Below, one piece after another: positions 1 to 43,190 of a stretch of 43,190 nucleotides of DNA. Location: the UHGV virus genome UHGV-0294267, one strand, 5' to 3'. This DNA is from a virus. Position numbers and translations under genes: made by a program. How positions within the stretch are numbered: the stretch's first letter is position 1; each line of letters starts with the position of its first letter. Under the pieces are notes generated by a model. That model saw only the letters and a list, made by a program, of their open reading frames with translations, was not told where the DNA came from and did no database searches.

Positions 1-51
1 AAATCCCTCGGCGTTCGCGCTGTGCGGGTTCAAGTCCCGCTCCGGGTACCA
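1..51 (+). tRNA. tRNA-Leu, 3' portion only (leuZ/UAA-type; window starts inside the gene); prophage attachment site
   Basis: Bases 1-51 (AAATCCCTCGGCGTTCGCGCTGTGCGGGTTCAAGTCCCGCTCCGGGTACCA) match the 3' part of enterobacterial tRNA-Leu(UAA) as I recall it, including the variable arm, T-arm GCGGG-TTCAAGT-CCCGC, the acceptor 3' strand, discriminator A and CCA at 49-51. An integrase gene lies immediately downstream. Confidence 0.7.
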
Positions 52-93
52 TTGGGATAAAGCAGAATAATCAAAGCAATAAGCAGTGTCGTG

Positions 94-117
94 AAACCAC
101 CTACGGGTGGTTTTTTT
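94..117 (+). terminator. rho-independent terminator downstream of tRNA-Leu
   Basis: Hairpin AAACCACC-TACG-GGTGGTTT followed by a run of seven T (111-117). Confidence 0.6.
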
Positions 118-181
118 GTATCTGAAACTCTCCTTTCCGAAGATGCGTCCGAAGATGATTTTTCCGCGAACGCATAGCGAT

Positions 182-1198
182 TCATTTTTTCTGACCACCA
201 ACAACCGGCACAATTTTAGTTTTCCTGTCGTAAATCGCCGTTTGTCTCGAATTCTTATGGCCTGAAATCGCCTGTTTCTCCTCGAGGCTTCCTTCCAGAT
301 CAGAGACACCTTTCGCTTTCAGATCGTGGAAAGTGAAATCTATCTGCAGGTGTGGGTTCTTTTCCTGCGCTGCGATTTTCGCGTCGCGCCAGCGTGAATT
401 AAAACCGTCGCGGGTGTATTTGCTGCCGCTGGTCTGGTGAATGACAAACAGGCTACGGATGCCCGGCTTTAACGGCAGGGAACGGGCGAGGGCGACAGCA
501 GCGCGCAGGCGTGGCGACCATGCTTTGATTTGCTTCACGCCTGTTTTTCCCTGGCGGATAAAGATCCCGGTTTCGCGTATCTGGTCTTCAGTCAAAGCCA
601 GCACATCGCTTTGTCTGGCCAGACACAAATAAGCGATTTCCATGGTGGCGCGAACTACGTCCGGAGCAACATCGTAAACCGCTTTGTATTCTTCGTCGGT
701 GATGTAACGCTCTCGGGCTGTCTCTTTGAACTTCTTAACGCCCTGACAGGGATTATGCTGGACGTAACCACGCTCATAACCCCAGCGGAATACCCGCGAA
801 AGAAAACTCTTTTCCCGGTTGGCCTGCGTTTTACTGGCCATGCCACGCTGATCCATATAGCGCCGGATGTGTTCTGGTTTAATTTTATCCGGGTTAACCT
901 TCCCGAATACCGGCAACACTTTGCCTGCGTATTTCGTGTAGTCTTTTCGGGTTTCTGCCGCTAAATCCTGCCAGTCTGGGGAAGACATGAATTGCTCGGC
1001 CAGAGCCTGAAACGTCTTGCGCTCGACTTCTTCTCCCATGGCTTTTTCATATGCCAGCCATACAGCTGATTGAGGCTCGGAGAGCGCACATAGCCTGATA
1101 GCCTTGTTATCTTTATTCCTGAATTCATACGCCGCCTTACCGCGATACACGCGGGGCGGCATCCAGTTATCAGCGGGGTTCTTACGTTTTCCGGCCAT
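182..1198 (-). CDS. int: tyrosine integrase (phage integrase family)
   Basis: 338-aa ORF beside the tRNA attachment site. The C-terminal region has the tyrosine-recombinase catalytic residues pattern (R...HDLK...GH..SR.TAIY). ATG at 1198. It overlaps xis by 17 nt, as in lambdoid int-xis pairs. Confidence 0.9.
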   Translation of the reverse strand: MAGKRKNPADNWMPPRVYRGKAAYEFRNKDNKAIRLCALSEPQSAVWLAYEKAMGEEVERKTFQALAEQFMSSPDWQDLAAETRKDYTKYAGKVLPVFGKVNPDKIKPEHIRRYMDQRGMASKTQANREKSFLSRVFRWGYERGYVQHNPCQGVKKFKETARERYITDEEYKAVYDVAPDVVRATMEIAYLCLARQSDVLALTEDQIRETGIFIRQGKTGVKQIKAWSPRLRAAVALARSLPLKPGIRSLFVIHQTSGSKYTRDGFNSRWRDAKIAAQEKNPHLQIDFTFHDLKAKGVSDLEGSLEEKQAISGHKNSRQTAIYDRKTKIVPVVGGQKK

Positions 1199-1427
1199 TA
1201 AAGATAGCTCCGAAGTCTGGTTCTTCCTCCCGCACCGTCTCTTCCTGCTGGTTGCGGTATTTAATCGGGTTCAGGAAATGGCCCCACGTCGTTTTAGGAT
1301 GGCCGTCTGCCCTTTCCATGAAAAAGACACCGGCCCGGCGTAGCGCTTCACACTGCCTCGATTTAAGTGGGGTCCCCGTCAGTTCGATCATTTCCTCTCT
1401 GGTGATGATGTCGTGATCGTGTCTCAT
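1182..1427 (-). CDS. xis: excisionase-like protein (Xis)
   Basis: 81-aa ORF immediately upstream of and overlapping int. The sequence MIELTGTPLKSRQCEALRRAGVFF is typical of small excisionase-like proteins. Translation start carries the motif GAGGAAAGACC-ATG. Confidence 0.65.
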   Translation of the reverse strand: MRHDHDIITREEMIELTGTPLKSRQCEALRRAGVFFMERADGHPKTTWGHFLNPIKYRNQQEETVREEEPDFGAIFNGRKT

Positions 1428-1581
1428 GGTCTTTCCTCAGCATGCCGGCTATCGCGTTGTCTGCCGTATCGCAAGCGCGTTGGATATCGGACTGGGTCAG
1501 AGTCCTCTTTCTAACGCTGGCTGATAGCCTGCCAATTTTGATATCGAAATCTGAAAGTAAAAGTGTGCCTGGTTGCCAACG

Positions 1582-1622
1582 TAGCATTGTGATCTCCGGT
1601 TCATAGGTAGATCACAATGCTA
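1582..1622. repeat. perfect 14-bp inverted repeat (TAGCATTGTGATCT - 13 bp - AGATCACAATGCTA)
   Basis: Read directly. It lies in the 210-bp non-coding gap between the 61-aa gene and xis on the leftward transcript. Confidence 0.6.
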
Positions 1623-1636
1623 ACGACAGTTGCGGG

Positions 1637-1822
1637 TTATTTCTGATTAGGCTTAATCAGGTTTGGTTTATTCCGGAACGCACCATTTTCGCGGGTGATT
1701 TTGGCACTGCGCGGGAAATGCATAGCCAGTTCGCAACGCGCGCAGGCTTCGATTATCCCGTTAGTACCGTCCGGAAAAACGACGTGAAGCGCATCGCCTC
1801 GTTTCAGTGTGAGTTTCAGCAT
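1637..1822 (-). CDS. hypothetical small early protein (61 aa)
   Basis: The track ORF 1637..1858 starts at TTG. An in-frame ATG at 1822 sits 1 nt after the Gp157-like stop codon, which suggests translational coupling. No recognisable domain. Confidence 0.45.
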   Translation of the reverse strand: MLKLTLKRGDALHVVFPDGTNGIIEACARCELAMHFPRSAKITRENGAFRNKPNLIKPNQK

Positions 1823-1823
1823 A

Positions 1824-2384
1824 TCAGCGCACCTGCAGCGAACGTTCGCCAATCTCAAGGTGAGCGCCCGGCACTGGGTTTAACAGTTCTTCCGGTATCT
1901 CTCCGCCGTCAGCGGTAATCTGGGCCGCTGCTGCCTGTGCTGATTCAATCGCTTCCTTGATGGCCTTTTTATCGGGCGCGATAACAACCTGAGTAGTCAC
2001 CAGTTCATCGGGAAGAAGATCGGTATTATCAATCACAACGCTTATGCTACCTTTGCGAGCGGTGAAAGTGTTTTTTGCCGTTTTCAGCTTATCCAACCCG
2101 GCCGCCATCAGGCAGGAGAGAATATACTTTCGCAGAGCCTTATCCTTATTCTCAAAGGACTTCTTTCGTTCGGCCAGGCGTTTTATTTCATCATCGCAGG
2201 TGCTGGCATTGCCGAGGTTATTACGTGCGATAACCATGATGGAATCCAGTTTATCGGCCAGTTCTCCTTCCATGCCTTCAAGGGTATCGGCGATCATTTC
2301 CGGAGTCAGGTCATCAGAGCTTTCCAGCAGTTGCAGCAGGTTCTGATAATCCGCGGCGATGGCAATAGCAGTAGTGGAAGTCAT
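1824..2384 (-). CDS. Siphovirus Gp157-like protein
   Basis: 186 aa, acidic and alpha-helical. Its position between the annealing-protein gene and xis and my recollection of the Sipho_Gp157 family suggest the call. The ATG at 2384 overlaps the upstream gene's stop as TAATG. Confidence 0.45.
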   Translation of the reverse strand: MTSTTAIAIAADYQNLLQLLESSDDLTPEMIADTLEGMEGELADKLDSIMVIARNNLGNASTCDDEIKRLAERKKSFENKDKALRKYILSCLMAAGLDKLKTAKNTFTARKGSISVVIDNTDLLPDELVTTQVVIAPDKKAIKEAIESAQAAAAQITADGGEIPEELLNPVPGAHLEIGERSLQVR

Positions 2385-4543
2385 TATGCTTTCTCCTCAG
2401 ATTTATTAAGTTCGGCGATACGTCCATTTTTGATATCAGTGAGACGGCGCAACCGGCTACTGAGGTGGCGGGAGCGCTGTGTGTCTCCTTTTGATTCTGC
2501 ATCCTTGCGGTGAACTTCGAGTTCTCGGGCGATAGGGGCAAACACCTTGTTAATTTCGTTCACCGATACAGCGTTTGCGAGGGTATTGGCGTTGCGGGTT
2601 AGTTTGTCGTCGAACTCCTGACGCAACCGAGCTGCATCTTCGGCAGTTTCGCTGGCGTTCTTGAGGTCAAACTCTGCTTTGTTTTCTTGCGTATAATTAG
2701 CATTATCGTACCAGCCTAAATATACATCAGCAGAGAATCCGAGCATGGACAGGGCTTTTTTAATCGCATCTGTCAGGCTTTTTTTCAGTACCTCTCCATC
2801 GGAAACAATCCTTTTAGTAGCTTTGTATAGATAAGGTGTCGCGCCGTAAGCCTCAATAGACGATATGCCGTTTTCTGTGCGGTACCAGAAGTCGATTTTT
2901 ATAGAGTGATTTTGTTCATAAACAAGCGAACCATCTGCATCACGAAGAACAGTCATGCGTACGAACTTATCTTTTTCATAAATGGCCTCGGTCATTGGTG
3001 CGCCGGGGATCATTTTTTCCTCCATAACTTTATATCCCCAGCCTTTACCAGCTGGACCGAATATTTCCGTTGCTCGCATAAACATATATTCAGCGGTGAT
3101 TGTGGTAGCTTTGAAACCGCCAATATCAAGAGGTTTAGTGTACTGTGGGTCAGTTCGCATGACCCGGCGCCATATATCCAGATTGTCGCGCTCACTATCT
3201 GATTTCTGCTCAATGAATTTTTCTATTTCTACGGCGCGCTGTTGGAAATCATCTGACACGATTCGCTCGGCTAATTGTTCTGCATCACCTGCTATTTTTT
3301 CAGCCTTAACGCTTAACTTCTCTTCCGGTTCTGCATCCTCACCAGATGCATATACGCCATAGCCCATATCGTTGAGAGTTTCACGCGCCTGTTTCGCCTG
3401 GATATCTGTAACAACCGGCGGCGGCACTTCCGCTTTTTTGCCCACGTTTGAGGCGGTATTTTGAATCGCCTCTGGTTGTTTAACGGATCCTGTCTCGATT
3501 TCTTCAAAGCGGCCGTTTGCCTCCAGCCATGAATCGATGTGGCGCCGCAGGCTGTCAGGGAAATGGTAGGTATCTTTCGCCGGTACGTTCTGCACCACAC
3601 CGAAGATGCTGGCGCGGTCGTATTTGAGTATCTGCGGAGTGGTGTGCAGCGATGCTGACCAGCGTTTAAAATCTTCCCGGTCATCGGAAATCATCTTCTT
3701 AGCGTCCAGAAGGTTTCCGGATAGTACCGGCGCATCAGGCGCCAGCGGGAGAAGGGCGGTAGCGATCTCCTGATCCAGCGTTGCATAAGTGTGTTTATAC
3801 CCGCGCTTAGAAATAACCACCGGCGTTTTATTGTCATCGGTGCTGGTGCTGAGAGCGGTATTTTTATATACGCCGGGGGCCAGTTCGTCGCGCTTGCCCG
3901 GATTCTCAAGCCAGCGTTTAACGAACTGAGAGATAGCCGCTTTGCCTGGCGTCTGGTTTTCAAAGTGGGAGAAAATCCCCTGAACAAGGTTATTCAGACC
4001 TTCCACATGCATGCTTTGAACCGGGAAGTTATTTTGCAGGGCGCACAGCACATTAAAGTTAAAGCGTTCTTCCTCTTCAAATTCCCCATCGTGGTTTTTC
4101 AGGTTATCCAGATAATCCACAACCTGAGAATAAAGATGGCCGTCAATCGCCGCGGTGCTAAAAAGCAGGACGGCAGCAAAGCGTTCCTCTGCGGAAACGG
4201 TCATCAGGTCGATCACTTCATCGTCTGCAGGTAAACCTGCACTGCTTCCGGAAGCGCTATCCTGCGCAGTAGAAACCCATTTTTCACCGTCAAAAGTATG
4301 CTGCTGGGCGAATGACTCATCGAACTGGCCAACGGTCGGCAGCGGCTGGCCTTCAACGTGTTCCCAAAGTTTCGGTTTGAAATAGTTGTCACCATTGGCC
4401 GGGTATGATTCCCAGAGTTTGCCGGTCATAATGCTTTCGGCCACTTTTTTGTTTGGCGCATCGATGGCGATCGCCAGCTGCACGGCGCCGCAGTCTTTAA
4501 TCGCCGATTTCTTTGGCTCAAATAAGCCGTTGTAGATGGTCAT
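2384..4543 (-). CDS. 719-aa protein carrying a Rad52/Rad22-family single-strand annealing domain in its C-terminal third, fused to a roughly 470-aa N-terminal region of unknown function
   Basis: Residues from about 470 (FKATTITAEYMFMRATEIFGPAGKGWGYKV...SMLGFSADVYLGWYDN) resemble Rad52-type phage annealing proteins. The start was reassigned to the ATG at 4543 (MTIYNG...), which is preceded by GAGGAAAGACCA. The N-terminal 470 aa are unrecognised. Confidence 0.55.
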   Translation of the reverse strand: MTIYNGLFEPKKSAIKDCGAVQLAIAIDAPNKKVAESIMTGKLWESYPANGDNYFKPKLWEHVEGQPLPTVGQFDESFAQQHTFDGEKWVSTAQDSASGSSAGLPADDEVIDLMTVSAEERFAAVLLFSTAAIDGHLYSQVVDYLDNLKNHDGEFEEEERFNFNVLCALQNNFPVQSMHVEGLNNLVQGIFSHFENQTPGKAAISQFVKRWLENPGKRDELAPGVYKNTALSTSTDDNKTPVVISKRGYKHTYATLDQEIATALLPLAPDAPVLSGNLLDAKKMISDDREDFKRWSASLHTTPQILKYDRASIFGVVQNVPAKDTYHFPDSLRRHIDSWLEANGRFEEIETGSVKQPEAIQNTASNVGKKAEVPPPVVTDIQAKQARETLNDMGYGVYASGEDAEPEEKLSVKAEKIAGDAEQLAERIVSDDFQQRAVEIEKFIEQKSDSERDNLDIWRRVMRTDPQYTKPLDIGGFKATTITAEYMFMRATEIFGPAGKGWGYKVMEEKMIPGAPMTEAIYEKDKFVRMTVLRDADGSLVYEQNHSIKIDFWYRTENGISSIEAYGATPYLYKATKRIVSDGEVLKKSLTDAIKKALSMLGFSADVYLGWYDNANYTQENKAEFDLKNASETAEDAARLRQEFDDKLTRNANTLANAVSVNEINKVFAPIARELEVHRKDAESKGDTQRSRHLSSRLRRLTDIKNGRIAELNKSEEKA

Positions 4544-4587
4544 TGGTCTTTCCTCTTGGTTTCTGGCGCAGGTCACGCGCCGGTTAA

Positions 4588-4911
4588 TTAAAACGGTACG
4601 TCGCTTTCTTCAATCGGAGAGTGATCGATGCACAGCAGCTGCTGAATCTGGTCTTCAATAACACCCAATTCCTTCTTTGCTTCGGCAGAGATTTTCTCTT
4701 TCTTCGCGCGAAGGGCATTAACCTGCATACCAATAATGTCGATTGGCTCTAAAGCCGGAATAGGAACCTCTACCGTTTTGGTAGTAACGAGGACATACAG
4801 ATCAGGGTATTGCTGTGACATGTCACAGGTGAATGAGTGATAAGACGTTGGTAGATATGGGTTCGTTGTGGCCATAACGTAAACAGTTACGGGGATGGTA
4901 AGCGCTTCCAT
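4588..4911 (-). CDS. hypothetical early protein (107 aa) with an SSB-like C-terminal tail (..IEESDVPF)
   Basis: ATG at 4911 with an AAGGAG ribosome-binding site 6 nt upstream. It is the first gene of the leftward early operon. The C-terminus ends in an acidic stretch plus PF, like the protein-interaction tails of SSBs. Confidence 0.55.
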   Translation of the reverse strand: MEALTIPVTVYVMATTNPYLPTSYHSFTCDMSQQYPDLYVLVTTKTVEVPIPALEPIDIIGMQVNALRAKKEKISAEAKKELGVIEDQIQQLLCIDHSPIEESDVPF

Positions 4912-5073
4912 AGCGACTCCTTGATGATGTATACTCAGAGCCGATCAGTGTTGACTCCGTCGGCATTGGTCTTTCCTAATCGCCGGGGTGGTTCCCGGCA
5001 AAATCCGAATGGTTTGGTCACCGTTCGGGGTAACTGGCCCGCCTTGTGCGGGCCTTTTGCCATCTAAAGGTTG

Positions 5074-5170
5074 CCGGTCTTTCCCGGCTGTCAGGGCTGG
5101 TCAGGCCCGCAGGTCTTTCCTCCCGGTCTTTCCCGGCGTCAGAGCTGGTCAGGCTCACTGGTCTTTCCTC
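5074..5170. repeat. two tandem ~48-bp direct repeats, each with two copies of GGTCTTTCC (GGAAAGACC on the leftward transcript)
   Basis: The units are 5074-5122 and 5123-5170: CCGGTCTTTCCCGGC(T)GTCAG(G/A)GCTGGTCAGGC(CCGCA/TCACT)GGTCTTTCCTC. Further copies of GGTCTTTCC lie at 4968-4976, 5292-5300 and (variant CGTCTTTCC) 5342-5350. Confidence 0.8.
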
Positions 5171-5234
5171 ACGGGGTCCCTCTTTTCGAGGGCTTCAGTT
5201 TTCACTGAAGGGTCGCATAAATCGTTACTGTGTT

Positions 5235-5259
5235 AAAAAAATGCCCGGGGCGCCCGGGC
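5235..5259 (-). terminator. rho-independent terminator on the minus strand inside the repeat/leader region
   Basis: Perfect hairpin GCCCGGG-CGC-CCCGGGC (5243-5259 on the plus strand). On the minus strand it is followed by AT plus six T (complement of the A run 5235-5240). Confidence 0.55.
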
Positions 5260-5491
5260 CAAGACTACACACAGCAATTCGTATTCGTTGCGGTCTTTCC
5301 CGCATGTCATCGTACTGTCGGCGACCCGAAGAATTCGCGCCCGTCTTTCCGGACTGTCAGAACTGTTTCTGAACAACTGCCGCGTGGTTTGTGCGTCGTT
5401 GATGTGATGAATATTAGAATTGAGCATATTTTAGGTCAAGAAGAAAATACTCGTAAAAATAATATTAATTATATGCCATTGATTGATAAGC

Positions 5492-5516
5492 GAAAAAAAA
5501 TCCCGGCTTGCGGGAT
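5492..5516 (-). terminator. rho-independent terminator of the repressor gene
   Basis: Minus-strand hairpin ATCCCG-CAAGC-CGGGAT followed by eight T (A run 5493-5500 on the plus strand). It sits 20 nt after the repressor stop codon. Confidence 0.7.
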
Positions 5517-5535
5517 TCTTTAATTGGAGGGGGAT

Positions 5536-6000
5536 TTATTGCTTTCTTGCTGCGAGTAACTCTTCAAATAAACGGTCAAAACCAACTACTTTATCTTTTA
5601 ATTCAGATAGATGCCTTTCTTTTTCACTTTGAGGAAGTCTTTCATACAGCTCGATGAGTTCGGCTTCTTCTGGCTTCAACAGACGCCACCCTGCTGACGA
5701 ATAATCATCAACGTGTGTACCCGATTTTCGAACATAGTTCATCAGTTCGGCCAGATCGGGACGTAGGTCCTCAGGTTTTACTCCCAGCAAAGCTGCGAAC
5801 TTTAGAGCGGCGTCGGTGTTTAGCGGAATATTACCGTTCAGATAGTGGCTGACAGTAGCCTGTGTACTGAAGCCAAGTGCATCCGCCGCCTTTTCTTGTG
5901 TAAGGCGTAAAGTTACTTTTTTTTCGTTCCAGATGTCCCGGAGACGTTGAGCGGTTTCTGATTCATCCGCGTCGAGTGTTTTTTTTCTCATGGCGTCCAT
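5536..6000 (-). CDS. prophage repressor, HTH (XRE/cI-like) DNA-binding domain, no S24 peptidase domain
   Basis: 154 aa. An N-terminal helix-turn-helix (LTQEKAADALGFSTQATVSHYLNG) is present. It is divergent from a cro-like gene across a 99-bp promoter region. At 154 aa it is too short to hold a LexA/cI-type autocleavage domain. An alternative start is the ATG at 5991. Confidence 0.75.
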   Translation of the reverse strand: MDAMRKKTLDADESETAQRLRDIWNEKKVTLRLTQEKAADALGFSTQATVSHYLNGNIPLNTDAALKFAALLGVKPEDLRPDLAELMNYVRKSGTHVDDYSSAGWRLLKPEEAELIELYERLPQSEKERHLSELKDKVVGFDRLFEELLAARKQ

Positions 6001-6039
6001 ATTATTCGCAAAATTAATTTACGCCCAATCGCATAAGTA

Positions 6040-6069
6040 TTGACACCCAGATATTATTAAAACTAATAT
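6040..6069 (+). promoter_or_regulatory. candidate PR-like promoter for the cro-like gene (TTGACA - 18 bp - TAATAT), with the inverted repeat AATATTA-N7-TAATATT as a candidate operator
   Basis: The -35/-10-like hexamers are read directly from the divergent intergenic region 6001-6099. An AGGAGG ribosome-binding site lies at 6089-6094. Confidence 0.4.
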
Positions 6070-6099
6070 TCATGTGTCACATACATCTCAGGAGGACAT

Positions 6100-6333
6100 A
6101 TGGATCTTAAAACCTATCTAAAGACCTCTGGCGTTCGCCAGCAGGATTTCGCTCAAGTCGTTGGCGAGACGCAGGGCTATGTCAGTCGCGTTGCATCAGG
6201 AAAATGCCTGCTTGGTGCTGCAACTGCATTGAAATGGGCCGCTGCAACTGGCTATCAAGTAACACCGCATGATCTACTCCCCAATATTTACCGAAAACCA
6301 ACTGACGGACTGCCGGAACAGAATGCAGCTTAA
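6100..6333 (+). CDS. Cro-like HTH regulator
   Basis: 77-aa ORF divergent from the repressor, with a strong ribosome-binding site and an HTH (RQQDFAQVVGETQGYVSRVASG). Confidence 0.7.
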   Translation: MDLKTYLKTSGVRQQDFAQVVGETQGYVSRVASGKCLLGAATALKWAAATGYQVTPHDLLPNIYRKPTDGLPEQNAA

Positions 6334-6395
6334 CAATCTGCGTTATCGAAATCTGATTACGCTTAATCAATTTTCAGCGACAGGAGACGCTCGAA

Positions 6396-6842
6396 GTGGA
6401 ATACCTCGAAGAACTTAAACGAGAGATCTTTAACTGGGCAGCGGAAAGCGGGCAGGAGCTGGTTGCTATCGAGATAAGCCGCATGTGGTTTCGTCTTGGG
6501 GGTAATACCGGTTCGCTGAAGCTGCACCAGATCGAAGATGCAGATGGAAACGCCGACTGGCGGGCAATCAACAACAACCGCCAACAAATTTTTCGTTGGT
6601 TGCGAGGCGAGACCAAAGCCGCGAGAGCCAAAACTCTGGCGCTGGTCAAAGCGATGGAAGCGGCGCTGCCGGCAGAGCGTTACGCTCGCTTGGGTATGTC
6701 CACCCAGTATTTAATTTGTGTGGCCATTCGTGAGTTTGCCGCGGCGATTATCGCGTTGTTACTCGACGCCAGAGATGGGCCGCAGCAAGTCGCTAGAGCA
6801 TTGCAAGCTATGCGAGAAACACAACGCCTGACCAGCGTTTAA
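6396..6842 (+). CDS. CII-like phage regulatory protein (CP76/YdaT-like family, tentative)
   Basis: 148 aa, GTG start after an AGGAGA site. Its position directly downstream of cro, and motifs such as IFRWLRGETK recalled from CII(CP76)/YdaT-type proteins, support the call. Confidence 0.4.
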   Translation: MEYLEELKREIFNWAAESGQELVAIEISRMWFRLGGNTGSLKLHQIEDADGNADWRAINNNRQQIFRWLRGETKAARAKTLALVKAMEAALPAERYARLGMSTQYLICVAIREFAAAIIALLLDARDGPQQVARALQAMRETQRLTSV

Positions 6843-6862
6843 CCTGTACCGAGGAAAGACCA

Positions 6863-7084
6863 ATGAGAACACAAGACCGCATCACCTGGCGGAATGGGTT
6901 TCGCCGGAACGGGGTACAAGTCCCGATGGAAGATATCGAATCGATTTTCGAAGAGCGTCGCGCTACTGCGCTGACAATCTGGGAACGCTATGAACTGCGC
7001 AAGGCAGATCTGCAGGAAGCGGGACTCACCCAGAAAGAATACGAAATCGCCTGCCGTCAGCTGGCTGACTCGCTGGGGATCTGA
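6863..7084 (+). CDS. hypothetical protein (73 aa)
   Basis: ORF whose start carries the motif CCGAGGAAAGACCAATG. No known domain. Confidence 0.5.
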   Translation: MRTQDRITWRNGFRRNGVQVPMEDIESIFEERRATALTIWERYELRKADLQEAGLTQKEYEIACRQLADSLGI

Positions 7085-7086
7085 CT

Positions 7087-8070
7087 ATGAGTATGACGCT
7101 TATGGCCAAAGCAATGGCAATCAAGACCGGAAACCCGATTCGAAAACTGGTGCTGATCAAACTGGCTGATAACGCCAATGATTCCGGCGAATGCTGGCCG
7201 TCTTACAAACATATTGCGGATCACTGCGAGTGCAGCAAAAGCGCGGTGCGTGACCATATCGATGCGTTAATTTCTATGGGCCTGCTGGTGAAAGAAAACC
7301 GCCCGGGCGTAAAAAACGGGAAGGGTAACGCGTCGAATTTGTACTGTATGAAACTTGATAACCCTATGCCGCCAAAAAGCATAGCCCCTATGCCGTCAAA
7401 AAGCACAGGTATGCCGCCAAAAAGCATAGCCCCTATGCCGTGTGGCGGCACCAGAACCAGTCACTCTTTTGAACCAGTCATAGAACCTATAGATCCCCCT
7501 AACCCCCAGGAGGGGGAAGGCGATGAAAAAATTAATTCTGATGCTAAAAAAGCACTGGAATTTTACAACGAGCAAACCGGTACCCGCTGCCGTGACCTGA
7601 AACCGTTTGTGCTGATGCTGACGCCGACCACCACCCGGGCAGGATACACGCTGGACGAATTGCAGTTAGTTATCCGCTGGGTGCTGGCCACATGGCGCCG
7701 CCGTGGCGATAGCCTGCCGAAGCCTGCGAACATCTGCCGGGTAAACCGCTTTGATGGTTATCTCGCTGACGCTGAAGCATGGGCGGTGACCGAAACCGAT
7801 ATTGATCCGGAAGCCGTTATGAACGGCTACAACGAAATTTTTGCTGACGTTCTGCCTGCTGCTGAACTGGACACCGACCGGCGCCGGATGATCACCCGTC
7901 TTGCCGCCCACATGAAAAACAAAACCACGGGCGCATTTCTGGGTTATTTCGAAAAATTCCGCGCTGACGCCTCCGATTTTTACTTTGGTGAAAATGGCGG
8001 ATGGCGCGCCAGCTTTGACTATCTGATGAAACCAGAAACATTGCGTAAGACCAGGGAGGGCGCTCTATGA
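7087..8070 (+). CDS. replication initiation protein (lambda O-like), containing internal iterons
   Basis: 327 aa. The N-terminal replication-protein HTH region (KLVLIKLADNANDSGECWPSYKHIADHC...) resembles phage replisome-organizer proteins. It lies immediately upstream of the helicase gene, with an overlapping stop/start. Confidence 0.65.
   Translation: MSMTLMAKAMAIKTGNPIRKLVLIKLADNANDSGECWPSYKHIADHCECSKSAVRDHIDALISMGLLVKENRPGVKNGKGNASNLYCMKLDNPMPPKSIAPMPSKSTGMPPKSIAPMPCGGTRTSHSFEPVIEPIDPPNPQEGEGDEKINSDAKKALEFYNEQTGTRCRDLKPFVLMLTPTTTRAGYTLDELQLVIRWVLATWRRRGDSLPKPANICRVNRFDGYLADAEAWAVTETDIDPEAVMNGYNEIFADVLPAAELDTDRRRMITRLAAHMKNKTTGAFLGYFEKFRADASDFYFGENGGWRASFDYLMKPETLRKTREGAL
7364..7442. other. 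candidate origin of replication: four ~23-bp iterons, (C)TATGCCG(C/T)CAAAAAGCA(T/C)AG, inside the O-like gene, followed by an A/T-richer stretch
   Basis: Direct repeats at 7364, 7388, 7410 and 7433 (the last one partial). Each has CTATGC/GCATAG dyad ends. They encode the peptide repeats MPPKSIAPMP. Lambda ori has the same arrangement. Confidence 0.5.
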
Positions 8071-9473
8071 TGCAGATGATGTATTCCACTCAGGAGCTGG
8101 AATGTCTGGTTCTTGGCTGCCTGATGAACGGCGGCGCCACGCCTGATGCCTTTGATGTGATTGCCAGCACGCCGAGCGAGGCTTTCAGCGTCGCATACTA
8201 CAGACAGATTTACGGCGTGATCAAAGCGCAGGCGTTGAGCGGCGGCTTAATTGACATGATGTACATTAGCGAGGCCATCGGCGGACAGGGAACGCTGGCC
8301 AATCTCGCCGATATTTGCAAATTTCCCACATCGATCGTCAATCTCAAAGGCTACGCCAAAAAAATGGTTAAGGCCTGGCGAAGCAGAACCATAGCGCAAT
8401 TACTTCAGGATGGTGCGGATGGTATTCGTGATGCGATAAACCAGGAACAGCGCGATCAGGTTGTCGAAACTGCCGTGGCGCAGCTGCTGGACATGACCGG
8501 CGACACTGGCGACGTTCAGCCGGTACACATGAGCGAATTATTGCCGGTGTACATGGAAACCATGCAGAAGCGCATGGATGGTGAAGAGGGTACCCGCAAC
8601 CTGAAAACCGGGATCGAAGAACTGGACGATGCAACCGGCGGAATCAACCTGCAGGATTTGATTGTCGTCGCCGGGCGTCCGGGCATGGGAAAAACAGAAT
8701 TTGCGCTGAAGATTGTCGATGGTGTTACCGCTGCCGGCGGTGGCGCGTTGATATTCAGTATGGAGATGGCCGCTGCGCAAATCGTAGAACGCTCTCTGGC
8801 GGGTTCTGGCAACATGTCAGTGTCACGCCTGCGTAATCCCCTCGATATGCAGGACGAGGACTGGGCGCGCTTTACAGCGGCCATGGAGACCATGAACGGG
8901 CGCGATATCTGGATCGTTGATGCTACCGATCTGACGATTGAGCAAATCCGCGCCGTTGCCGAAACGCATAAGCGCCGGTATCCGCATCTGGCAATGATCG
9001 TTGTCGATTACCTTGGCCTGATTAAAAAACCGAAGGCAGAGCGTAACGACCTCGCGATCGCCCACATATCCCGAAACCTAAAAACTATGGCTATGCGTCT
9101 GCATACGCCGACGTTCGCGCTAAGCCAGCTTTCCCGCGCCGTGGATTCCCGCCCGGCTACCCAGCGCCGCCCGGTCATGTCAGATCTGCGCGATTCCGGT
9201 TCTATTGAGCAGGACGCCGACAGCATTATGTTTCTGTATCGCGATGAGGTTTACAACCCGGAAAGCCCGGCGGCTGGCGTCGCTGAAATTATCCTGGGTA
9301 AAAGCCGCTTCAGTGCCGCAGGCGCAATTATTTATCAGGAATTTAAAAACGGACACTTTCTGTCAATGGATCAGCATGTTGGCAAAGAGAAAACACGTAT
9401 CCAACTGGAGGCCGCGAAACCCCGGAAACAACCCCGTAAATACTCTGAGAGATTCAATACCGATGCATTTTAA
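8067..9473 (+). CDS. replicative DNA helicase, DnaB family
   Basis: 468 aa with Walker A (GRPGMGKT) and the DnaB-type motifs (VDYLGLIK, SQLSR, DLRDSGSIEQDAD). Confidence 0.9.
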   Translation: MMQMMYSTQELECLVLGCLMNGGATPDAFDVIASTPSEAFSVAYYRQIYGVIKAQALSGGLIDMMYISEAIGGQGTLANLADICKFPTSIVNLKGYAKKMVKAWRSRTIAQLLQDGADGIRDAINQEQRDQVVETAVAQLLDMTGDTGDVQPVHMSELLPVYMETMQKRMDGEEGTRNLKTGIEELDDATGGINLQDLIVVAGRPGMGKTEFALKIVDGVTAAGGGALIFSMEMAAAQIVERSLAGSGNMSVSRLRNPLDMQDEDWARFTAAMETMNGRDIWIVDATDLTIEQIRAVAETHKRRYPHLAMIVVDYLGLIKKPKAERNDLAIAHISRNLKTMAMRLHTPTFALSQLSRAVDSRPATQRRPVMSDLRDSGSIEQDADSIMFLYRDEVYNPESPAAGVAEIILGKSRFSAAGAIIYQEFKNGHFLSMDQHVGKEKTRIQLEAAKPRKQPRKYSERFNTDAF

Positions 9474-9511
9474 CCGCGCCTGACCAGCGCGATTTAACCG
9501 AGGAAAGACCA

Positions 9512-10180
9512 ATGACCACGAATTTAAATTACCCAAAACCAGTAAAACCGGATGATGGCTGCAACTGGCTTCCCGTTATTCTCTGGCGCATGAACGCCGG
9601 CGCGCGCGCCCGTAGCCGTTCCGTGTTCGTTGCGGCACCACGTCCGGCACCTGTACCCGGCATCACACCGCAAAAACCGATTAAGCGTGAAATTATCGCC
9701 CCTACTGTTTCCGGCCGCAGGCGTAAGACCCACATCGGCACCGTGATTTATTCCAGAGGTGAAAAAAACGTTCGCCTGAGTGAAGGCGCTACCGTCTGGT
9801 CTGCTGGCTCTAATGAGCATTTCGATAAAAAAACGGGCCAGCGAGTCGGCAGTATTGGCCGTCACCGTCTGGTGCTGGAGAGTATCCGCCCATTGCAGGC
9901 CAGCGACGAACAGCAGGACGCCGGGAGCGTCACCGCGCAGCAGCTGGTAGCCGTGATGAAAGGCAAAACGCTTTCTTACCAGGGCATCCTGGCATTAATC
10001 CAGAAGCACTATCCAGATTGTCAGGTGACGATCAAAGAACTTCACGATCGCGTGTTCGGCATGTTCATGTCGAATTACGTGGGTATCACCCGTCACGACG
10101 ATATGCCGGTGGTTCACTTCACGCTTAACAGCGTCGATCCCCGTTATTACATCGAGTCAGCGAAGAACAAGAGGACATAA
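9512..10180 (+). CDS. hypothetical protein (222 aa)
   Basis: ORF with the start motif CCGAGGAAAGACCAATG. No recognised domain. Confidence 0.55.
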   Translation: MTTNLNYPKPVKPDDGCNWLPVILWRMNAGARARSRSVFVAAPRPAPVPGITPQKPIKREIIAPTVSGRRRKTHIGTVIYSRGEKNVRLSEGATVWSAGSNEHFDKKTGQRVGSIGRHRLVLESIRPLQASDEQQDAGSVTAQQLVAVMKGKTLSYQGILALIQKHYPDCQVTIKELHDRVFGMFMSNYVGITRHDDMPVVHFTLNSVDPRYYIESAKNKRT

Positions 10181-10184
10181 GGCC

Positions 10185-10418
10185 ATGGCCGGGCAATCAG
10201 ATTACTTGCCGCCCGGCTTACCGCTCAATCGCGCCAAATGGCCGCAGGAGTGCCAGATCAAAGAGCACTACGACATGCGCGCCTCGGCACTCATACGCCA
10301 GCTGTTTGAGAAGAAAGTCACTCGACAGGCCATCGTAGAACAGATTGCAGCGACGCCGGAAAGCTACCGGGAGTTTTTCAAAGCGAGATTAAATTTTTGG
10401 CGGGAGAAGCGGACATGA
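10185..10418 (+). CDS. hypothetical protein (77 aa)
   Basis: ORF with an ATG start 4 nt after the preceding stop codon. Confidence 0.45.
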   Translation: MAGQSDYLPPGLPLNRAKWPQECQIKEHYDMRASALIRQLFEKKVTRQAIVEQIAATPESYREFFKARLNFWREKRT

Positions 10419-10567
10419 AAAAGCTTTTTAAACAGGGTTTTGAAAATTACAGCGGGCGTACGTTGCGAGTTTTCGCCCTGACATTGAATTTTGTTGTGTT
10501 GTTTATCGTGATCGCGGCGCTGTCAGCCTTAGGTATCTGCATGGTTAACGTCTGGGTGAATCAATGA
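10415..10567 (+). CDS. small single-pass membrane protein (50 aa), not in the ORF track
   Basis: My own translation is MKKLFKQGFENYSGRTLRVFALTLNFVVLFIVIAALSALGICMVNVWVNQ. Its ATG overlaps the upstream stop (ATGA) and its stop overlaps the methylase ATG (ATGA), so the three genes appear translationally coupled. Confidence 0.35.
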   Translation: MKKLFKQGFENYSGRTLRVFALTLNFVVLFIVIAALSALGICMVNVWVNQ

Positions 10568-11154
10568 GCAAAAAATACACTTTGATTTATGCGGATCCGC
10601 CCTGGACGTACCGCGATAAAGCCAAAGATGGCGAGCGTGGCGCCGGGCATAAATACCAGACCATGACTGTGCTCGATATCTGCCGTCTCCCGGTCTGGGA
10701 ACTGGCCGCTGAAAACTGCCTGCTGGCTATGTGGTGGGTACCGACTCAGCCACTGGAGGCGTTGCGAGTAGTCGAGGCGTGGGGGTTCCGCCTGATGACC
10801 ATGAAAGGCTTTACGTGGAACAAATGCTACAGCCGGCAGACCGACAAACTGGCCATTGGAATGGGCCATATGACCAGGGCGAACAGTGAGGATTGCCTTT
10901 TCGCTGTGCAGGGGAAATTACCCGCCCGGCTGGATGCCGGGATCGTTCAGTCATTCACGGCCCCGCGTCTGGAGCATTCGCGCAAACCGGATATCGTGCG
11001 CGAAAAGCTGGTGCAGCTGCTGGGGGATGTACCGCGTATTGAGTTATTCGCCCGCCAGTCGTCGCATGGTTTCGACGTCTGGGGAAACCAGTGTGAATCG
11101 CCAGCGGTGGCGCTGTTGCCGGCCATTGCAGAATATATCGGGGAGGTAGCATAG
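10564..11154 (+). CDS. DNA N6-adenine methyltransferase, MT-A70 family
   Basis: 196 aa with the catalytic DPPW motif (LIYADPPWTY) near the N-terminus, typical of phage Dam-like MT-A70 enzymes. Confidence 0.8.
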   Translation: MSKKYTLIYADPPWTYRDKAKDGERGAGHKYQTMTVLDICRLPVWELAAENCLLAMWWVPTQPLEALRVVEAWGFRLMTMKGFTWNKCYSRQTDKLAIGMGHMTRANSEDCLFAVQGKLPARLDAGIVQSFTAPRLEHSRKPDIVREKLVQLLGDVPRIELFARQSSHGFDVWGNQCESPAVALLPAIAEYIGEVA

Positions 11155-11439
11155 ATGGCCGACCAAACCATTCTCGATTTGAAAGACGCTCTACTTGAAA
11201 GCGCATACCGTCGATTATTGGAACTGGAGAAATTGCTATTGCCTGATGTCTCTGAAACCGTATGGCCCGTTGAAGTTAGCATGGTTTTTTCTCAGATAGA
11301 AAACGCCGGGGATCTCCCGGCGCACCACCAGCGCCGCCTGCAGCACCATATCAACCGGATGTGGCTGGAAAAAATGCCGGTACCGTCAATTATCGCCGCG
11401 GCTCGTTCGCTGGCCAGTGCCATGGAGAAATACGCGTGA
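11155..11439 (+). CDS. hypothetical protein (94 aa)
   Basis: ORF lying between the two methyltransferase genes. Its stop overlaps the GTG of the next gene (GTGA). Confidence 0.45.
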   Translation: MADQTILDLKDALLESAYRRLLELEKLLLPDVSETVWPVEVSMVFSQIENAGDLPAHHQRRLQHHINRMWLEKMPVPSIIAAARSLASAMEKYA

Positions 11440-13625
11440 GAGAGAGCGAAATCATCGTTGATAACTTTGCTGGTGGCGGCGGAGCCTCAACGGGCATCGA
11501 ATTGGCGATAGGGCGCAGTGTGGATATTGCGATTAACCATGACCCGAACGCTGTCGCGATGCACACTACTAATCACCCCGACACGCTGCATTACTGCGAG
11601 TCGGTTTATTCAGTTCGCCCGAAAGTTGCGACCGCCGGCCGCCGGGTTGGGCTGGCATGGTTTAGTCCTGATTGCCGCCACTTCTCAAAAGCTAAGGGTG
11701 CAAAACCCGTTGAAAAAGCGATTCGTGGGCTGGCGTGGGTAACACTTCGCTGGGGGCTGGATGTTGACCCTCGGGTAATGATGCTGGAAAACGTCGAAGA
11801 GTTTAAAACATGGGGGCCGCTGCTTGCGGCTGAAATGCGACCAGATCCAGACCGCGTCGGTGAAACATTCCGGGCATTTGTAGGCATGCTGACAACCGGT
11901 ATCCCGGCGAACCATCCGGCGCTGGCAGAATGCTGCGAATTTCTGAACATTTCGCTTGATAGCGAAGATGCCGCACGGCTGGTAAAAGGGCTGGGATACG
12001 TCGTTGAGTATCGAGAACTGCGCGCTTGCGACTACGGCGCACCGACGATTAGAAAACGATTCTTCATGGTCATGCGCCGCGACGGTAAGCCGATAGTATG
12101 GCCGGAAGCCACTCATGGCGATCCGAAATCACCATCGGTGCTGGCTGGCAAACTGGCACCGTGGCGTACAGCTGCGGAATGTATCGACTGGTCCATTCCC
12201 GCGCCATCGATATTTGACCGGAGAAAGCCGCTGGCGGTGAACACGCTCAAACGTATTGCCCGCGGCATCCAACGGTTCGTTATCGACAGTGCAGATCCGT
12301 TCATTGTGAAATGCAACCACACAACCACCCGTGGGAAATACGACTGTTTCCGGGGACAGGCGCTGGGGGATCCGCTGCAGACGATTACCAAAACCCACGG
12401 ATTTGGGCTGGCGGTACCGCATCTGACAAAATTCCGCACCGGTGCAACCGGGCAGCCAGTCACCGAGCCGGTACCAACAGTGACTGCTGGTACGTCAAAA
12501 CGCCCGGGCGGGAATGGTCACGCCCTCGGTATCGTTGAAGCTGAGCTGGCACCGTTCCTGGCCGGAAATGGCGGCAGCGAGTATCAGGCGAAGCCACGGC
12601 CACTGGATAAACCAGCACATACCATCCTGAAAGAGTCCCGCGCCTGTATGGTCACACCATACATTGCGAGGATTGGGCAGACGGGATTCGGCGGTGACCG
12701 TATGTCTTATGACGCAAAAAAACCTCTTACAACAGTTACAAGCAAAAATGAACATTTGTTACTGACACCAATCATTGCGCGCCAGTTTGGTGGCAGCATT
12801 GGCCACCGGGCGGACGAGCCCAGCGCGACGATCACCGCGGGCGGTGGCGGTAAATCGCAGCTGGTGGTGCCAACGTTGATTCAAACCGGATATAGCGAAA
12901 GGCCCGGGCAGGCTCCGCGTGTGCCTGGGCTTAATAAACCGCTGGGTACTGTAGTTGCTGGTGGCGGTAAACATGCGGTCGTTGGCGCATTTCTGGCGAA
13001 ACACTACGGCGGGAACTATTCGGGCCCAGGAGTAGGGTTGGACGAGCCAGCACACTCAGTGACTACGGTTGATCATCATGCGGTAGTTGCGGCGCATCTC
13101 ATGGTGAACAATACCGGGCATCCAGGCGGATCCGTTGAATCACCTGCGCATACGGTTACGACTGGCAATCACCACGCCGTTGTCGCCTCCCACCTGGTTA
13201 AGCTGCGCGGTACTTGCCGTGACGGACAGCGAACTGATGCGCCGATGCCGACTATTACCGCTGGTGGTCAGCACGTCGGGGAAGTTGATACCACTCTCGC
13301 TGTTGAGCATTACGACGAGCAGCGCGCGCAACAGGTGTTAGCATTCCTGAAAGAGTATTGCGGAGCCGATAGCACCGGGCTAGTGGAAATCGCCGGGGTA
13401 ACTTATCGCATCGTTGATATTGGCATGCGCATGCTGCAGCCGCACGAGCTTTACCGGGCGCAGGGCTTCCCTGAGTGGTACATCATTGACCAGGATTACC
13501 GCGGCGTGAAGTATGCGAAGGATAAGCAGGTCGCGCGATGTGGCAACGCTGTTCCGCCGCCGTTCGCGGAAGCACTGGTAAGGGCAAATCTGCCAGAAAT
13601 GTGCCAGGCACGGGAGGCCGCATAA
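11436..13625 (+). CDS. DNA (cytosine-5)-methyltransferase with a long repeat-containing variable region
   Basis: Motif I is DNFAGGGGASTG, motif IV is SPDCRHFS (PC motif) and motif VI is ENVEEF. The GTG at 11436 is preferred because it overlaps the upstream stop by 4 nt and places motif I at residues 8-16. The track's longer start is 11361. The variable region holds repeats such as PAHSVTTVDHHAVVAAHL, PAHTVTTGNHHAVVASHL, PLGTVVAGGGKHAVVGAFL and PSATITAGGGG. Confidence 0.8.
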   Translation: MRESEIIVDNFAGGGGASTGIELAIGRSVDIAINHDPNAVAMHTTNHPDTLHYCESVYSVRPKVATAGRRVGLAWFSPDCRHFSKAKGAKPVEKAIRGLAWVTLRWGLDVDPRVMMLENVEEFKTWGPLLAAEMRPDPDRVGETFRAFVGMLTTGIPANHPALAECCEFLNISLDSEDAARLVKGLGYVVEYRELRACDYGAPTIRKRFFMVMRRDGKPIVWPEATHGDPKSPSVLAGKLAPWRTAAECIDWSIPAPSIFDRRKPLAVNTLKRIARGIQRFVIDSADPFIVKCNHTTTRGKYDCFRGQALGDPLQTITKTHGFGLAVPHLTKFRTGATGQPVTEPVPTVTAGTSKRPGGNGHALGIVEAELAPFLAGNGGSEYQAKPRPLDKPAHTILKESRACMVTPYIARIGQTGFGGDRMSYDAKKPLTTVTSKNEHLLLTPIIARQFGGSIGHRADEPSATITAGGGGKSQLVVPTLIQTGYSERPGQAPRVPGLNKPLGTVVAGGGKHAVVGAFLAKHYGGNYSGPGVGLDEPAHSVTTVDHHAVVAAHLMVNNTGHPGGSVESPAHTVTTGNHHAVVASHLVKLRGTCRDGQRTDAPMPTITAGGQHVGEVDTTLAVEHYDEQRAQQVLAFLKEYCGADSTGLVEIAGVTYRIVDIGMRMLQPHELYRAQGFPEWYIIDQDYRGVKYAKDKQVARCGNAVPPPFAEALVRANLPEMCQAREAA

Positions 13626-13963
13626 TGGCTAAATCATCCGCAGAACGTAAAGCCGCGCAGCGAGCGCGGCAGTCTGCCGCCGGCAACCGGAAAATTGAGC
13701 TGGTTCTCGATGCGCAGGAACTGGATATGCTGGCGCGTAACTGCACCGCCCGGCGCCCGGGCCGTGAACCGTACGAACTGGCCGAGTACATAGCCATGCT
13801 GATCCGTCAGGATGATGCGCGGCTTAGTGGGCACATCAAATCGATCAGCAAACGTCTGTGTAGAAAATGCGGTGAGTCGCTGCCGATCACCTCCTGCCCG
13901 TGTGCTGGTGATTCGCAATGCTGGGTAACGCGAGGGTGGCACGAAACTAAACTGTCAGCATAG
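13625..13963 (+). CDS. hypothetical basic protein with a C-terminal Cys cluster (CRKCGESLPITSCPCAGDSQCW), 112 aa
   Basis: The ATG overlaps the methyltransferase stop as TAATG. The N-terminus is basic (KAAQRARQSAAGNRK). The C-terminus has a CxxC...CxC...C pattern compatible with a zinc-binding DNA-binding protein. Confidence 0.45.
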   Translation: MAKSSAERKAAQRARQSAAGNRKIELVLDAQELDMLARNCTARRPGREPYELAEYIAMLIRQDDARLSGHIKSISKRLCRKCGESLPITSCPCAGDSQCWVTRGWHETKLSA

Positions 13964-13988
13964 CGAACAACCATACCAGATAAAACAG

Positions 13989-14017
13989 AACCGTCAGAAA
14001 TGGCGGTTTTCTTTTGA
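13989..14017 (+). terminator. weak candidate rho-independent terminator
   Basis: Short hairpin AACCG-N10-CGGTT followed by TTCTTTTG. The stem is only 5 bp. Confidence 0.25.
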
Positions 14018-14105
14018 ATTCAATCGGATATTTTGAGGTTTATTGTTGATTTTTAACGATTCGTGCTCTTAAAAATTTGCGCTCACTGTCAGTTGATAGT
14101 ATATA

Positions 14106-14125
14106 TACTGTGAATTTATACAGTA
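14106..14125. promoter_or_regulatory. LexA (SOS) box TACTGTGAATTTATACAGTA overlapping a sigma70-like promoter (TTGATA at 14093-14098)
   Basis: It matches the enterobacterial consensus TACTG(TA)5CAGTA with CTGT-N8-ACAG. The box covers the predicted -10 region. A small gene follows 20 nt downstream. Confidence 0.65.
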
Positions 14126-14145
14126 TCGCCAGCGAGGGAGAGGTA

Positions 14146-14337
14146 GTGATTGATAAGAAAGATGCAGGAGACCTTCTCCCCGATGATGGTGATGTGCTGA
14201 TAACATGTGAAAAGGGCAAAATTAAGAAGACCAGAATTGTCCATTCCGATGAGCACGTAGCGACACTTAACGCGTTGTTTGAATTAGCTAAATTGACGGG
14301 TTATACCATTATCAAACCAGACGGCAATATGCTATAA
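14146..14337 (+). CDS. small acidic protein (63 aa) under LexA control, a candidate SOS-induced antirepressor or other SOS effector
   Basis: GTG at 14146 after the ribosome-binding site GAGGGAGAGG. The ORF is AT-rich compared with its neighbours. The track's upstream extension to 14077 would read through the promoter and LexA box and is rejected. Confidence 0.45.
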   Translation: MIDKKDAGDLLPDDGDVLITCEKGKIKKTRIVHSDEHVATLNALFELAKLTGYTIIKPDGNML

Positions 14338-14405
14338 TTACCCCGTTGGCCTGAACACCCGACACAGTATACTTCTGAACAATTGCTGCGCTAAAGGGGA
14401 ACCCA

Positions 14406-14999
14406 ATGGCGCAGTATTCATTTATAAAATCAGATGGCGATGTGTTAATCCCTGCATCGCCCGACGCCCGCGAGTTTGTGAAGAAAATTCGCTCGGGCGC
14501 TGTTCTGTATTCCGATTTTAAGCAGGCGCGAAACCCTGCATTTCACCGCAAGTTTTTCTCTCTCCTCAATCTCGGTTTTGACTACTGGCAGCCATCCGGC
14601 GGTGCTATTTCCCCTGCAGATAAAAAACTGGTGCATGGTTACGTGCAGCTGGTGGCCCACTATGCCGGGCATGCTGACACATTGCAGGAACTGGCGGACC
14701 AGTATTTGCGCGATGAAGCAGAAAAACGCGCCGGGAATATCAGTGCGGTTAAATCGTTTGAAGCGTTCCGTTCCTGGGTAACTATCGAAGCCGGTTTTTA
14801 TACCGAATACCAGATGCCTGATGGCACCACTCGTAAGGAACCCAAATCCATATCGTTCGCAAAAATGGACGATCTCGAATTCTCCCAGCTTTATAAGTCA
14901 GTCCTCGACGTTCTCTGGAACTTCATTCTGTTCCGCACCTTCCCGACGCAGCAGGCGGCAGAAAACGCAGCCTCTCAGCTTTTCAGTTATGCGGCCTGA
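14406..14999 (+). CDS. hypothetical nin-region protein (197 aa), possibly DUF1367-like
   Basis: ORF with an AAAGGGGA ribosome-binding site. The family assignment rests on memory only. Confidence 0.4.
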   Translation: MAQYSFIKSDGDVLIPASPDAREFVKKIRSGAVLYSDFKQARNPAFHRKFFSLLNLGFDYWQPSGGAISPADKKLVHGYVQLVAHYAGHADTLQELADQYLRDEAEKRAGNISAVKSFEAFRSWVTIEAGFYTEYQMPDGTTRKEPKSISFAKMDDLEFSQLYKSVLDVLWNFILFRTFPTQQAAENAASQLFSYAA

Positions 15000-15009
15000 G
15001 GCGGACACT

Positions 15010-15486
15010 ATGAAATTCAATATTCGCTCTCATATCGTCGAGATGGATGAGGCCGACGCCTTGATCTTTGTGGGTTACCCCATCCACATCGGCTCGAATG
15101 GTTATGCAAAAGTCACCGGCTGGCATTTTGGCAAGGAAAGATACCTTCATCGCGTCATCATGAATGCGAGGCCTCATGATGTTGTAGATCACATTGATGG
15201 TAATAAGCTCAACTGCACCCGCTCAAATCTGAGGATCTGCACACAGGCCGACAATACCAAAAATGTGGGCTTGAGGAGTGACAATAGCTCAGGAATTCCG
15301 GGAGTTTACTGGGTATCCACTCGCCTCAAATGGGCGGCGCAAATTTCAGTTGATGGCAGGACCGTTAGTTTAGGCCGCTTTGATGAAATTGCCGATGCTA
15401 TCAATGCCCGCCGGAAAGCAGAAGATTTGTATTACGGGGAGTTTGCAGCCAGCAAGGGGGTGCTTTGTGAAAAAGCGCGCCAGTAA
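15010..15486 (+). CDS. HNH homing endonuclease with an AP2-type DNA-binding domain
   Basis: ATG at 15010 after GAGG. The HNH motif is HIDGNKLNCTRSNLRICTQADNTKN. An AP2-like segment (SGIPGVYWVSTRLKWAAQISVDGRTVSLGRFDEIADAINARRKAE) is present. The track's longer ORF from 14821 overlaps the previous gene and is rejected. Confidence 0.75.
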   Translation: MKFNIRSHIVEMDEADALIFVGYPIHIGSNGYAKVTGWHFGKERYLHRVIMNARPHDVVDHIDGNKLNCTRSNLRICTQADNTKNVGLRSDNSSGIPGVYWVSTRLKWAAQISVDGRTVSLGRFDEIADAINARRKAEDLYYGEFAASKGVLCEKARQ

Positions 15487-15781
15487 ATCAGATAAGCAAT
15501 ATTTCCAAGATCTCGTTGAGATAGGTTGTATTGTCTGCAAAGTACACTTCGGTGTGTACTCCGTCCCCGAAATCCACCACATCCGAACCGGTCAGGGCGC
15601 CGGCCAGCGCGCAAATCACAAAAGAACCTTACCTCTTTGCCCTGCGCACCACCGCACTGGCGGTTTTGGCGTGGCAATTCATGCCGGACAAAAGACATGG
15701 GAGGGCAAATACGGTACCGAACTGGAGTTGCTCGATCAGGTGACTACTGAAGTAAAGGTATTGCGCCTATGTCGGGTTTAA
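15467..15781 (+). CDS. Ref-like (recombination enhancement function) HNH-type small nuclease, tentative
   Basis: A Cys/His-rich core (CIVCKVHF...EIHHIRTG...LPLCPAHHRTG...AIHAGQKTWEGKYG) resembles P1 Ref-family proteins. The GTG at 15467 has an AAGGGGG ribosome-binding site. An alternative ATG lies at 15380. Confidence 0.4.
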   Translation: MKKRASKSDKQYFQDLVEIGCIVCKVHFGVYSVPEIHHIRTGQGAGQRANHKRTLPLCPAHHRTGGFGVAIHAGQKTWEGKYGTELELLDQVTTEVKVLRLCRV

Positions 15782-16116
15782 CCAGAAAAAAAATTGCGGT
15801 GCTTGAGCTTATTCGCACCTGTTCGAAAGGAGTGACGTCTGCCGAAGTGATGTATTCGCTCGGTATGTCACGCAGCACTGTGTTTTTTATTTTGGACAGC
15901 CTGCTTAAAGACAATCTCATATTCCGCGCCCACAACGAAACAGGACGAAATTCACGTCGTATTTATTTCCCAACTGCAGAGCTGGCGGAGGAGTTTTCCG
16001 GAAAAAAAATCCCTATGAGCAAACGTGAAAGCTTTTTCGACTCCTGCCGGCGCCACAGCAAAAACTACATGATCACTCTGCTGCTGCGGAGTGCACGACA
16101 ACCACCAAAAGAGTAA
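15769..16116 (+). CDS. hypothetical winged-helix DNA-binding protein (115 aa)
   Basis: An HTH-like segment (TSAEVMYSLGMSRSTVFFILDSLLKDNLI) is present. It lies just upstream of the packaging genes. Confidence 0.4.
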   Translation: MSGLTRKKIAVLELIRTCSKGVTSAEVMYSLGMSRSTVFFILDSLLKDNLIFRAHNETGRNSRRIYFPTAELAEEFSGKKIPMSKRESFFDSCRRHSKNYMITLLLRSARQPPKE

Positions 16117-16121
16117 ACACC

Positions 16122-16439
16122 ATGAGCGACAAAGATATCGAGCAGCAAATAAAATCCAAAGGTTTAACCGCGGCCCGCGTTACGCTGGATGATTTTAAAG
16201 AAAACATCGTCAATACAGAGATCGTTAAACACGTTTCCGTATCAGGTCAGGTACTCCGTTGGGCCGTACTGACCACGAAAAATGGCTTTTCTGTTACTGG
16301 CAGACCTTCATGCTCAGCCTCTTCAGAAAACGACAACGCTGAAATTGGTGAGCAGATAGCCATCGAAAACGCAGAAAATGAACTGTGGCCGCTTATGGGG
16401 TACGCCCTTAAAGAGCGCCTGCATGGCACAGGCTTCTGA
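16122..16439 (+). CDS. Gp49-like phage protein (phage gp49/gp66 family)
   Basis: 105 aa, MSDKDIEQQIKSKGLTAARVT...NGFSVTGRPSCSASSENDNAEIGEQIAIENAENELWPLMGYALKERL. This matches my recollection of the small Gp49-type family common in P22/Sf6-like late regions. Confidence 0.5.
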   Translation: MSDKDIEQQIKSKGLTAARVTLDDFKENIVNTEIVKHVSVSGQVLRWAVLTTKNGFSVTGRPSCSASSENDNAEIGEQIAIENAENELWPLMGYALKERLHGTGF

Positions 16440-16506
16440 TGGCGGCTACGCGCTGCATGGAAATAAGTAGTAATCGCGCTCATACCCCGCCAATGAGGAA
16501 AGAACA

Positions 16507-16740
16507 ATGATCACCATTGAAAACGAAGAGGCAAAAAAGCTGCTGGAACTGATGAAAGCCCGCTTTCTTAAAGCCCACCTGAATACAGCCATGTACGGCG
16601 CAGCTGCTTACGCGAACGGCAATTCTGACCGTGTGATTTTACGCGCAGTAAAAAACGGTGACGCCCCTGAACTGAAAATCCTGATGGCCACTATGGGTCT
16701 CATCCCTGAAGAGGAAGACAACATTGAAAAAACTGCATGA
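16507..16740 (+). CDS. hypothetical protein (77 aa)
   Basis: ORF only. Confidence 0.4.
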   Translation: MITIENEEAKKLLELMKARFLKAHLNTAMYGAAAYANGNSDRVILRAVKNGDAPELKILMATMGLIPEEEDNIEKTA

Positions 16741-16984
16741 GTTAGACACCAGTATTCAGGTGGAAATCGTCAAAAGCGCTGGAGCTGTTCTGGCTAAAAA
16801 TTTCGGCTGGCCCGGCGGAGCGGATGGAACGCAGGCTGCAAAGGATATCGTCACCGCCGTTGTAGATGCATTCCTGTCGCTTTACCCGGAAGAAAAAACG
16901 CAGGCGGAAAAAATCGAAGATCCAAAAAACGATCCCGAAGAAATCCCCCAAAAACGGAAATACACCCGCCGCAGCACGGAGTAA
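16724..16984 (+). CDS. hypothetical acidic protein (86 aa; the track start is a TTG)
   Basis: ORF only. The start codon is uncertain. Confidence 0.35.
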   Translation: MKKLHELDTSIQVEIVKSAGAVLAKNFGWPGGADGTQAAKDIVTAVVDAFLSLYPEEKTQAEKIEDPKNDPEEIPQKRKYTRRSTE

Positions 16985-16990
16985 CGAGAT

Positions 16991-17443
16991 ATGGCCGCGC
17001 CAAAAGGTAATAAGTTCTGGCTGGCACGCAGCAAACACGGGAGAAACCCAAAATTTTCTGACCCTGAAAAGCTGTGGGAAGCCTGCTGCGAATATTTTGA
17101 TTGGGTGGAAAAACATCCCCTGTGGGAAACCAAAGCATTCAGTTTTCAGGGGACCATTACTAAAGCCAGACTCCCGAAAATGCGTGCTATGACGCTTAGC
17201 GGCTTGTTTCTGTTCCTCGATATCGACCGGAAGACGTGGGAAGCATACGCGAAGAAAAAAGATTTACTCCCGATCACTACGCGAGTTGAAAGCCTCATAT
17301 ATGAGCAGAAATTTTCCGGCGCTGCCGCTGATCTGCTTAACGCCAACATCATTGCCCGCGAACTTGGGCTGGTGGAGAAAAAATCTGTTGAGGGTGATCT
17401 GGAAATGACCGTCAAGGTTAAGCACTTCAACGAAAAAGAATAG
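16991..17443 (+). CDS. terminase small subunit (P22 gp3-like)
   Basis: The N-terminus [22 protein letters not shown]...[13 protein letters not shown] and the C-terminal [22 protein letters not shown] closely match P22 gp3 as I remember it. Confidence 0.8.
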
Positions 17444-17527
17444 CCAGGTGTTTTTATTGCCTGGTTAATCGGTTGAGTGAGAAAAATCCCGGCATTTTAT
17501 CCAGAAAAGTGAATAGGACGTGAACAA

Positions 17528-18922
17528 ATGGCAGAAATTATCCTCCCCGCGAACAACTGGACACCACGCCCTCATCAGCGCCGGGCATGGGCTGAAATTC
17601 AGGGTGGGAAAAAAAGGGCTGCGCTGTGTTGGCCGCGCCGTTACGGGAAAGACGATTTCAGCCTGCACATGACAGCATGTAAGGCATTCGAGCGTGTCGG
17701 GAACTATGCCCACTGCCTGCCGCAGGCGAACCAGGTAAGAAAGGCTATCTGGAAGGCGGTTAACCCGAGAACTGGACGTCTTCGTATCGATGAGGCTTTT
17801 CCTCATGAACTGAGAAGAAAAACGCTCGATAACGAGATGATGATCGAGTTCATCAACGGTTCCACCTGGCAGGCAGTCGGCAGCGACAACTATGGTGCGC
17901 TAATTGGTTCCGGTCATGTGGGGATTGTTTTCTCAGAATGGGCACTAAGTAACCCCTCTGCGTGGGCATTTTTGCGACCGATACTGGCTGATAACGGCGG
18001 CTGGGCGTTTTTTGTCTCCACTCCACGCGGAAAAAACCATTTCTACAAAATGTTCCAGGGCGGGTTAAAGGATCCTGACAACTGGTTTTGTGACCATCTA
18101 AGCGCTGACATTACGCTGCATATCCCACCTGAAACACTCGCTCAAGAGTTGCGCGAGATGCAGGCAGAGCGCGGTGAAGAAGAGGGGCAGGCGCTGTTCA
18201 ATCAGGAATACATGTGCGACTGGAACGCTGCAATACCCGGCGCCTATTACTCATCGATCTTGGTTGGACTGGAGAAGGCCGGGCAAATAGGAAATGTGCC
18301 GTGGGATCCCCAGTATGAGGTTTACACGTCATGGGACCTGGGCATTGGCGACGCAACGGCCATCTGGTTTTTTCAGTTTATCGGCAAAGAGGTGCGCGTC
18401 ATTGATTATTACGAATCTTCAGGCGTTGGCCTGGAGCACTACGTAAAAATATTGCGCGAGAAACCGTATACCTATGCTGAGCGTCATTTCTTCCCACACG
18501 ATGTACGCGCCCGAGAACTGAGCACCGGCGCATCACGAGAAGAGACGCTGGGCAAGCTGGGGATACGCTGTAATGTACTGCCGGCCACATCGGTTGATGA
18601 TGGTATCAGCGAGGTGCGTATGATGCTGCGATCCTGCTGGTTCGATAAGACCAAATGCGAAAAAGGCCTGGAGGCTCTGGGAGAGTATCAAAAAGAGTGG
18701 GACGACACTCGCAAAATGTATAAGCCAACCCCTCTGCATAACTGGACGTCTCACGGTGCAGACTCGTTCCGCTATGGTTCAGTAGGCAGTAAGTCTTTGC
18801 GAAGCGGCAACCGCCACACAACCCAGCAATTTGCCCAGTCCAATTACGATCCTTATAACCCTCCCGGACATAGCCAGCAGTTTTACGCTGATTCCGAATG
18901 GGATCTGTACGGGGATAACTGA
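17528..18922 (+). CDS. terminase large subunit
   Basis: 464 aa following the small subunit. It has an N-terminal ATPase region and a C-terminal nuclease region (acidic residues around DLGIGDATAIWFF). Confidence 0.85.
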   Translation: MAEIILPANNWTPRPHQRRAWAEIQGGKKRAALCWPRRYGKDDFSLHMTACKAFERVGNYAHCLPQANQVRKAIWKAVNPRTGRLRIDEAFPHELRRKTLDNEMMIEFINGSTWQAVGSDNYGALIGSGHVGIVFSEWALSNPSAWAFLRPILADNGGWAFFVSTPRGKNHFYKMFQGGLKDPDNWFCDHLSADITLHIPPETLAQELREMQAERGEEEGQALFNQEYMCDWNAAIPGAYYSSILVGLEKAGQIGNVPWDPQYEVYTSWDLGIGDATAIWFFQFIGKEVRVIDYYESSGVGLEHYVKILREKPYTYAERHFFPHDVRARELSTGASREETLGKLGIRCNVLPATSVDDGISEVRMMLRSCWFDKTKCEKGLEALGEYQKEWDDTRKMYKPTPLHNWTSHGADSFRYGSVGSKSLRSGNRHTTQQFAQSNYDPYNPPGHSQQFYADSEWDLYGDN

Positions 18923-20586
18923 TGTCAGACCAAAAAACACACGAAAATGAATCAGAGCGTATCGGCCGGATATTGCGTGAGCAAAAAAGTATGGAAACCG
19001 ATCGTTCTGTATTCGAACAGCACTGGCAGGAAATAGCTGAGCGTATTCTGCCGCGCAGTGCCGAGTTCAAGGGGACTAGGCAGAAGGGCGGTAAACGTAC
19101 CGAGAAAGCGATAGATGCTACCGGCGCGCTGGCGCTGCAAAAATTCGGAGCGGCCATCGAGTCAGTTATCACCCCGAGAACACAGAAATGGCACACTCTC
19201 AGCAATGAGCGATTCGCTGATGATGAAGAGGTGCAGCGTTATTTCCAGGAGGTTCGCGATATCCTCTTCCGCCTCCGCTATGCGCCGTGGGCCAATTTCG
19301 CTTCGCAATCTCATGAGCATTATATTTCTTCAGGCGCATTCGGGACCGGCTGCACGTTCGTTGATAACGTGGTCGGAAAAGGCCCGCGTTATTGCACATA
19401 TCATTTACGCGAAATCTATTTCACTGAAAACTTTCAGGGGATGATCGATATCGTCCACCGAAAATATTGCATGACTGCCCGCCAAGCTATTCAGCAATTT
19501 GGTGAAGAAAATCTTCCCGAACAGGTAAAAACAACCGCGAAGAGTGACCCTTCAAAGCAGTTCAACTTCCTGCACCGCGTCGAGCCAAACGATAAGCGTG
19601 ACATGTCACGACAGGACAAAGAGGGAATGCCTTTCCGGTCTGTGCATATTTGCATGGATGGCAGCAAGATTGTTCAGGAGGGCGGCTACTGGTCACAACC
19701 CTACGCAATCAGCCGCTATTACACCGCTCCTGGCGAGGTTTACGGTCGCTCACCGGCAATGGTTGTGCTGCCGGATATCAAGCTGCTGAACGAAATCAAC
19801 CGCGCCATCATCGAGGGGGCACAGATGGCCGTTCGTCCGCCTATGCTGCTGCCGGAAGACGGCATACTGCAACCGTTCAAAATGATGCCTGGCGCGTTGA
19901 ACTTCGGTGGAATGAATCGTGATGGTAAGCCGCTGGCCGTGCCGTTGAATACCGCAACAGATTTCAGCGTGGCGATGACGCTGGCCGAACAGAAGCGCCA
20001 GACCATTAACGACGGATTTTTTATCACACTGTTCCAGATCCTCGTTGATAACCCACAAATGACCGCCACTGAAGCCATGTTGCGCGCGCAGGAGAAAGGC
20101 CAACTGCTGGCACCGACCGCCGGGCGAATTCAGGCTGAGTTTCTTGGGACTTTGATCCTAAGGGAAATTGATATTGCTTATCAGAATGGGCTGCTGCCGG
20201 ATCCCCCGGAACAGCTGAAAGAATCTGGTAGCGAATATGATATCGAATATACCAGCCCGCTGGTGCGTCTGCAGATGAGTGAAGAAGCGAGCGGGATTAT
20301 GAACGTCGTTAATGCTGCCGGTACTATCGGGCAGTTTGATCAGAATATCGCCCGCACCCTGAATGGCGATGCCGCATTGCGCTTTATTGCTAAAGCCAGT
20401 GGCGCACCGCTGCAGGTGGTTAAAACCGAAGAAGAAATGGCTGCGCAGGATGCCGCAGATCAGCAGCAGCAGCAGCTACAGCAGTTACTTGCTGCGGCGC
20501 CGGTGGCTGCAACCGCAGCTAAAGATTTCGCCCAGGCCAACCAGATAGCACAAACTCCAGCGCCGTCGCCGGCGTTACAGGGATAA
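18922..20586 (+). CDS. portal protein
   Basis: 554 aa immediately after the large terminase, with an overlapping stop/start (TGATG). Size and position fit a podovirus portal. Confidence 0.65.
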   Translation: MSDQKTHENESERIGRILREQKSMETDRSVFEQHWQEIAERILPRSAEFKGTRQKGGKRTEKAIDATGALALQKFGAAIESVITPRTQKWHTLSNERFADDEEVQRYFQEVRDILFRLRYAPWANFASQSHEHYISSGAFGTGCTFVDNVVGKGPRYCTYHLREIYFTENFQGMIDIVHRKYCMTARQAIQQFGEENLPEQVKTTAKSDPSKQFNFLHRVEPNDKRDMSRQDKEGMPFRSVHICMDGSKIVQEGGYWSQPYAISRYYTAPGEVYGRSPAMVVLPDIKLLNEINRAIIEGAQMAVRPPMLLPEDGILQPFKMMPGALNFGGMNRDGKPLAVPLNTATDFSVAMTLAEQKRQTINDGFFITLFQILVDNPQMTATEAMLRAQEKGQLLAPTAGRIQAEFLGTLILREIDIAYQNGLLPDPPEQLKESGSEYDIEYTSPLVRLQMSEEASGIMNVVNAAGTIGQFDQNIARTLNGDAALRFIAKASGAPLQVVKTEEEMAAQDAADQQQQQLQQLLAAAPVAATAAKDFAQANQIAQTPAPSPALQG

Positions 20587-20912
20587 TGATGAACCGTATA
20601 AAAAGTCTATGGCTCACGCTGAACCGTGCGCGGGCTTTTCAGTCAGTCTTTGGCACCCCGGGGAACATGACGCCGGAACAAAAAGTTGTCATCAGGCTGC
20701 TGGCGAAACTCTGCCACGTCAATTCTTCCAGCGTTGCCATTTCACCAACGACTCAGCAAACCGACCCATACGCCGTATTTGTTTCGGAAGGGCGCCGGGA
20801 AGTTTTCCTGCACATAAACCACTATCTCGGCCTGTCGCAATCTGATATTGCCGCAATGATCGCCGAAGAGATGAACGAACTTAACGAGGACGACAACAAT
20901 GAATCTGTTTGA
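20586..20912 (+). CDS. hypothetical head-module protein (108 aa)
   Basis: Overlapping start/stop with the portal gene. It has an acidic C-terminus. Confidence 0.4.
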   Translation: MMNRIKSLWLTLNRARAFQSVFGTPGNMTPEQKVVIRLLAKLCHVNSSSVAISPTTQQTDPYAVFVSEGRREVFLHINHYLGLSQSDIAAMIAEEMNELNEDDNNESV

Positions 20913-21624
20913 ACGCTTAATCCTGCGCCGTCTGATGAATGCAACTGTTGAAGGTGGGGAAGATGGTGGCGCTGCTGCAGGTGTCGATTCTGCCGCACAG
21001 CAGCAGAATAGCGATCCGACCCAGCAGCAAAACCTTTTAAATCCGGGCGAGCAGCAACAGCAGCAAGCCGCCCAGCAGCAGTCGCAGACCGCCGCACCCT
21101 TCCTCGAAAAACTGCCTGACGAAGGTGATGCAAAAGGCTGGCAGGATCTGTACGCGAAACTGGGCCGCCCGGAAAAAATTGAAGATTACGGTATTAAAGC
21201 CCCCGACGGTGTAGACGGCACGTTTTTGAATACAGCTCTGGGCTGGATGCATGAAAGCGGACTGAATAAAAAACAGGCCGAAACGGTAATTAATAAATTC
21301 AACGAATATGCCGCCGGACAACAAAAAAGTGCCCAGGAAAATATTGCTAATCAAAATGCCGCTAACCGGGAAAAGGTTATTAAGTCCTGGGGAAGTGAAG
21401 TCGAGGCAAATACTGCAATTCTGCAGAACGCGGTGCAACGATTCTTCCCTGACGCGGTGATTGAGAAATTCAATAGCGCGGGCCTGCTCAATGACCCCGA
21501 CCTTGTAAATGCAGTCCTGGCGATCGGTAAAGCGCTGGGTGAAGACAAAACAGTTACTGCCGCAGCGCCGGGCAATGCAGCAGAAAAAGACATTGCTCAC
21601 CGCATGTGGCCGAACATGCAATAA
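20899..21624 (+). CDS. putative scaffolding protein (Q-rich, helical)
   Basis: 241 aa between portal and capsid genes. It has a low-complexity Q-rich N-terminus and a helical remainder. Confidence 0.4.
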   Translation: MNLFERLILRRLMNATVEGGEDGGAAAGVDSAAQQQNSDPTQQQNLLNPGEQQQQQAAQQQSQTAAPFLEKLPDEGDAKGWQDLYAKLGRPEKIEDYGIKAPDGVDGTFLNTALGWMHESGLNKKQAETVINKFNEYAAGQQKSAQENIANQNAANREKVIKSWGSEVEANTAILQNAVQRFFPDAVIEKFNSAGLLNDPDLVNAVLAIGKALGEDKTVTAAAPGNAAEKDIAHRMWPNMQ

Positions 21625-21634
21625 GGAGTTTTAG

Positions 21635-22630
21635 ATGCCAACACTTACCGGCTTACCGACTCTCTGGGACGCTGCAAGGTTGCTTGATCCCGATGGCACC
21701 TCTGCGAACGTCGCCGAGGTCCTGGACCAGGACAACGAAATGCTGTGGGATTGTCCGTTTTATGAAGGTAACCTGCCGACCGGCACGCGCATCACAACCC
21801 GTACTGGTTTACCTGCTGTGTACTGGCGCAAGCTGAACAAAGGTATTCCGGAAAGCAAGGCAACCACTGCGCAGGTCGATGAAACTACCGGTCTTCTTGA
21901 GGCCCGCTCTCAGGTTGATGTTCGGGTTGCTGCGCTGAATGGCAATACCGCAGGTTTTCGCTTCAACCAGTCTAAACCGTTCATGGAAGCGATGAACCAG
22001 AAGGCTCAATTCCAGATGCTTAACGGTACGCTTGTTGGACAACCGGAGGCATTCCTGGGCATTGCTCCACGTTTCAGCGATTTGTCTGCGCCTAATGCCG
22101 ACAACATCATCGATGCTGGCGGTACTGGTGCGAATCTCACCTCGATTTACCTCATCGGGTGGGCGCCAGACAAAGTCTACGGGATTTTCCCGAAAGGCTC
22201 TAAAGCAGGTCTGACACACCGTGATCTGGGTGAGGGTGACGCCTTTGATGATGACGGCAACCGCTTCAGGGCGTTGATGGACCTTTACACTTGGGATCTT
22301 GGTATTGCGCTGCATGACTGGCGCTATGTCGTCCGCATCGCAAACATTGATGTTACCGCTCTGCGTACTAACGCTAATGCGGGTGCAAACCTCATCAAAC
22401 TGATGGCTATCGCGGAAGAGCGCATTCAGTCACTGGTTGGTGTAAGCCCGGCTTATTACATGAACCGCACACTGCGTGCGATGCTGCGCCTGCAGCTGGT
22501 AGATGCCGTGAAAAACTCAACCCTGACCATGGAAATGGCTGGTGGACGTCGCGTGATGTTCTTTGGAGAGGTACCGGTGCGCCGGGTTGACCAGTTAAAA
22601 ATCGGGGAAGATCAGGTCGTCGCCTCTTAA
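21635..22630 (+). CDS. major capsid protein (HK97 fold)
   Basis: 331 aa with a strong ribosome-binding site (AAGGAG). Size and position fit a major capsid protein downstream of the scaffold. Confidence 0.7.
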   Translation: MPTLTGLPTLWDAARLLDPDGTSANVAEVLDQDNEMLWDCPFYEGNLPTGTRITTRTGLPAVYWRKLNKGIPESKATTAQVDETTGLLEARSQVDVRVAALNGNTAGFRFNQSKPFMEAMNQKAQFQMLNGTLVGQPEAFLGIAPRFSDLSAPNADNIIDAGGTGANLTSIYLIGWAPDKVYGIFPKGSKAGLTHRDLGEGDAFDDDGNRFRALMDLYTWDLGIALHDWRYVVRIANIDVTALRTNANAGANLIKLMAIAEERIQSLVGVSPAYYMNRTLRAMLRLQLVDAVKNSTLTMEMAGGRRVMFFGEVPVRRVDQLKIGEDQVVAS

Positions 22631-22668
22631 CGGGGCGATTTTCCGGTTTACTTTTTCAGGAGATAACC

Positions 22669-23142
22669 ATGTTTGTAGATGCCCAGCTTGAATTTTCTGA
22701 CTCCCAGGTGATCACCGCCTCGGCAGCCAGCACGAACATTATCGATTTCAACCCGGCGTTTAATTACAACACTTTGATTGATGCGGGGGCAGGCGAGCCG
22801 ACTTTTCTGGTTGTGATTCCGTCGGTCACATTCGCGGCTGCAGGGGCTGCGACGCTCGCGATTGAGTTGCGCGCTTATGCCAACGAGGACAAAAGCGACA
22901 CACCAACTGTGATTTTCTCGACCCCGGCAAAAGCAGTGGCAACTCTCAAGGCCGGAAGGCCTGCGGTTGTCGTGGCGTTGCCCTCGGCCGACTATAAGCG
23001 ATTTTTAAGTTTGCAATATACCGTGGCAACAGGGCCTTTCACCGCGGGCGCAGTGGATGCATTCATCACGAAAGATGCTCAGACTTGGCGTTCTTACGCC
23101 AATAACGTCGAGTTCGCCGCGCTTAATCTCAGCAACGCTTAA
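22669..23142 (+). CDS. putative capsid decoration/stabilisation protein
   Basis: 157 aa, Ala/Thr-rich and beta-type. It follows the capsid gene and is followed by a strong terminator. Confidence 0.35.
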   Translation: MFVDAQLEFSDSQVITASAASTNIIDFNPAFNYNTLIDAGAGEPTFLVVIPSVTFAAAGAATLAIELRAYANEDKSDTPTVIFSTPAKAVATLKAGRPAVVVALPSADYKRFLSLQYTVATGPFTAGAVDAFITKDAQTWRSYANNVEFAALNLSNA

Positions 23143-23165
23143 TTTGGGTGGAGTTAGTGCGTTTT

Positions 23166-23190
23166 CAGGGGCTGCGGCCCCTGCTTTTTT
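23166..23190 (+). terminator. rho-independent terminator after the capsid gene cluster
   Basis: Hairpin CAGGGGC-TGCG-GCCCCTG followed by CTTTTTT. Confidence 0.75.
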
Positions 23191-23200
23191 ATGAGGTATT

Positions 23201-23809
23201 ATGATGACCGGTCAGACAGATATCATGAATCTGGCGCTGGTTTCCTTCCTGGGATCCGATCATCTCATGGATCGGGGTGAACAGGATAAAAACACGCGCG
23301 TGATGAACCTGATTTACAATCCACTCCTCGAAAAATTACAGCGCGAATATGCATGGAATTTTTGCGCCCGCAGCGTCCAGCTCACCCCGCTAAATAAAAC
23401 GCCTGTCATTGACTATCAATACGCCTATCAGCTGCCTGTTGATTTAATGGTACTGGTATCGGTTGGTGATATGTACTATGGCCACGATTTCACCGAGTAC
23501 GATCCGCGCCTGGTAACCGCTGAATACAGAATCGAGGGGCGGGAGCTGCTTACGAACCTACCGCCGCCGTTAAGTCTGCGCTATCGGGCCAGGGTGACCG
23601 ATGCTTCTAAGTTCGATTCCACCTTTGTTGACGCGCTGGCGTGCATGCTGGCAATCCGTTCCTGTAAGGCGGTGACCGGGAAAGACACGTTGAAATCGTC
23701 ATTGCTTGATGAATTTCAGATGATTATCTCCGGCGCAGTTCGCGCCAACGCCATTGAGAAGCCAAGCGAAAAATTTCCGCCCTCAACATGGATGGAGGCC
23801 CGTTTGTAA
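23201..23809 (+). CDS. virion protein (head-tail adaptor or tail tube A candidate)
   Basis: 202 aa. It is the first gene after the capsid terminator and is coupled (TAATG) to the next large gene. Confidence 0.4.
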   Translation: MMTGQTDIMNLALVSFLGSDHLMDRGEQDKNTRVMNLIYNPLLEKLQREYAWNFCARSVQLTPLNKTPVIDYQYAYQLPVDLMVLVSVGDMYYGHDFTEYDPRLVTAEYRIEGRELLTNLPPPLSLRYRARVTDASKFDSTFVDALACMLAIRSCKAVTGKDTLKSSLLDEFQMIISGAVRANAIEKPSEKFPPSTWMEARL

Positions 23810-26085
23810 TGGCAAAAATCCGCCCCATAAAACGCAGCTTCAATGCCGGCATACTTTCGCCGGTAATGTATGGACAGGTCGATTTTGATAAATGGGCCAG
23901 TGCCGTCAAGCGTATGAAAAACTTTATACCTCTGCCACAGGGGCCAGCGCGTCGCCGAGGCGGTACGCAATACGTTGGTTCCGTGAAGGAGAGCACACAG
24001 CGCGTCTGGCTGTCCTCATTCCAGTTCAGTACCACAGAGGCCTTCATACTTGAATTTGGGCCAGAATATATCCGTTTCTGGTTTAACCACACTCAGCTCC
24101 TGGACGACGATAATAATATTCTGGAAGTTCCGACACCTTGGGGGGCTGGTGATTTAACACGCAACGGGAAGTTTGGTTTATCGCTGCAGCAATCAGCGGA
24201 CGTGATTTATATCACCTGCACAAACGGTCTTTACCCTGTTTATAAGCTGACCAGAAACACAAATACAAACTGGAGTTTGTCAAAAGCAAAATTTTCCGGG
24301 GGACCGTTCGCTGATATTAATTCTGACAAATCCAGCGTCGTTTACACCGATCAGTTCAGGATCTGGTCTGAGGATGGCAACGATTTGCCTGATGGCACAC
24401 CAACCACTACAAGCCTGTGCAACATCACGGCCAACACCGATATTTTTCAGGCTTCGCATGTAGGGTGTCTTTTTTACATCGAGGCCAGCACTGACGCAGT
24501 GGATGATGATACCGGTCATAGCGGTTACATACCCGCCTGGGCCGCCGGCACGACGGAAACATTCTCTGCTGGTGTCTTCTGCCGTTCAGATGGCAAATAT
24601 TACGAAGATATGGATGGCACCAAGACCGGTAATACGCAACCGACATGGACAGCTGGCGCTCACAGGGATGGTAGCGGCGGTGATGCGTCACTCTGGCGTT
24701 ATTCAGGTGGTGGTTGGGGGATCATTGAGATAACGGCAGTCAACAGCGCCACATCCGCAACCGGAAAGATTGTCACTGAATTACCACCTAGTGTCAGAAA
24801 CACCGTTGGCAAAACATATAAATACGCGTTCGGGGATTGGTCTGATGTTCTCCGATATCCCCAGTTTGCCGCGTTTTTCCGGGGGCGCTTGGTCTTCGCT
24901 GGCCGGCAAAAAATATGGTCCAGCGTCGCGGGTGATCTGCAGAACTTCAGCCCAATGACAAATGGTTATGAGGCTGAAAGCGACGACTCAATAAATGACC
25001 GTATCGATGATACGCAGGACACTATGCAATGGCTTGTAGCGTCTGCCGGCAAAGTGTTTATCGGAACCGCTGGGTATGAATTTTCCTACGGCGAGCAAAG
25101 CCTGACATCTGTTTTCGGTGCCGGAAATACGAAGGTAGAACTCAATAGCACAATCGGAAGCAACGAGGTACAGGCAGAGCGTCTGTTTGATCGCGTTGCG
25201 TTTGTGCAGCGTGCCGGGCGTAAGGTAATGATTGCCGCCTATGATTCCGGCAGCGATTCATTTTCTGCGACAAACTCCAGCATTCTGGCGCCACATATTT
25301 TCACTTCAGAAATTATTGCACTGGCGTACCAGCAAGAGCCTAACCGCATTCTCTGGGTATTACTGGAAGAGGGTAAGCTTCTGGGCCTTACATATGATGC
25401 CGAGCAAAATATAACTGGCTGGCATGAGCACGAGACTGGGGGAACGGTAGAAAGCATCAAGGTCATTCCGGATATTGACGGCGGCCGTGATGAGTTGTGG
25501 ATGGTAGTAAGGCGAACCATAAACGGCGCAACGGTACGCTATCTGGAATACATGCTGCCGGAATATGACAGCGCGTTTATCACCCAAGAATGGGCGCGGG
25601 TACTGGATTGTATGGCGACGTATAACGGTGATGCGACAACCGTTATATCCGGCCTGGAGTTCCTGGAAGGGCAAACCGTTGCAGTGGTAACCGATGGCGC
25701 GACGCACGCATCCCGGCTGGTTAGCGACGGAAAAATAACGCTCGACTGGGAATCATCGGTGGTGCATGTCGGCCTCAATAACGCGGCTGAAATCGTTACC
25801 CTACCGCTGGAAGGTGGCATAAAACGCTTTGCCAAAGCACGGCTGCGTTTCCTCGATACGCTGGGAGGTAAGTTCGGCGATGATGGCGGCAAGTATCTGG
25901 ATAAACTTCGCGCCAGGGATTATTCCGACAATATGGATGAGGTGCCCTCGCTGTTTAATGGTGTGGTAACCGTTCCGTGGCCGGGCGAGTTTAATGAAAA
26001 TGGCAGTATCCGTATTGTTCAGGACCTTCCGCAGCCAATGACCATCGTCAGCATCGATCCAGTCGGAGAGATTGAAGATGACTGA
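23809..26085 (+). CDS. large virion/tail protein (758 aa), podovirus tail tubular protein B-like
   Basis: The ATG at 23809 overlaps the upstream stop. Size and order resemble a T7 gp12-type nozzle protein. Confidence 0.45.
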   Translation: MAKIRPIKRSFNAGILSPVMYGQVDFDKWASAVKRMKNFIPLPQGPARRRGGTQYVGSVKESTQRVWLSSFQFSTTEAFILEFGPEYIRFWFNHTQLLDDDNNILEVPTPWGAGDLTRNGKFGLSLQQSADVIYITCTNGLYPVYKLTRNTNTNWSLSKAKFSGGPFADINSDKSSVVYTDQFRIWSEDGNDLPDGTPTTTSLCNITANTDIFQASHVGCLFYIEASTDAVDDDTGHSGYIPAWAAGTTETFSAGVFCRSDGKYYEDMDGTKTGNTQPTWTAGAHRDGSGGDASLWRYSGGGWGIIEITAVNSATSATGKIVTELPPSVRNTVGKTYKYAFGDWSDVLRYPQFAAFFRGRLVFAGRQKIWSSVAGDLQNFSPMTNGYEAESDDSINDRIDDTQDTMQWLVASAGKVFIGTAGYEFSYGEQSLTSVFGAGNTKVELNSTIGSNEVQAERLFDRVAFVQRAGRKVMIAAYDSGSDSFSATNSSILAPHIFTSEIIALAYQQEPNRILWVLLEEGKLLGLTYDAEQNITGWHEHETGGTVESIKVIPDIDGGRDELWMVVRRTINGATVRYLEYMLPEYDSAFITQEWARVLDCMATYNGDATTVISGLEFLEGQTVAVVTDGATHASRLVSDGKITLDWESSVVHVGLNNAAEIVTLPLEGGIKRFAKARLRFLDTLGGKFGDDGGKYLDKLRARDYSDNMDEVPSLFNGVVTVPWPGEFNENGSIRIVQDLPQPMTIVSIDPVGEIEDD

Positions 26086-26479
26086 ACCCGTAATTGTCCG
26101 CCTTGAGGAGTTCCACATTCATGAAATATTCCAAGACCCATTACCGCAGGAAGCTGTTGCGGCGCTGGTATCTTTCCCGTCGTTTGCGATGGAATACGGA
26201 GATAAGACACTTGCGGCTGGCGGTGCCATCCAGATAGCACCTGGGCGTGTCAGACTCTGGCTAAATACCGTCCCCGGCGCAGAGGTATTCCCCGTTCATA
26301 TTTTCCGCACTGCCCGGAAATTTACCGAAATCGCGCTGGCCGAAAATCATCGAGTGGAATGCATCTGCACCGATAACTTATCCGCCCGCGTCGCAAAAAT
26401 GCTCAGTTACCAGCAAGACGCTATTATCCGCAGTTATCAGCCTGGCTGTGACGCCAGGTTATTTTCAATCGTGAGGTGA
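26078..26479 (+). CDS. hypothetical virion-module protein (133 aa)
   Basis: ATG within ATGACTGA, overlapping the upstream stop. Confidence 0.4.
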   Translation: MTEPVIVRLEEFHIHEIFQDPLPQEAVAALVSFPSFAMEYGDKTLAAGGAIQIAPGRVRLWLNTVPGAEVFPVHIFRTARKFTEIALAENHRVECICTDNLSARVAKMLSYQQDAIIRSYQPGCDARLFSIVR

Positions 26480-26763
26480 TCATGCTGTTTAAACGTAAAT
26501 CCACATTGGAAGCCGATCCCGCAACATGGACTGCTGGCGCCGCTGTTCTTTCTGCTGGGGTGGGTACTTATTCAGCGATATCCAATGCCAACAAAAAAGG
26601 TTCAGTAATAAAGCCTTCATCGCCGGTTACTCAGGATACCTCTATCGCTGAGTCTGATGATCTGCTGCGTCGCCGGCAGCGGCAGGGGAATCAGGGAAAC
26701 GTAACGGGAGCCTCTGGCACCGCCGTTAATACTTCAGGTCAGAAAATGTTGCTAGGTGGCTGA
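26476..26763 (+). CDS. hypothetical virion-module protein (95 aa)
   Basis: Overlapping starts and stops on both sides. Confidence 0.4.
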   Translation: MIMLFKRKSTLEADPATWTAGAAVLSAGVGTYSAISNANKKGSVIKPSSPVTQDTSIAESDDLLRRRQRQGNQGNVTGASGTAVNTSGQKMLLGG

Positions 26764-27194
26764 TGATCGTTTCGTTTGAGCCGTGGCACCTGGCGGCCAT
26801 TACGCCGCAACCGCATCAGGTCGGTAGTATCAGGAATGAGCAGCACGCGGGGAACATAGCCAGCGTCGGCGCGTTTACCTGTCTGCACAACGGCCAGCCT
26901 GTGGCTATAGGTGGCATTGTGCCAGCGGATAAATATGGACTGGTTTTCGACAGCGGTATCGGGTGCGCCTGGATGATTATTTCAGCTGACATTCCTCATC
27001 TCTGGCCGGAGATATTCAGGGCAACCCGCCGGGAACTACACAAGGCGCTGGTGAACTATCACCGTATTGAGGCCAGCACCACATTCCCGGAAGGTGAAAG
27101 AATGCTGGCGATGCTGGGTATGCAATGTGAAGGATATCTGAAGAAGTTCAACCACCGGGGCGAGGATTCAACTCTGTGGGCGATAACGAGGTAA
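26763..27194 (+). CDS. hypothetical virion-module protein (143 aa)
   Basis: Translationally coupled ORF. Confidence 0.4.
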   Translation: MIVSFEPWHLAAITPQPHQVGSIRNEQHAGNIASVGAFTCLHNGQPVAIGGIVPADKYGLVFDSGIGCAWMIISADIPHLWPEIFRATRRELHKALVNYHRIEASTTFPEGERMLAMLGMQCEGYLKKFNHRGEDSTLWAITR

Positions 27195-27197
27195 TTT

Positions 27198-27692
27198 ATG
27201 GATTCTGTAAACTGGCAGACGGTCGGCGACAGTTTCAAAAACAATGCAGCGCCAATAGCACAAACCTCAAGCTCTGCATTAAACGCATTTTCATCGCTAA
27301 GCAGCGCGCGGCAGCAATCCAGTGGACTGAACACCAACGCGCAGCTGCTTGACCAGCAGGCAAACCAGGCCATTTTAAACACAGGCCAGCAGTCGGCGCT
27401 TATTCGTCGCCGCGGTGGGCAATTTCAGGGAGATCAGGATGCGCGCATTGCTGCGAGCGGTACCGGCTTTGGCGGCACTAATGCGCTACTGCGCCGGCAG
27501 ACAGCGCTTAACATACAGGAAGATGCGAACGCGGTAGCTAACGAGGGCATCCTCCAGTCTGACGCGCTGAAGAATCAGGCCAGCGCCACACGCCAGCAGT
27601 CGAAAGCGTCACGACCGGGTTTGCTGGGGTTCCTGGGGGCGGGCGCGCAGATTGGTAGCACGTTCCTTGGCGCAAAATACGGACAGAAATAG
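27198..27692 (+). CDS. putative internal virion protein (164 aa; Gln/Ala/Ser-rich)
   Basis: Composition and position immediately before the large ejection proteins. Confidence 0.4.
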   Translation: MDSVNWQTVGDSFKNNAAPIAQTSSSALNAFSSLSSARQQSSGLNTNAQLLDQQANQAILNTGQQSALIRRRGGQFQGDQDARIAASGTGFGGTNALLRRQTALNIQEDANAVANEGILQSDALKNQASATRQQSKASRPGLLGFLGAGAQIGSTFLGAKYGQK

Positions 27693-27701
27693 GACGCGAA
27701 A

Positions 27702-30416
27702 ATGCCTAACTTACCTTTTTACGATCGTCAGGTGACGACACAAGGGCTTGGCGCCGGGCCGGTGGAATTACCCAATAACACAACCGATCAGCAGATGCTG
27801 AATACTGGTGCGGATGCCGCCGCCAGGGCAACAGCGTCTATTACGCGACAGGTTTCAGACACGGCTTTACAGGACGGCGCGTTGAAACTGGACACCATCA
27901 AATACAACCTTTTTAACCAGGTTCGCCAGAAGCAAGGGCAAAATGCTATTGGCTCTTCTGATGATGCCCTACAGCAATTTGATCAGGCCGCCGGCACACT
28001 GGGGCAGACCATACCAGAAGGCAGGCGAGATGACTGGAACAGGCAGGTAGCGGCAACACGCCTGCAGCTGCAGAGTTCTGCCGATTCGCATGAATATCAG
28101 CAATTTCAGGACTACAGCCGTGGGCAACTGGATGGACGTCTGCAGATGGCTGTGAATGATGCCGAAACTTATCGCAGCGATCCGGGAAACTATGCCGTTA
28201 CCAGGGCAAAGGCGATTGATGCTATCCGGACCTACGGTGCTGCAAACGGACAATCTGATGATGAAGTAAACGGCCGGATAGCCAGACTTGATCAGCAGAT
28301 GTCTCAGAACGCCACGCAGGCATATATTGCAGACTGGCGGACAAAACAACTTACCTCTCCAACGACTTTCACCCCTGGCGACCTTTCATCTGACAAAGTT
28401 TTCTCAGCGATGATCCCTGCGGAATCTGGCGGCCGGCAGTTTAATGGCAATGGTCAAACGCTTACCTCGCCGGCTGGCGCCATGGGGATAGCGCAGGTCC
28501 TCCCAGCAACAGCTGAAGAAACGGCCAAAAAACATGGCATGCAGTGGGATCCACAACGCTTTATGTCTGACGCCAGTTACAACATGCAAATAGGTCAGCT
28601 ATATCACCAGGATCTTACCAAAAAATACGGGGGTAACCAGGCGCTCGCGGTAGCTGCATATAACGCCGGGCCGGGTGCGGTAGATGACTGGATTAACGGT
28701 ACGAATAAAGCCGGAAAAAATCCGGCGCTCCTTCGTTTAGGGGATCCCAATAAAGGGGAGATTTCCAGCGATCAGTTTATTGCCGGGATACCTTTTAGCG
28801 AAACCCGTAATTACACCATGAATGTTTTAAGCCGTGCTCAGTCTTTGCCGCCGGAAGCTGAGATATCGCAGATCCAGAAAATGCCCTGGTATCAGAATGC
28901 GAGTCCGGAGCAGAAGAGCCAGTTTTTAGGTCAGGTATCCGCTGAAGTAAACCGGCAGCGCGCGTACGGCATGCAGAACCTGCAGGACACCATGCAAAAC
29001 AATATGGCTCAGATGCAGAACGGGATCATGCCCACACGTGACGTCACTCGCCAGGAATATCTCTCATATCTGCCGCAGGGAGCAACCGCGCCACAGCTTG
29101 AACAATTCAACCGCCAATATGATGAGTATGAAGCGACAAAAGCGCTGGTACCGACATATAACACGATAATGACGCAGCCTGTCGCGATGGCGCAGCAGAG
29201 TGTTCAGGCGCTTTACCCGCAACCTAATGACCCGGATTTTGATCGCAAGTTGTCTTTGTACCAGAAAGCTACCGCCCAGTTGCAGCAGGTAACGCAACAG
29301 CGAAAAAGTGATCCCGGCTCGTGGTTTATGAAAAACTCCCCACTGGTGCAGCAGGCATACAGCGCATGGCAACAAAACCCCTCAGATTCGACTATGGCCC
29401 AATCATTTATCGCCTCAGTGCAATCAGAGAAAAACCGATTCGGGATTAATAGCCAGAAGGTGCTTCCTGACTCAATCGCTCAGGCTATGGCCGAAGGATT
29501 TAACAACAACAAAGAAACAACGGTTGAATCCATCAGGCAGCAGCTGAACGCTTTTGGTCCATATTCTCAGGCAGTTGGCCGGCAGATTATGGGGCAGAGT
29601 AAAAATGGTCCTCTGGTTGGTGCATTATCATCTGGAAACCCGCGGGCGAGTGTGCCGCTGTGGCAGGAAAGGAACACGCCAACGGCCAGCCTGAAAGAGT
29701 CCGTGATTGCGAAAAACGGGAAAGGATCGGATTCCTCAGTAACGCAAGAATGGGCCGATGCGTCTGCAGATTTCCGTCAGACGATGCTTGTGCAGCCCGG
29801 CGGGGCAGGAAGCTGGTCCACGCTGGACGAACAGGGGCAGCGGCTGACGATGATCAACGTATTGCGTGGAATGGATGCCAGCGCGGCAGCAAAGCAGGCT
29901 GCTGCCGATATGTTCACCAGTCAATACACTGTCAACGATACGTATCGCGTCCCGACATATCTTGGCTATCAGCCTGATTATATTGCCCGCGGCGCTAGTC
30001 TGTTTAAAGACAAACTGACAGCCGATCAGCTTCAGCCTCTTAATTTTGGTAGTAAAACGCCTGACGAATTCACCAAATCGCAGACGCTTTACGAGGTGAA
30101 AAATAACGCTCACTGGGTGAATAATTCCGATGATTCCGGGCTGGTGCTTTACCTTGGAAACAACGTACAGAATGATGCCGACGGCAATCCGGTTACCGTC
30201 AGCTTTGCCGATCTCGACAAAATGGCGAAAGCTGATCCCTCCTGGTGGCAGAGCGTTAAAAAATTCGCATCCCAGGAGACGCCGTATACACCAGGAACTG
30301 AACGAGATGCGCGCGCGCAGAAACTTCAGGGGCTGCGGGAAACCTATGGCGGACAGTCACAAAGCGGCGTGTCATTTGCTGAAGGAATGAGGGATACCAA
30401 TGCCAATATTCGTTGA
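27702..30416 (+). CDS. internal virion/ejection protein with a lytic transglycosylase (SLT) domain
   Basis: 904 aa. The SLT catalytic region is ...ESGGRQFNGNGQTLTSPAGAMGIAQV...AYNAGPGAVDDWI. Confidence 0.75.
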   Translation: MPNLPFYDRQVTTQGLGAGPVELPNNTTDQQMLNTGADAAARATASITRQVSDTALQDGALKLDTIKYNLFNQVRQKQGQNAIGSSDDALQQFDQAAGTLGQTIPEGRRDDWNRQVAATRLQLQSSADSHEYQQFQDYSRGQLDGRLQMAVNDAETYRSDPGNYAVTRAKAIDAIRTYGAANGQSDDEVNGRIARLDQQMSQNATQAYIADWRTKQLTSPTTFTPGDLSSDKVFSAMIPAESGGRQFNGNGQTLTSPAGAMGIAQVLPATAEETAKKHGMQWDPQRFMSDASYNMQIGQLYHQDLTKKYGGNQALAVAAYNAGPGAVDDWINGTNKAGKNPALLRLGDPNKGEISSDQFIAGIPFSETRNYTMNVLSRAQSLPPEAEISQIQKMPWYQNASPEQKSQFLGQVSAEVNRQRAYGMQNLQDTMQNNMAQMQNGIMPTRDVTRQEYLSYLPQGATAPQLEQFNRQYDEYEATKALVPTYNTIMTQPVAMAQQSVQALYPQPNDPDFDRKLSLYQKATAQLQQVTQQRKSDPGSWFMKNSPLVQQAYSAWQQNPSDSTMAQSFIASVQSEKNRFGINSQKVLPDSIAQAMAEGFNNNKETTVESIRQQLNAFGPYSQAVGRQIMGQSKNGPLVGALSSGNPRASVPLWQERNTPTASLKESVIAKNGKGSDSSVTQEWADASADFRQTMLVQPGGAGSWSTLDEQGQRLTMINVLRGMDASAAAKQAAADMFTSQYTVNDTYRVPTYLGYQPDYIARGASLFKDKLTADQLQPLNFGSKTPDEFTKSQTLYEVKNNAHWVNNSDDSGLVLYLGNNVQNDADGNPVTVSFADLDKMAKADPSWWQSVKKFASQETPYTPGTERDARAQKLQGLRETYGGQSQSGVSFAEGMRDTNANIR

Positions 30417-32106
30417 TGATGGTGACGCCGGGTCTGGCCTGCAGCAGCCGGGAAGTAATTTCGAAAGTGGATTCGGTCAGGCTCTGGGGGCTGCATTTTC
30501 AGAAGGGATGCGATCGGGGCCAGCCAACGCCGGGAATCGTTTTTTAGAATCTGAAGCCTATGCGAATGATCCAACATCTCCATTGGTTGATCAGCAGACG
30601 GCTCAGCAAAAGTTTGACGCGCTGGGTATTAAAAATATCAAAGTTCCAGAACAGGGTGTAACACAGGCATACCTGGACCATGTAACCGAGACAAACCGGG
30701 CAACACGGGAACGAAGGGCTATATTGCAATCCGCGCCTTCCGGTGTGGCTACTCCTCTTATTTTTACCGCGGGTCTGGCTGGGGCAATGACGGATCCGGG
30801 TAATCTTGCTCTGGGGTTTGTTCCTGGTTTGGGAGAGGTGAAAGCTGCCAGCGTAGCCGGCAGGTTTGCTCAGCGATTTGTACAGGGGGCCAGCGCCGGT
30901 GCCGTCCAGTCTCTGGTTGCCGAACCTATTAATGCTCTGGCGTCAGCGTCTGAAGGGGATGATTACACTCTCGGGCAGGCGGTGGAAAATTTCTTTATGA
31001 ACACGATCGCCGGCGGCGGCCTGCATGCTTTTGGCGGCGCCGTTCGTGATTCTATTGCCGCCAGGCGCCAGGCGCGTTTTCAACAGGATAATCCGCAGGC
31101 GGTTGCAGATGCTGCGCCGGCAGGGCAGGCGGATGCGGTTAGCTCTGCAGGATTAACCCCTGATAATGCCCCTGGGTTTAACGATCGCTTTGCTGATGCT
31201 CAAACGGACCTGGCAAGAACTATTAACAGCAGGGTTGATGATTATGCGTATTCACGAGCCTGGAATGAAAATATTCAACCTTACCGCGAATCTTTAGCTG
31301 CGCAGCTTGATGGTCAGTCACCCTGGGTGGGAGAAATTAACCGTCAGATTCGTGAAAATGAGTTAGCCATACAGCAGGAAGAACAGCGTTTCCGGGATTT
31401 ATCAAAGCAGTATCAGGGCCAACGCATGACGCGCAAGCAAGCGGAGTCCCGGGCGCGAAAAGATGTTGACGCATGGCGCCGGCAGACCGAAGAAACAAAC
31501 GCACGTCTGCGCGATGAACTGGCTTCTAATCGTGATGCAGAAGTTGCCAGAGGTAAATTACGCCAGCTTGATCGTGGTGAGATCCCGGAGGATTTCGCGG
31601 ATTTGATTGCTGGCAGGTCTGCACAGATTAAACAGGGGCTTCAGGTTTCGCCTGTTGCCGGTGGTGTAAAAACGGCGGCAGAACGCTTCAACGAGTCTAA
31701 TATCTTTGTCCGGCAGAACGCTTTTCGTTCAGCGATCAGGCAAGCTGCGGACGGATATTCACCTGATATTGAAGATTTCTTTCGTCTTGGCGATCCGGCA
31801 GAAAGAAATACAGCACTGAACCGCCTTCGGACACAGGCCGATAACCAGCGTCATTCTGATGCGGCCGCGCGGGCAGCGAGTGCCGATGCAGAGAGAACCA
31901 TCCAGCAGCGCGGAGACGACGAACTGCGGGCGGCGCAGGAAGATCTGCAATCTGAAATGGAACTGGCCCAGGCCCATTTTAACGGACTGGAAAATCAGGC
32001 AGAGATAAACGCCCACCTTGCGGAAATAAATGCCGCTGCGGGTGACCAGAGTTTTGCCCAGGCAGCGCGGGCATTTGCCGCATGTATGTTGAGGAGAGCG
32101 ATTTAA
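30400..32106 (+). CDS. internal virion/ejection protein (568 aa)
   Basis: Large Ala/Gln-rich protein, coupled to the neighbouring ejection-protein genes. Confidence 0.5.
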   Translation: MPIFVDDGDAGSGLQQPGSNFESGFGQALGAAFSEGMRSGPANAGNRFLESEAYANDPTSPLVDQQTAQQKFDALGIKNIKVPEQGVTQAYLDHVTETNRATRERRAILQSAPSGVATPLIFTAGLAGAMTDPGNLALGFVPGLGEVKAASVAGRFAQRFVQGASAGAVQSLVAEPINALASASEGDDYTLGQAVENFFMNTIAGGGLHAFGGAVRDSIAARRQARFQQDNPQAVADAAPAGQADAVSSAGLTPDNAPGFNDRFADAQTDLARTINSRVDDYAYSRAWNENIQPYRESLAAQLDGQSPWVGEINRQIRENELAIQQEEQRFRDLSKQYQGQRMTRKQAESRARKDVDAWRRQTEETNARLRDELASNRDAEVARGKLRQLDRGEIPEDFADLIAGRSAQIKQGLQVSPVAGGVKTAAERFNESNIFVRQNAFRSAIRQAADGYSPDIEDFFRLGDPAERNTALNRLRTQADNQRHSDAAARAASADAERTIQQRGDDELRAAQEDLQSEMELAQAHFNGLENQAEINAHLAEINAAAGDQSFAQAARAFAACMLRRAI

Positions 32107-35030
32107 TGGCACAGGGTGAATTTTTAACTGCCTGCGAGCAAGCAGTAAACACGGCCGCCGGGCGGCAGCTGGCTGAAGATGAGATGCAGGACCTGGTATC
32201 ACGGATGGAATCAACGGTTTCCCGCATACGCGCCGAAAATGAGGGGTTATCTCTCGAAGAAGCCGCGCTCCGTGCAGCCGATGAAATTGCGCGTGATGAT
32301 GCTCTGGCGAAGCATATCGAGGCCCGTAACCGGGTAATAAATATGCGTCTGCTGCATGAAAATCTTCAGCGCATAGACGCTTTTGGTGGGCGCCCGGACC
32401 TGGCTTTATCCGCGATTATGGTTGGGCGCAATGAGGCGGTATCCGGTTCCCGCGACAGCGCATTTAACAACATGCGCCAGCTGCGTGATCATTATATTTC
32501 TGGACTGGCGAATGACCTGGAGGAGCAGGGTGTGCTGCCTGTTTTTTCCAATGGCTCTCTTGATCAAAGTGTGGCAGATGCCATGTGGCGCCTGGGCAAT
32601 AAGCAGGATGTAAGCCATCTTCCCGAGGATGCGATAAAAATTGCACACATTCTGGATAAGTGGCAGGAAAAGGCTCGCGTTGACTCCAATCGCGCCGGTG
32701 CCGCTATCGGCAAAATACCGGGTTATATCGCGCGGCAGTCCCACGATATCCATAAGATCCGTACCGCCGGTTTTGAGTCATGGCGCGATACCATTCTGCC
32801 AGAACTCGATCAGCGCACTTTCGAAGGCCTGGACATCAACGGCCAGAATGGTTTGACGGTACGGAAAGCCAAGGCAATGACGGAAGACCAAATTTATGGA
32901 CGAGCGCGGCCGGCAAAACCGTTAAAGCCTGAAAATGTTGGCGCACTGGCGCAGCGGGCAGACGGACGTTTTTACATTAAAGGTGTCGTCAGTGAAAACG
33001 TCGATCTCATGCGTGGTAACGGGCAGGTTGTACGGGCGAACTTTCGTGACGGTAATCTGCTGGCGAACGGACAGGATATCGATCTCGGTGATATCGTCGG
33101 TTTCCGGAACGACGGCGGCGAGTGGGTGAGTGTCGCCGGGCGAACGCCGCGTTTTGATCCGACTGCATCGGGCGGGCTGTCACCATCACAGGCTGTCATT
33201 GATGATTTTCTGCATAATGTCTACGTTGGCCTGTCCTCCGGGGTTCACCTACGTTCTGATCGGCCGGACTGGATGAGCGGCTTTAAGGGCGGGGGCAGTA
33301 ATGTTGCGCGTCGTGCCAGTCAGGAGCGAGTGCTGCATTTCAAAGACGGGCTTTCTTGGTACCGGTATAACGATAAATTTGGCGTGGGAAACCTCCGTGA
33401 AGCGGTAGGCAGTGGCCTGATTCATTCGGCAGAAACTACAGGCGTAATGCGCCGCATGGGTACCAATCCCGAAAACATGTTTAACGAACTGGCCGATCGC
33501 ATAGAACAGCGCTACAAAGACGCGAAAGATGACACGGCGTTAAACAAGTTCCGGCAGAAACGAAACACCTCCCTGACCAATCAGCTGAAAGAGATAACAG
33601 GCCAGACAAATATTCCTGGTAATGCCGCGCTTGCCCGCGTTGCGGCCACCACGCGCGCGATAGAAACCATGATGAAGCTTGGCGGCTCAATGATTTCTTC
33701 CTTCAACGATATTGCCACCCAGGCAATGGAGATGCGTTATCAGGGACGAAATATGTTGGGCTCGGTCTGGGAAGCCACGGCAAATAAAGTGCAGCTGACG
33801 CGCTGGAAAAATGCGGAACGCCAGCAGGTTCTTAAATCGATCGGGTTGCATGCTGATGCGATGAAAGACGAGTTAATTTATCGCTTCAGCGCTGACAATT
33901 CGATGCCCGGTAGAGTTAACAGGGCGATGCGAAATTATTTTCGGCTGAACCTGCAAAGCTGGTGGACGAACAGCAGCCGCTATAGTACGGGAATGATGGT
34001 TTCTGAGTGGATGGGGGCGCATGCTGGAAAGTCTTTCCGTGATGTGCCAGATGAGCTGCGCCGGGTTCTGTCGATGCATGGTATTGAAGAAAACGAGTGG
34101 GCTGCGCTCAGTAAAATGAAACTGCGCGCTGCAGATGGCAATGCCTACATGACGCCGGACGGAGTGGCGGATATCCCCCGCACGGATATCGAAAATTATC
34201 TCACCAACCGCGGCATAAAAATTAATGACCGCTCGGTAGAATATGCGAGGGATCTTCTTTCCGATAAGGTCCGCGGCTATATTCTCGATCGCGTTGGCGT
34301 AGCTCTGAACGAACCGGATGCGCGTACAATGTCGATCATGAAGCAAGGTATGCAGCGCGGAACCGCCTATGGCGAAATGCTCCGGTTTGCATGGCAGTTT
34401 AAATCATTCACTGCCAGTTTTATGCAGAATGCGATCGGTCGCGAGCTCTACGGTCGTGGTTATGATTTTGGTTCACTAAGCCAGAATAATACCTTCCGCA
34501 ATAACGCACTGACCCGTGCGATGCGCAATGGAAACGGTGAACTGATGGGCGTTGCCCAGCTTTTCCTATGGGCGACGGCTTTTGGTTATCTCTCCATGCA
34601 GACGAAGCTCATGTTGAGGGGGCAGACCCCGCGTCCGGCCGACAACGTCAGTACATGGACAGCGGCTATGGCGCAGGGTGGCGGTTTGGGCATCTTGGGC
34701 GATTTTCTCTTTGGCGAATACAATCGGTTCGGTAATACCCCAGCGACGTCGCTGGCCGGCCCCTTTGCATCCGATGCCGCGCAGGCTATAAACCTCTTTG
34801 GGCTAACGAAACAGGGTGATGCAAAAGCCGCTGATTACTTTAACTTTGCGATAAATCACACCCCTTACATGAATCTGCACATCGTGCGGCCGGTGATGGA
34901 CTTCCTAATCCTAAACCAGATGAGGGAATGGATGTCGCCTGGCTCACTGCAGCGTTATCAGCAACGTGTGAAGGAAGAGCAGGGAAACGACTTTATTATC
35001 CCGCCGTCGCAGTTTATGCTTGGGCGATGA
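32106..35030 (+). CDS. internal virion/ejection protein (974 aa)
   Basis: The ATG at 32106 overlaps the previous stop as TAATG. It is the third and largest of the ejection-protein set. Confidence 0.55.
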   Translation: MAQGEFLTACEQAVNTAAGRQLAEDEMQDLVSRMESTVSRIRAENEGLSLEEAALRAADEIARDDALAKHIEARNRVINMRLLHENLQRIDAFGGRPDLALSAIMVGRNEAVSGSRDSAFNNMRQLRDHYISGLANDLEEQGVLPVFSNGSLDQSVADAMWRLGNKQDVSHLPEDAIKIAHILDKWQEKARVDSNRAGAAIGKIPGYIARQSHDIHKIRTAGFESWRDTILPELDQRTFEGLDINGQNGLTVRKAKAMTEDQIYGRARPAKPLKPENVGALAQRADGRFYIKGVVSENVDLMRGNGQVVRANFRDGNLLANGQDIDLGDIVGFRNDGGEWVSVAGRTPRFDPTASGGLSPSQAVIDDFLHNVYVGLSSGVHLRSDRPDWMSGFKGGGSNVARRASQERVLHFKDGLSWYRYNDKFGVGNLREAVGSGLIHSAETTGVMRRMGTNPENMFNELADRIEQRYKDAKDDTALNKFRQKRNTSLTNQLKEITGQTNIPGNAALARVAATTRAIETMMKLGGSMISSFNDIATQAMEMRYQGRNMLGSVWEATANKVQLTRWKNAERQQVLKSIGLHADAMKDELIYRFSADNSMPGRVNRAMRNYFRLNLQSWWTNSSRYSTGMMVSEWMGAHAGKSFRDVPDELRRVLSMHGIEENEWAALSKMKLRAADGNAYMTPDGVADIPRTDIENYLTNRGIKINDRSVEYARDLLSDKVRGYILDRVGVALNEPDARTMSIMKQGMQRGTAYGEMLRFAWQFKSFTASFMQNAIGRELYGRGYDFGSLSQNNTFRNNALTRAMRNGNGELMGVAQLFLWATAFGYLSMQTKLMLRGQTPRPADNVSTWTAAMAQGGGLGILGDFLFGEYNRFGNTPATSLAGPFASDAAQAINLFGLTKQGDAKAADYFNFAINHTPYMNLHIVRPVMDFLILNQMREWMSPGSLQRYQQRVKEEQGNDFIIPPSQFMLGR

Positions 35031-35051
35031 CCATCAATAGTCGGGGGATTT

Positions 35052-35384
35052 ATGCCATTGACAGAGCGGGAACAGGCTTTAACCGCAGAAAATGAGTATT
35101 ATCGTACGCGCGCAATAGAAAGGAATTTAGGTATCTTTTCGATTGTTTTATTAATCGGTGTAATTTTCAATTTTATTTTTTATCCCACAGACAATATCAT
35201 CTTGAGCGTAATATTCGGTGGTGTTCTTTGTGGGTATCTGGTTGCGTTAGATAAAAGAGTTAAGCATCAGAAACTCCTGGATAATATTTGCATAAATCAT
35301 TTTAGCAAGCCCTATAAAGCCGCAATTATTGAGTTTAGTGACTTTTTCAGACAGAAAACCGGATCGCCATCCACCTGGATTTGA
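35052..35384 (+). CDS. AT-rich moron: small membrane protein (110 aa, two predicted transmembrane helices)
   Basis: The ORF has markedly lower GC than its neighbours. Hydrophobic segments are GIFSIVLLIGVIFNFIFY and IILSVIFGGVLCGYLVAL. It is followed by its own terminator. Confidence 0.5.
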   Translation: MPLTEREQALTAENEYYRTRAIERNLGIFSIVLLIGVIFNFIFYPTDNIILSVIFGGVLCGYLVALDKRVKHQKLLDNICINHFSKPYKAAIIEFSDFFRQKTGSPSTWI

Positions 35385-35417
35385 CAGCTATCAAACCCTG
35401 CATTCTCTGCCCCCCAT

Positions 35418-35443
35418 CGGCCGCCATGTGCGGCCGTATTTTT
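35418..35443 (+). terminator. rho-independent terminator after the moron
   Basis: Hairpin CGGCCGC-CATGT-GCGGCCG followed by TATTTTT. Confidence 0.7.
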
Positions 35444-35520
35444 GCCCAGTACCCGCTTGCTTCATCAAGATCGTCACTGCCACCTTTAAATCAGCCATCC
35501 CGGCCGGGAGGTAAGGAACG

Positions 35521-35736
35521 ATGAAAATGACACACAGAGTTTCCGAGGTCATAACCTACGGGACGTCAACGGCCAGCGCTACGTATTGGTTTTCGCAGTT
35601 GCTTGATTCATACACCCCCGGCCAGTGGGCAGCCATTGGCGTCATTGGCAGCCTGGTGTTCACCGCTTTGACCTTTCTCGTAAACATCTACTTCAAATGG
35701 CTGGCGTACCGCCGCGGCAAGTTGTCGGAAGGATGA
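35521..35736 (+). CDS. putative holin (71 aa)
   Basis: Small protein with a hydrophobic helix ([23 protein letters not shown]) and a charged C-terminus, directly upstream of the endolysin. Confidence 0.55.
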
Positions 35737-35740
35737 TCCC

Positions 35741-36280
35741 ATGACCAAAGACGAAATTTTTAACGCCATTCTTGGGAAAGAGGGCGGCTACGTGAATAAC
35801 CCGAACGATAAAGGCGGACCGACGAACTGGGGAATAACCCTGGCCGTCGCCCGGGCCCACGGTTATAACGGCGATATGCGCAACCTGACACGCCAGCAGG
35901 CGCTGGATATCCTGGAGGCTGACTACTGGACTGGCCCGCGTTTCGATCAGGTATCTGCGCTGTCACCGACTATTGCCGCTGAGCTGTGCGATACCGGAGT
36001 GAATATGGGGCCGGCGGTAGCCGCAAAATTCCTGCAGCGAGTTTTGAATGTGATGAACAACCAGGGGCGGCTGTACGCGGATATCGTTGCTGACGGGCAG
36101 ATCGGACCGCGAACCATTGCCGCATTGCGCAGCTACCTTTTCGCCAGGGGCGAAATCGGCACTACAGTTATGCTCAAAGCACTTAACAGCCTGCAGGGTG
36201 CCCGTTATATCGAGCTTTCAGAGCAGAGAGCAGCTAACGAAGTATTTACTTTTGGATGGTTCAACAGGGTGACGCTATGA
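35741..36280 (+). CDS. endolysin, GH108 family with a peptidoglycan-binding domain
   Basis: The N-terminal GH108 signature is EGGYVNNPNDKGGPTNWGIT. A C-terminal PG-binding-like region (QIGPRTIAALRSYL) is present. Confidence 0.8.
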   Translation: MTKDEIFNAILGKEGGYVNNPNDKGGPTNWGITLAVARAHGYNGDMRNLTRQQALDILEADYWTGPRFDQVSALSPTIAAELCDTGVNMGPAVAAKFLQRVLNVMNNQGRLYADIVADGQIGPRTIAALRSYLFARGEIGTTVMLKALNSLQGARYIELSEQRAANEVFTFGWFNRVTL

Positions 36281-36621
36281 AATTGATTATCTTTGCCGGG
36301 TTTGTGCTGCTCGCAATTATCGTCCTGCTGCTGATCCGTAAATACTCCTCATTGGAGTTTGTCAGTCATGCCCGCCTGCTTTTTAAAACGTGGTCTGTTT
36401 GGCTGGCTTCCATCGGTACAGCGCTGGGCGCGTTTGTTCAGTCGTTCCCGGATGCGGCCCTGCAGGCGTGGGCTATCCTTCCGCCGGATATTAAAGGCTA
36501 TCTTCCAACGAACATTCTGGGCTTCATCAGCCAGGCAATGATCGTACTGGCCGTGCTGGCTCAGTTCGTCCGGCAGACAAAGTTAAAGGACCGGGCTGAT
36601 TCGATGAGGGCGCCGCAATGA
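36277..36621 (+). CDS. lysis-cassette membrane protein (114 aa, about three transmembrane segments), possibly a second holin or antiholin
   Basis: The ATG overlaps the endolysin stop (ATGA). Three hydrophobic segments are present. Confidence 0.45.
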   Translation: MKLIIFAGFVLLAIIVLLLIRKYSSLEFVSHARLLFKTWSVWLASIGTALGAFVQSFPDAALQAWAILPPDIKGYLPTNILGFISQAMIVLAVLAQFVRQTKLKDRADSMRAPQ

Positions 36622-36914
36622 CCGAAATTCTCTCTCTTCTGTCCGGTGGCTGGGGTTATATCGCCGCCGGCACCGCAGTGGTGATCGCATTAGTGGCTTC
36701 CTGGTTTACCGGGAAGAAAGTTGGTGCCACCCAGACGCAGGCAAAGGCTGATGTCGAGGCGGCGCAGGAAGTTACTAAACAGGCCGAGGCGGCAACCCAG
36801 CGCCAGGCAGATATCGTTAAGGTGGTGAAAAATGTTGAGCAGGATAACCAGTCTGTTTCTGATAGCGCTGCTCGCGAACGCATGCAGCAATCAAAGTACC
36901 ACTCCGACAATTAG
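36618..36914 (+). CDS. i-spanin (Rz-like)
   Basis: N-terminal transmembrane helix (GWGYIAAGTAVVIALVASWF) followed by a charged, Gln/Ala-rich helical periplasmic domain. It has the o-spanin gene embedded in its 3' part. Confidence 0.6.
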   Translation: MTEILSLLSGGWGYIAAGTAVVIALVASWFTGKKVGATQTQAKADVEAAQEVTKQAEAATQRQADIVKVVKNVEQDNQSVSDSAARERMQQSKYHSDN

Positions 36915-37059
36915 ATACGTCACCGTCGATTCTGCGTGCACCGCATTCAGCACCATCATCACCCACGGGAAAGATCCGGAGGTTATGGACATCAGAACCG
37001 TGCGGCAAATCAACGCCCACAACGATAAATGGGACGCTCTTTGCGGTGAGAAAAAATGA
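36832..37059 (+). CDS. o-spanin (Rz1-like outer-membrane lipoprotein)
   Basis: 75 aa with a signal peptide and lipobox-like LLANAC. It overlaps the i-spanin gene in the +1 frame. Confidence 0.55.
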   Translation: MLSRITSLFLIALLANACSNQSTTPTIRYVTVDSACTAFSTIITHGKDPEVMDIRTVRQINAHNDKWDALCGEKK

Positions 37060-37283
37060 ACATCATCAAATGGCTTCTGACGAAGCACCAACCGAAAACC
37101 AACATAAAGGAACTGGATATGACAGCTATTACCATTTCACTGACTATTGCTGATGTGGCAAAGATCGTTAACGACAATTCTGATATTAAGGCGGCAGTTA
37201 TCGCTAAATACTTAGAAACCAACGCCCCCGAACTGGTCATTCCTGATCTTCCTGTGGTTGAGACCGTTGAACCTACCGCGTAA
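37056..37283 (+). CDS. hypothetical protein (75 aa)
   Basis: ORF coupled (ATGA) to the o-spanin stop and followed by a terminator. Confidence 0.4.
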   Translation: MNIIKWLLTKHQPKTNIKELDMTAITISLTIADVAKIVNDNSDIKAAVIAKYLETNAPELVIPDLPVVETVEPTA

Positions 37284-37305
37284 CTCCGAAATCTTCTACC
37301 GTCCT

Positions 37306-37330
37306 GGCCGCATATTGCGGCCTTATTTTT
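37306..37330 (+). terminator. rho-independent terminator after the lysis cassette
   Basis: Hairpin GGCCGCA-TAT-TGCGGCC followed by TTATTTTT. It is near-identical to the element at 35430-35450. Confidence 0.7.
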
Positions 37331-37386
37331 GCCCAGCTTCAAAACGATTCTGACAATGCCACACATGTCGAACTGTTTTGGAGTAG

Positions 37387-40059
37387 ATGATGGTCGAGAA
37401 CGACACTTCATCGGTTGAGTATCAGCTATCAACCAGCACTGGCCCCTTTGATATCCCTTTCTACTTCATTGAAAACGGGCATATTGTCGCGGAACTGTAT
37501 ACGCAGAACGGTGACGATTTTAACAAAACCACGCTGACAGTTGACGTTGATTACTATCTAAATGGTGCTGGCGATAAGGATGGCGGTCAGCTAACTCTGC
37601 TATCAGCGCATAGTGGCGCGACGCTACTGATTTATCGTGATCCTGATGCGACGCAGTTAACCAGTTATCAGGCGACCGGTAAGTTTCCAGCGACAAGCCA
37701 CGAACGTGCGCTTGATAAGCTGACGATGCTTATCCAAAAATTTGGTTGGTGGTGGGATTCTTTGGCTCTGAAAAAGCCAAATATTTTCGCTAACTATTAT
37801 GACGCGCTCAACAACCGTATTCGTAATCTGCGTGATCCCTCACAGGCACAAGATGCGGCCACGAAGAACTATGTTGATTCAGCAGATAATGGTTTGCAGC
37901 AGCAGATAGCCAGCAACTTTAAACGCTCTCTGCGTGTTCCTGATTCCTCTATTAACCAGCTACCGTCGGCAGAAGAACGAGCCTGGAAGGGGTTGGGCTT
38001 TGATGGTGCCGGGCAGCCGAAACTGCAGGATCCTGCGGGAACTGGCTTATGGGGGTATGTTCCGGCAATTGGCTCGTTTGAAAAAGGTTCGCTACTCACT
38101 CAACGCTTTGAGGTTCTTCTGTGGGAATCCACGGATGAATACTGGCGCTGGGATGGGGCAATGCCGAAGATCGTTTTACCAGGTAGCACACCGGATACGG
38201 CTGGCGGACGGGGTAAAGGAAAGTGGCTGGATGTCACCGATGCGACTCTTCGTTCAAACCTGGGTTCAGGCGACGGAGCCAAACTCGTTGGTGGAATAGG
38301 ATTTGTCTCTCCGGAAATGTTCGGCTATTTACAGGGTGTCTCACCTGATGCGGTTCCGTACTATCAGGCTGCGGTCGATGAAGGCCACGCCAGAGGATTG
38401 CCCGTGAAACTCACGGGGAAATATTACGCCACAACCTTTCCCCACAAAGTCACGCTGCCCGGTGATGACGGAACCGCTTACCCAGGATGGGTGACTGCGG
38501 GGAATGATGCAAATATTGCCGCGGAATCTGAAAATCATATTTATGCGGCGATTCGACTTTATCCCGACTCCGTTATTATCGGCGACAGTATGCAGAATTG
38601 CGCGTTAATCGGAGACTGGGATTCGGATACGCCTGTGATTAACAATAACCAGCACATTGGTTATTTTATTTCCGGTGGCTCATCAGACGGATATATCCGC
38701 CCGCAGCTGGTTAATCACGGTGTGCGCAACTTCTTTATCGGTCGCTACGGGAATGGCGTTCTTGACCGGTCCACTGAAGATAATTTCCTCATCCGTGATT
38801 GCTGTCTGACGGGCTGGTTTATGGGGGCCGACTCCGTTTGCAATGGTTTCGTTGTCGCCCGTGATTGCTTTACCGGAGACGCCTATGGCGGGGCGTGGAC
38901 GCAACGAAATGCCGCGGTCACGATTCCGTATCTCCCACCCTATCCGGCGGCAGAGATTTTCAAAGTGGGCTGGGTTGATGCTATCCGGTATACGAAATAT
39001 CACTTTTACGGCAAGCCACGGCTGTTTGGTCCTGCAGATGAGGCGATTGATACCTGGTTCGATACGTATATCTATAAATCCGCCAACTCTGCGCGAACCT
39101 CCGCAGGCGGCAGGCTGACAAACAATACTGCCAGCGGCTATTCAGCGCGTTCGTTTCCCGGCATTGCGGGCCGGGCATTCACCGTTCTCAGTCGTTACGG
39201 CCGTGCGGTGAACGGGGTCTGCCTTGACGATGTGAAAGTGCTGGGGACCCACCGCGTCCCGTTCTACACCGACGCAGGCAGTTACAACGTGATTCACACG
39301 TCCTACGTTGAAAAGACCTGTCTCGTAGATACCACAACGACAACTATTGCCGGTAATCAGTTCTATACCGACTATCAGGACCCGTGGAATGCGACACTGA
39401 CAAAAGCGCCCGCGATGGTTTGTGAGGGTGGTATCACTGTCGACAGAGCTGTCGTTTCGGCTGGCGTGGCTACACATCCGTTCAGCCAGAAACCAACAAC
39501 CATCAACGGCCCGCTCATTATCAATCCGTTCCGTGATAATACAGAGGACTACACGGCCTCGCAGATTGCAGAGTGGAACAGCGCCGAAGGGAAAACGGTA
39601 TACCTCTATGACTGGCGCCGTCAGTACAGCGTCCAGCGCCCGATACGGTTTTTTGATAACACACAGGAAGCATTCCAGTATTACAAGGGTGTCTGGACGC
39701 CGGTTGTCAAATGCGGCTCGGAAGTCGTGACGCTGAATACCACCGTGGGAACCTACCGCCGCTCAGGGCGGTTAGTGCATGCGACTTTCAGAATCGAAAC
39801 CACGTCAATGGCACTGACGACAGGTGGCGCGGTAGTGATATCAGGGCTTCCGTTCACGGTTGCCGCACTGAGCGATGGGGGATTAACGGTGTCCCCGATA
39901 ATCTGCAGTCGTGCCGGTTCGGGGATCATCCTCGCGCAAACGAACCCGACCACAAAAGATATTTTGTTGCTGACAAATAGCTCGCCTGCCGCTCTCTCAA
40001 TAACGGGTGGAACCGGTTTAACTATTTACGGCTCAGTTCAGTACGTTCTGACAGAATAA
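37387..40059 (+). CDS. tailspike/tail fiber protein (890 aa), with a constant N-terminal ~290 aa and a variable beta-helix C-terminal part encoded inside the invertible segment
   Basis: The large protein has Gly/Asn/Thr-rich beta-helix-like repeats in its C-terminal 600 aa. A Hin/Gin-type crossover site lies at codon ~291 (..RSNLGSGDG..). Confidence 0.7.
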   Translation: MMVENDTSSVEYQLSTSTGPFDIPFYFIENGHIVAELYTQNGDDFNKTTLTVDVDYYLNGAGDKDGGQLTLLSAHSGATLLIYRDPDATQLTSYQATGKFPATSHERALDKLTMLIQKFGWWWDSLALKKPNIFANYYDALNNRIRNLRDPSQAQDAATKNYVDSADNGLQQQIASNFKRSLRVPDSSINQLPSAEERAWKGLGFDGAGQPKLQDPAGTGLWGYVPAIGSFEKGSLLTQRFEVLLWESTDEYWRWDGAMPKIVLPGSTPDTAGGRGKGKWLDVTDATLRSNLGSGDGAKLVGGIGFVSPEMFGYLQGVSPDAVPYYQAAVDEGHARGLPVKLTGKYYATTFPHKVTLPGDDGTAYPGWVTAGNDANIAAESENHIYAAIRLYPDSVIIGDSMQNCALIGDWDSDTPVINNNQHIGYFISGGSSDGYIRPQLVNHGVRNFFIGRYGNGVLDRSTEDNFLIRDCCLTGWFMGADSVCNGFVVARDCFTGDAYGGAWTQRNAAVTIPYLPPYPAAEIFKVGWVDAIRYTKYHFYGKPRLFGPADEAIDTWFDTYIYKSANSARTSAGGRLTNNTASGYSARSFPGIAGRAFTVLSRYGRAVNGVCLDDVKVLGTHRVPFYTDAGSYNVIHTSYVEKTCLVDTTTTTIAGNQFYTDYQDPWNATLTKAPAMVCEGGITVDRAVVSAGVATHPFSQKPTTINGPLIINPFRDNTEDYTASQIAEWNSAEGKTVYLYDWRRQYSVQRPIRFFDNTQEAFQYYKGVWTPVVKCGSEVVTLNTTVGTYRRSGRLVHATFRIETTSMALTTGGAVVISGLPFTVAALSDGGLTVSPIICSRAGSGIILAQTNPTTKDILLLTNSSPAALSITGGTGLTIYGSVQYVLTE
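38249..38274. other. left crossover site of the invertible segment (gix/hix-like 26 bp: TTCGTTCAAACC-TG-GGTTCAGGCGAC)
   Basis: It contains the AAACC-NN-GGTT core of Hin/Gin/Cin sites. A 13-bp block, AAACCTGGGTTCA, is repeated in inverted orientation at 42403-42428. Including flanks, 22 of 29 positions match. Confidence 0.6.
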
Positions 40060-40068
40060 GGATTTGCC

Positions 40069-40326
40069 ATGTTTACGATAGAGAAAGAAGTTGCGGTCAA
40101 TCAGGTAACTGCCGATGGCATTTCAGTCGGAACCACAGCATTAAAAGTCACCCTGACATATACCATCGAGAGGATTGAGCTTGAAGGTGAGAACGGTATC
40201 GCTTTTTACACTGTTACGTCTGGCGCTGATACTGAGGGTGCGAGGAACTACATCCCATTCACCTATTCAGGAAGTGGCGATCCGCTGTCTGAGGCCGAGG
40301 AAGCGCTAAAGTTAAGAGTTAAATGA
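40069..40326 (+). CDS. small protein (85 aa) following the expressed tailspike variant, a possible assembly/accessory protein
   Basis: ORF 10 nt after the tailspike stop. No recognised domain. Confidence 0.4.
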   Translation: MFTIEKEVAVNQVTADGISVGTTALKVTLTYTIERIELEGENGIAFYTVTSGADTEGARNYIPFTYSGSGDPLSEAEEALKLRVK

Positions 40327-40331
40327 CATAC

Positions 40332-40366
40332 CCCGCCGGTAATGGCGGGATTGATTTATATTTTTG
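40332..40366 (+). terminator. candidate terminator between the convergent halves of the invertible segment
   Basis: Hairpin CCCGCC-GGTAAT-GGCGGG followed by a T-rich stretch (ATTGATTTATATTTTT). Confidence 0.3.
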
Positions 40367-40458
40367 CAGCCCCGGAAAACTCATCCAGACCCATGATTTG
40401 CGCTTGCGCCTGGCTGAAGATATCCCCACTCAGCCAGGTTATCGGGAATGAGCGCGCA

Positions 40459-40746
40459 TTATTTGACCCATTTTATACCATTGAAGATCATACCTTCTGG
40501 TTCATCGCCAGGGGGCACAGTAGTCGTATTCGCAAATACGAGATATTTAGGCTCAACCGAGTACCGGTAGCCAATCCACACCGCCCTCTCATCATCCCCG
40601 ACAGCTGGCGGAGACGGTGGATTGCCATCTGCATCGTAATAACCTTTGTCGATGGGTTCATCGGGGAAATTAAACACAGGATTGATTACAGGCTCTATTT
40701 CACCGAGATATAGCCCGTTTTCGTCGTATCGATAAAGCGTGGTCAT
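40459..40746 (-). CDS. small protein (95 aa) following the alternative cassette, a tail fiber assembly/chaperone-like candidate
   Basis: Its ATG lies 1 nt after the alternative cassette's stop on the minus strand. It occupies the position that tfa/U' genes hold in invertible fiber segments. Similarity to Tfa proteins is weak. Confidence 0.35.
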   Translation of the reverse strand: MTTLYRYDENGLYLGEIEPVINPVFNFPDEPIDKGYYDADGNPPSPPAVGDDERAVWIGYRYSVEPKYLVFANTTTVPPGDEPEGMIFNGIKWVK

Positions 40747-42424
40747 TTAAATCGCCTTTTTGAATTCACATAAAATGAAGTTTGCCAGTGCCACACCCGA
40801 TGAGTTACGAACCTCAAACATGTAGTAGCTGCCGTCTTTCGCAATCGGGCGGACGATCAGATCCTGATTCATTGCCTGTGCAACAATTTCCGGCCTGTAA
40901 AATGTGGATTCAAAGGGCGTGGTAAAATTAATCCTGTATCTGCCATCAGAAACAAGCTCTACTGAGCAGTTAACAACACCCTGCAATGAAATAGACCCGC
41001 TTACAGTTTGACCGAAAGAACATGCAGCATATGCATCCCTTAAAGCATTTAGATTTCTTGGCCTGTTTCTTGGTATGTATCCATTGCAAACTGTAGCAGG
41101 GTCAACACGACCAGTAGGGGTCTCATCATTGAAAAGGCCATAGTAAGATGTTGTACTGCCGCCGACATAAACGCCAGTTGCATTGTAATTTGAACATCCG
41201 TTTATGCGCCCGTTTCCTCCGTTGGCTGCTGCAAAAAGGCCGGCTCCGTTATTATAGCAGTTGCCATTGAGTGTAAAGTTGGCGCAGTTCAGAACCTGAA
41301 CTCCCCACCCCTGAGAGCTTAAAGAGCGGGGCGATGCATCAAAGTAGCTGCAATTCGTTATGTTCCAGCCGTCAAAAGCTGCGGCCTGACTGACGCCCAT
41401 ACCAGATGCTCTCATGTTCTGGGCACCGTTAATATAGACCCCGTGAGACTGAGTTGAAACGACATCTACATCAGACACGCTTACTCGCGTCAGTTTTTTA
41501 CCTGATATGAAAACACCATGTGAATAGCCCGTTCCTTTGACATTTTGAATCGTTACTCCTGTGACGTTTGTGGCGTCATTAATCCCCTGTACGCGCACGA
41601 CGTCACGGACGACATTCCCGGATTTAATCGTGACACCATCAACCAGAATATCTACGGTTGAAAAGGTTGTGGCTCCCTCCTCATTGAAGATAACGCCAGA
41701 TGCGAGCATGGAATAGCCAATGACGTTTCGTATCACGGCATTCCTCTGATCTCGCGTCTCAGTCGTGCACCCAACCATATCGTCACCAGACTCAATGTCA
41801 GCGCCATTTAGTGTAAAATTCACGCAATCAAGGAAATGAATACCGTCCCGGCCACCGTATAGCGTGCCACCGCTTTTTCTGTGCCGATAATTAACCACGC
41901 TCACGTCTGTACATTTTTCGAATGAAGTAGCCCAGTCGCCGGTACGACTTACCTCACAGTTAATCATCCTTATATCAGTGCAATTAATAAACCGTACTCC
42001 ACGGATAGCCCGCTTTGACGTCACACCGGCGTTACAGCCACCTTCTATTACCAAATCCCGCAGAACAATATCAGACGCACCTGTAGTTCTGAGCACGGTA
42101 AGCATTTCCGCCCCACTTGCCGAAACCGCATCCGGAGATGACAAAATACAGTTCGGCCCAAGGCCGATAAGCCTGGTGCCAGAGATAAGGGAAACGGTCG
42201 ATTTTAAATAATGCTTTCCTGGTGGGATCAGAACATGCGGAGAAACAGACAGCGCTTTGTTCAGTGCCGGAGCATAATCAGTGCCATCGGTCGGGGACCA
42301 GTAATCATGCAGGCTAACAAAATCACGTAACCTGGCCGCGACTGTTCTGGCTACAGCAGAATCACCGGCAAGATAGGCAATCAGCCACGCTCCCTGGCCC
42401 TCTTCGCTTGAACCCAGGTTTACG
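40747..42424 (-). CDS. promoterless alternative tailspike C-terminal cassette (~559 aa) on the minus strand; expressed only after inversion
   Basis: An open frame with no stop runs on the minus strand from 42441 down to the stop at 40747, with no ATG near its 5' end. The track's M at 42144 is a TTG inside the frame. The sequence is typical of pectate-lyase-type beta-helix depolymerases (VLRDLVIEGG, NCTDIRMINCEVSRTGDW, repeated N/G/T-rich rungs). Its 5' end (..VRVNLGSSEEG..) coincides with the right gix-like site. Confidence 0.6.
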
Positions 42425-42428
42425 CGAA
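42403..42428. other. right crossover site of the invertible segment (inverted copy: TTCGCGTAAACC-TG-GGTTCAAGCGAA on the minus strand)
   Basis: It is the reverse complement of plus-strand 42403-42428. It shares the 13-bp core AAACCTGGGTTCA with the site at 38249-38274 and lies about 45 bp upstream of the invertase gene. Confidence 0.6.
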
Positions 42429-42471
42429 CAATCCCGGCAATTTACAATCAGCTATTTCAAAGGGTTGCATA

Positions 42472-43020
42472 ATGCTGATTGGCTACGCGCGGGTGTCTAC
42501 CGGCGATCAAAACCTCGATTTACAGAAAAACGCGCTGGTTCGCGCAGAATGTGAACTAATTTTCGAAGACACCGCCAGCGGTAAGAATGCTAAAAGGCCT
42601 GGATTACGGAAAGCGATCCGCCGTCTTCGGCCTGGTGATTCGCTGGTGGTCTGGAAACTGGATCGCCTCGGTCGCAGTGTCCGTGACCTCATAACGTTGG
42701 TATCTGAATTACAGGAGAGGGGAATTCATTTTCGCAGCTTGACCGACTCGATCGATACTTCGACACCTGCCGGCCGATTCTTCTTTCATGTCATGAGCGC
42801 GTTAGCTGAAATGGAGCGCGAATTGATAGTGGAGCGTACCCGCGCCGGTTTAGCAGCGGCGAGAGAGCAGGGCCGCATCGGTGGCCGCCGCCGGATAATG
42901 ACCACCGAAGTTGTGGAGCGTTGCCGGCGCATGCTGGAGAACGGCGCAACCCGGCAGCAGGTAGCAGATGTGATCGGGGTAGGGGTGAAAACGATTTATA
43001 AATATTTCCCTATAGGTTAA
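42472..43020 (+). CDS. serine recombinase, DNA invertase of the Hin/Gin/Cin/Pin family
   Basis: 182 aa. The N-terminus MLIGYARVSTGDQNLDLQKNAL...VVWKLDRLGRS...FRSLTDSIDTSTPAGRFFFHVMSALAEMERELIVERT is near-identical in pattern to Gin and Hin. A C-terminal HTH is present. Confidence 0.9.
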   Translation: MLIGYARVSTGDQNLDLQKNALVRAECELIFEDTASGKNAKRPGLRKAIRRLRPGDSLVVWKLDRLGRSVRDLITLVSELQERGIHFRSLTDSIDTSTPAGRFFFHVMSALAEMERELIVERTRAGLAAAREQGRIGGRRRIMTTEVVERCRRMLENGATRQQVADVIGVGVKTIYKYFPIG

Positions 43021-43190
43021 TGGTTATGGTACTTGGCAACTGAATAAATATTGATTCTCAGGTAAGATTAGCGTCAGAAGATAGCCTAAAACATCGCTGT
43101 AACTTATTGTTTTTATGGTGTGCGTTTAATGGTGTATGTTCGGATAATTTTCATATCTAACTGATATTTAAAATAATCACCACCAATTTA

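Follow-up and report, generated by a model that had tools for sequence, protein, structure and literature searches.

An early-gene ribosome-binding-site tag and a candidate antisense RNA that carries its complement in a Klebsiella-type prophage

The window (the whole stretch of 43,190 nucleotides analysed, from the virus genome UHGV-0294267) contains ten exact copies of the motif GGAAAGACC, all of them between positions 1428 and 9510. A motif search covering the window and related prophages found the motif enriched in the former, where shuffled sequences are expected to hold 0.32 copies and reach at most two, and conserved in the latter. Every copy is co-oriented with transcription: those left of the cI/cro divergence are on the minus strand (1428, 4545, 4968, 5076, 5112, 5125, 5160 and 5292) and those right of it on the plus strand (6853 and 9502), and GAGGAAAGACC with at most one mismatch is found at 8 sites against 0.53 expected. 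In its extended form, GAGGAAAGACCA, the motif (hereafter the tag) stands at the head of four early translational units and contains GAGG, favourably spaced relative to the ATG, together with the A-rich spacer AAAGACCA, its positions fitting the SD-to-ATG distance exactly. The regulators cI, cro and the YdaT/CII-like gene as well as the first PL gene are without the tag, and ordinary, varied RBSs are used by the other ~45 phage genes.

On the minus strand, GAGGAAAGACC followed by the ATG precedes xis (tag 1428-1438), which encodes a DUF4224 excisionase (1427 to 1182) and heads the xis-int unit; the same site is tagged in relatives. The second minus-strand tag (4545-4555) belongs to the 719-aa exonuclease (ATG 4543) at the head of the exonuclease/Gp157/p61 unit. 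On the plus strand the tagged genes are the 73-aa gene p73 (tag 6851-6861, ATG 6863), heading p73-RepO-DnaB, and the 222-aa gene p222 (tag 9500-9510, ATG 9512). A small stem-loop, hairpin 1, sits 15-18 nt upstream of three of these four RBSs: GGCGC-GUGACCU-GCGCC on the mRNA 16 nt 5' of the exonuclease tag (4565-4581, minus strand), AACGC-CUGACCA-GCGUU at the end of the YdaT/CII-like gene (6823-6839, plus strand), and CGCGC-CUGACCA-GCGCG directly 3' of the DnaB stop codon (9475-9491, plus strand). The xis site is without hairpin 1. Folding predictions suggest that the tagged translation initiation regions are open, with hairpin 1 upstream.

An earlier note on this DNA had described a shared start motif on five genes. 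Four of these stand (xis, the exonuclease, p73 and p222), while the fifth start, ATG 4966, is absent from 19 of the 38 sequence variants of that site in related prophages; the real first PL gene, p107 (107 aa), starts at ATG 4911 and has its own AAGGAG. For these two reasons we count four tagged genes and not five, and on sequence grounds ATG 4966 does not mark a gene. The same note's statement that the motif is absent from the other 33 kb holds for exact matches, but a copy with one mismatch, GAGGAAAGAAC (16495-16505, plus strand), lies before a 77-aa ORF at 16507, whose start context is GAGGAAAGAAC-AATG. This is a possible sixth site, in which we place low confidence, and in phage BUCT708 no such motif copy was found anywhere beyond the early region.

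Related prophages, more than 100 in number and from Klebsiella, E. coli, Serratia and further genera, have the tag in near-invariant form. Across 102 unique ORF-heading contexts (237 instances), every position from -2 to +9 is conserved to 94% or more, compared with 30-60% in the flanks. Since the search demanded the central GGAAAGAC, only the GA and CA on either side of it count as independent conservation. These 12 near-invariant nucleotides bear out the previous suggestion that more than a Shine-Dalgarno sequence is conserved. Leader copies that head no gene are likewise conserved across genera, from Klebsiella to Serratia and Rosenbergiella, some of them as hairpin loops on covarying stems, and the noncoding leader is kept in 453 of 5426 E. 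coli genomes, even beside diverged flanking genes.

Downstream of the cI terminator lies a PL-like promoter (TTGACC, 17 nt, TAATAT; 5411-5439, minus strand). The repeats of the core reported earlier for the leader were all recovered, at 5076, 5112, 5125, 5160 and 5292 and as the variant GGAAAGACg at 5342/5343, as were the two tandem 48-nt units (5074-5170, minus strand), which are 80% identical over 46 nt at a spacing of 48 nt and may constitute a decoy or target array. The order within a unit is GAGGAAAGACC, hairpin 1 (loop CUGACCA), UGAC(A)G and hairpin 2 (a stem with a GAAAGA loop). Two more hairpins display the same loop on the minus strand, hairpin A (UCCG-GAAAGA-CGGG, 5340-5353), whose U-G pair exists only on the leftward transcript and whose closing pair covaries to U-A in the divergent lineage L071, and hairpin B (GCGG-GAAAGA-CCGC, 5290-5303). 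In both, G-U pairs occur on the sense strand only and the GAAAGA loop is invariant on covarying stems. The 5' leader folds at -32.1 in sense against -18.6 in antisense orientation. The leader also holds a mimic of the 3' part of RprA (5233-5334, minus strand), recognised by alignment to E. coli RprA and with Rfam RF00034, where it scores 43.3 bits (E 5e-4), under the gathering score of 70; its structure is favoured on the sense strand, and hairpin B and a sense terminator, t1 (5243-5259 plus U7, minus strand), lie within it.

The strand preference is the opposite at the 3' end of the PL leader, where we propose that a small antisense RNA of ~120 nt, asL, is encoded on the plus strand (4942-5061). 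The structured asL on the strand opposite the leader is a new finding. Its minimum free energy is -66.4 kcal/mol (z -7.2), and a covariance model of asL, for which there was no Rfam match, scores 125 bits in the window and gives one strong match per related phage (50-138 bits), including lineages outside model building. Near its 5' end is the seed UUGGUCUUUCCU (4966-4977), the exact complement of AGGAAAGACCAA, occupying the invariant columns 31-42 of alignment A1 apart from a first U that varies (A/C) in a few relatives. The part that never varies, UGGUCUUUCCU, complements the tag exactly, and conservation in asL extends over the mirror image of the span conserved in the RBS tag. Although the copy at 4968 does not vary, half of the variants have no ATG after it, as would be expected of a copy encoding the seed. 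In the window sequence, half of the seed (CAUUGGUC) is predicted to be paired in a 5' hairpin of asL.

Two antisense hairpins follow on the plus strand. The first, a3 (4982-4999; loop GUGGUU in the window, UUGGUC in most relatives), has compensatory double changes in 6 of 7 pairs. The second, a4 (5005-5028), exposes the loop UUUGGUCA, which is complementary to the UGACCA loops of hairpin 1, and its paired cells are compatible with pairing in 166/166 cases on the antisense strand (48 of them G-U) versus 118/166 on the sense strand. Taken together, a3 and a4 are 99.3% paired in the alignment of 19 distinct sequences, against ~50% for slid controls, and nine pairs show double compensatory changes, a count matched by 0 of 500 shuffles. 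The consensus fold of the region amounts to -20.2 kcal/mol in antisense and -8.0 in sense orientation. At the 3' end stands an intrinsic terminator, GGCCCGC-CUUGU-GCGGGCC-UUUU (5036-5058), with a U-tail on the plus strand only and an A-run on the sense side in all variants.

As promoter of asL we propose the conserved, -10-like hexamer TATACT (4930-4935, plus strand). TATA(C/A)T is present 24-32 nt 5' of the seed in 38/38 unique variants, varying at its least critical position only, the Serratia group having TGaTATAAT. A -35 element was not found for this promoter, and the window copy is also without the extended -10 TG of that group. The hexamer lies just upstream of the SD of p107, on the opposite strand, and its bases could instead be conserved as an AU-rich element upstream of that SD. 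Tag and asL occur together: asL is present at 41/41 viral loci with at least four tag copies, all of which are family members, while loci without asL have one tag copy, or two at most.

From these sequence features we infer that the tag may be the target of asL, which would repress translation of the early genes, with the leader copies acting as decoys or attenuation sites; our confidence in this reading is evenly balanced. The recognition site would be the 12-nt tag (G)AGGAAAGACCA. Transcribed rightward from the conserved -10, asL would cover the last ~120 nt of the PL leader in antisense and present, in order, UGGUCUUUCCU, two stem-loops showing UUGGUC and UUUGGUCA, and the terminator. Pairing of the seed with the RBSs of xis-int, exonuclease-Gam-like, p73-RepO-DnaB and p222, which are otherwise unstructured and belong to the units that hold between them all early effector functions, would mask the SD and spacer and block initiation, and the asL loops could kiss the CUGACCA loop of hairpin 1 upstream of three of these RBSs. 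The 5-8 further sense copies of the PL leader, unstructured or shown as GAAAGA hexaloops, would titrate asL as a sponge upon induction, or alternatively may be sites where asL affects termination at t1, as P4 CI RNA does. If true, this would suggest that in a Klebsiella-type prophage one RNA controls the translation of all early functions. Among 996 candidate starts (mean -11, sd 3.4) the seed-RBS duplexes, predicted at -24 to -28 kcal/mol, take ranks 1, 2 and 4. That asL complements the distant tags cannot count as separate evidence that it acts in trans, since an RNA antisense to one copy of the repeat is bound to match the others. No clean covariation of seed and target was seen in relatives, since the tag is almost invariant; in lineage L071 seed and targets change together, loosely only.

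The earlier idea of a common trans-acting factor with decoys in the leader agrees with the conservation of gene-less leader copies, but the evidence favours an RNA over a protein as that factor, because a conserved RNA, antisense to the leader, contains the tag's exact complement. Reading of GGAAAGACC(A) on the sense RNAs by a phage or host RNA-binding protein, with asL as a separate cis-antisense regulator, is in our estimate unlikely. Such a protein might be a RegA-, Com-, coat-protein- or CsrA-like translational regulator or an N-like binder of the GAAAGA hexaloops, with leader copies as autoregulatory or decoy sites. This is consistent with the sense hairpins, with their covarying stems, invariant loop and sense-only G-U pairs, and a conserved host factor could likewise account for the invariance from genus to genus. 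Three functionally unassigned genes, p107, p73 and p222, travel with the system; p73 and p222 themselves bear the tag, as autoregulated repressors would, and p73 has a basic N-terminus. However, searches of the early proteins with Pfam, PHROGs, PDB sequences and AF2 plus Foldseek found no RNA-binding domain or relative, and the RegA-like repressor suggested in the note has no homologue among them. The motif matches the CsrA consensus at GGA only, and a protein leaves unexplained both the selected antisense hairpins that display the tag complement and the mirroring of the tag by asL.

It is rather improbable that a genuine asL is confined to action in cis, with the PL leader and p107 as its targets, the tag being conserved for other reasons and the complementarity a by-product of motif duplication. 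Complementarity is automatic, half of the seed may be sequestered inside asL, and cis-antisense RNAs such as P22 sar and lambda OOP are common at phage immunity regions. A purely cis-acting system, however, needs no invariant loops and seed across genera on drifting stems, and it does not account for 12 identical nucleotides kept at four unlinked RBSs.

Also improbable, and slightly more so, is a tag without any dedicated trans factor, serving simply as a cassette for efficient ribosome binding or as a module-boundary linker that recombination has spread and homogenised. GAGG is well placed from the ATG beside an A-rich spacer, and in the interval from p107 to the exonuclease small genes appear and disappear, every one of them with the tag at its boundary (as at 5982 and 5666 in L002), as recombination at short, conserved boundary sequences would give. 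Against this, an RBS needs no 12 invariant nucleotides, the other phage genes have varied RBSs, and gene-less leader copies are conserved, some in covarying hairpins.

It is very improbable that an early regulator binds the copies as DNA, whether as iterons, which the note had considered, or as operators. The copies are numerous and cluster beside the immunity region, and scattered asymmetric operators are known from phage P1, but all copies here follow transcription, the positions lie exactly at the SD-to-ATG distance, the flanking arms covary around a fixed centre, which is the opposite of a protein-bound palindrome, the G-U versus A-C asymmetry is a mark of RNA, and replication iterons lie elsewhere, inside RepO (~7370-7445). 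Scarcely credible is mimicry of 23S rRNA G2056-C2064 (the A2058 region) to recruit or evade an rRNA-binding host factor: the 9-mer match is exact, but a given 9-mer has a ~1-2% chance of occurring in rRNA, the other k-mers common to leader and 23S are at chance level (14 shared 9-mers, 6 being the tag itself, against 6.6 expected), and the structural context differs.

The proposed pairing of asL with the tag has its nearest counterparts in the P1/P7 c4 and P4 CI RNAs and in the start-associated sequences (SAS) of cluster K mycobacteriophages. In satellite phage P4, the CI RNA (Rfam C4 family) engages in the same kind of early-transcript pairing as c4 and is part of immunity, and the repeated targets in the untranslated leader here resemble P4 seqA/seqC. 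The c4 RNA is a small phage RNA whose exposed or loop sequences complement short repeated targets on the phage's own early transcript, including an RBS; it blocks translation or causes termination as part of immunity (PMC12197685). Unlike asL, which is encoded antisense and has a -10 and terminator of its own, c4 and CI are both cut from a same-sense leader transcript. A single operon, icd-ant, is under c4 control, compared with a tag on four unlinked units in two divergent operons, and c4 seeds differ between P1 and P7 (heteroimmunity), in contrast to an asL seed that is invariant across genera. P22 sar and lambda OOP are short constitutive antisense RNAs of the immunity/early region that pair at or near an RBS and, like asL, end in an intrinsic terminator, but each has one overlapping target, without a shared distant tag or repeated decoys.

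SAS is an asymmetric ~13-nt motif with an SD core, 3-7 nt 5' of the ATG, found in one orientation at a subset of non-structural genes and conserved across subclusters before unrelated genes (PMC3203893). An inverted repeat, comparable to hairpin 1, immediately precedes roughly half of the sites (PMC3203893). The authors of that study did not decide between an RNA and a protein as the binder of SAS (PMC3203893), and in 2025 the matter was still undecided (PMC12699233). The SAS sequence, GGGATAGGAGCCC, differs from the tag, as do host phylum and phage type. Each genome with SAS holds 9-20 sites, the prophage here 4-5, and neither a leader array nor an antisense partner has been reported for SAS. 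T4 RegA is similar in that one factor represses many early mRNAs at a site overlapping the initiation region, but it is a protein with loose AU-rich sites, unlike the strict 12-mer of the tag. Finally, RNA sponges and anti-sRNAs carry target mimics and titrate a base-pairing regulator, as prophage AgvB does with GcvB (PMC4104026), and the sponge proposed here would differ from them in being the regulated operon's own leader, with several copies.

The window is a lambdoid, Rac-like prophage, with the 3' end of a tRNA gene and attL at its left end before int (182-1198, minus strand), followed by xis/DUF4224 (1182-1427, minus), the genes for p61 (early proteins are named here by their length in amino acids) and then a Gp157/Gam-like protein, the 719-aa exonuclease (2384-4543, minus) and p107 (4588-4911, minus). 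A noncoding leader of about 490 nt separates p107 from the cI-like repressor (5536-6000, minus), beyond which lie cro (6100-6333, plus), the gene for a YdaT/CII-like protein (6396-6842), p73 (6863-7084) with RepO and then DnaB after it, and p222 (9512-10180), followed by methyltransferases and late genes. Directly downstream of the cI terminator, a sigma-70-like promoter (TTGACC, 17 nt, TAATAT; 5439-5411, minus) is likely to be PL. Klebsiella supplies most of the homologues of p107, with others in Raoultella, Enterobacter and Serratia. Direct repeats CCCTATGCCG(C/T)CAAAAAGCA inside RepO (7370-7445) are likely replication-origin iterons distinct from the tag.

The tag, a 12-nt sequence at the ribosome-binding sites (RBSs) of early genes, is far more frequent than expected: GGAAAGACC occurs 10 times against 0.32 expected (shuffle maximum 2), and GAGGAAAGACC, with up to one mismatch, at eight sites against 0.53 expected. 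The copies lie where the earlier note had placed them, which goes for the 5342/5343 variant and the pair of tandem 48-nt units too, and each is co-directional with transcription. The confinement of the motif to the early region, also claimed there, holds for exact copies, which occur only within 1428-9510; a one-mismatch copy, GAGGAAAGAAC-AATG (16495-16509), stands before a 77-aa ORF (16507-16740) directly ahead of the packaging genes. BUCT708, a related phage with a complete genome, likewise has the tag only in its early region, and its region matching window 16495-16509 holds no copy.

Four of the five genes that had been listed as tagged, xis, exonuclease, p73 and p222, carry the RBS-class form cGAGGAAAGACCA(A)UG upstream, and each of the four opens a block of overlapping or close-set genes, namely xis-int, exonuclease-Gp157-p61, p73-RepO-DnaB, and p222 plus the genes after it; the RBSs of the regulators cI, cro and the CII-like gene, and that of p107, are different from the tag. 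The fifth, an ORF from the ATG at 4966, overlaps p107 out of frame and lacks its ATG in 19 of the 38 variants of the site, and on these sequence grounds we conclude that it is not a gene; the tag copy there is invariant. In the window and related loci (59 sequences) there are 237 tag instances heading ORFs of at least 55 codons, in 102 unique contexts. Over these contexts, tag positions -2 to +9 (GAGGAAAGACCA) are 94-100% conserved and the flanks 30-60%; because the central GGAAAGAC was a condition of the search, independent conservation is limited to the GA and CA on either side of it. Homologues with identities as low as 46% (Serratia, Enterobacter, Raoultella, Rosenbergiella) all have the tag unchanged. 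At three of the four RBS sites a hairpin with a 4-5-bp stem and the loop (C/G)UGACC(A/U), here hairpin 1, lies 15-18 nt upstream, and the tagged RBS itself is predicted to be unpaired.

The PL leader contains seven copies of GGAAAGAC and seven of GAAAGA in sense, and none of either in antisense. In these leader-class copies the core provides a small hairpin with its closing G-C pair and its GAAAGA hexaloop; (C/A)UGACAG comes before every such hairpin, and the stems covary (CCGG/CCGG, GCGG/CCGC, UCCG/CGGG, UCUG/CAGG, GAGG/CUUC, and GUGU/ACAC in the Serratia aquatilis locus L071) with G-U pairs that are possible on the leftward transcript only. The 5' leader folds at -32.1 kcal/mol in sense versus -18.6 kcal/mol on the opposite strand. 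The leader region is present in 453 of 5426 complete E. coli genomes (8%), where it is conserved better than the genes on both sides.

In an alignment of the 3' leader that covered 68 loci (38 unique sequences) and was later widened to more than 100, the conserved features make sense on the plus strand only, and here we place asL, a proposed antisense small RNA of about 120 nt opposite the 3' end of the PL leader. A -10-like hexamer TATA(C/A)T is found in all 38 variants (TGaTATAAT in the Serratia group) and is followed, 24-32 nt downstream, by an invariant stretch (U)UGGUCUUUCCU(C), then by hairpin a3 with a variable stem and the loop UUGGUC (GUGGUU in the window), hairpin a4 with the loop UUUGGUCA or AUUGGUCU, and a GC-rich hairpin with a U-run on the plus strand only. 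No -35 element was found for the putative asL promoter, and the conserved -10 bases could instead serve the translation initiation region of p107. Across 19 distinct sequences, pairing in the helices of a3 and a4 reaches 99.3%, compared with about 50% for slid controls, and compensatory double changes occur in nine of 16 a3/a4 pairs, the observed values being reached by none of 500 column shuffles. For a4, all 166 cells pair on the asL strand (48 of them as G-U) versus 118 of 166 on the sense strand, where G-U pairs become A-C, and RNAalifold gives -20.2 kcal/mol for the asL strand versus -8.0 kcal/mol for the other. The folding method does distinguish strands, because the 5' leader prefers sense while the asL region prefers antisense.

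The window asL (folded as 4942-5062) has a minimum free energy of -66.4 kcal/mol (z = -7.2), with part of the seed, its tag-complementary stretch, predicted to be paired within the RNA. A covariance model made from the alignment finds exactly one strong match per phage (50-138 bits), including in lineages outside model building. Known RNA families do not account for it: Rfam gave nothing at gathering scores in the whole window, with RprA and isrK as sub-threshold matches only, the best for asL being isrK (RF01394; 21.9 bits versus a threshold of 50, E 0.017), and the IsrK paper has no mechanism or motif in common with asL. Read on the minus strand, the asL terminator stem (5037-5048 in plus coordinates) gives a 12-mer, GGCCCGCACAAG, identical to 16S rRNA 928-939, with about 0.05 matches expected; we see no significance in it.

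The stretch UGGUCUUUCCU(C) of asL complements the tag (G)AGGAAAGACCA at every position, and the conserved spans of the two start and stop at identical positions. In a4, the loop sequence UGGUCA is the complement of UGACCA in hairpin 1. The asL loops UUGGUC and UUUGGUCA face the CUGACCA loops, the seed UGGUCUUUCCU faces the tag AGGAAAGACCA, and the order of elements, loop then tag in the mRNA and seed then loops in asL, fits antiparallel two-site pairing. The complementarity to the tag is in itself automatic, because one copy of the repeat is coded antisense. Seed-only duplexes for p222, exonuclease and p73 (-27.7, -26.7 and -23.9 kcal/mol) rank 1st, 2nd and 4th of 996 candidate starts (mean -11.0, sd 3.4), a ranking that restates the motif match and is not independent evidence; the calculation replaced whole-RNA duplexfold against all start regions, in which GC-rich artefacts dominated. 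Since the tag is nearly invariant even in distant lineages, being kept by homologues down to 46% identity, seed-target covariation allows no clean compensatory test. L071, the single divergent lineage, has ...CCUU in its seed and (A/U)AGGAAAGACC at its three RBS-class tags, which as a joint change in sequence is suggestive only.

The two elements also co-occur. In IMG/VR, loci with at least four tag copies have asL in 41 of 41 cases, and the other 15-mer matches, without asL, have a single copy or, at the most, two, and include fragments of family contigs. An asL-specific DNA pattern was found in 10 of 185,579 species representatives, all Enterobacterales (Serratia, Citrobacter, Escherichia, Raoultella, Pseudescherichia, Rosenbergiella); a protein-based scan of the genome contigs for p107 gave no match, and it was the DNA pattern scan that gave matches. 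The 'Stenotrophomonas' phages vB_SmeS_BUCT708 and BUCT709 (L001/L189, OM816834.1) belong to the same Enterobacterales prophage family, sharing its synteny and having a leader of 81% identity; the host on record for them seems questionable.

Our working model, which takes asL to be transcribed and to act in trans, is read from sequence: asL would pair with the tag and block ribosome entry at the four effector units. In the lysogen, PL being off, asL would be made unopposed, and leaky xis-int, recombination and replication messages would be silenced. On induction, convergent transcription from PL would reduce asL synthesis and the multi-copy leader would titrate the remainder, its sense copies acting as a sponge for asL once PL fires; alternatively, the leader copies may be sites where asL affects termination at t1, the sense terminator in the leader, as in P4. 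An asL that is on in the lysogen and titrated at induction is a plausible logic. The full proposal, a single antisense RNA as master translational gate, with all early effector units (excision, recombination, replication) addressed by the tag, the RNA transcribed from the strand facing the PL leader, and the 5-8 copies of that leader, once induced, as the off-switching sponge, is one that we put forward tentatively, as quite possible though short of probable. In this Rac-like prophage family, which is frequent in Klebsiella and present in 8% of complete E. coli genomes, the early effector operons all appear to bear a single invariant RBS tag, and the matching RNA seems to be encoded beside PL; the phage-immunity antisense RNAs known to us have one target each. 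If confirmed, the model would add an RNA layer of lysogeny control independent of the variable CI repressors, with possible cross-immunity among heteroimmune relatives sharing the tag, and would offer synthetic biology a naturally occurring switch gated by a sponge.

Mechanistically, the asL/tag pair is closest to the c4 RNA of P1/P7 and the CI RNA of P4, the latter a c4-like, sense-encoded and leader-processed RNA that affects termination and, as c4 does, controls a single operon. The c4 RNA displays in its loops sequences complementary to repeated leader and RBS sites, is sense-encoded and processed from the leader, and controls one operon (PMC12197685). Like these RNAs, asL has short sequences complementary to repeated sites in early mRNA, RBSs included, but its structure and terminator are on the strand opposite the leader, and it would not be processed from a same-sense leader. 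The C4 model (Rfam RF01695) had no gathering-score match in the whole window and none at E<=10 in 4850-5480.

Phenomenologically, the tag is closest to the start-associated sequences (SAS/ESAS) of cluster K mycobacteriophages, strict asymmetric motifs that contain a Shine-Dalgarno (SD) core, sit immediately ahead of the start codons of non-structural genes and in many cases follow an inverted repeat (PMC3203893); their function and binding partner are still not established (PMC12699233). Most cluster K genomes also have one unexplained SAS copy in reverse orientation (PMC3203893). The tag resembles these sequences of about 13 nt in being asymmetric, with an SD core a few nt before non-structural ATGs and a single orientation, and hairpin 1, 15-18 nt upstream of three of the four sites, corresponds to their inverted repeat; the consensus is GGGATAGGAGCCC in cluster K phages and GAGGAAAGACCA in the Enterobacterales prophages. 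The asL/tag system is a member of neither the C4 nor the SAS/ESAS family and is proposed to work like C4. We found no literature on the tag motif in phages. If true, the model would be the first mechanism proposed for phage start-associated sequences and would predict an anti-SAS RNA in cluster K mycobacteriophages, whose SAS have been without explanation since 2011 and for which the asL idea is testable.

A protein that reads the sense motif, as the earlier note had suggested with a translational repressor or RNA-binding regulator, is the alternative that fares best, and we consider it not very likely. It would be in keeping with the sense hairpins, which are real, and with the three conserved proteins of unknown function that accompany the system, but nothing identifies such a protein and the structure of the antisense strand is left without explanation. 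No homologue of the T4 repressor RegA was found among 10 early proteins (Pfam) or 20 proteins of the early and middle region (PHROGs); p61, p107, p73 and p222 have no relatives in Pfam, PHROGs or PDB sequence searches, and single-sequence AF2 models were uninformative (p73, pLDDT 72.6 and no Foldseek match at E<1; p222, pLDDT 32.6). With the CsrA/RsmA consensus RUACARGGAUGU the tag shares GGA only, and the invariant AAGACCA is not accounted for.

That asL acts purely in cis appears improbable to us, and the same must be said of the tag as a mere RBS or recombination-linker cassette. The latter would suit the tag-bounded small genes that come and go; conserved copies with no gene behind them contradict it. 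Depending on the phage, there are 0, 1 or 2 small genes between p107 and exonuclease, each of them tag-bounded (for example L002 5696-5980, and viral loci with tags at about 7359/7597/7675/7913), so that the tag also marks cassette boundaries. DNA iterons, another reading from the earlier note, were judged unlikely and carry hardly any weight. Mimicry of 23S rRNA is the least credible reading of all: GGAAAGACC, present in all tag copies (e.g. 6853-6861), equals E. coli 23S rRNA G2056-C2064, the A2058 macrolide/Erm/TLR13 site, but other k-mers shared between leader and rRNA are at chance level, and the 9-mer identity is therefore probably a coincidence.

The first part of the leader, about 170 nt, ends in the strong sense terminator t1 (5259-5243 plus U7, site 5236-5259, minus). 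As t1 lies between PL and all genes of the PL operon, some read-through or antitermination is needed for left-operon expression. A lambda nut/N arrangement was rejected: there is one boxB-like hairpin, without a boxA (GCUCUUUAAC-like, up to two mismatches) in the leader at 4912-5404 and without an N-like protein, the product of the first PL gene, p107, being acidic, with neither an arginine-rich N-terminus nor a Pfam/PDB relative. The boxB-like hairpin (CCCUC-GAAAA-GAGGG, 5192-5178, minus) and an adjacent GNRA-tetraloop hairpin (5194-5211, minus) are both just upstream of the first tandem unit. The loop of the boxB-like hairpin varies in relatives (GAAGA, GAGGA, CAAGA), GAAGA being also the loop of the lambda nutL boxB; a boxB has a GNRA-like pentaloop, and the GAAAGA loops are hexaloops.

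An RprA-like module (5233-5334, minus, reaching to the PL start at about 5404) matches Rfam RF00034 with 43.3 bits, and the leader of L057 with 39.1 bits, both below the gathering score of 70. The roughly 50 nt before t1 are near-identical to the processed 3' part (last ~47 nt) of E. coli RprA, of which the functional form, RprAproc, is 47 nt (PMC9262595). This stretch consists of the 22-nt ACGAAUUGCUGUGUGUAGUCUU, a GC hairpin and U7; ACGAATTGCTGTGTGTAGTCTT, hairpin and T7AACA can be aligned with E. coli RprA, giving both a conserved 3' region and an intrinsic terminator, and the 17-mer TTGCTGTGTGTAGTCTT is found in 75 of 108 family loci. With such a 3' end, transcripts from PL that stop at t1 would mimic RprA, which hints at an additional input from the induced prophage into the host's RpoS/Rcs small-RNA network; we found no literature on an RprA-like prophage RNA.

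Some relatives have additional sequence in the leader. An extra insert of about 300 nt between hairpin B, which like hairpin A is a GAAAGA hairpin of the leader, and the RprA-like seed (L057, about 7440-7735; also L001 and L004) yielded no tRNA with ARAGORN and no Rfam family, and terminates in the T-arm-like GGTTCGACTCCGG. In L071 a 50-aa ORF is inserted within the leader (3854-4005), and hairpin A retains its GAAAGA loop there with U-A as the closing pair.

Follow-up and report, generated by a model that had tools for sequence, protein, structure and literature searches.

How a prophage whose repressor lacks a self-cleavage domain might respond to DNA damage is the question raised by a short region of the virus genome UHGV-0294267 (43,190 nucleotides; this whole stretch is referred to as the window). 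The first-pass annotation, made from the letters of the DNA, had proposed that a LexA-controlled antirepressor is encoded here and works together with a non-cleavable repressor. This proposal is supported by the homology of the small gene product to GfoA and Rem, by its operon slot, by conservation of the LexA box and by the class of the repressor. On this evidence we regard it as likely that the region 14077-14337 is an SOS-induction module and that its 63-aa product is an antirepressor which would free the prophage from a 154-aa repressor encoded at 5536-6000.

The window has the appearance of a complete temperate phage of the lambdoid/P22-like, Klebsiella type. Integrase and excisionase genes are located at 182-1427, and Gam-like and exonuclease genes are found on the minus strand. 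In the immunity region, the repressor gene (minus strand) is divergent from a Cro-like HTH gene (6100-6333, plus strand; Pfam HTH_3, phrog_35), and a CII-like/YdaT-family gene (6396-6842, plus strand; Pfam YdaT_toxin, E 3e-21; phrog_163 'CII-like transcriptional activator') is also present. A replication initiator and a DnaB-type helicase are encoded at 7087-9473, as judged from the translations alone. Two DNA methyltransferase genes are positioned 5′ of the SOS module, and packaging, tail-spike and lysis genes 3′ of the DUF1367 gene that follows it. Megablast of the region against 5,426 complete E. coli genomes returned no near-identical DNA, and the element is accordingly not from E. coli. 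Named homologues of the 63-aa protein originate from Klebsiella pneumoniae, K. variicola, K. grimontii, K. indica and Raoultella; by these source names the host is Klebsiella-type, in contrast to the Salmonella host of Gifsy-1.

The LexA box, its promoter and the 63-aa gene

A LexA (SOS) box, TACTGTGAATTTATACAGTA, with both half-sites perfect is located at 14106-14125 on the plus strand. The pattern TACTGT-N8-ACAGTA matched the window at this single position even when 2 mismatches were tolerated, and the exact pattern was recovered in none of 100 dinucleotide-preserving shuffles; the near-perfect SOS box reported by the first-pass annotation is thus borne out by its position, its uniqueness and its absence from the shuffles. 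Bare CTGT-N8-ACAG cores were also detected at 4813 and 12344, and these are not credible as LexA boxes since both are inside genes and have G+C-rich spacers. No second LexA box was found in the window by the pattern scan or the core scan. Tight LexA binding and late induction characterize LexA boxes with both half-sites perfect (e.g., those of sulA and umuDC). A tight, late-induced box would suit a commitment step such as prophage induction.

The probable −10 element of the SOS promoter, TATATA (14100-14105, plus strand), abuts the box, and the probable −35 element, TTGCGC (14077-14082, plus strand), is separated from the −10 element by a 17-nt spacer. Both assignments are based on conservation: (i) TATAAA or TATATA is found immediately 5′ of the box in Klebsiella-type relatives; and (ii) TTGCGN or TTGCAN is kept 17 nt 5′ of the −10 element in the divergent relatives L004, L006, L052, L058, L062 and L069. 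With these elements, the box would cover roughly −6 to +14. A consensus promoter scan called no promoter over the box because position 6 of TATATA is an A. The earlier suggestion that the box lies over a sigma70-like promoter holds as far as overlap with the core promoter is concerned; the −35 element it had proposed, TTGATA (14093-14098), is not conserved among the relatives and was set aside, and the hexamers were probably mis-assigned. Upstream of the promoter, a rho-independent-terminator-like hairpin followed by a T-run (13987-14017, plus strand) was detected by a terminator scan and may close the upstream early operon and insulate the SOS module. A comparable terminator is found 5′ of the box in the relative L062, and one is present at the matching place in all Gifsy prophages (Lemire et al., PMC3121763).

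Conservation of the box was examined across 76 related loci from IMG/VR viral contigs, many of which are closely related to one another; these contigs were taken because species-representative genomes provided one locus only. The exact CTGT-N8-ACAG core was found within 120 nt upstream of the homologous gene at 70 of 75 evaluable loci, compared with 0.25% of 10,595 control windows of 120 nt drawn from the same loci. The box is kept in clearly different promoter contexts and at 40-55% protein identity, including in the E. coli phage vB_EcoM-705R4. Five loci had no exact core within this distance. In L062 the box sits upstream of an interposed dinI, and in L068 the core has one mismatch. The other three (L079, L081 and L082) have no box and instead have S24-type proteins nearby, with a 237-aa lambda-CI-like repressor as the neighbor in L081 and L082 and ORFs matching LexA and UmuD in L079; they recall FsoA of Fels-1, which is not LexA-controlled (PMC3121763). 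Judged from these loci, the LexA box is a trait of the family.

The 63-aa gene (14146-14337, plus strand, stop codon included) has a GTG start and is preceded by a Shine-Dalgarno sequence, GGGAGAGG (14136-14143, plus strand), that was read from the sequence and is G-rich in the relatives as well. The median dN/dS among relatives is 0.19, which indicates that 14146-14337 is a real, constrained gene under purifying selection. The ORF has a GC content of 41.8% (locally 39-42%) compared with 51.8% for the window, and its product has a pI of 5.5; what had been described as an acidic ORF of foreign composition is accordingly a real gene of deviating GC content whose acidity is only mild. Many database gene calls are 86-107 aa in length, starting from a TTG at 14077 and reading through the promoter and the box, while the NCBI gene call is 63 aa. 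Since the start codon that corresponds to 14146 is an ATG, GTG or TTG in the relatives, the 63-aa protein is the credible product.

Homology searches with the 63-aa protein revealed a match to phrog_340 (E 3e-22), listed in PHROGs as function unknown, and a weak match to phrog_4792 'anti-repressor'; Pfam and NCBIfam gave no match, including to the P22_AR_N, KilA-N, Bro-N and ANT domains of Pfam. When 1.8 billion representative proteins were searched with a profile, 60 family hits were identified, most of 55-75 aa. Some of these are tandem duplicates (P0087, P0089 and P0101), and others have the 63-aa domain as the C-terminus of KilA-N, P22_AR_N or Rha proteins or, in E. coli-type prophages, of ORF6N proteins. 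These architectures are usually annotated 'antirepressor' and agree with the proposed function, though they are not independent evidence for it. Structure prediction with AlphaFold improved from a pLDDT of 62, when 13 close homologues were used, to a mean of 87 for the AF2 monomer model built on a diverse 41-sequence alignment. In the latter, a short helix at the N-terminus is followed by a beta-hairpin, formed by residues 17-22 and 25-31, and then by a helix at residues 41-50. Foldseek found no significant match to this model in PDB or BFVD.

Relationship to GfoA and Rem and position in the operon

To compare the 63-aa protein with an antirepressor of known activity, GfoA was recovered from Salmonella prophage contigs by means of the published primers pp866 and pp867 (PMC3121763). 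The annealing part of the gfoA forward primer had matches in 59 viral contigs. In one of these (L084), the primer is at the start of a TTG-initiated 82-aa ORF whose 3′ end is matched by the reverse primer; this ORF has a LexA-box/dinI unit on one side and an irsA homologue on the other. BLASTP aligned 52 aa of the 63-aa protein with GfoA at 31% identity (E 1e-6). When the 41-sequence family alignment was compared by hhalign, GfoA was matched at 96.2% probability (E 2e-9) and E. coli Rem at 93% probability (E 3.5e-7). Rem derepresses the DicA-controlled promoter dicBp 165-fold (PMC10448788). On the strength of these BLASTP and hhalign matches, the window protein is a member of the GfoA/Rem family. 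GftA gave no BLASTP alignment with the 63-aa protein, and by hhalign its similarity was not significant (2% probability with a narrow alignment; 24%, E 8.5e-4, in consistent register, with a broad one); GfoA and GfhA are themselves only distantly related to GftA (PMC3121763). The failed GftA comparison had suggested that a different family occupies the Gifsy slot, an idea that was dropped after GfoA was recovered through its primers and found to be homologous. Tum of phage 186 has no homology to the family (hhalign, 0.4% probability). The first-pass annotation had grouped the module with the Gifsy, Tum and N15 types; of these, the Gifsy comparison stands on GfoA homology and slot, the window protein is not related to Tum, and similarity to GftA is weak at best.

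The order of elements in the window is terminator, LexA-box promoter, small gene and a DUF1367 gene (14406-14999, plus strand; Pfam DUF1367, E 2e-83), the second gene of the module and a homologue of the Gifsy irsA-like STM1020, whose translation in Gifsy-2 is clearly similar as judged by eye. A gap of 66-85 nt separates the small gene from a DUF1367 gene downstream of it in essentially every relative (the 76 IMG/VR loci and several phage records). Gifsy-2 (NC_010393) has the order terminator, LexA box (TATACTGTGTTTATATACAGTG), dinI, the 73-aa GUG-initiated gftA and the 200-aa STM1020. The L062 relative has the full Gifsy operon, with a terminator, a like promoter, a box (TACTGTATGAATGTACAGTT), a dinI homologue, a family member and irsA. 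As in Gifsy, the module is outside the immunity region, here 3′ of the replication genes (7087-9473). No DinI-like ORF was found in the window by Pfam or by phmmer with DinI seeds, nor was a GftA-like ORF.

Induction of the Gifsy prophages requires the small gene located between dinI and irsA, and this gene is also sufficient for it (Lemire et al., PMC3121763). Its product binds the short repressor and takes it off the DNA, and the repressors remain uncleaved on induction (PMC3121763). For Gifsy-1, gfoA together with its LexA-controlled promoter is necessary and sufficient (PMC3121763; PMC5322425), and nonpolar deletions of dinI and irsA leave Gifsy induction unaffected (PMC3121763). Because dinI is dispensable for induction, its absence from the window is an architectural rather than a functional difference.

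Among the closest known systems is that of Gifsy-1 GfoA, with which the module shares (i) a homologous small protein with a non-ATG start; (ii) a location well away from the immunity region, with a terminator ahead of a LexA-box promoter; (iii) a position directly upstream of an irsA/DUF1367 homologue; and (iv) a partner that is a short HTH repressor homologous to GfoR. The module differs in that GfoA is 82 aa, the 63-aa protein lacks the ~20 residues at the N-terminus of GfoA, identity is ~31%, and dinI heads the Gifsy operon. Rem of the E. coli K-12 Qin prophage belongs to the same protein family and acts on a short DicA-type repressor; unlike the window protein it is 83 aa and resides in a cryptic prophage, its inducing signal is unknown according to PMC10448788, and no LexA box was seen in the 246 nt upstream of rem. 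GftA of Gifsy-2 has the same operon slot and logic, and its weak profile alignment is in the same register: a beta-hairpin with a central Gly, then an Arg, an acidic pair and a helix. FsoA of Fels-1 differs from the window gene in being controlled by the phage repressor and not by LexA (PMC3121763). For Tum of coliphage 186, a LexA box on p95 (TACTGTATGTTTATACAGTA) likewise drives an antirepressor, which blocks CI from DNA according to the record annotation; Tum is however a nonhomologous protein of 146 aa with a DinI-like half, and phage 186 is of an unrelated (P2-like) type with an unrelated repressor. With the P22 Ant class, the 63-aa domain has in common that it occurs as the C-terminal module of proteins with N-terminal KilA-N, P22_AR_N, Rha or ORF6N domains, whereas the window protein stands alone and the C-terminal family of P22 Ant itself was unmatched.

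Homologues of gfoR/gtgR, the dinI-irsA region and homologues of GfoA were already noted in Klebsiella and other enterobacteria (Lemire et al., PMC3121763), and the window most likely represents the known mechanism in a new host. What is new is the explicit linking of GfoA, Rem and phrog_340 ('hypothetical protein' in NCBI records), so far handled as separate items, as one sequence family, together with a family signature of terminator, LexA-box promoter, small gene and irsA that could be used to annotate antirepressor-driven prophages in Enterobacteriaceae.

The short repressor and the proposed route of induction

The 154-aa repressor (5536-6000, minus strand), the presumed target, belongs to the GfoR/GtgR/DicA/RacR class. 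Its Pfam matches are confined to HTH_3 and HTH_31, with no match to Peptidase_S24, in agreement with its original description as a 154-aa protein without an S24 domain. The C-terminus matches the DicA NCBIfam model. Its alignment with the repressor of Rac-SA53, an intact Rac phage in which the gene is annotated 'dicA', covers 91% of the protein at 55% identity, which places it nearer to RacR (55%) than to GfoR (29%). A GfoR-like 131-aa protein from Salmonella contigs was aligned over the full length by BLASTP (E 2e-9), and the motif LLxLFxxLPxxEK is common to the window repressor and GtgR.

At every box-bearing locus for which an HTH search provided a repressor candidate, an HTH repressor of 128-154 aa is encoded on the minus strand and is related to the window repressor, to GtgR or to both. 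These repressors had no match to LexA or UmuD, and lambda CI was matched through the HTH end only; the exception was L057, which has an additional 258-aa ORF with a lambda CI match. The HTH search provided no repressor candidate at the E. coli-type loci. When the proteins were clustered, one antirepressor type (at least 85% identity) was found to occur with six repressor types. Antirepressor and repressor genes are both present at roughly 50 loci; the five other Klebsiella repressor types have lengths of 128, 132, 133, 135 and 137 aa, and a GtgR-like type has 144 aa. There is consequently no one-to-one co-variation that would prove a cognate pair, and this lack of co-variation neither supports nor excludes one. 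Compared with the window repressor, most of the co-occurring repressors have 21-28% identity in the HTH part and 56-70% in a C-terminal module of 44 residues, with the consensus (E/Q)xxLLxLFxxLPxSEK(D/E)RH..EL..KV.GF..LFEELL; the exception was the GtgR-like type of L009, at 37% in the C-terminal module. This shared module, newly recognized here as a candidate docking site, may be the surface contacted by the antirepressor. Recognition of the C-terminal module would explain promiscuous pairing, as known for GfoA on GfoR and GfhR (PMC3121763).

From these observations the following route of induction is proposed. In an undamaged cell, the module would be silent because host LexA occupies the box at 14106-14125, which abuts the −10 element and covers the start site. 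DNA damage would lead to RecA-stimulated self-cleavage of LexA, after which the promoter would fire. The 63-aa GfoA/Rem-family antirepressor would then be made, probably co-transcribed with the downstream irsA/DUF1367 homologue, and would bind the 154-aa GfoR/DicA/RacR-type repressor, which has no autocleavage domain, in a complex expected to be A2B2, and displace it from its operators. Release of the early promoters would allow lytic growth. Such a route would be a testable means of SOS induction for a common class of Klebsiella prophages, with relevance to phage release caused by fluoroquinolones or mitomycin.

Several points count against this proposal. Identity to GfoA is 31% over 52 residues, and antirepressor specificity is narrow and unpredictable; for example, GftR is insensitive to GfoA (PMC3121763), and DicA was unaffected by three other predicted E. 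coli antirepressors (PMC10448788). In addition, the same antirepressor type is found with six repressor types, dinI is missing, and the fold searches were uninformative, so structure gives no independent support.

The foremost alternative is that the GfoA-family antirepressor acts in trans on the repressor of another resident prophage, like FsoA of Fels-1 on Gifsy-2, with this prophage being induced otherwise or not by SOS. Cross-talk and non-cognate targeting are documented for the family (PMC3121763), the same antirepressor allele travels with the six repressor types, and the module is linked to the irsA/nin region instead of the immunity region. However, the window repressor has the C-terminal module that is common to most of the co-occurring repressors. 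Nor was an alternative inducer found among the scanned ORFs of the window, which have no S24 domain and no KilA-N, P22_AR_N, Rha or other antirepressor domain, or in the form of a second LexA box. Furthermore, the FsoA-like members that are not the inducer of their own phage are not LexA-controlled, whereas the box is conserved here. We consider an action exclusively on other prophages unlikely for these reasons, and favor the 154-aa repressor of the same phage as the target.

If the 154-aa repressor is contacted through its C-terminal module, a broader suggestion can be made, though we offer it tentatively and would not at present expect it to hold: the GfoA/Rem fold (a beta-hairpin plus helix of ~50 residues) may be a portable module that recognizes LLxLFxxLPxSEKxRH...FxxLFEELL of DicA/RacR/GfoR-type repressors and not their variable HTH part. 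If this is true, one LexA-controlled copy could co-induce several heteroimmune Klebsiella prophages, and the module would be the business end of the many KilA-N, ORF6N, Rha and P22_AR_N proteins whose 'antirepressor' annotation has no functional evidence behind it.

Linkage to the DUF1367 gene and the remaining alternatives

The constant association of the small gene with its downstream neighbor bears on another alternative, in which the 63-aa protein is an SOS-induced accessory factor and not the inducer, serving to modulate RecA/LexA like DinI, as a partner of IrsA/DUF1367, in division inhibition or in anti-defense. In its favor, tight linkage of the small gene to DUF1367, a family without known function, is constant, an RNA hairpin is conserved between the two genes, and phrog_340 has no assigned function in PHROGs. 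Against it, the family has significant homology to two proteins with demonstrated antirepression, GfoA and Rem, and in Gifsy the small gene alone is sufficient while deletions of dinI and irsA are without effect (PMC3121763). A DinI-like function in particular was rejected, as neither Pfam nor a phmmer search of the window with DinI seeds gave a DinI match, and in L062 the family member coexists with a dinI homologue and does not replace it. An accessory role is therefore quite improbable, and the fallback offered by the first-pass annotation, a novel SOS effector, for instance one that inhibits division or counters defense, is unneeded. Least probable by far is a LexA box that arose as a chance palindrome or has decayed, next to an ORF that is spurious or dead: palindromes can arise in short AT-rich intergenic regions and the consensus scan called no promoter over the box, yet the exact pattern was absent from all 100 shuffles, the core is present at 70 of 75 loci across divergent promoters, the dN/dS is 0.19 and 60 family members exist among 1.8 billion representative proteins, so that on conservation this reading is effectively refuted.

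The junction between the two genes of the presumed SOS-induction module has features of its own. A conserved TATAAT overlaps the stop codon of the small gene and is followed by a hairpin (14333-14363 in total, plus strand), with stems at 14345-14349 and 14359-14363 and the loop CCUGAACAC. The TATAAT is part of a promoter-like match, TTATCA-18-TATAAT, detected by the promoter scan at the 3′ end of the small gene. Rfam returned no match in the window, including for the hairpin at 14345-14363. Across 13 diverse sequences, 100% of the cells of the 5-bp stem are paired, with compensatory changes in three of the five pairs.

Repressor C-terminal module and family members lacking a LexA box

The short repressors of heteroimmune Klebsiella-type prophages were found to have a strongly conserved C-terminal module in common, which in the window repressor (5536-6000, minus strand) corresponds to 5536-5670, or about 44 codons. 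Repressors sharing this module with that of the window were those of the related loci L011, L014, L019, L038, and L046, and repressor identity was 56-70% in the C-terminal module compared with 21-28% in the HTH part. Family members without a LexA box were also identified, including: (i) L079, L081, and L082, which lie near S24-type proteins (a 237-aa lambda-CI-like repressor in L081 and L082, and ORFs with LexA and UmuD matches in L079); and (ii) L003 (phage phi467), in which the gene is located inside an early operon. Though small in number, these boxless members resemble FsoA of Fels-1, an antirepressor under the control of the phage repressor and not of LexA (Lemire et al., PMC3121763).

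A conserved element 5′ of irsA/DUF1367

The gap between the antirepressor gene and irsA/DUF1367 was found to harbor a conserved element (window 14333-14363) composed of a TATAAT, which overlaps the stop codon of the antirepressor gene, and 3′ of this a hairpin with a 5-bp stem (arms 14345-49 and 14359-63) and a nearly invariant loop, YUGAACA. Counterparts were detected at the same position in L001, L004, L005, L058-L067, L083, and L107. When 13 diverse sequences from Klebsiella, E. coli, and Salmonella were compared, stem pairing was kept in all of them, with compensatory changes at three of the five stem pairs. A match to this element was not found in Rfam. The element could serve as an irsA promoter, undergo processing, or be bound by a protein.

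Domain fusions, gene calls, and module surroundings

The GfoA/Rem-like domain was also detected as the C-terminal module of some KilA-N, P22_AR_N, and Rha proteins (homologues P0074, P0085, and P0090) and of ORF6N proteins (L072 2919-3752, L074 2689-3480, and L080 1744-2577), while P0087, P0089, and P0101 carry tandem copies within a single polypeptide. In E. coli-type prophages, a stand-alone, LexA-boxed copy is accompanied by a second one, fused to ORF6N, at a distance of about 7 kb. One close homologue of the 63-aa protein, P0016, is labelled Pfam PF27490.1, and the domain family may already be defined in a newer Pfam release.

Many database calls for the antirepressor gene (window 14077-14337) are 86-107 aa and begin at TTG 14077 or farther upstream, such that the reading frame crosses the promoter and LexA box; the start codon was probably assigned wrongly in these calls. 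Elsewhere, window 4813-4828 has the spacing of a LexA core, yet its spacer is G+C-rich and its flanks are poor.

The module of box, antirepressor, and DUF1367, elsewhere characteristic of Klebsiella prophages, was present at 80% identity in L004 (OM816834 and OM816835, named 'Stenotrophomonas phage vB_SmeS_BUCT708/709'); for a module of this kind, Stenotrophomonas looks odd as the stated host. Accessory-gene regions were noted at window 10564-13625, 14821-15486, and 42472-43020, with genes near the module encoding an MT-A70 methyltransferase, a C5-cytosine methyltransferase of 754 aa, and an HNH/AP2 endonuclease, the ORF of which overlaps the end of DUF1367.

Follow-up and report, generated by a model that had tools for sequence, protein, structure and literature searches.

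A probable Gin/Hin-type inversion switch in the tailspike gene of a temperate, T7-like-tailed Klebsiella prophage

We analyzed the virus genome UHGV-0294267, a stretch of 43,190 nucleotides (here referred to as the window), with respect to the genes and repeats located between positions 37387 and 43020. It represents a temperate prophage of the podovirus type, with a T7-like tail, from the Klebsiella oxytoca complex. An initial annotation made from the letters alone had described a podovirus-type prophage with T7-like internal virion proteins, and this was borne out by matches of the virion module genes to phrog_332, phrog_394, phrog_376, phrog_1044 and phrog_684, which comprise the T7-type portal, the tail tubular proteins A and B and large internal virion proteins, one of them with a transglycosylase domain, in a module without a sheath.

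The tailspike ORF of 890 aa (37387-40059, plus strand in the ORF listing) consists of two parts. The constant N-terminal part (codons 1-290, 37387..38256, plus strand) contains the particle-binding region and a Tail_spike_N domain at residues 229-285 (PF18668, 1.4e-11). The families phrog_6518 and phrog_1640 span residues 1-303. A Pfam match to the T7 tail fibre N-terminal domain PF03906 was weak (21.2 bits, under its own cutoff). In other switch loci (see below) the N-terminal part was 92-94% identical. The variable C-terminal part of 600 aa, here named cassette 1, is the one currently expressed (38257..40059, plus strand). It is a depolymerase-type receptor-binding domain with a match to phrog_22560 (tail protein), and residues 291-876 of the tailspike matched the PDB entries 9M4C/9M4D ('capsule KN1-specific depolymerase') with an E value of 6.5e-87. 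Cassette 1 thus resembles a solved KN1 capsule depolymerase, and a specificity for capsule or O-antigen is predicted for it.

Two 26-bp gix-like sites flank the region downstream of the constant part. The left site, TTCGTTCAAACC-TG-GGTTCAGGCGAC (38249..38274, plus strand), lies inside the reading frame (..R S N L G S G D..) with its central TG at 38261-38262. It lies just after the Tail_spike_N domain at codon 291 (AAC), which starts at 38257, as had been proposed with a cut at codon ~291 of the 890-aa protein. The right site reads TTCGCGTAAACC-TG-GGTTCAAGCGAA on the minus strand (42403..42428) and heads a cassette that lacks both start codon and promoter. Left and right site share 21 of 26 positions, among them a 15-bp core that is identical in both (AAACCTGGGTTCA), and no other inverted repeat of the region ranks higher. 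In each, two imperfect half-sites of 12 bp enclose a 2-bp core; the sites are inverted relative to each other and have the central dinucleotide TG in common. The 20-nt pattern TTCGNNNAAACCTGGGTTCA had exactly two matches in the window when up to 2 mismatches were allowed, compared to 0.00 expected from 100 shuffles. This confirmed the inverted pair reported initially at the same positions, and its description as gix/hix-like fits with 17 of 26 positions matching Mu gixR in an alignment. The position of the right site upstream of the invertase gene also stood, but the distance from its end to the ATG (42472) is 43 bp instead of 45 bp.

The cassette behind the right site (cassette 2, 40747..42420, minus strand) is silent and comprises 557 codons plus stop without a start of its own. 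The minus-strand open frame has 564 codons in total (42441..40750), namely 7 codons followed by NLGSS and the rest (557 codons). In the silent frame a stop codon precedes NLGS by 7 codons, an arrangement shared by all silent copies of the family. The first in-frame ATG, GTG or TTG is a TTG at codon 100. Therefore, of the 559-codon frame without start codon described in the initial annotation, the lack of a start holds for codons 1-99, while the length had to be corrected.

Cassette 2 models as a right-handed parallel beta-helix tailspike domain with a predicted enzymatic role. The AF2 model was a beta-helix with a mean pLDDT of 75.8, and a Foldseek search with it retrieved the tailspikes of Pam1, Sf6, HK620 and phi297 (E values down to 2e-10) as well as polygalacturonases. 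The earlier label of a pectate-lyase-type beta-helix is thus right as to the beta-helix, although a tailspike or GH28-like type fits better. Full-length natural tailspikes carry the cassette 2 domain in their C-terminal parts with 97-100% identity. A dN/dS of 0.17 in comparison with the expressed homologue in the related prophage L130 indicates that cassette 2 is under purifying selection.

Each cassette is followed by its own small ORF, as noted initially. An 85-aa ORF is linked to cassette 1 (40069..40326, plus strand; phrog_7836, unknown function) and its homologues were found in Klebsiella only, every one of them named hypothetical. The 95-aa ORF linked to cassette 2 (40459..40746, minus strand in the ORF listing) matched no Pfam or PHROG family. 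For the small linked ORFs no Pfam family was found at E<=0.01, tail-fibre-assembly families included. The small ORFs co-vary with the clusters of C-terminal domains. In L002/L003 and L130 an ORF of 94 or 95 aa, alike in size and position, is located directly 3' of a tailspike with a cassette 2-type C-terminal domain. Directly after the 85-aa ORF, in the centre of the segment, a terminator-like hairpin with a T-run (40332..40349, plus strand) was identified by consensus match only. A promoter-like element (TTTACG, 18 nt, TACAAT; 42419..42448, plus strand) overlaps the right site; it is a consensus match of a kind whose regional count was not above chance. Its TACAAT is invariant in 33 family members, and we regard the element as a candidate invertase promoter.

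The last gene of the analyzed region (42472..43020, plus strand) encodes a Gin/Hin-family serine DNA invertase of 182 aa. It carries the Resolvase (PF00239, 1.4e-49) and HTH_7 (PF02796, 2.6e-08) domains, belongs to phrog_125 ('DNA invertase', 1.9e-85) and could be aligned along residues 1-180 with the Mu Gin structures 4M6F and 3UJ3 at an E value of 2.9e-71. The catalytic nucleophile Ser9 (Gin numbering) is present, the basic patch of helix B (R46, K47, R50) is retained, and R/M occupy the positions that correspond to Hin R154/L155 (PMC3798978). The assignment to the Gin/Hin/Pin family made initially is hence well founded. Members of this family usually have their Fis enhancer in the 5'-terminal part of the invertase gene, some 100 bp away from one of the sites. 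A candidate recombinational enhancer was recognized here by sequence conservation at 42472..42561 (plus strand), ~56 bp (start) to ~146 bp (end) from the centre of the right site. Pairwise synonymous differences of the invertase gene were ~0.1 in codons 1-30 and ~0.45 in the remainder, an about four-fold suppression, and the DNA is almost invariant from the right site to ~+84. A search for a pair of Fis-like sites of good sequence at a spacing of 47-48 bp found none. The conservation may reflect a Fis enhancer, but recent spread of the module could also explain it.

In-silico inversion of the 4,152 bp (~4.15 kb) between the central dinucleotides (38263..42414) resulted in an uninterrupted fusion of 847 aa with the junction ...TLRSNLG/SSEEGQG.... 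The proposed in-frame fusion of the N-terminal part to another C-terminal domain was thus reproduced with neither a stop codon nor a frameshift. Taken together, the locus is very probably a Gin/Hin-type inversion switch which exchanges the receptor-binding C-terminal two-thirds of the tailspike, for which a polysaccharide-degrading activity is predicted. According to established Gin/Hin enzymology, invertase dimers would bind both sites and then synapse, probably aided by host Fis bound to an enhancer at the 5'-terminal part of this gene. Cutting at the central dinucleotide, rotation and religation would then invert 38263-42414. In the current orientation the late transcript would encode the constant part (1-290) joined to cassette 1 (890 aa, capsule depolymerase-related), followed by the 85-aa ORF; after inversion it would encode the constant part joined to cassette 2 (847 aa, a different beta-helix), followed by the 95-aa ORF. 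Since the two orientations encode different tailspikes, one lysogen population would be expected to yield two kinds of virions that differ in surface-polysaccharide specificity.

The search for related prophages with the segment in flipped orientation, which the initial annotation had proposed, was positive. A sister prophage, present in Klebsiella oxytoca-complex assemblies, shares with the window the 290-aa N-terminal part and the chromosomal integration site, and its invertase protein is 100% identical. It occurs in both orientations in different assemblies (L131 versus L132/L129), as a clean inversion. Between L131 and L132 the segment of 3,953 bp is 100% identical but inverted, while the flanks of 5,016 bp and 9,618 bp show 1 mismatch each (99.98-99.99% identical). 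In L131 versus L132/L129 the outer half-sites are unmoved and the inner half-sites are exchanged exactly at the core. Both expressed proteins of the sister prophage are present in public records (8 and 4 contigs). Comparison of the sequences thus indicates that inversion of the homologous segment does occur in the sister prophage. Further flipped pairs were found in other prophage types (L042/L044 and L048/L050/L114). Additionally, L130 carries a natural 847-aa fusion of the window's N-terminal part and a 91% homologue of cassette 2, with a 95-aa ORF behind it. The module is common, as the first 120 viral contigs scanned contained at least 20 complete switches, in podovirus-type as well as siphovirus-type prophages, and among species-representative genomes the switch was restricted to Klebsiella and Raoultella.

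The window's own cassette pair had a single orientation in all records, that is in the window, L134 and L126 (the latter standing for 8 further similar places). None of the viral, genome or metagenome collections contained its flipped hybrid junction, and the exact flipped fusion proteins were missing from a collection of 15 billion proteins. Furthermore, the left site departs at 2 positions of its inner half (GGTTCAGGCGAC) from the form in the demonstrably flipped sister prophage. These findings would suit a genuine Gin-type switch by descent of which the present copy is locked or rarely flips, with the cassette 1 tailspike alone in effect and cassette 2 as a stored remnant. We consider this unlikely, as the invertase is intact and identical to that of a prophage found in both states, the sites of the window match the active ones in their outer half-sites and in the 15-bp core, and cassette 2 is open over 564 codons under purifying selection. 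The records of the same orientation may also be clonal, because the window and L134 are 99.4% identical, and an assembly shows the majority orientation only.

With regard to the mechanism, the breakpoints lie inside a stretch of 19-31 bp of identity. This would be expected if RecA-dependent homologous recombination between short inverted repeats had made the inversions and the neighbouring invertase were irrelevant, but it does not by itself separate both mechanisms. An origin by RecA is very improbable, since RecA works very poorly on repeats of only 19-31 bp, the repeat is built like gix/hix (12-2-12), all complete switches have an invertase (84-100% identical) ~45 bp away from the silent site, and the same inversion arises independently in several prophage lineages. 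Two independent, convergent tail genes which merely share a coding motif (..NLGS..) next to an unrelated recombinase gene might be suspected from the ORF listing, where a 465-aa ORF with a TTG start is given inside cassette 2, and from the 26-bp sequence at the domain junction of tailspike genes without an invertase, including that of a lytic Drulisvirus. Such a coincidence is hardly credible, however. The first 99 codons are free of start codons and yet conserved as protein in full-length homologues, the TTG-started product would be without any particle-binding part, the stop exactly 7 codons upstream of the motif recurs in all silent copies, and flipped pairs exist.

The Gin-type switch proposed here has its closest counterpart in the G segment of phage Mu (S/U versus S'/U'). 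The gene order is the same as in the annotated Mu S/U-U'/S'-gin locus: a constant N-terminal part, a site within the gene, a variable C-terminal part with a small gene, an inverted second pair, a second site and the invertase within ~45-70 bp. Both also share a 26-bp site of 12-2-12 structure, and the invertase is roughly 70% identical to Gin as judged by eye in the printed alignment. However, Mu exchanges slender tail-fibre tips of a contractile-tailed phage and requires the assembly chaperones U/U', whereas the parts swapped here are depolymerase-type beta-helix domains of ~560-600 aa on the tailspike of a T7-like-tailed temperate phage. The central dinucleotides differ as well (TG in the window, GA in Mu). 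The C segment of P1 (Cin), the P segment of e14 (Pin) and the tail-fibre invertases of P2-like phages have in common with the window the enzyme family and the exchange of fibre C-termini for host range, which the literature regards as the general case (PMC5903667; bioRxiv 10.1101/2024.10.15.618418), but the cases described concern fibres of myoviruses or remnants. In the searched literature no inversion switch on a tailspike or depolymerase was found, in agreement with the initial annotation, which considered the combination not well characterised. The case is one of a known mechanism, the Gin-type switch, on a different kind of phage protein.

The flagellar switch of Salmonella likewise uses a serine invertase and 26-bp sites. 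Hin has a Fis-dependent 65-bp enhancer ~100 bp from one site (PMC3798978), and the conserved DNA of the window reaches ~146 bp from the right site. Hin, in contrast, flips a promoter and turns genes on or off, whereas in the window a coding segment would be exchanged with the help of a presumed enhancer. More than one receptor specificity from one genome is also known from the Bordetella phage BPP-1, with its diversity-generating retroelement, and from K1-5, PhiK64-1 and CBA120. BPP-1 uses mutagenic retrohoming and the latter three, all lytic, display several spikes at once, whereas reversible inversion would choose one of two spikes. Klebsiella phage KPP5665-2 (MF695815; a siphovirus by electron microscopy) carries a 90% identical invertase with an adjoining inverted pair of large tail genes. 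It differs in its variant sites (AAACC-CT-CGTTT), which are located ~22 bp upstream of the start codons. Since the ribosome-binding site and the ATG lie inside the repeat, whole genes rather than C-terminal parts would be swapped there behind a fixed promoter. No switch is mentioned in the genome paper of this phage.

Which phage infects which Klebsiella is largely determined by the capsule type. If the reading as a switch is true, one prophage would hold two specificities by a reversible swap of depolymerase-type domains, and half of its receptor-binding repertoire would be concealed in a cassette that gene callers shorten or call 'hypothetical'. According to a 2026 study, depolymerases seem unexpectedly rare in Klebsiella prophage genomes, and inversion is not mentioned there (PMC13123978). 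Silent cassettes are one concrete possible contribution to this gap. The switch would also bear on host-range prediction for prophages, on the engineering of receptor-binding proteins at a natural junction and on the reading of assemblies that differ by inversion alone.

The mosaicism of Klebsiella receptor-binding proteins is well known. The 26-bp sequence is kept at the nucleotide level in many tailspike genes without an invertase, one of them from a strictly lytic Drulisvirus, and sequence homology between phages stops exactly at this site. Because the site coincides with the module boundary of the tailspike, we tentatively suggest that it might be a universal boundary of Klebsiella receptor-binding proteins and that the invertase may, besides toggling two cassettes, acquire depolymerase cassettes and exchange them between temperate and lytic phages, although we hold this wider role to be doubtful. 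If true, the invertase would be a driver of tailspike mosaicism, and the silent cassettes, which lack a start codon and carry annotations such as 'hypothetical' or 'partial', would represent a hidden half of the prophage depolymerase repertoire. The boundary in question would be the ..R-x-N-L-G-S.. linker behind the Tail_spike_N domain, and cassettes would be exchanged across different morphotypes.

The tailspike ORF (37387-40059, plus strand, 890 aa) and the invertase ORF (42472-43020, plus strand, 182 aa) enclose two features on the minus strand, a 95-aa ORF (40746-40459) and a long frame without start which ends at 40747. The left 26-mer, TTCGTTCAAACC-TG-GGTTCAGGCGAC (38249-38274, plus strand), is located within the tailspike gene, where it codes for ..R-S-N-L-G-S-G.. 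with codon 291 at 38257. The right 26-mer, TTCGCGTAAACC-TG-GGTTCAAGCGAA (42403-42428, read on the minus strand), codes for ..R-V-N-L-G-S-S.. in the minus-strand frame, in the same phase as the tailspike. In register both sites agreed at 21 of 26 positions and had an identical central dinucleotide. The longest inverted repeat in the region paired 38244-38273 with 42404-42433. With up to two mismatches allowed, the 20-nt pattern TTCGNNNAAACCTGGGTTCA occurred in the 43 kb solely at these two sites and had no match in 100 shuffles of the window.

The minus-strand frame comprises 564 open codons starting after a stop at 42442-42444, and contained no ATG, GTG or TTG before codon 100. A 465-aa ORF with a TTG start inside the silent cassette (40747-42420, minus strand; here named C2) was considered as an independent gene and dropped, as the first 99 codons of the frame have no start and yet are conserved at the protein level in full-length homologues, a product from this TTG would have no particle-binding part, every silent copy in the family has its stop exactly 7 codons ahead of the motif, and flipped pairs exist. 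Inversion of 38263-42414 in silico resulted in an 847-aa ORF, so that neither a stop nor a frameshift, which the initial annotation had named as evidence against a switch, is found at the fusion junction. Since the sites, the open frame and the fusion were all confirmed, its factual description of the locus, including the ORFs, was right to within a few bases.

A look-up of the exact invertase protein yielded 10 chromosomal loci (L126-L135). Seven of them are located at one chromosomal site adjoining a DHDPS-family gene. L126 and L134 represent the prophage of the window in the same orientation, L134 with 99.4% identity over 9.7 kb. The loci L127, L129, L131, L132, L133 and L135 have the 290-aa N-terminal part in common with the window, but their cassette pair is a different one (598 and 571 aa). 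The 598-aa domain is expressed and the 571-aa domain silent in L129, L132, L133 and L135; in L131 this is reversed. Neither domain differs between the two orientation states (100% identity). A comparison of L131 with L132 showed a single mismatch over 5,016 bp in the left flank and a single one over 9,618 bp in the right flank, and the segment of 3,953 bp between the flanks is 100% identical yet inverted. The flipped orientation, which according to the initial annotation should be sought in related prophages, was thus found as a clean inversion. The half-sites outside the segment are fixed in both loci (TTCGTTCAAACC left and TTCGCGTAAACC right, as in the window), and the inner half-sites GGTTCAAGCGAA and GGTTCAAACGAA trade places. 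This is exactly the exchange predicted for cleavage at the central dinucleotide. The expressed proteins of both states are publicly available as 'hypothetical protein' from K. oxytoca KONIH1 (8 contigs) and AI2828V5 (4 contigs).

The K. grimontii locus L130 expresses a protein of 847 aa that consists of the same N-terminal part and a 91% homologue of C2; a 95-aa ORF follows. This protein is a natural form of the predicted fusion. The dN/dS between this expressed copy and the silent C2 of the window was 0.17.

A deviating arrangement of the 598- and 571-aa pair was present in L127 (GCA_902164835.1, 4535-8957), which carried three sites. The C part of its tailspike is cut down to a 90-aa stub. 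Next come a 100-aa fragment of a resolvase, encoded on the other strand, and a second copy of the right-type site, which heads the full 598-aa cassette. The locus appears to have arisen from the switch by aberrant recombination or duplication.

The window's own cassette pair was found in one orientation throughout, namely in the window, in L134 and in L126, which stands for eight more similar places. The hybrid-junction pattern of the flipped pair was absent from viral, genome and metagenome contigs, and the reciprocal junction pattern was present in one contig (L136) that bears a different cassette. The three fusion proteins predicted in silico had no match in an exact look-up. In addition, the inner half of the window's left site deviates from the proven-active one at two positions. 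A copy that inverts slowly or is locked would account for the single orientation and for the absence of junction and fusion proteins from the searched collections, and the two changes would be in line with it. However, the single-orientation records are probably clonal and assemblies display the majority state only, and we consider a slow or locked copy improbable. The anatomy of the locus, a fusion that stays in frame, the family to which the enzyme belongs and natural inversions with core exchange in related loci are all shown. We regard the initial observation as confirmed and its interpretation as a switch as supported.

The 182-aa protein contains a resolvase catalytic domain and HTH_7 and matched the PHROG family 'DNA invertase' (1.9e-85). 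Its residues 1-180 align with the crystallised Gin of phage Mu (E 2.9e-71), with Ser9 present. Following the enzymology of Gin and Hin (PMC3798978, PMC3575834), invertase dimers would bind each site and the bound sites would synapse on a Fis-bound enhancer. After a staggered cut at the 2-bp core, one pair of subunits would rotate by 180 degrees before religation.

Within codons 1-30 of the invertase gene, synonymous differences among 32 family members were about four-fold below the remainder. The DNA is nearly invariant from the right site to approximately +84, so that the conserved stretch extends up to about 146 bp from the centre of the site; hixL and the Hin enhancer are about 100 bp apart (PMC3798978). 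The basic residues of helix B that contact enhancer DNA in Hin are retained (R46, K47, R50), and the Fis-contact pair is R/M compared to R/L in Hin. These features point to a candidate Fis-dependent enhancer in the 5' end of the invertase gene. We can only infer this element, since a scan of the conserved stretch for G-N13-C 15-mers with A/T-rich centre gave no convincing pair of Fis sites spaced 47-48 bp apart. The conserved DNA would also be explained if the module had spread recently.

The N-terminal 290 residues of the tailspike matched tail-fibre/tail PHROGs from end to end, with a Tail_spike_N domain at residues 229-285 immediately ahead of the crossover. In the expressed cassette (38257-40059, plus strand; here named C1), homology to the solved structure of a 'capsule KN1-specific depolymerase' (PDB 9M4C/9M4D, E 6.5e-87) extends over residues 291-876. 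For C2 no relatives by sequence were found in the PDB. An AlphaFold model of C2 from 22 homologues reached a mean pLDDT of 75.8 and showed a long parallel beta-helix, for which Foldseek returned the tailspikes of Pam1, Sf6, phi297, HK620 and CBA120 as well as polygalacturonases. The C2 domain is present elsewhere in full-length proteins with 97-100% identity, behind different N-terminal parts and with the N-L-x-S-S junction kept. In related prophages with the same order of internal-virion-protein genes it forms the sole, non-invertible tailspike, followed by a 94-aa ORF. Neither the 85-aa ORF (40069-40326) nor the 95-aa ORF had a Pfam match. The former had one PHROG match, of unknown function, and only close Klebsiella homologues, every one named hypothetical. 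The BUCT708 counterpart of the small cassette-linked ORF is annotated as DUF2829.

A scan of IMG/VR with TTCGNNNAAACCTGGGTTCARNMGA gave at least 120 contigs. Among the 120 listed, at least 20 carried a complete switch, in which a full-length gene contains one site, a stop precedes the inverted second site by exactly seven codons, and an invertase of 84-100% identity is located about 45 bp beyond the inverted site. In 22 further contigs among the matches listed the switch was partial, either at the end of a contig or with a second site that was less strict. The N-terminal parts among these matches fell into length classes of 157-165, 183-198, 224, 239-246 and 290 aa. The 161-aa class is located behind lambda-like minor tail genes and thus belongs to siphovirus-type prophages. 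Flipped states were found here as well: the contigs L042 and L044 have 99.9% identical flanks and a 4.2-kb segment that is 99.6% identical but inverted, and L048 is flipped relative to L050 and L114. Downstream of nearly all of the approximately 60 C-domain clusters among the matches listed is a small ORF of 45-130 aa, and its type varies with that of the C-domain. The cassette is hence a two-gene unit like Sv-U in Mu. On the 13-kb locus L028, two full-length convergent tailspike genes (4650 and 8626; N-terminal parts of 165 and 183 aa) each contained a site and no invertase was seen; such a locus may be either the precursor or the decayed form of a switch.

In one genome per species from 185,579 species, the site pattern was confined to Klebsiella and Raoultella, with the exceptions of two tiny contamination-like contigs and one chance match. 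The two contigs, a 390-nt one from Halomonas (L138) and a 2.5-kb one from a Saccharibacteria MAG (L146), bear the Klebsiella switch site, the latter together with an invertase of 93% identity, and are most likely contamination of these non-enterobacterial assemblies. In E. coli genomes and the phage collection, tailspike and cassettes matched only BUCT708/709 and short stretches of a few Klebsiella phages; every other match was confined to the invertase gene. Among deposited phages, only OM816834 ('Stenotrophomonas phage vB_SmeS_BUCT708') and OM816835 resemble the window (~87% over 18 kb). Both bear the label of Stenotrophomonas siphoviruses, yet carry T7-type tail genes and the same switch. 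Given the restriction of the site pattern to Klebsiella and Raoultella elsewhere, their host or morphotype label may be wrong.

The site also occurs beyond invertase loci. The lytic Drulisvirus vB_Kpl_K71PH129C1 (OY978777; Autographiviridae) contains the exact 26-bp site TTCGCGCAAACCTGGGTTCAAGCGAA near 2770, at the same domain junction of a tail-spike gene without invertase, and its homology to the window ends at the site. In KpV17Sklif the site is present with a single change in the AAACCTGGGTT core. As the site is kept at the nucleotide level in a lytic phage and the homology between the phages stops exactly there, it is conceivable, though we hold this only tentatively, that it marks a general module boundary of Klebsiella receptor-binding proteins and that the invertase may also mediate cassette capture.

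The layout is the same as that of the Mu G segment (AF083977 annotation), and the enzyme is a close relative of Gin. In contrast to the fibre tips of Mu, large beta-helix depolymerase-type tailspike domains are swapped, and the switches of this type are located on temperate Klebsiella phages with T7-like or lambda-like tails. Phage KPP5665-2 (MF695815) has an invertase of 90% identity and the variant site TTCGCTCAAACC-CT-CGTTTGGGCGAA at 1473-1498 and 7963-7988. The site precedes the start codons of GP20 and of the inverted GP22 by about 22 bp, and ribosome-binding site and ATG are inside a 46-bp repeat. This arrangement suggests that whole genes, and not C-terminal parts, are exchanged downstream of a fixed promoter. 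The genome note of KPP5665-2 mentions no switch, and a literature search for invertase or inversion with tailspike, depolymerase or Klebsiella found no description of one. Two recent large studies of Klebsiella-phage receptor-binding proteins, one on temperate phages and one on phages of the species generally, leave inversion and recombinases unmentioned. One preprint reports an inversion of about 5 kb beside an invertase in a K. pneumoniae prophage, for which it offers no interpretation, and general surveys treat inversions of prophage tail fibres as a Mu/P1 phenomenon. Deposited relatives are annotated as 'hypothetical protein' and 'recombinase family protein'. The switch is of practical interest for capsule-specific host range.

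With respect to expression, a consensus match to a promoter (TTTACG-18-TACAAT) overlaps the right site and is invariant across the family, and a terminator-like hairpin was matched at the centre of the invertible segment. Both are candidates only, since the counts of such matches in the region were not above chance. A strong terminator-like hairpin (GGCCGCATATTGCGGCC followed by a T-run, 37306-37322) is located 65 bp upstream of the tailspike start and preceded by a 75-aa ORF without family. Given its position, tailspike expression may need an own promoter or antitermination.

The remaining genes of the window include those for an integrase, large terminase, portal-type adaptor and major head protein. 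The window also codes for tail tubular proteins A and B and for large internal virion proteins, one of which includes a transglycosylase region. This gene content fits the podovirus-type prophage initially proposed. Additionally, the window contains a 754-aa DNA methyltransferase fusion (11361-13625) and a 730-aa exonuclease-family protein (2384-4576).
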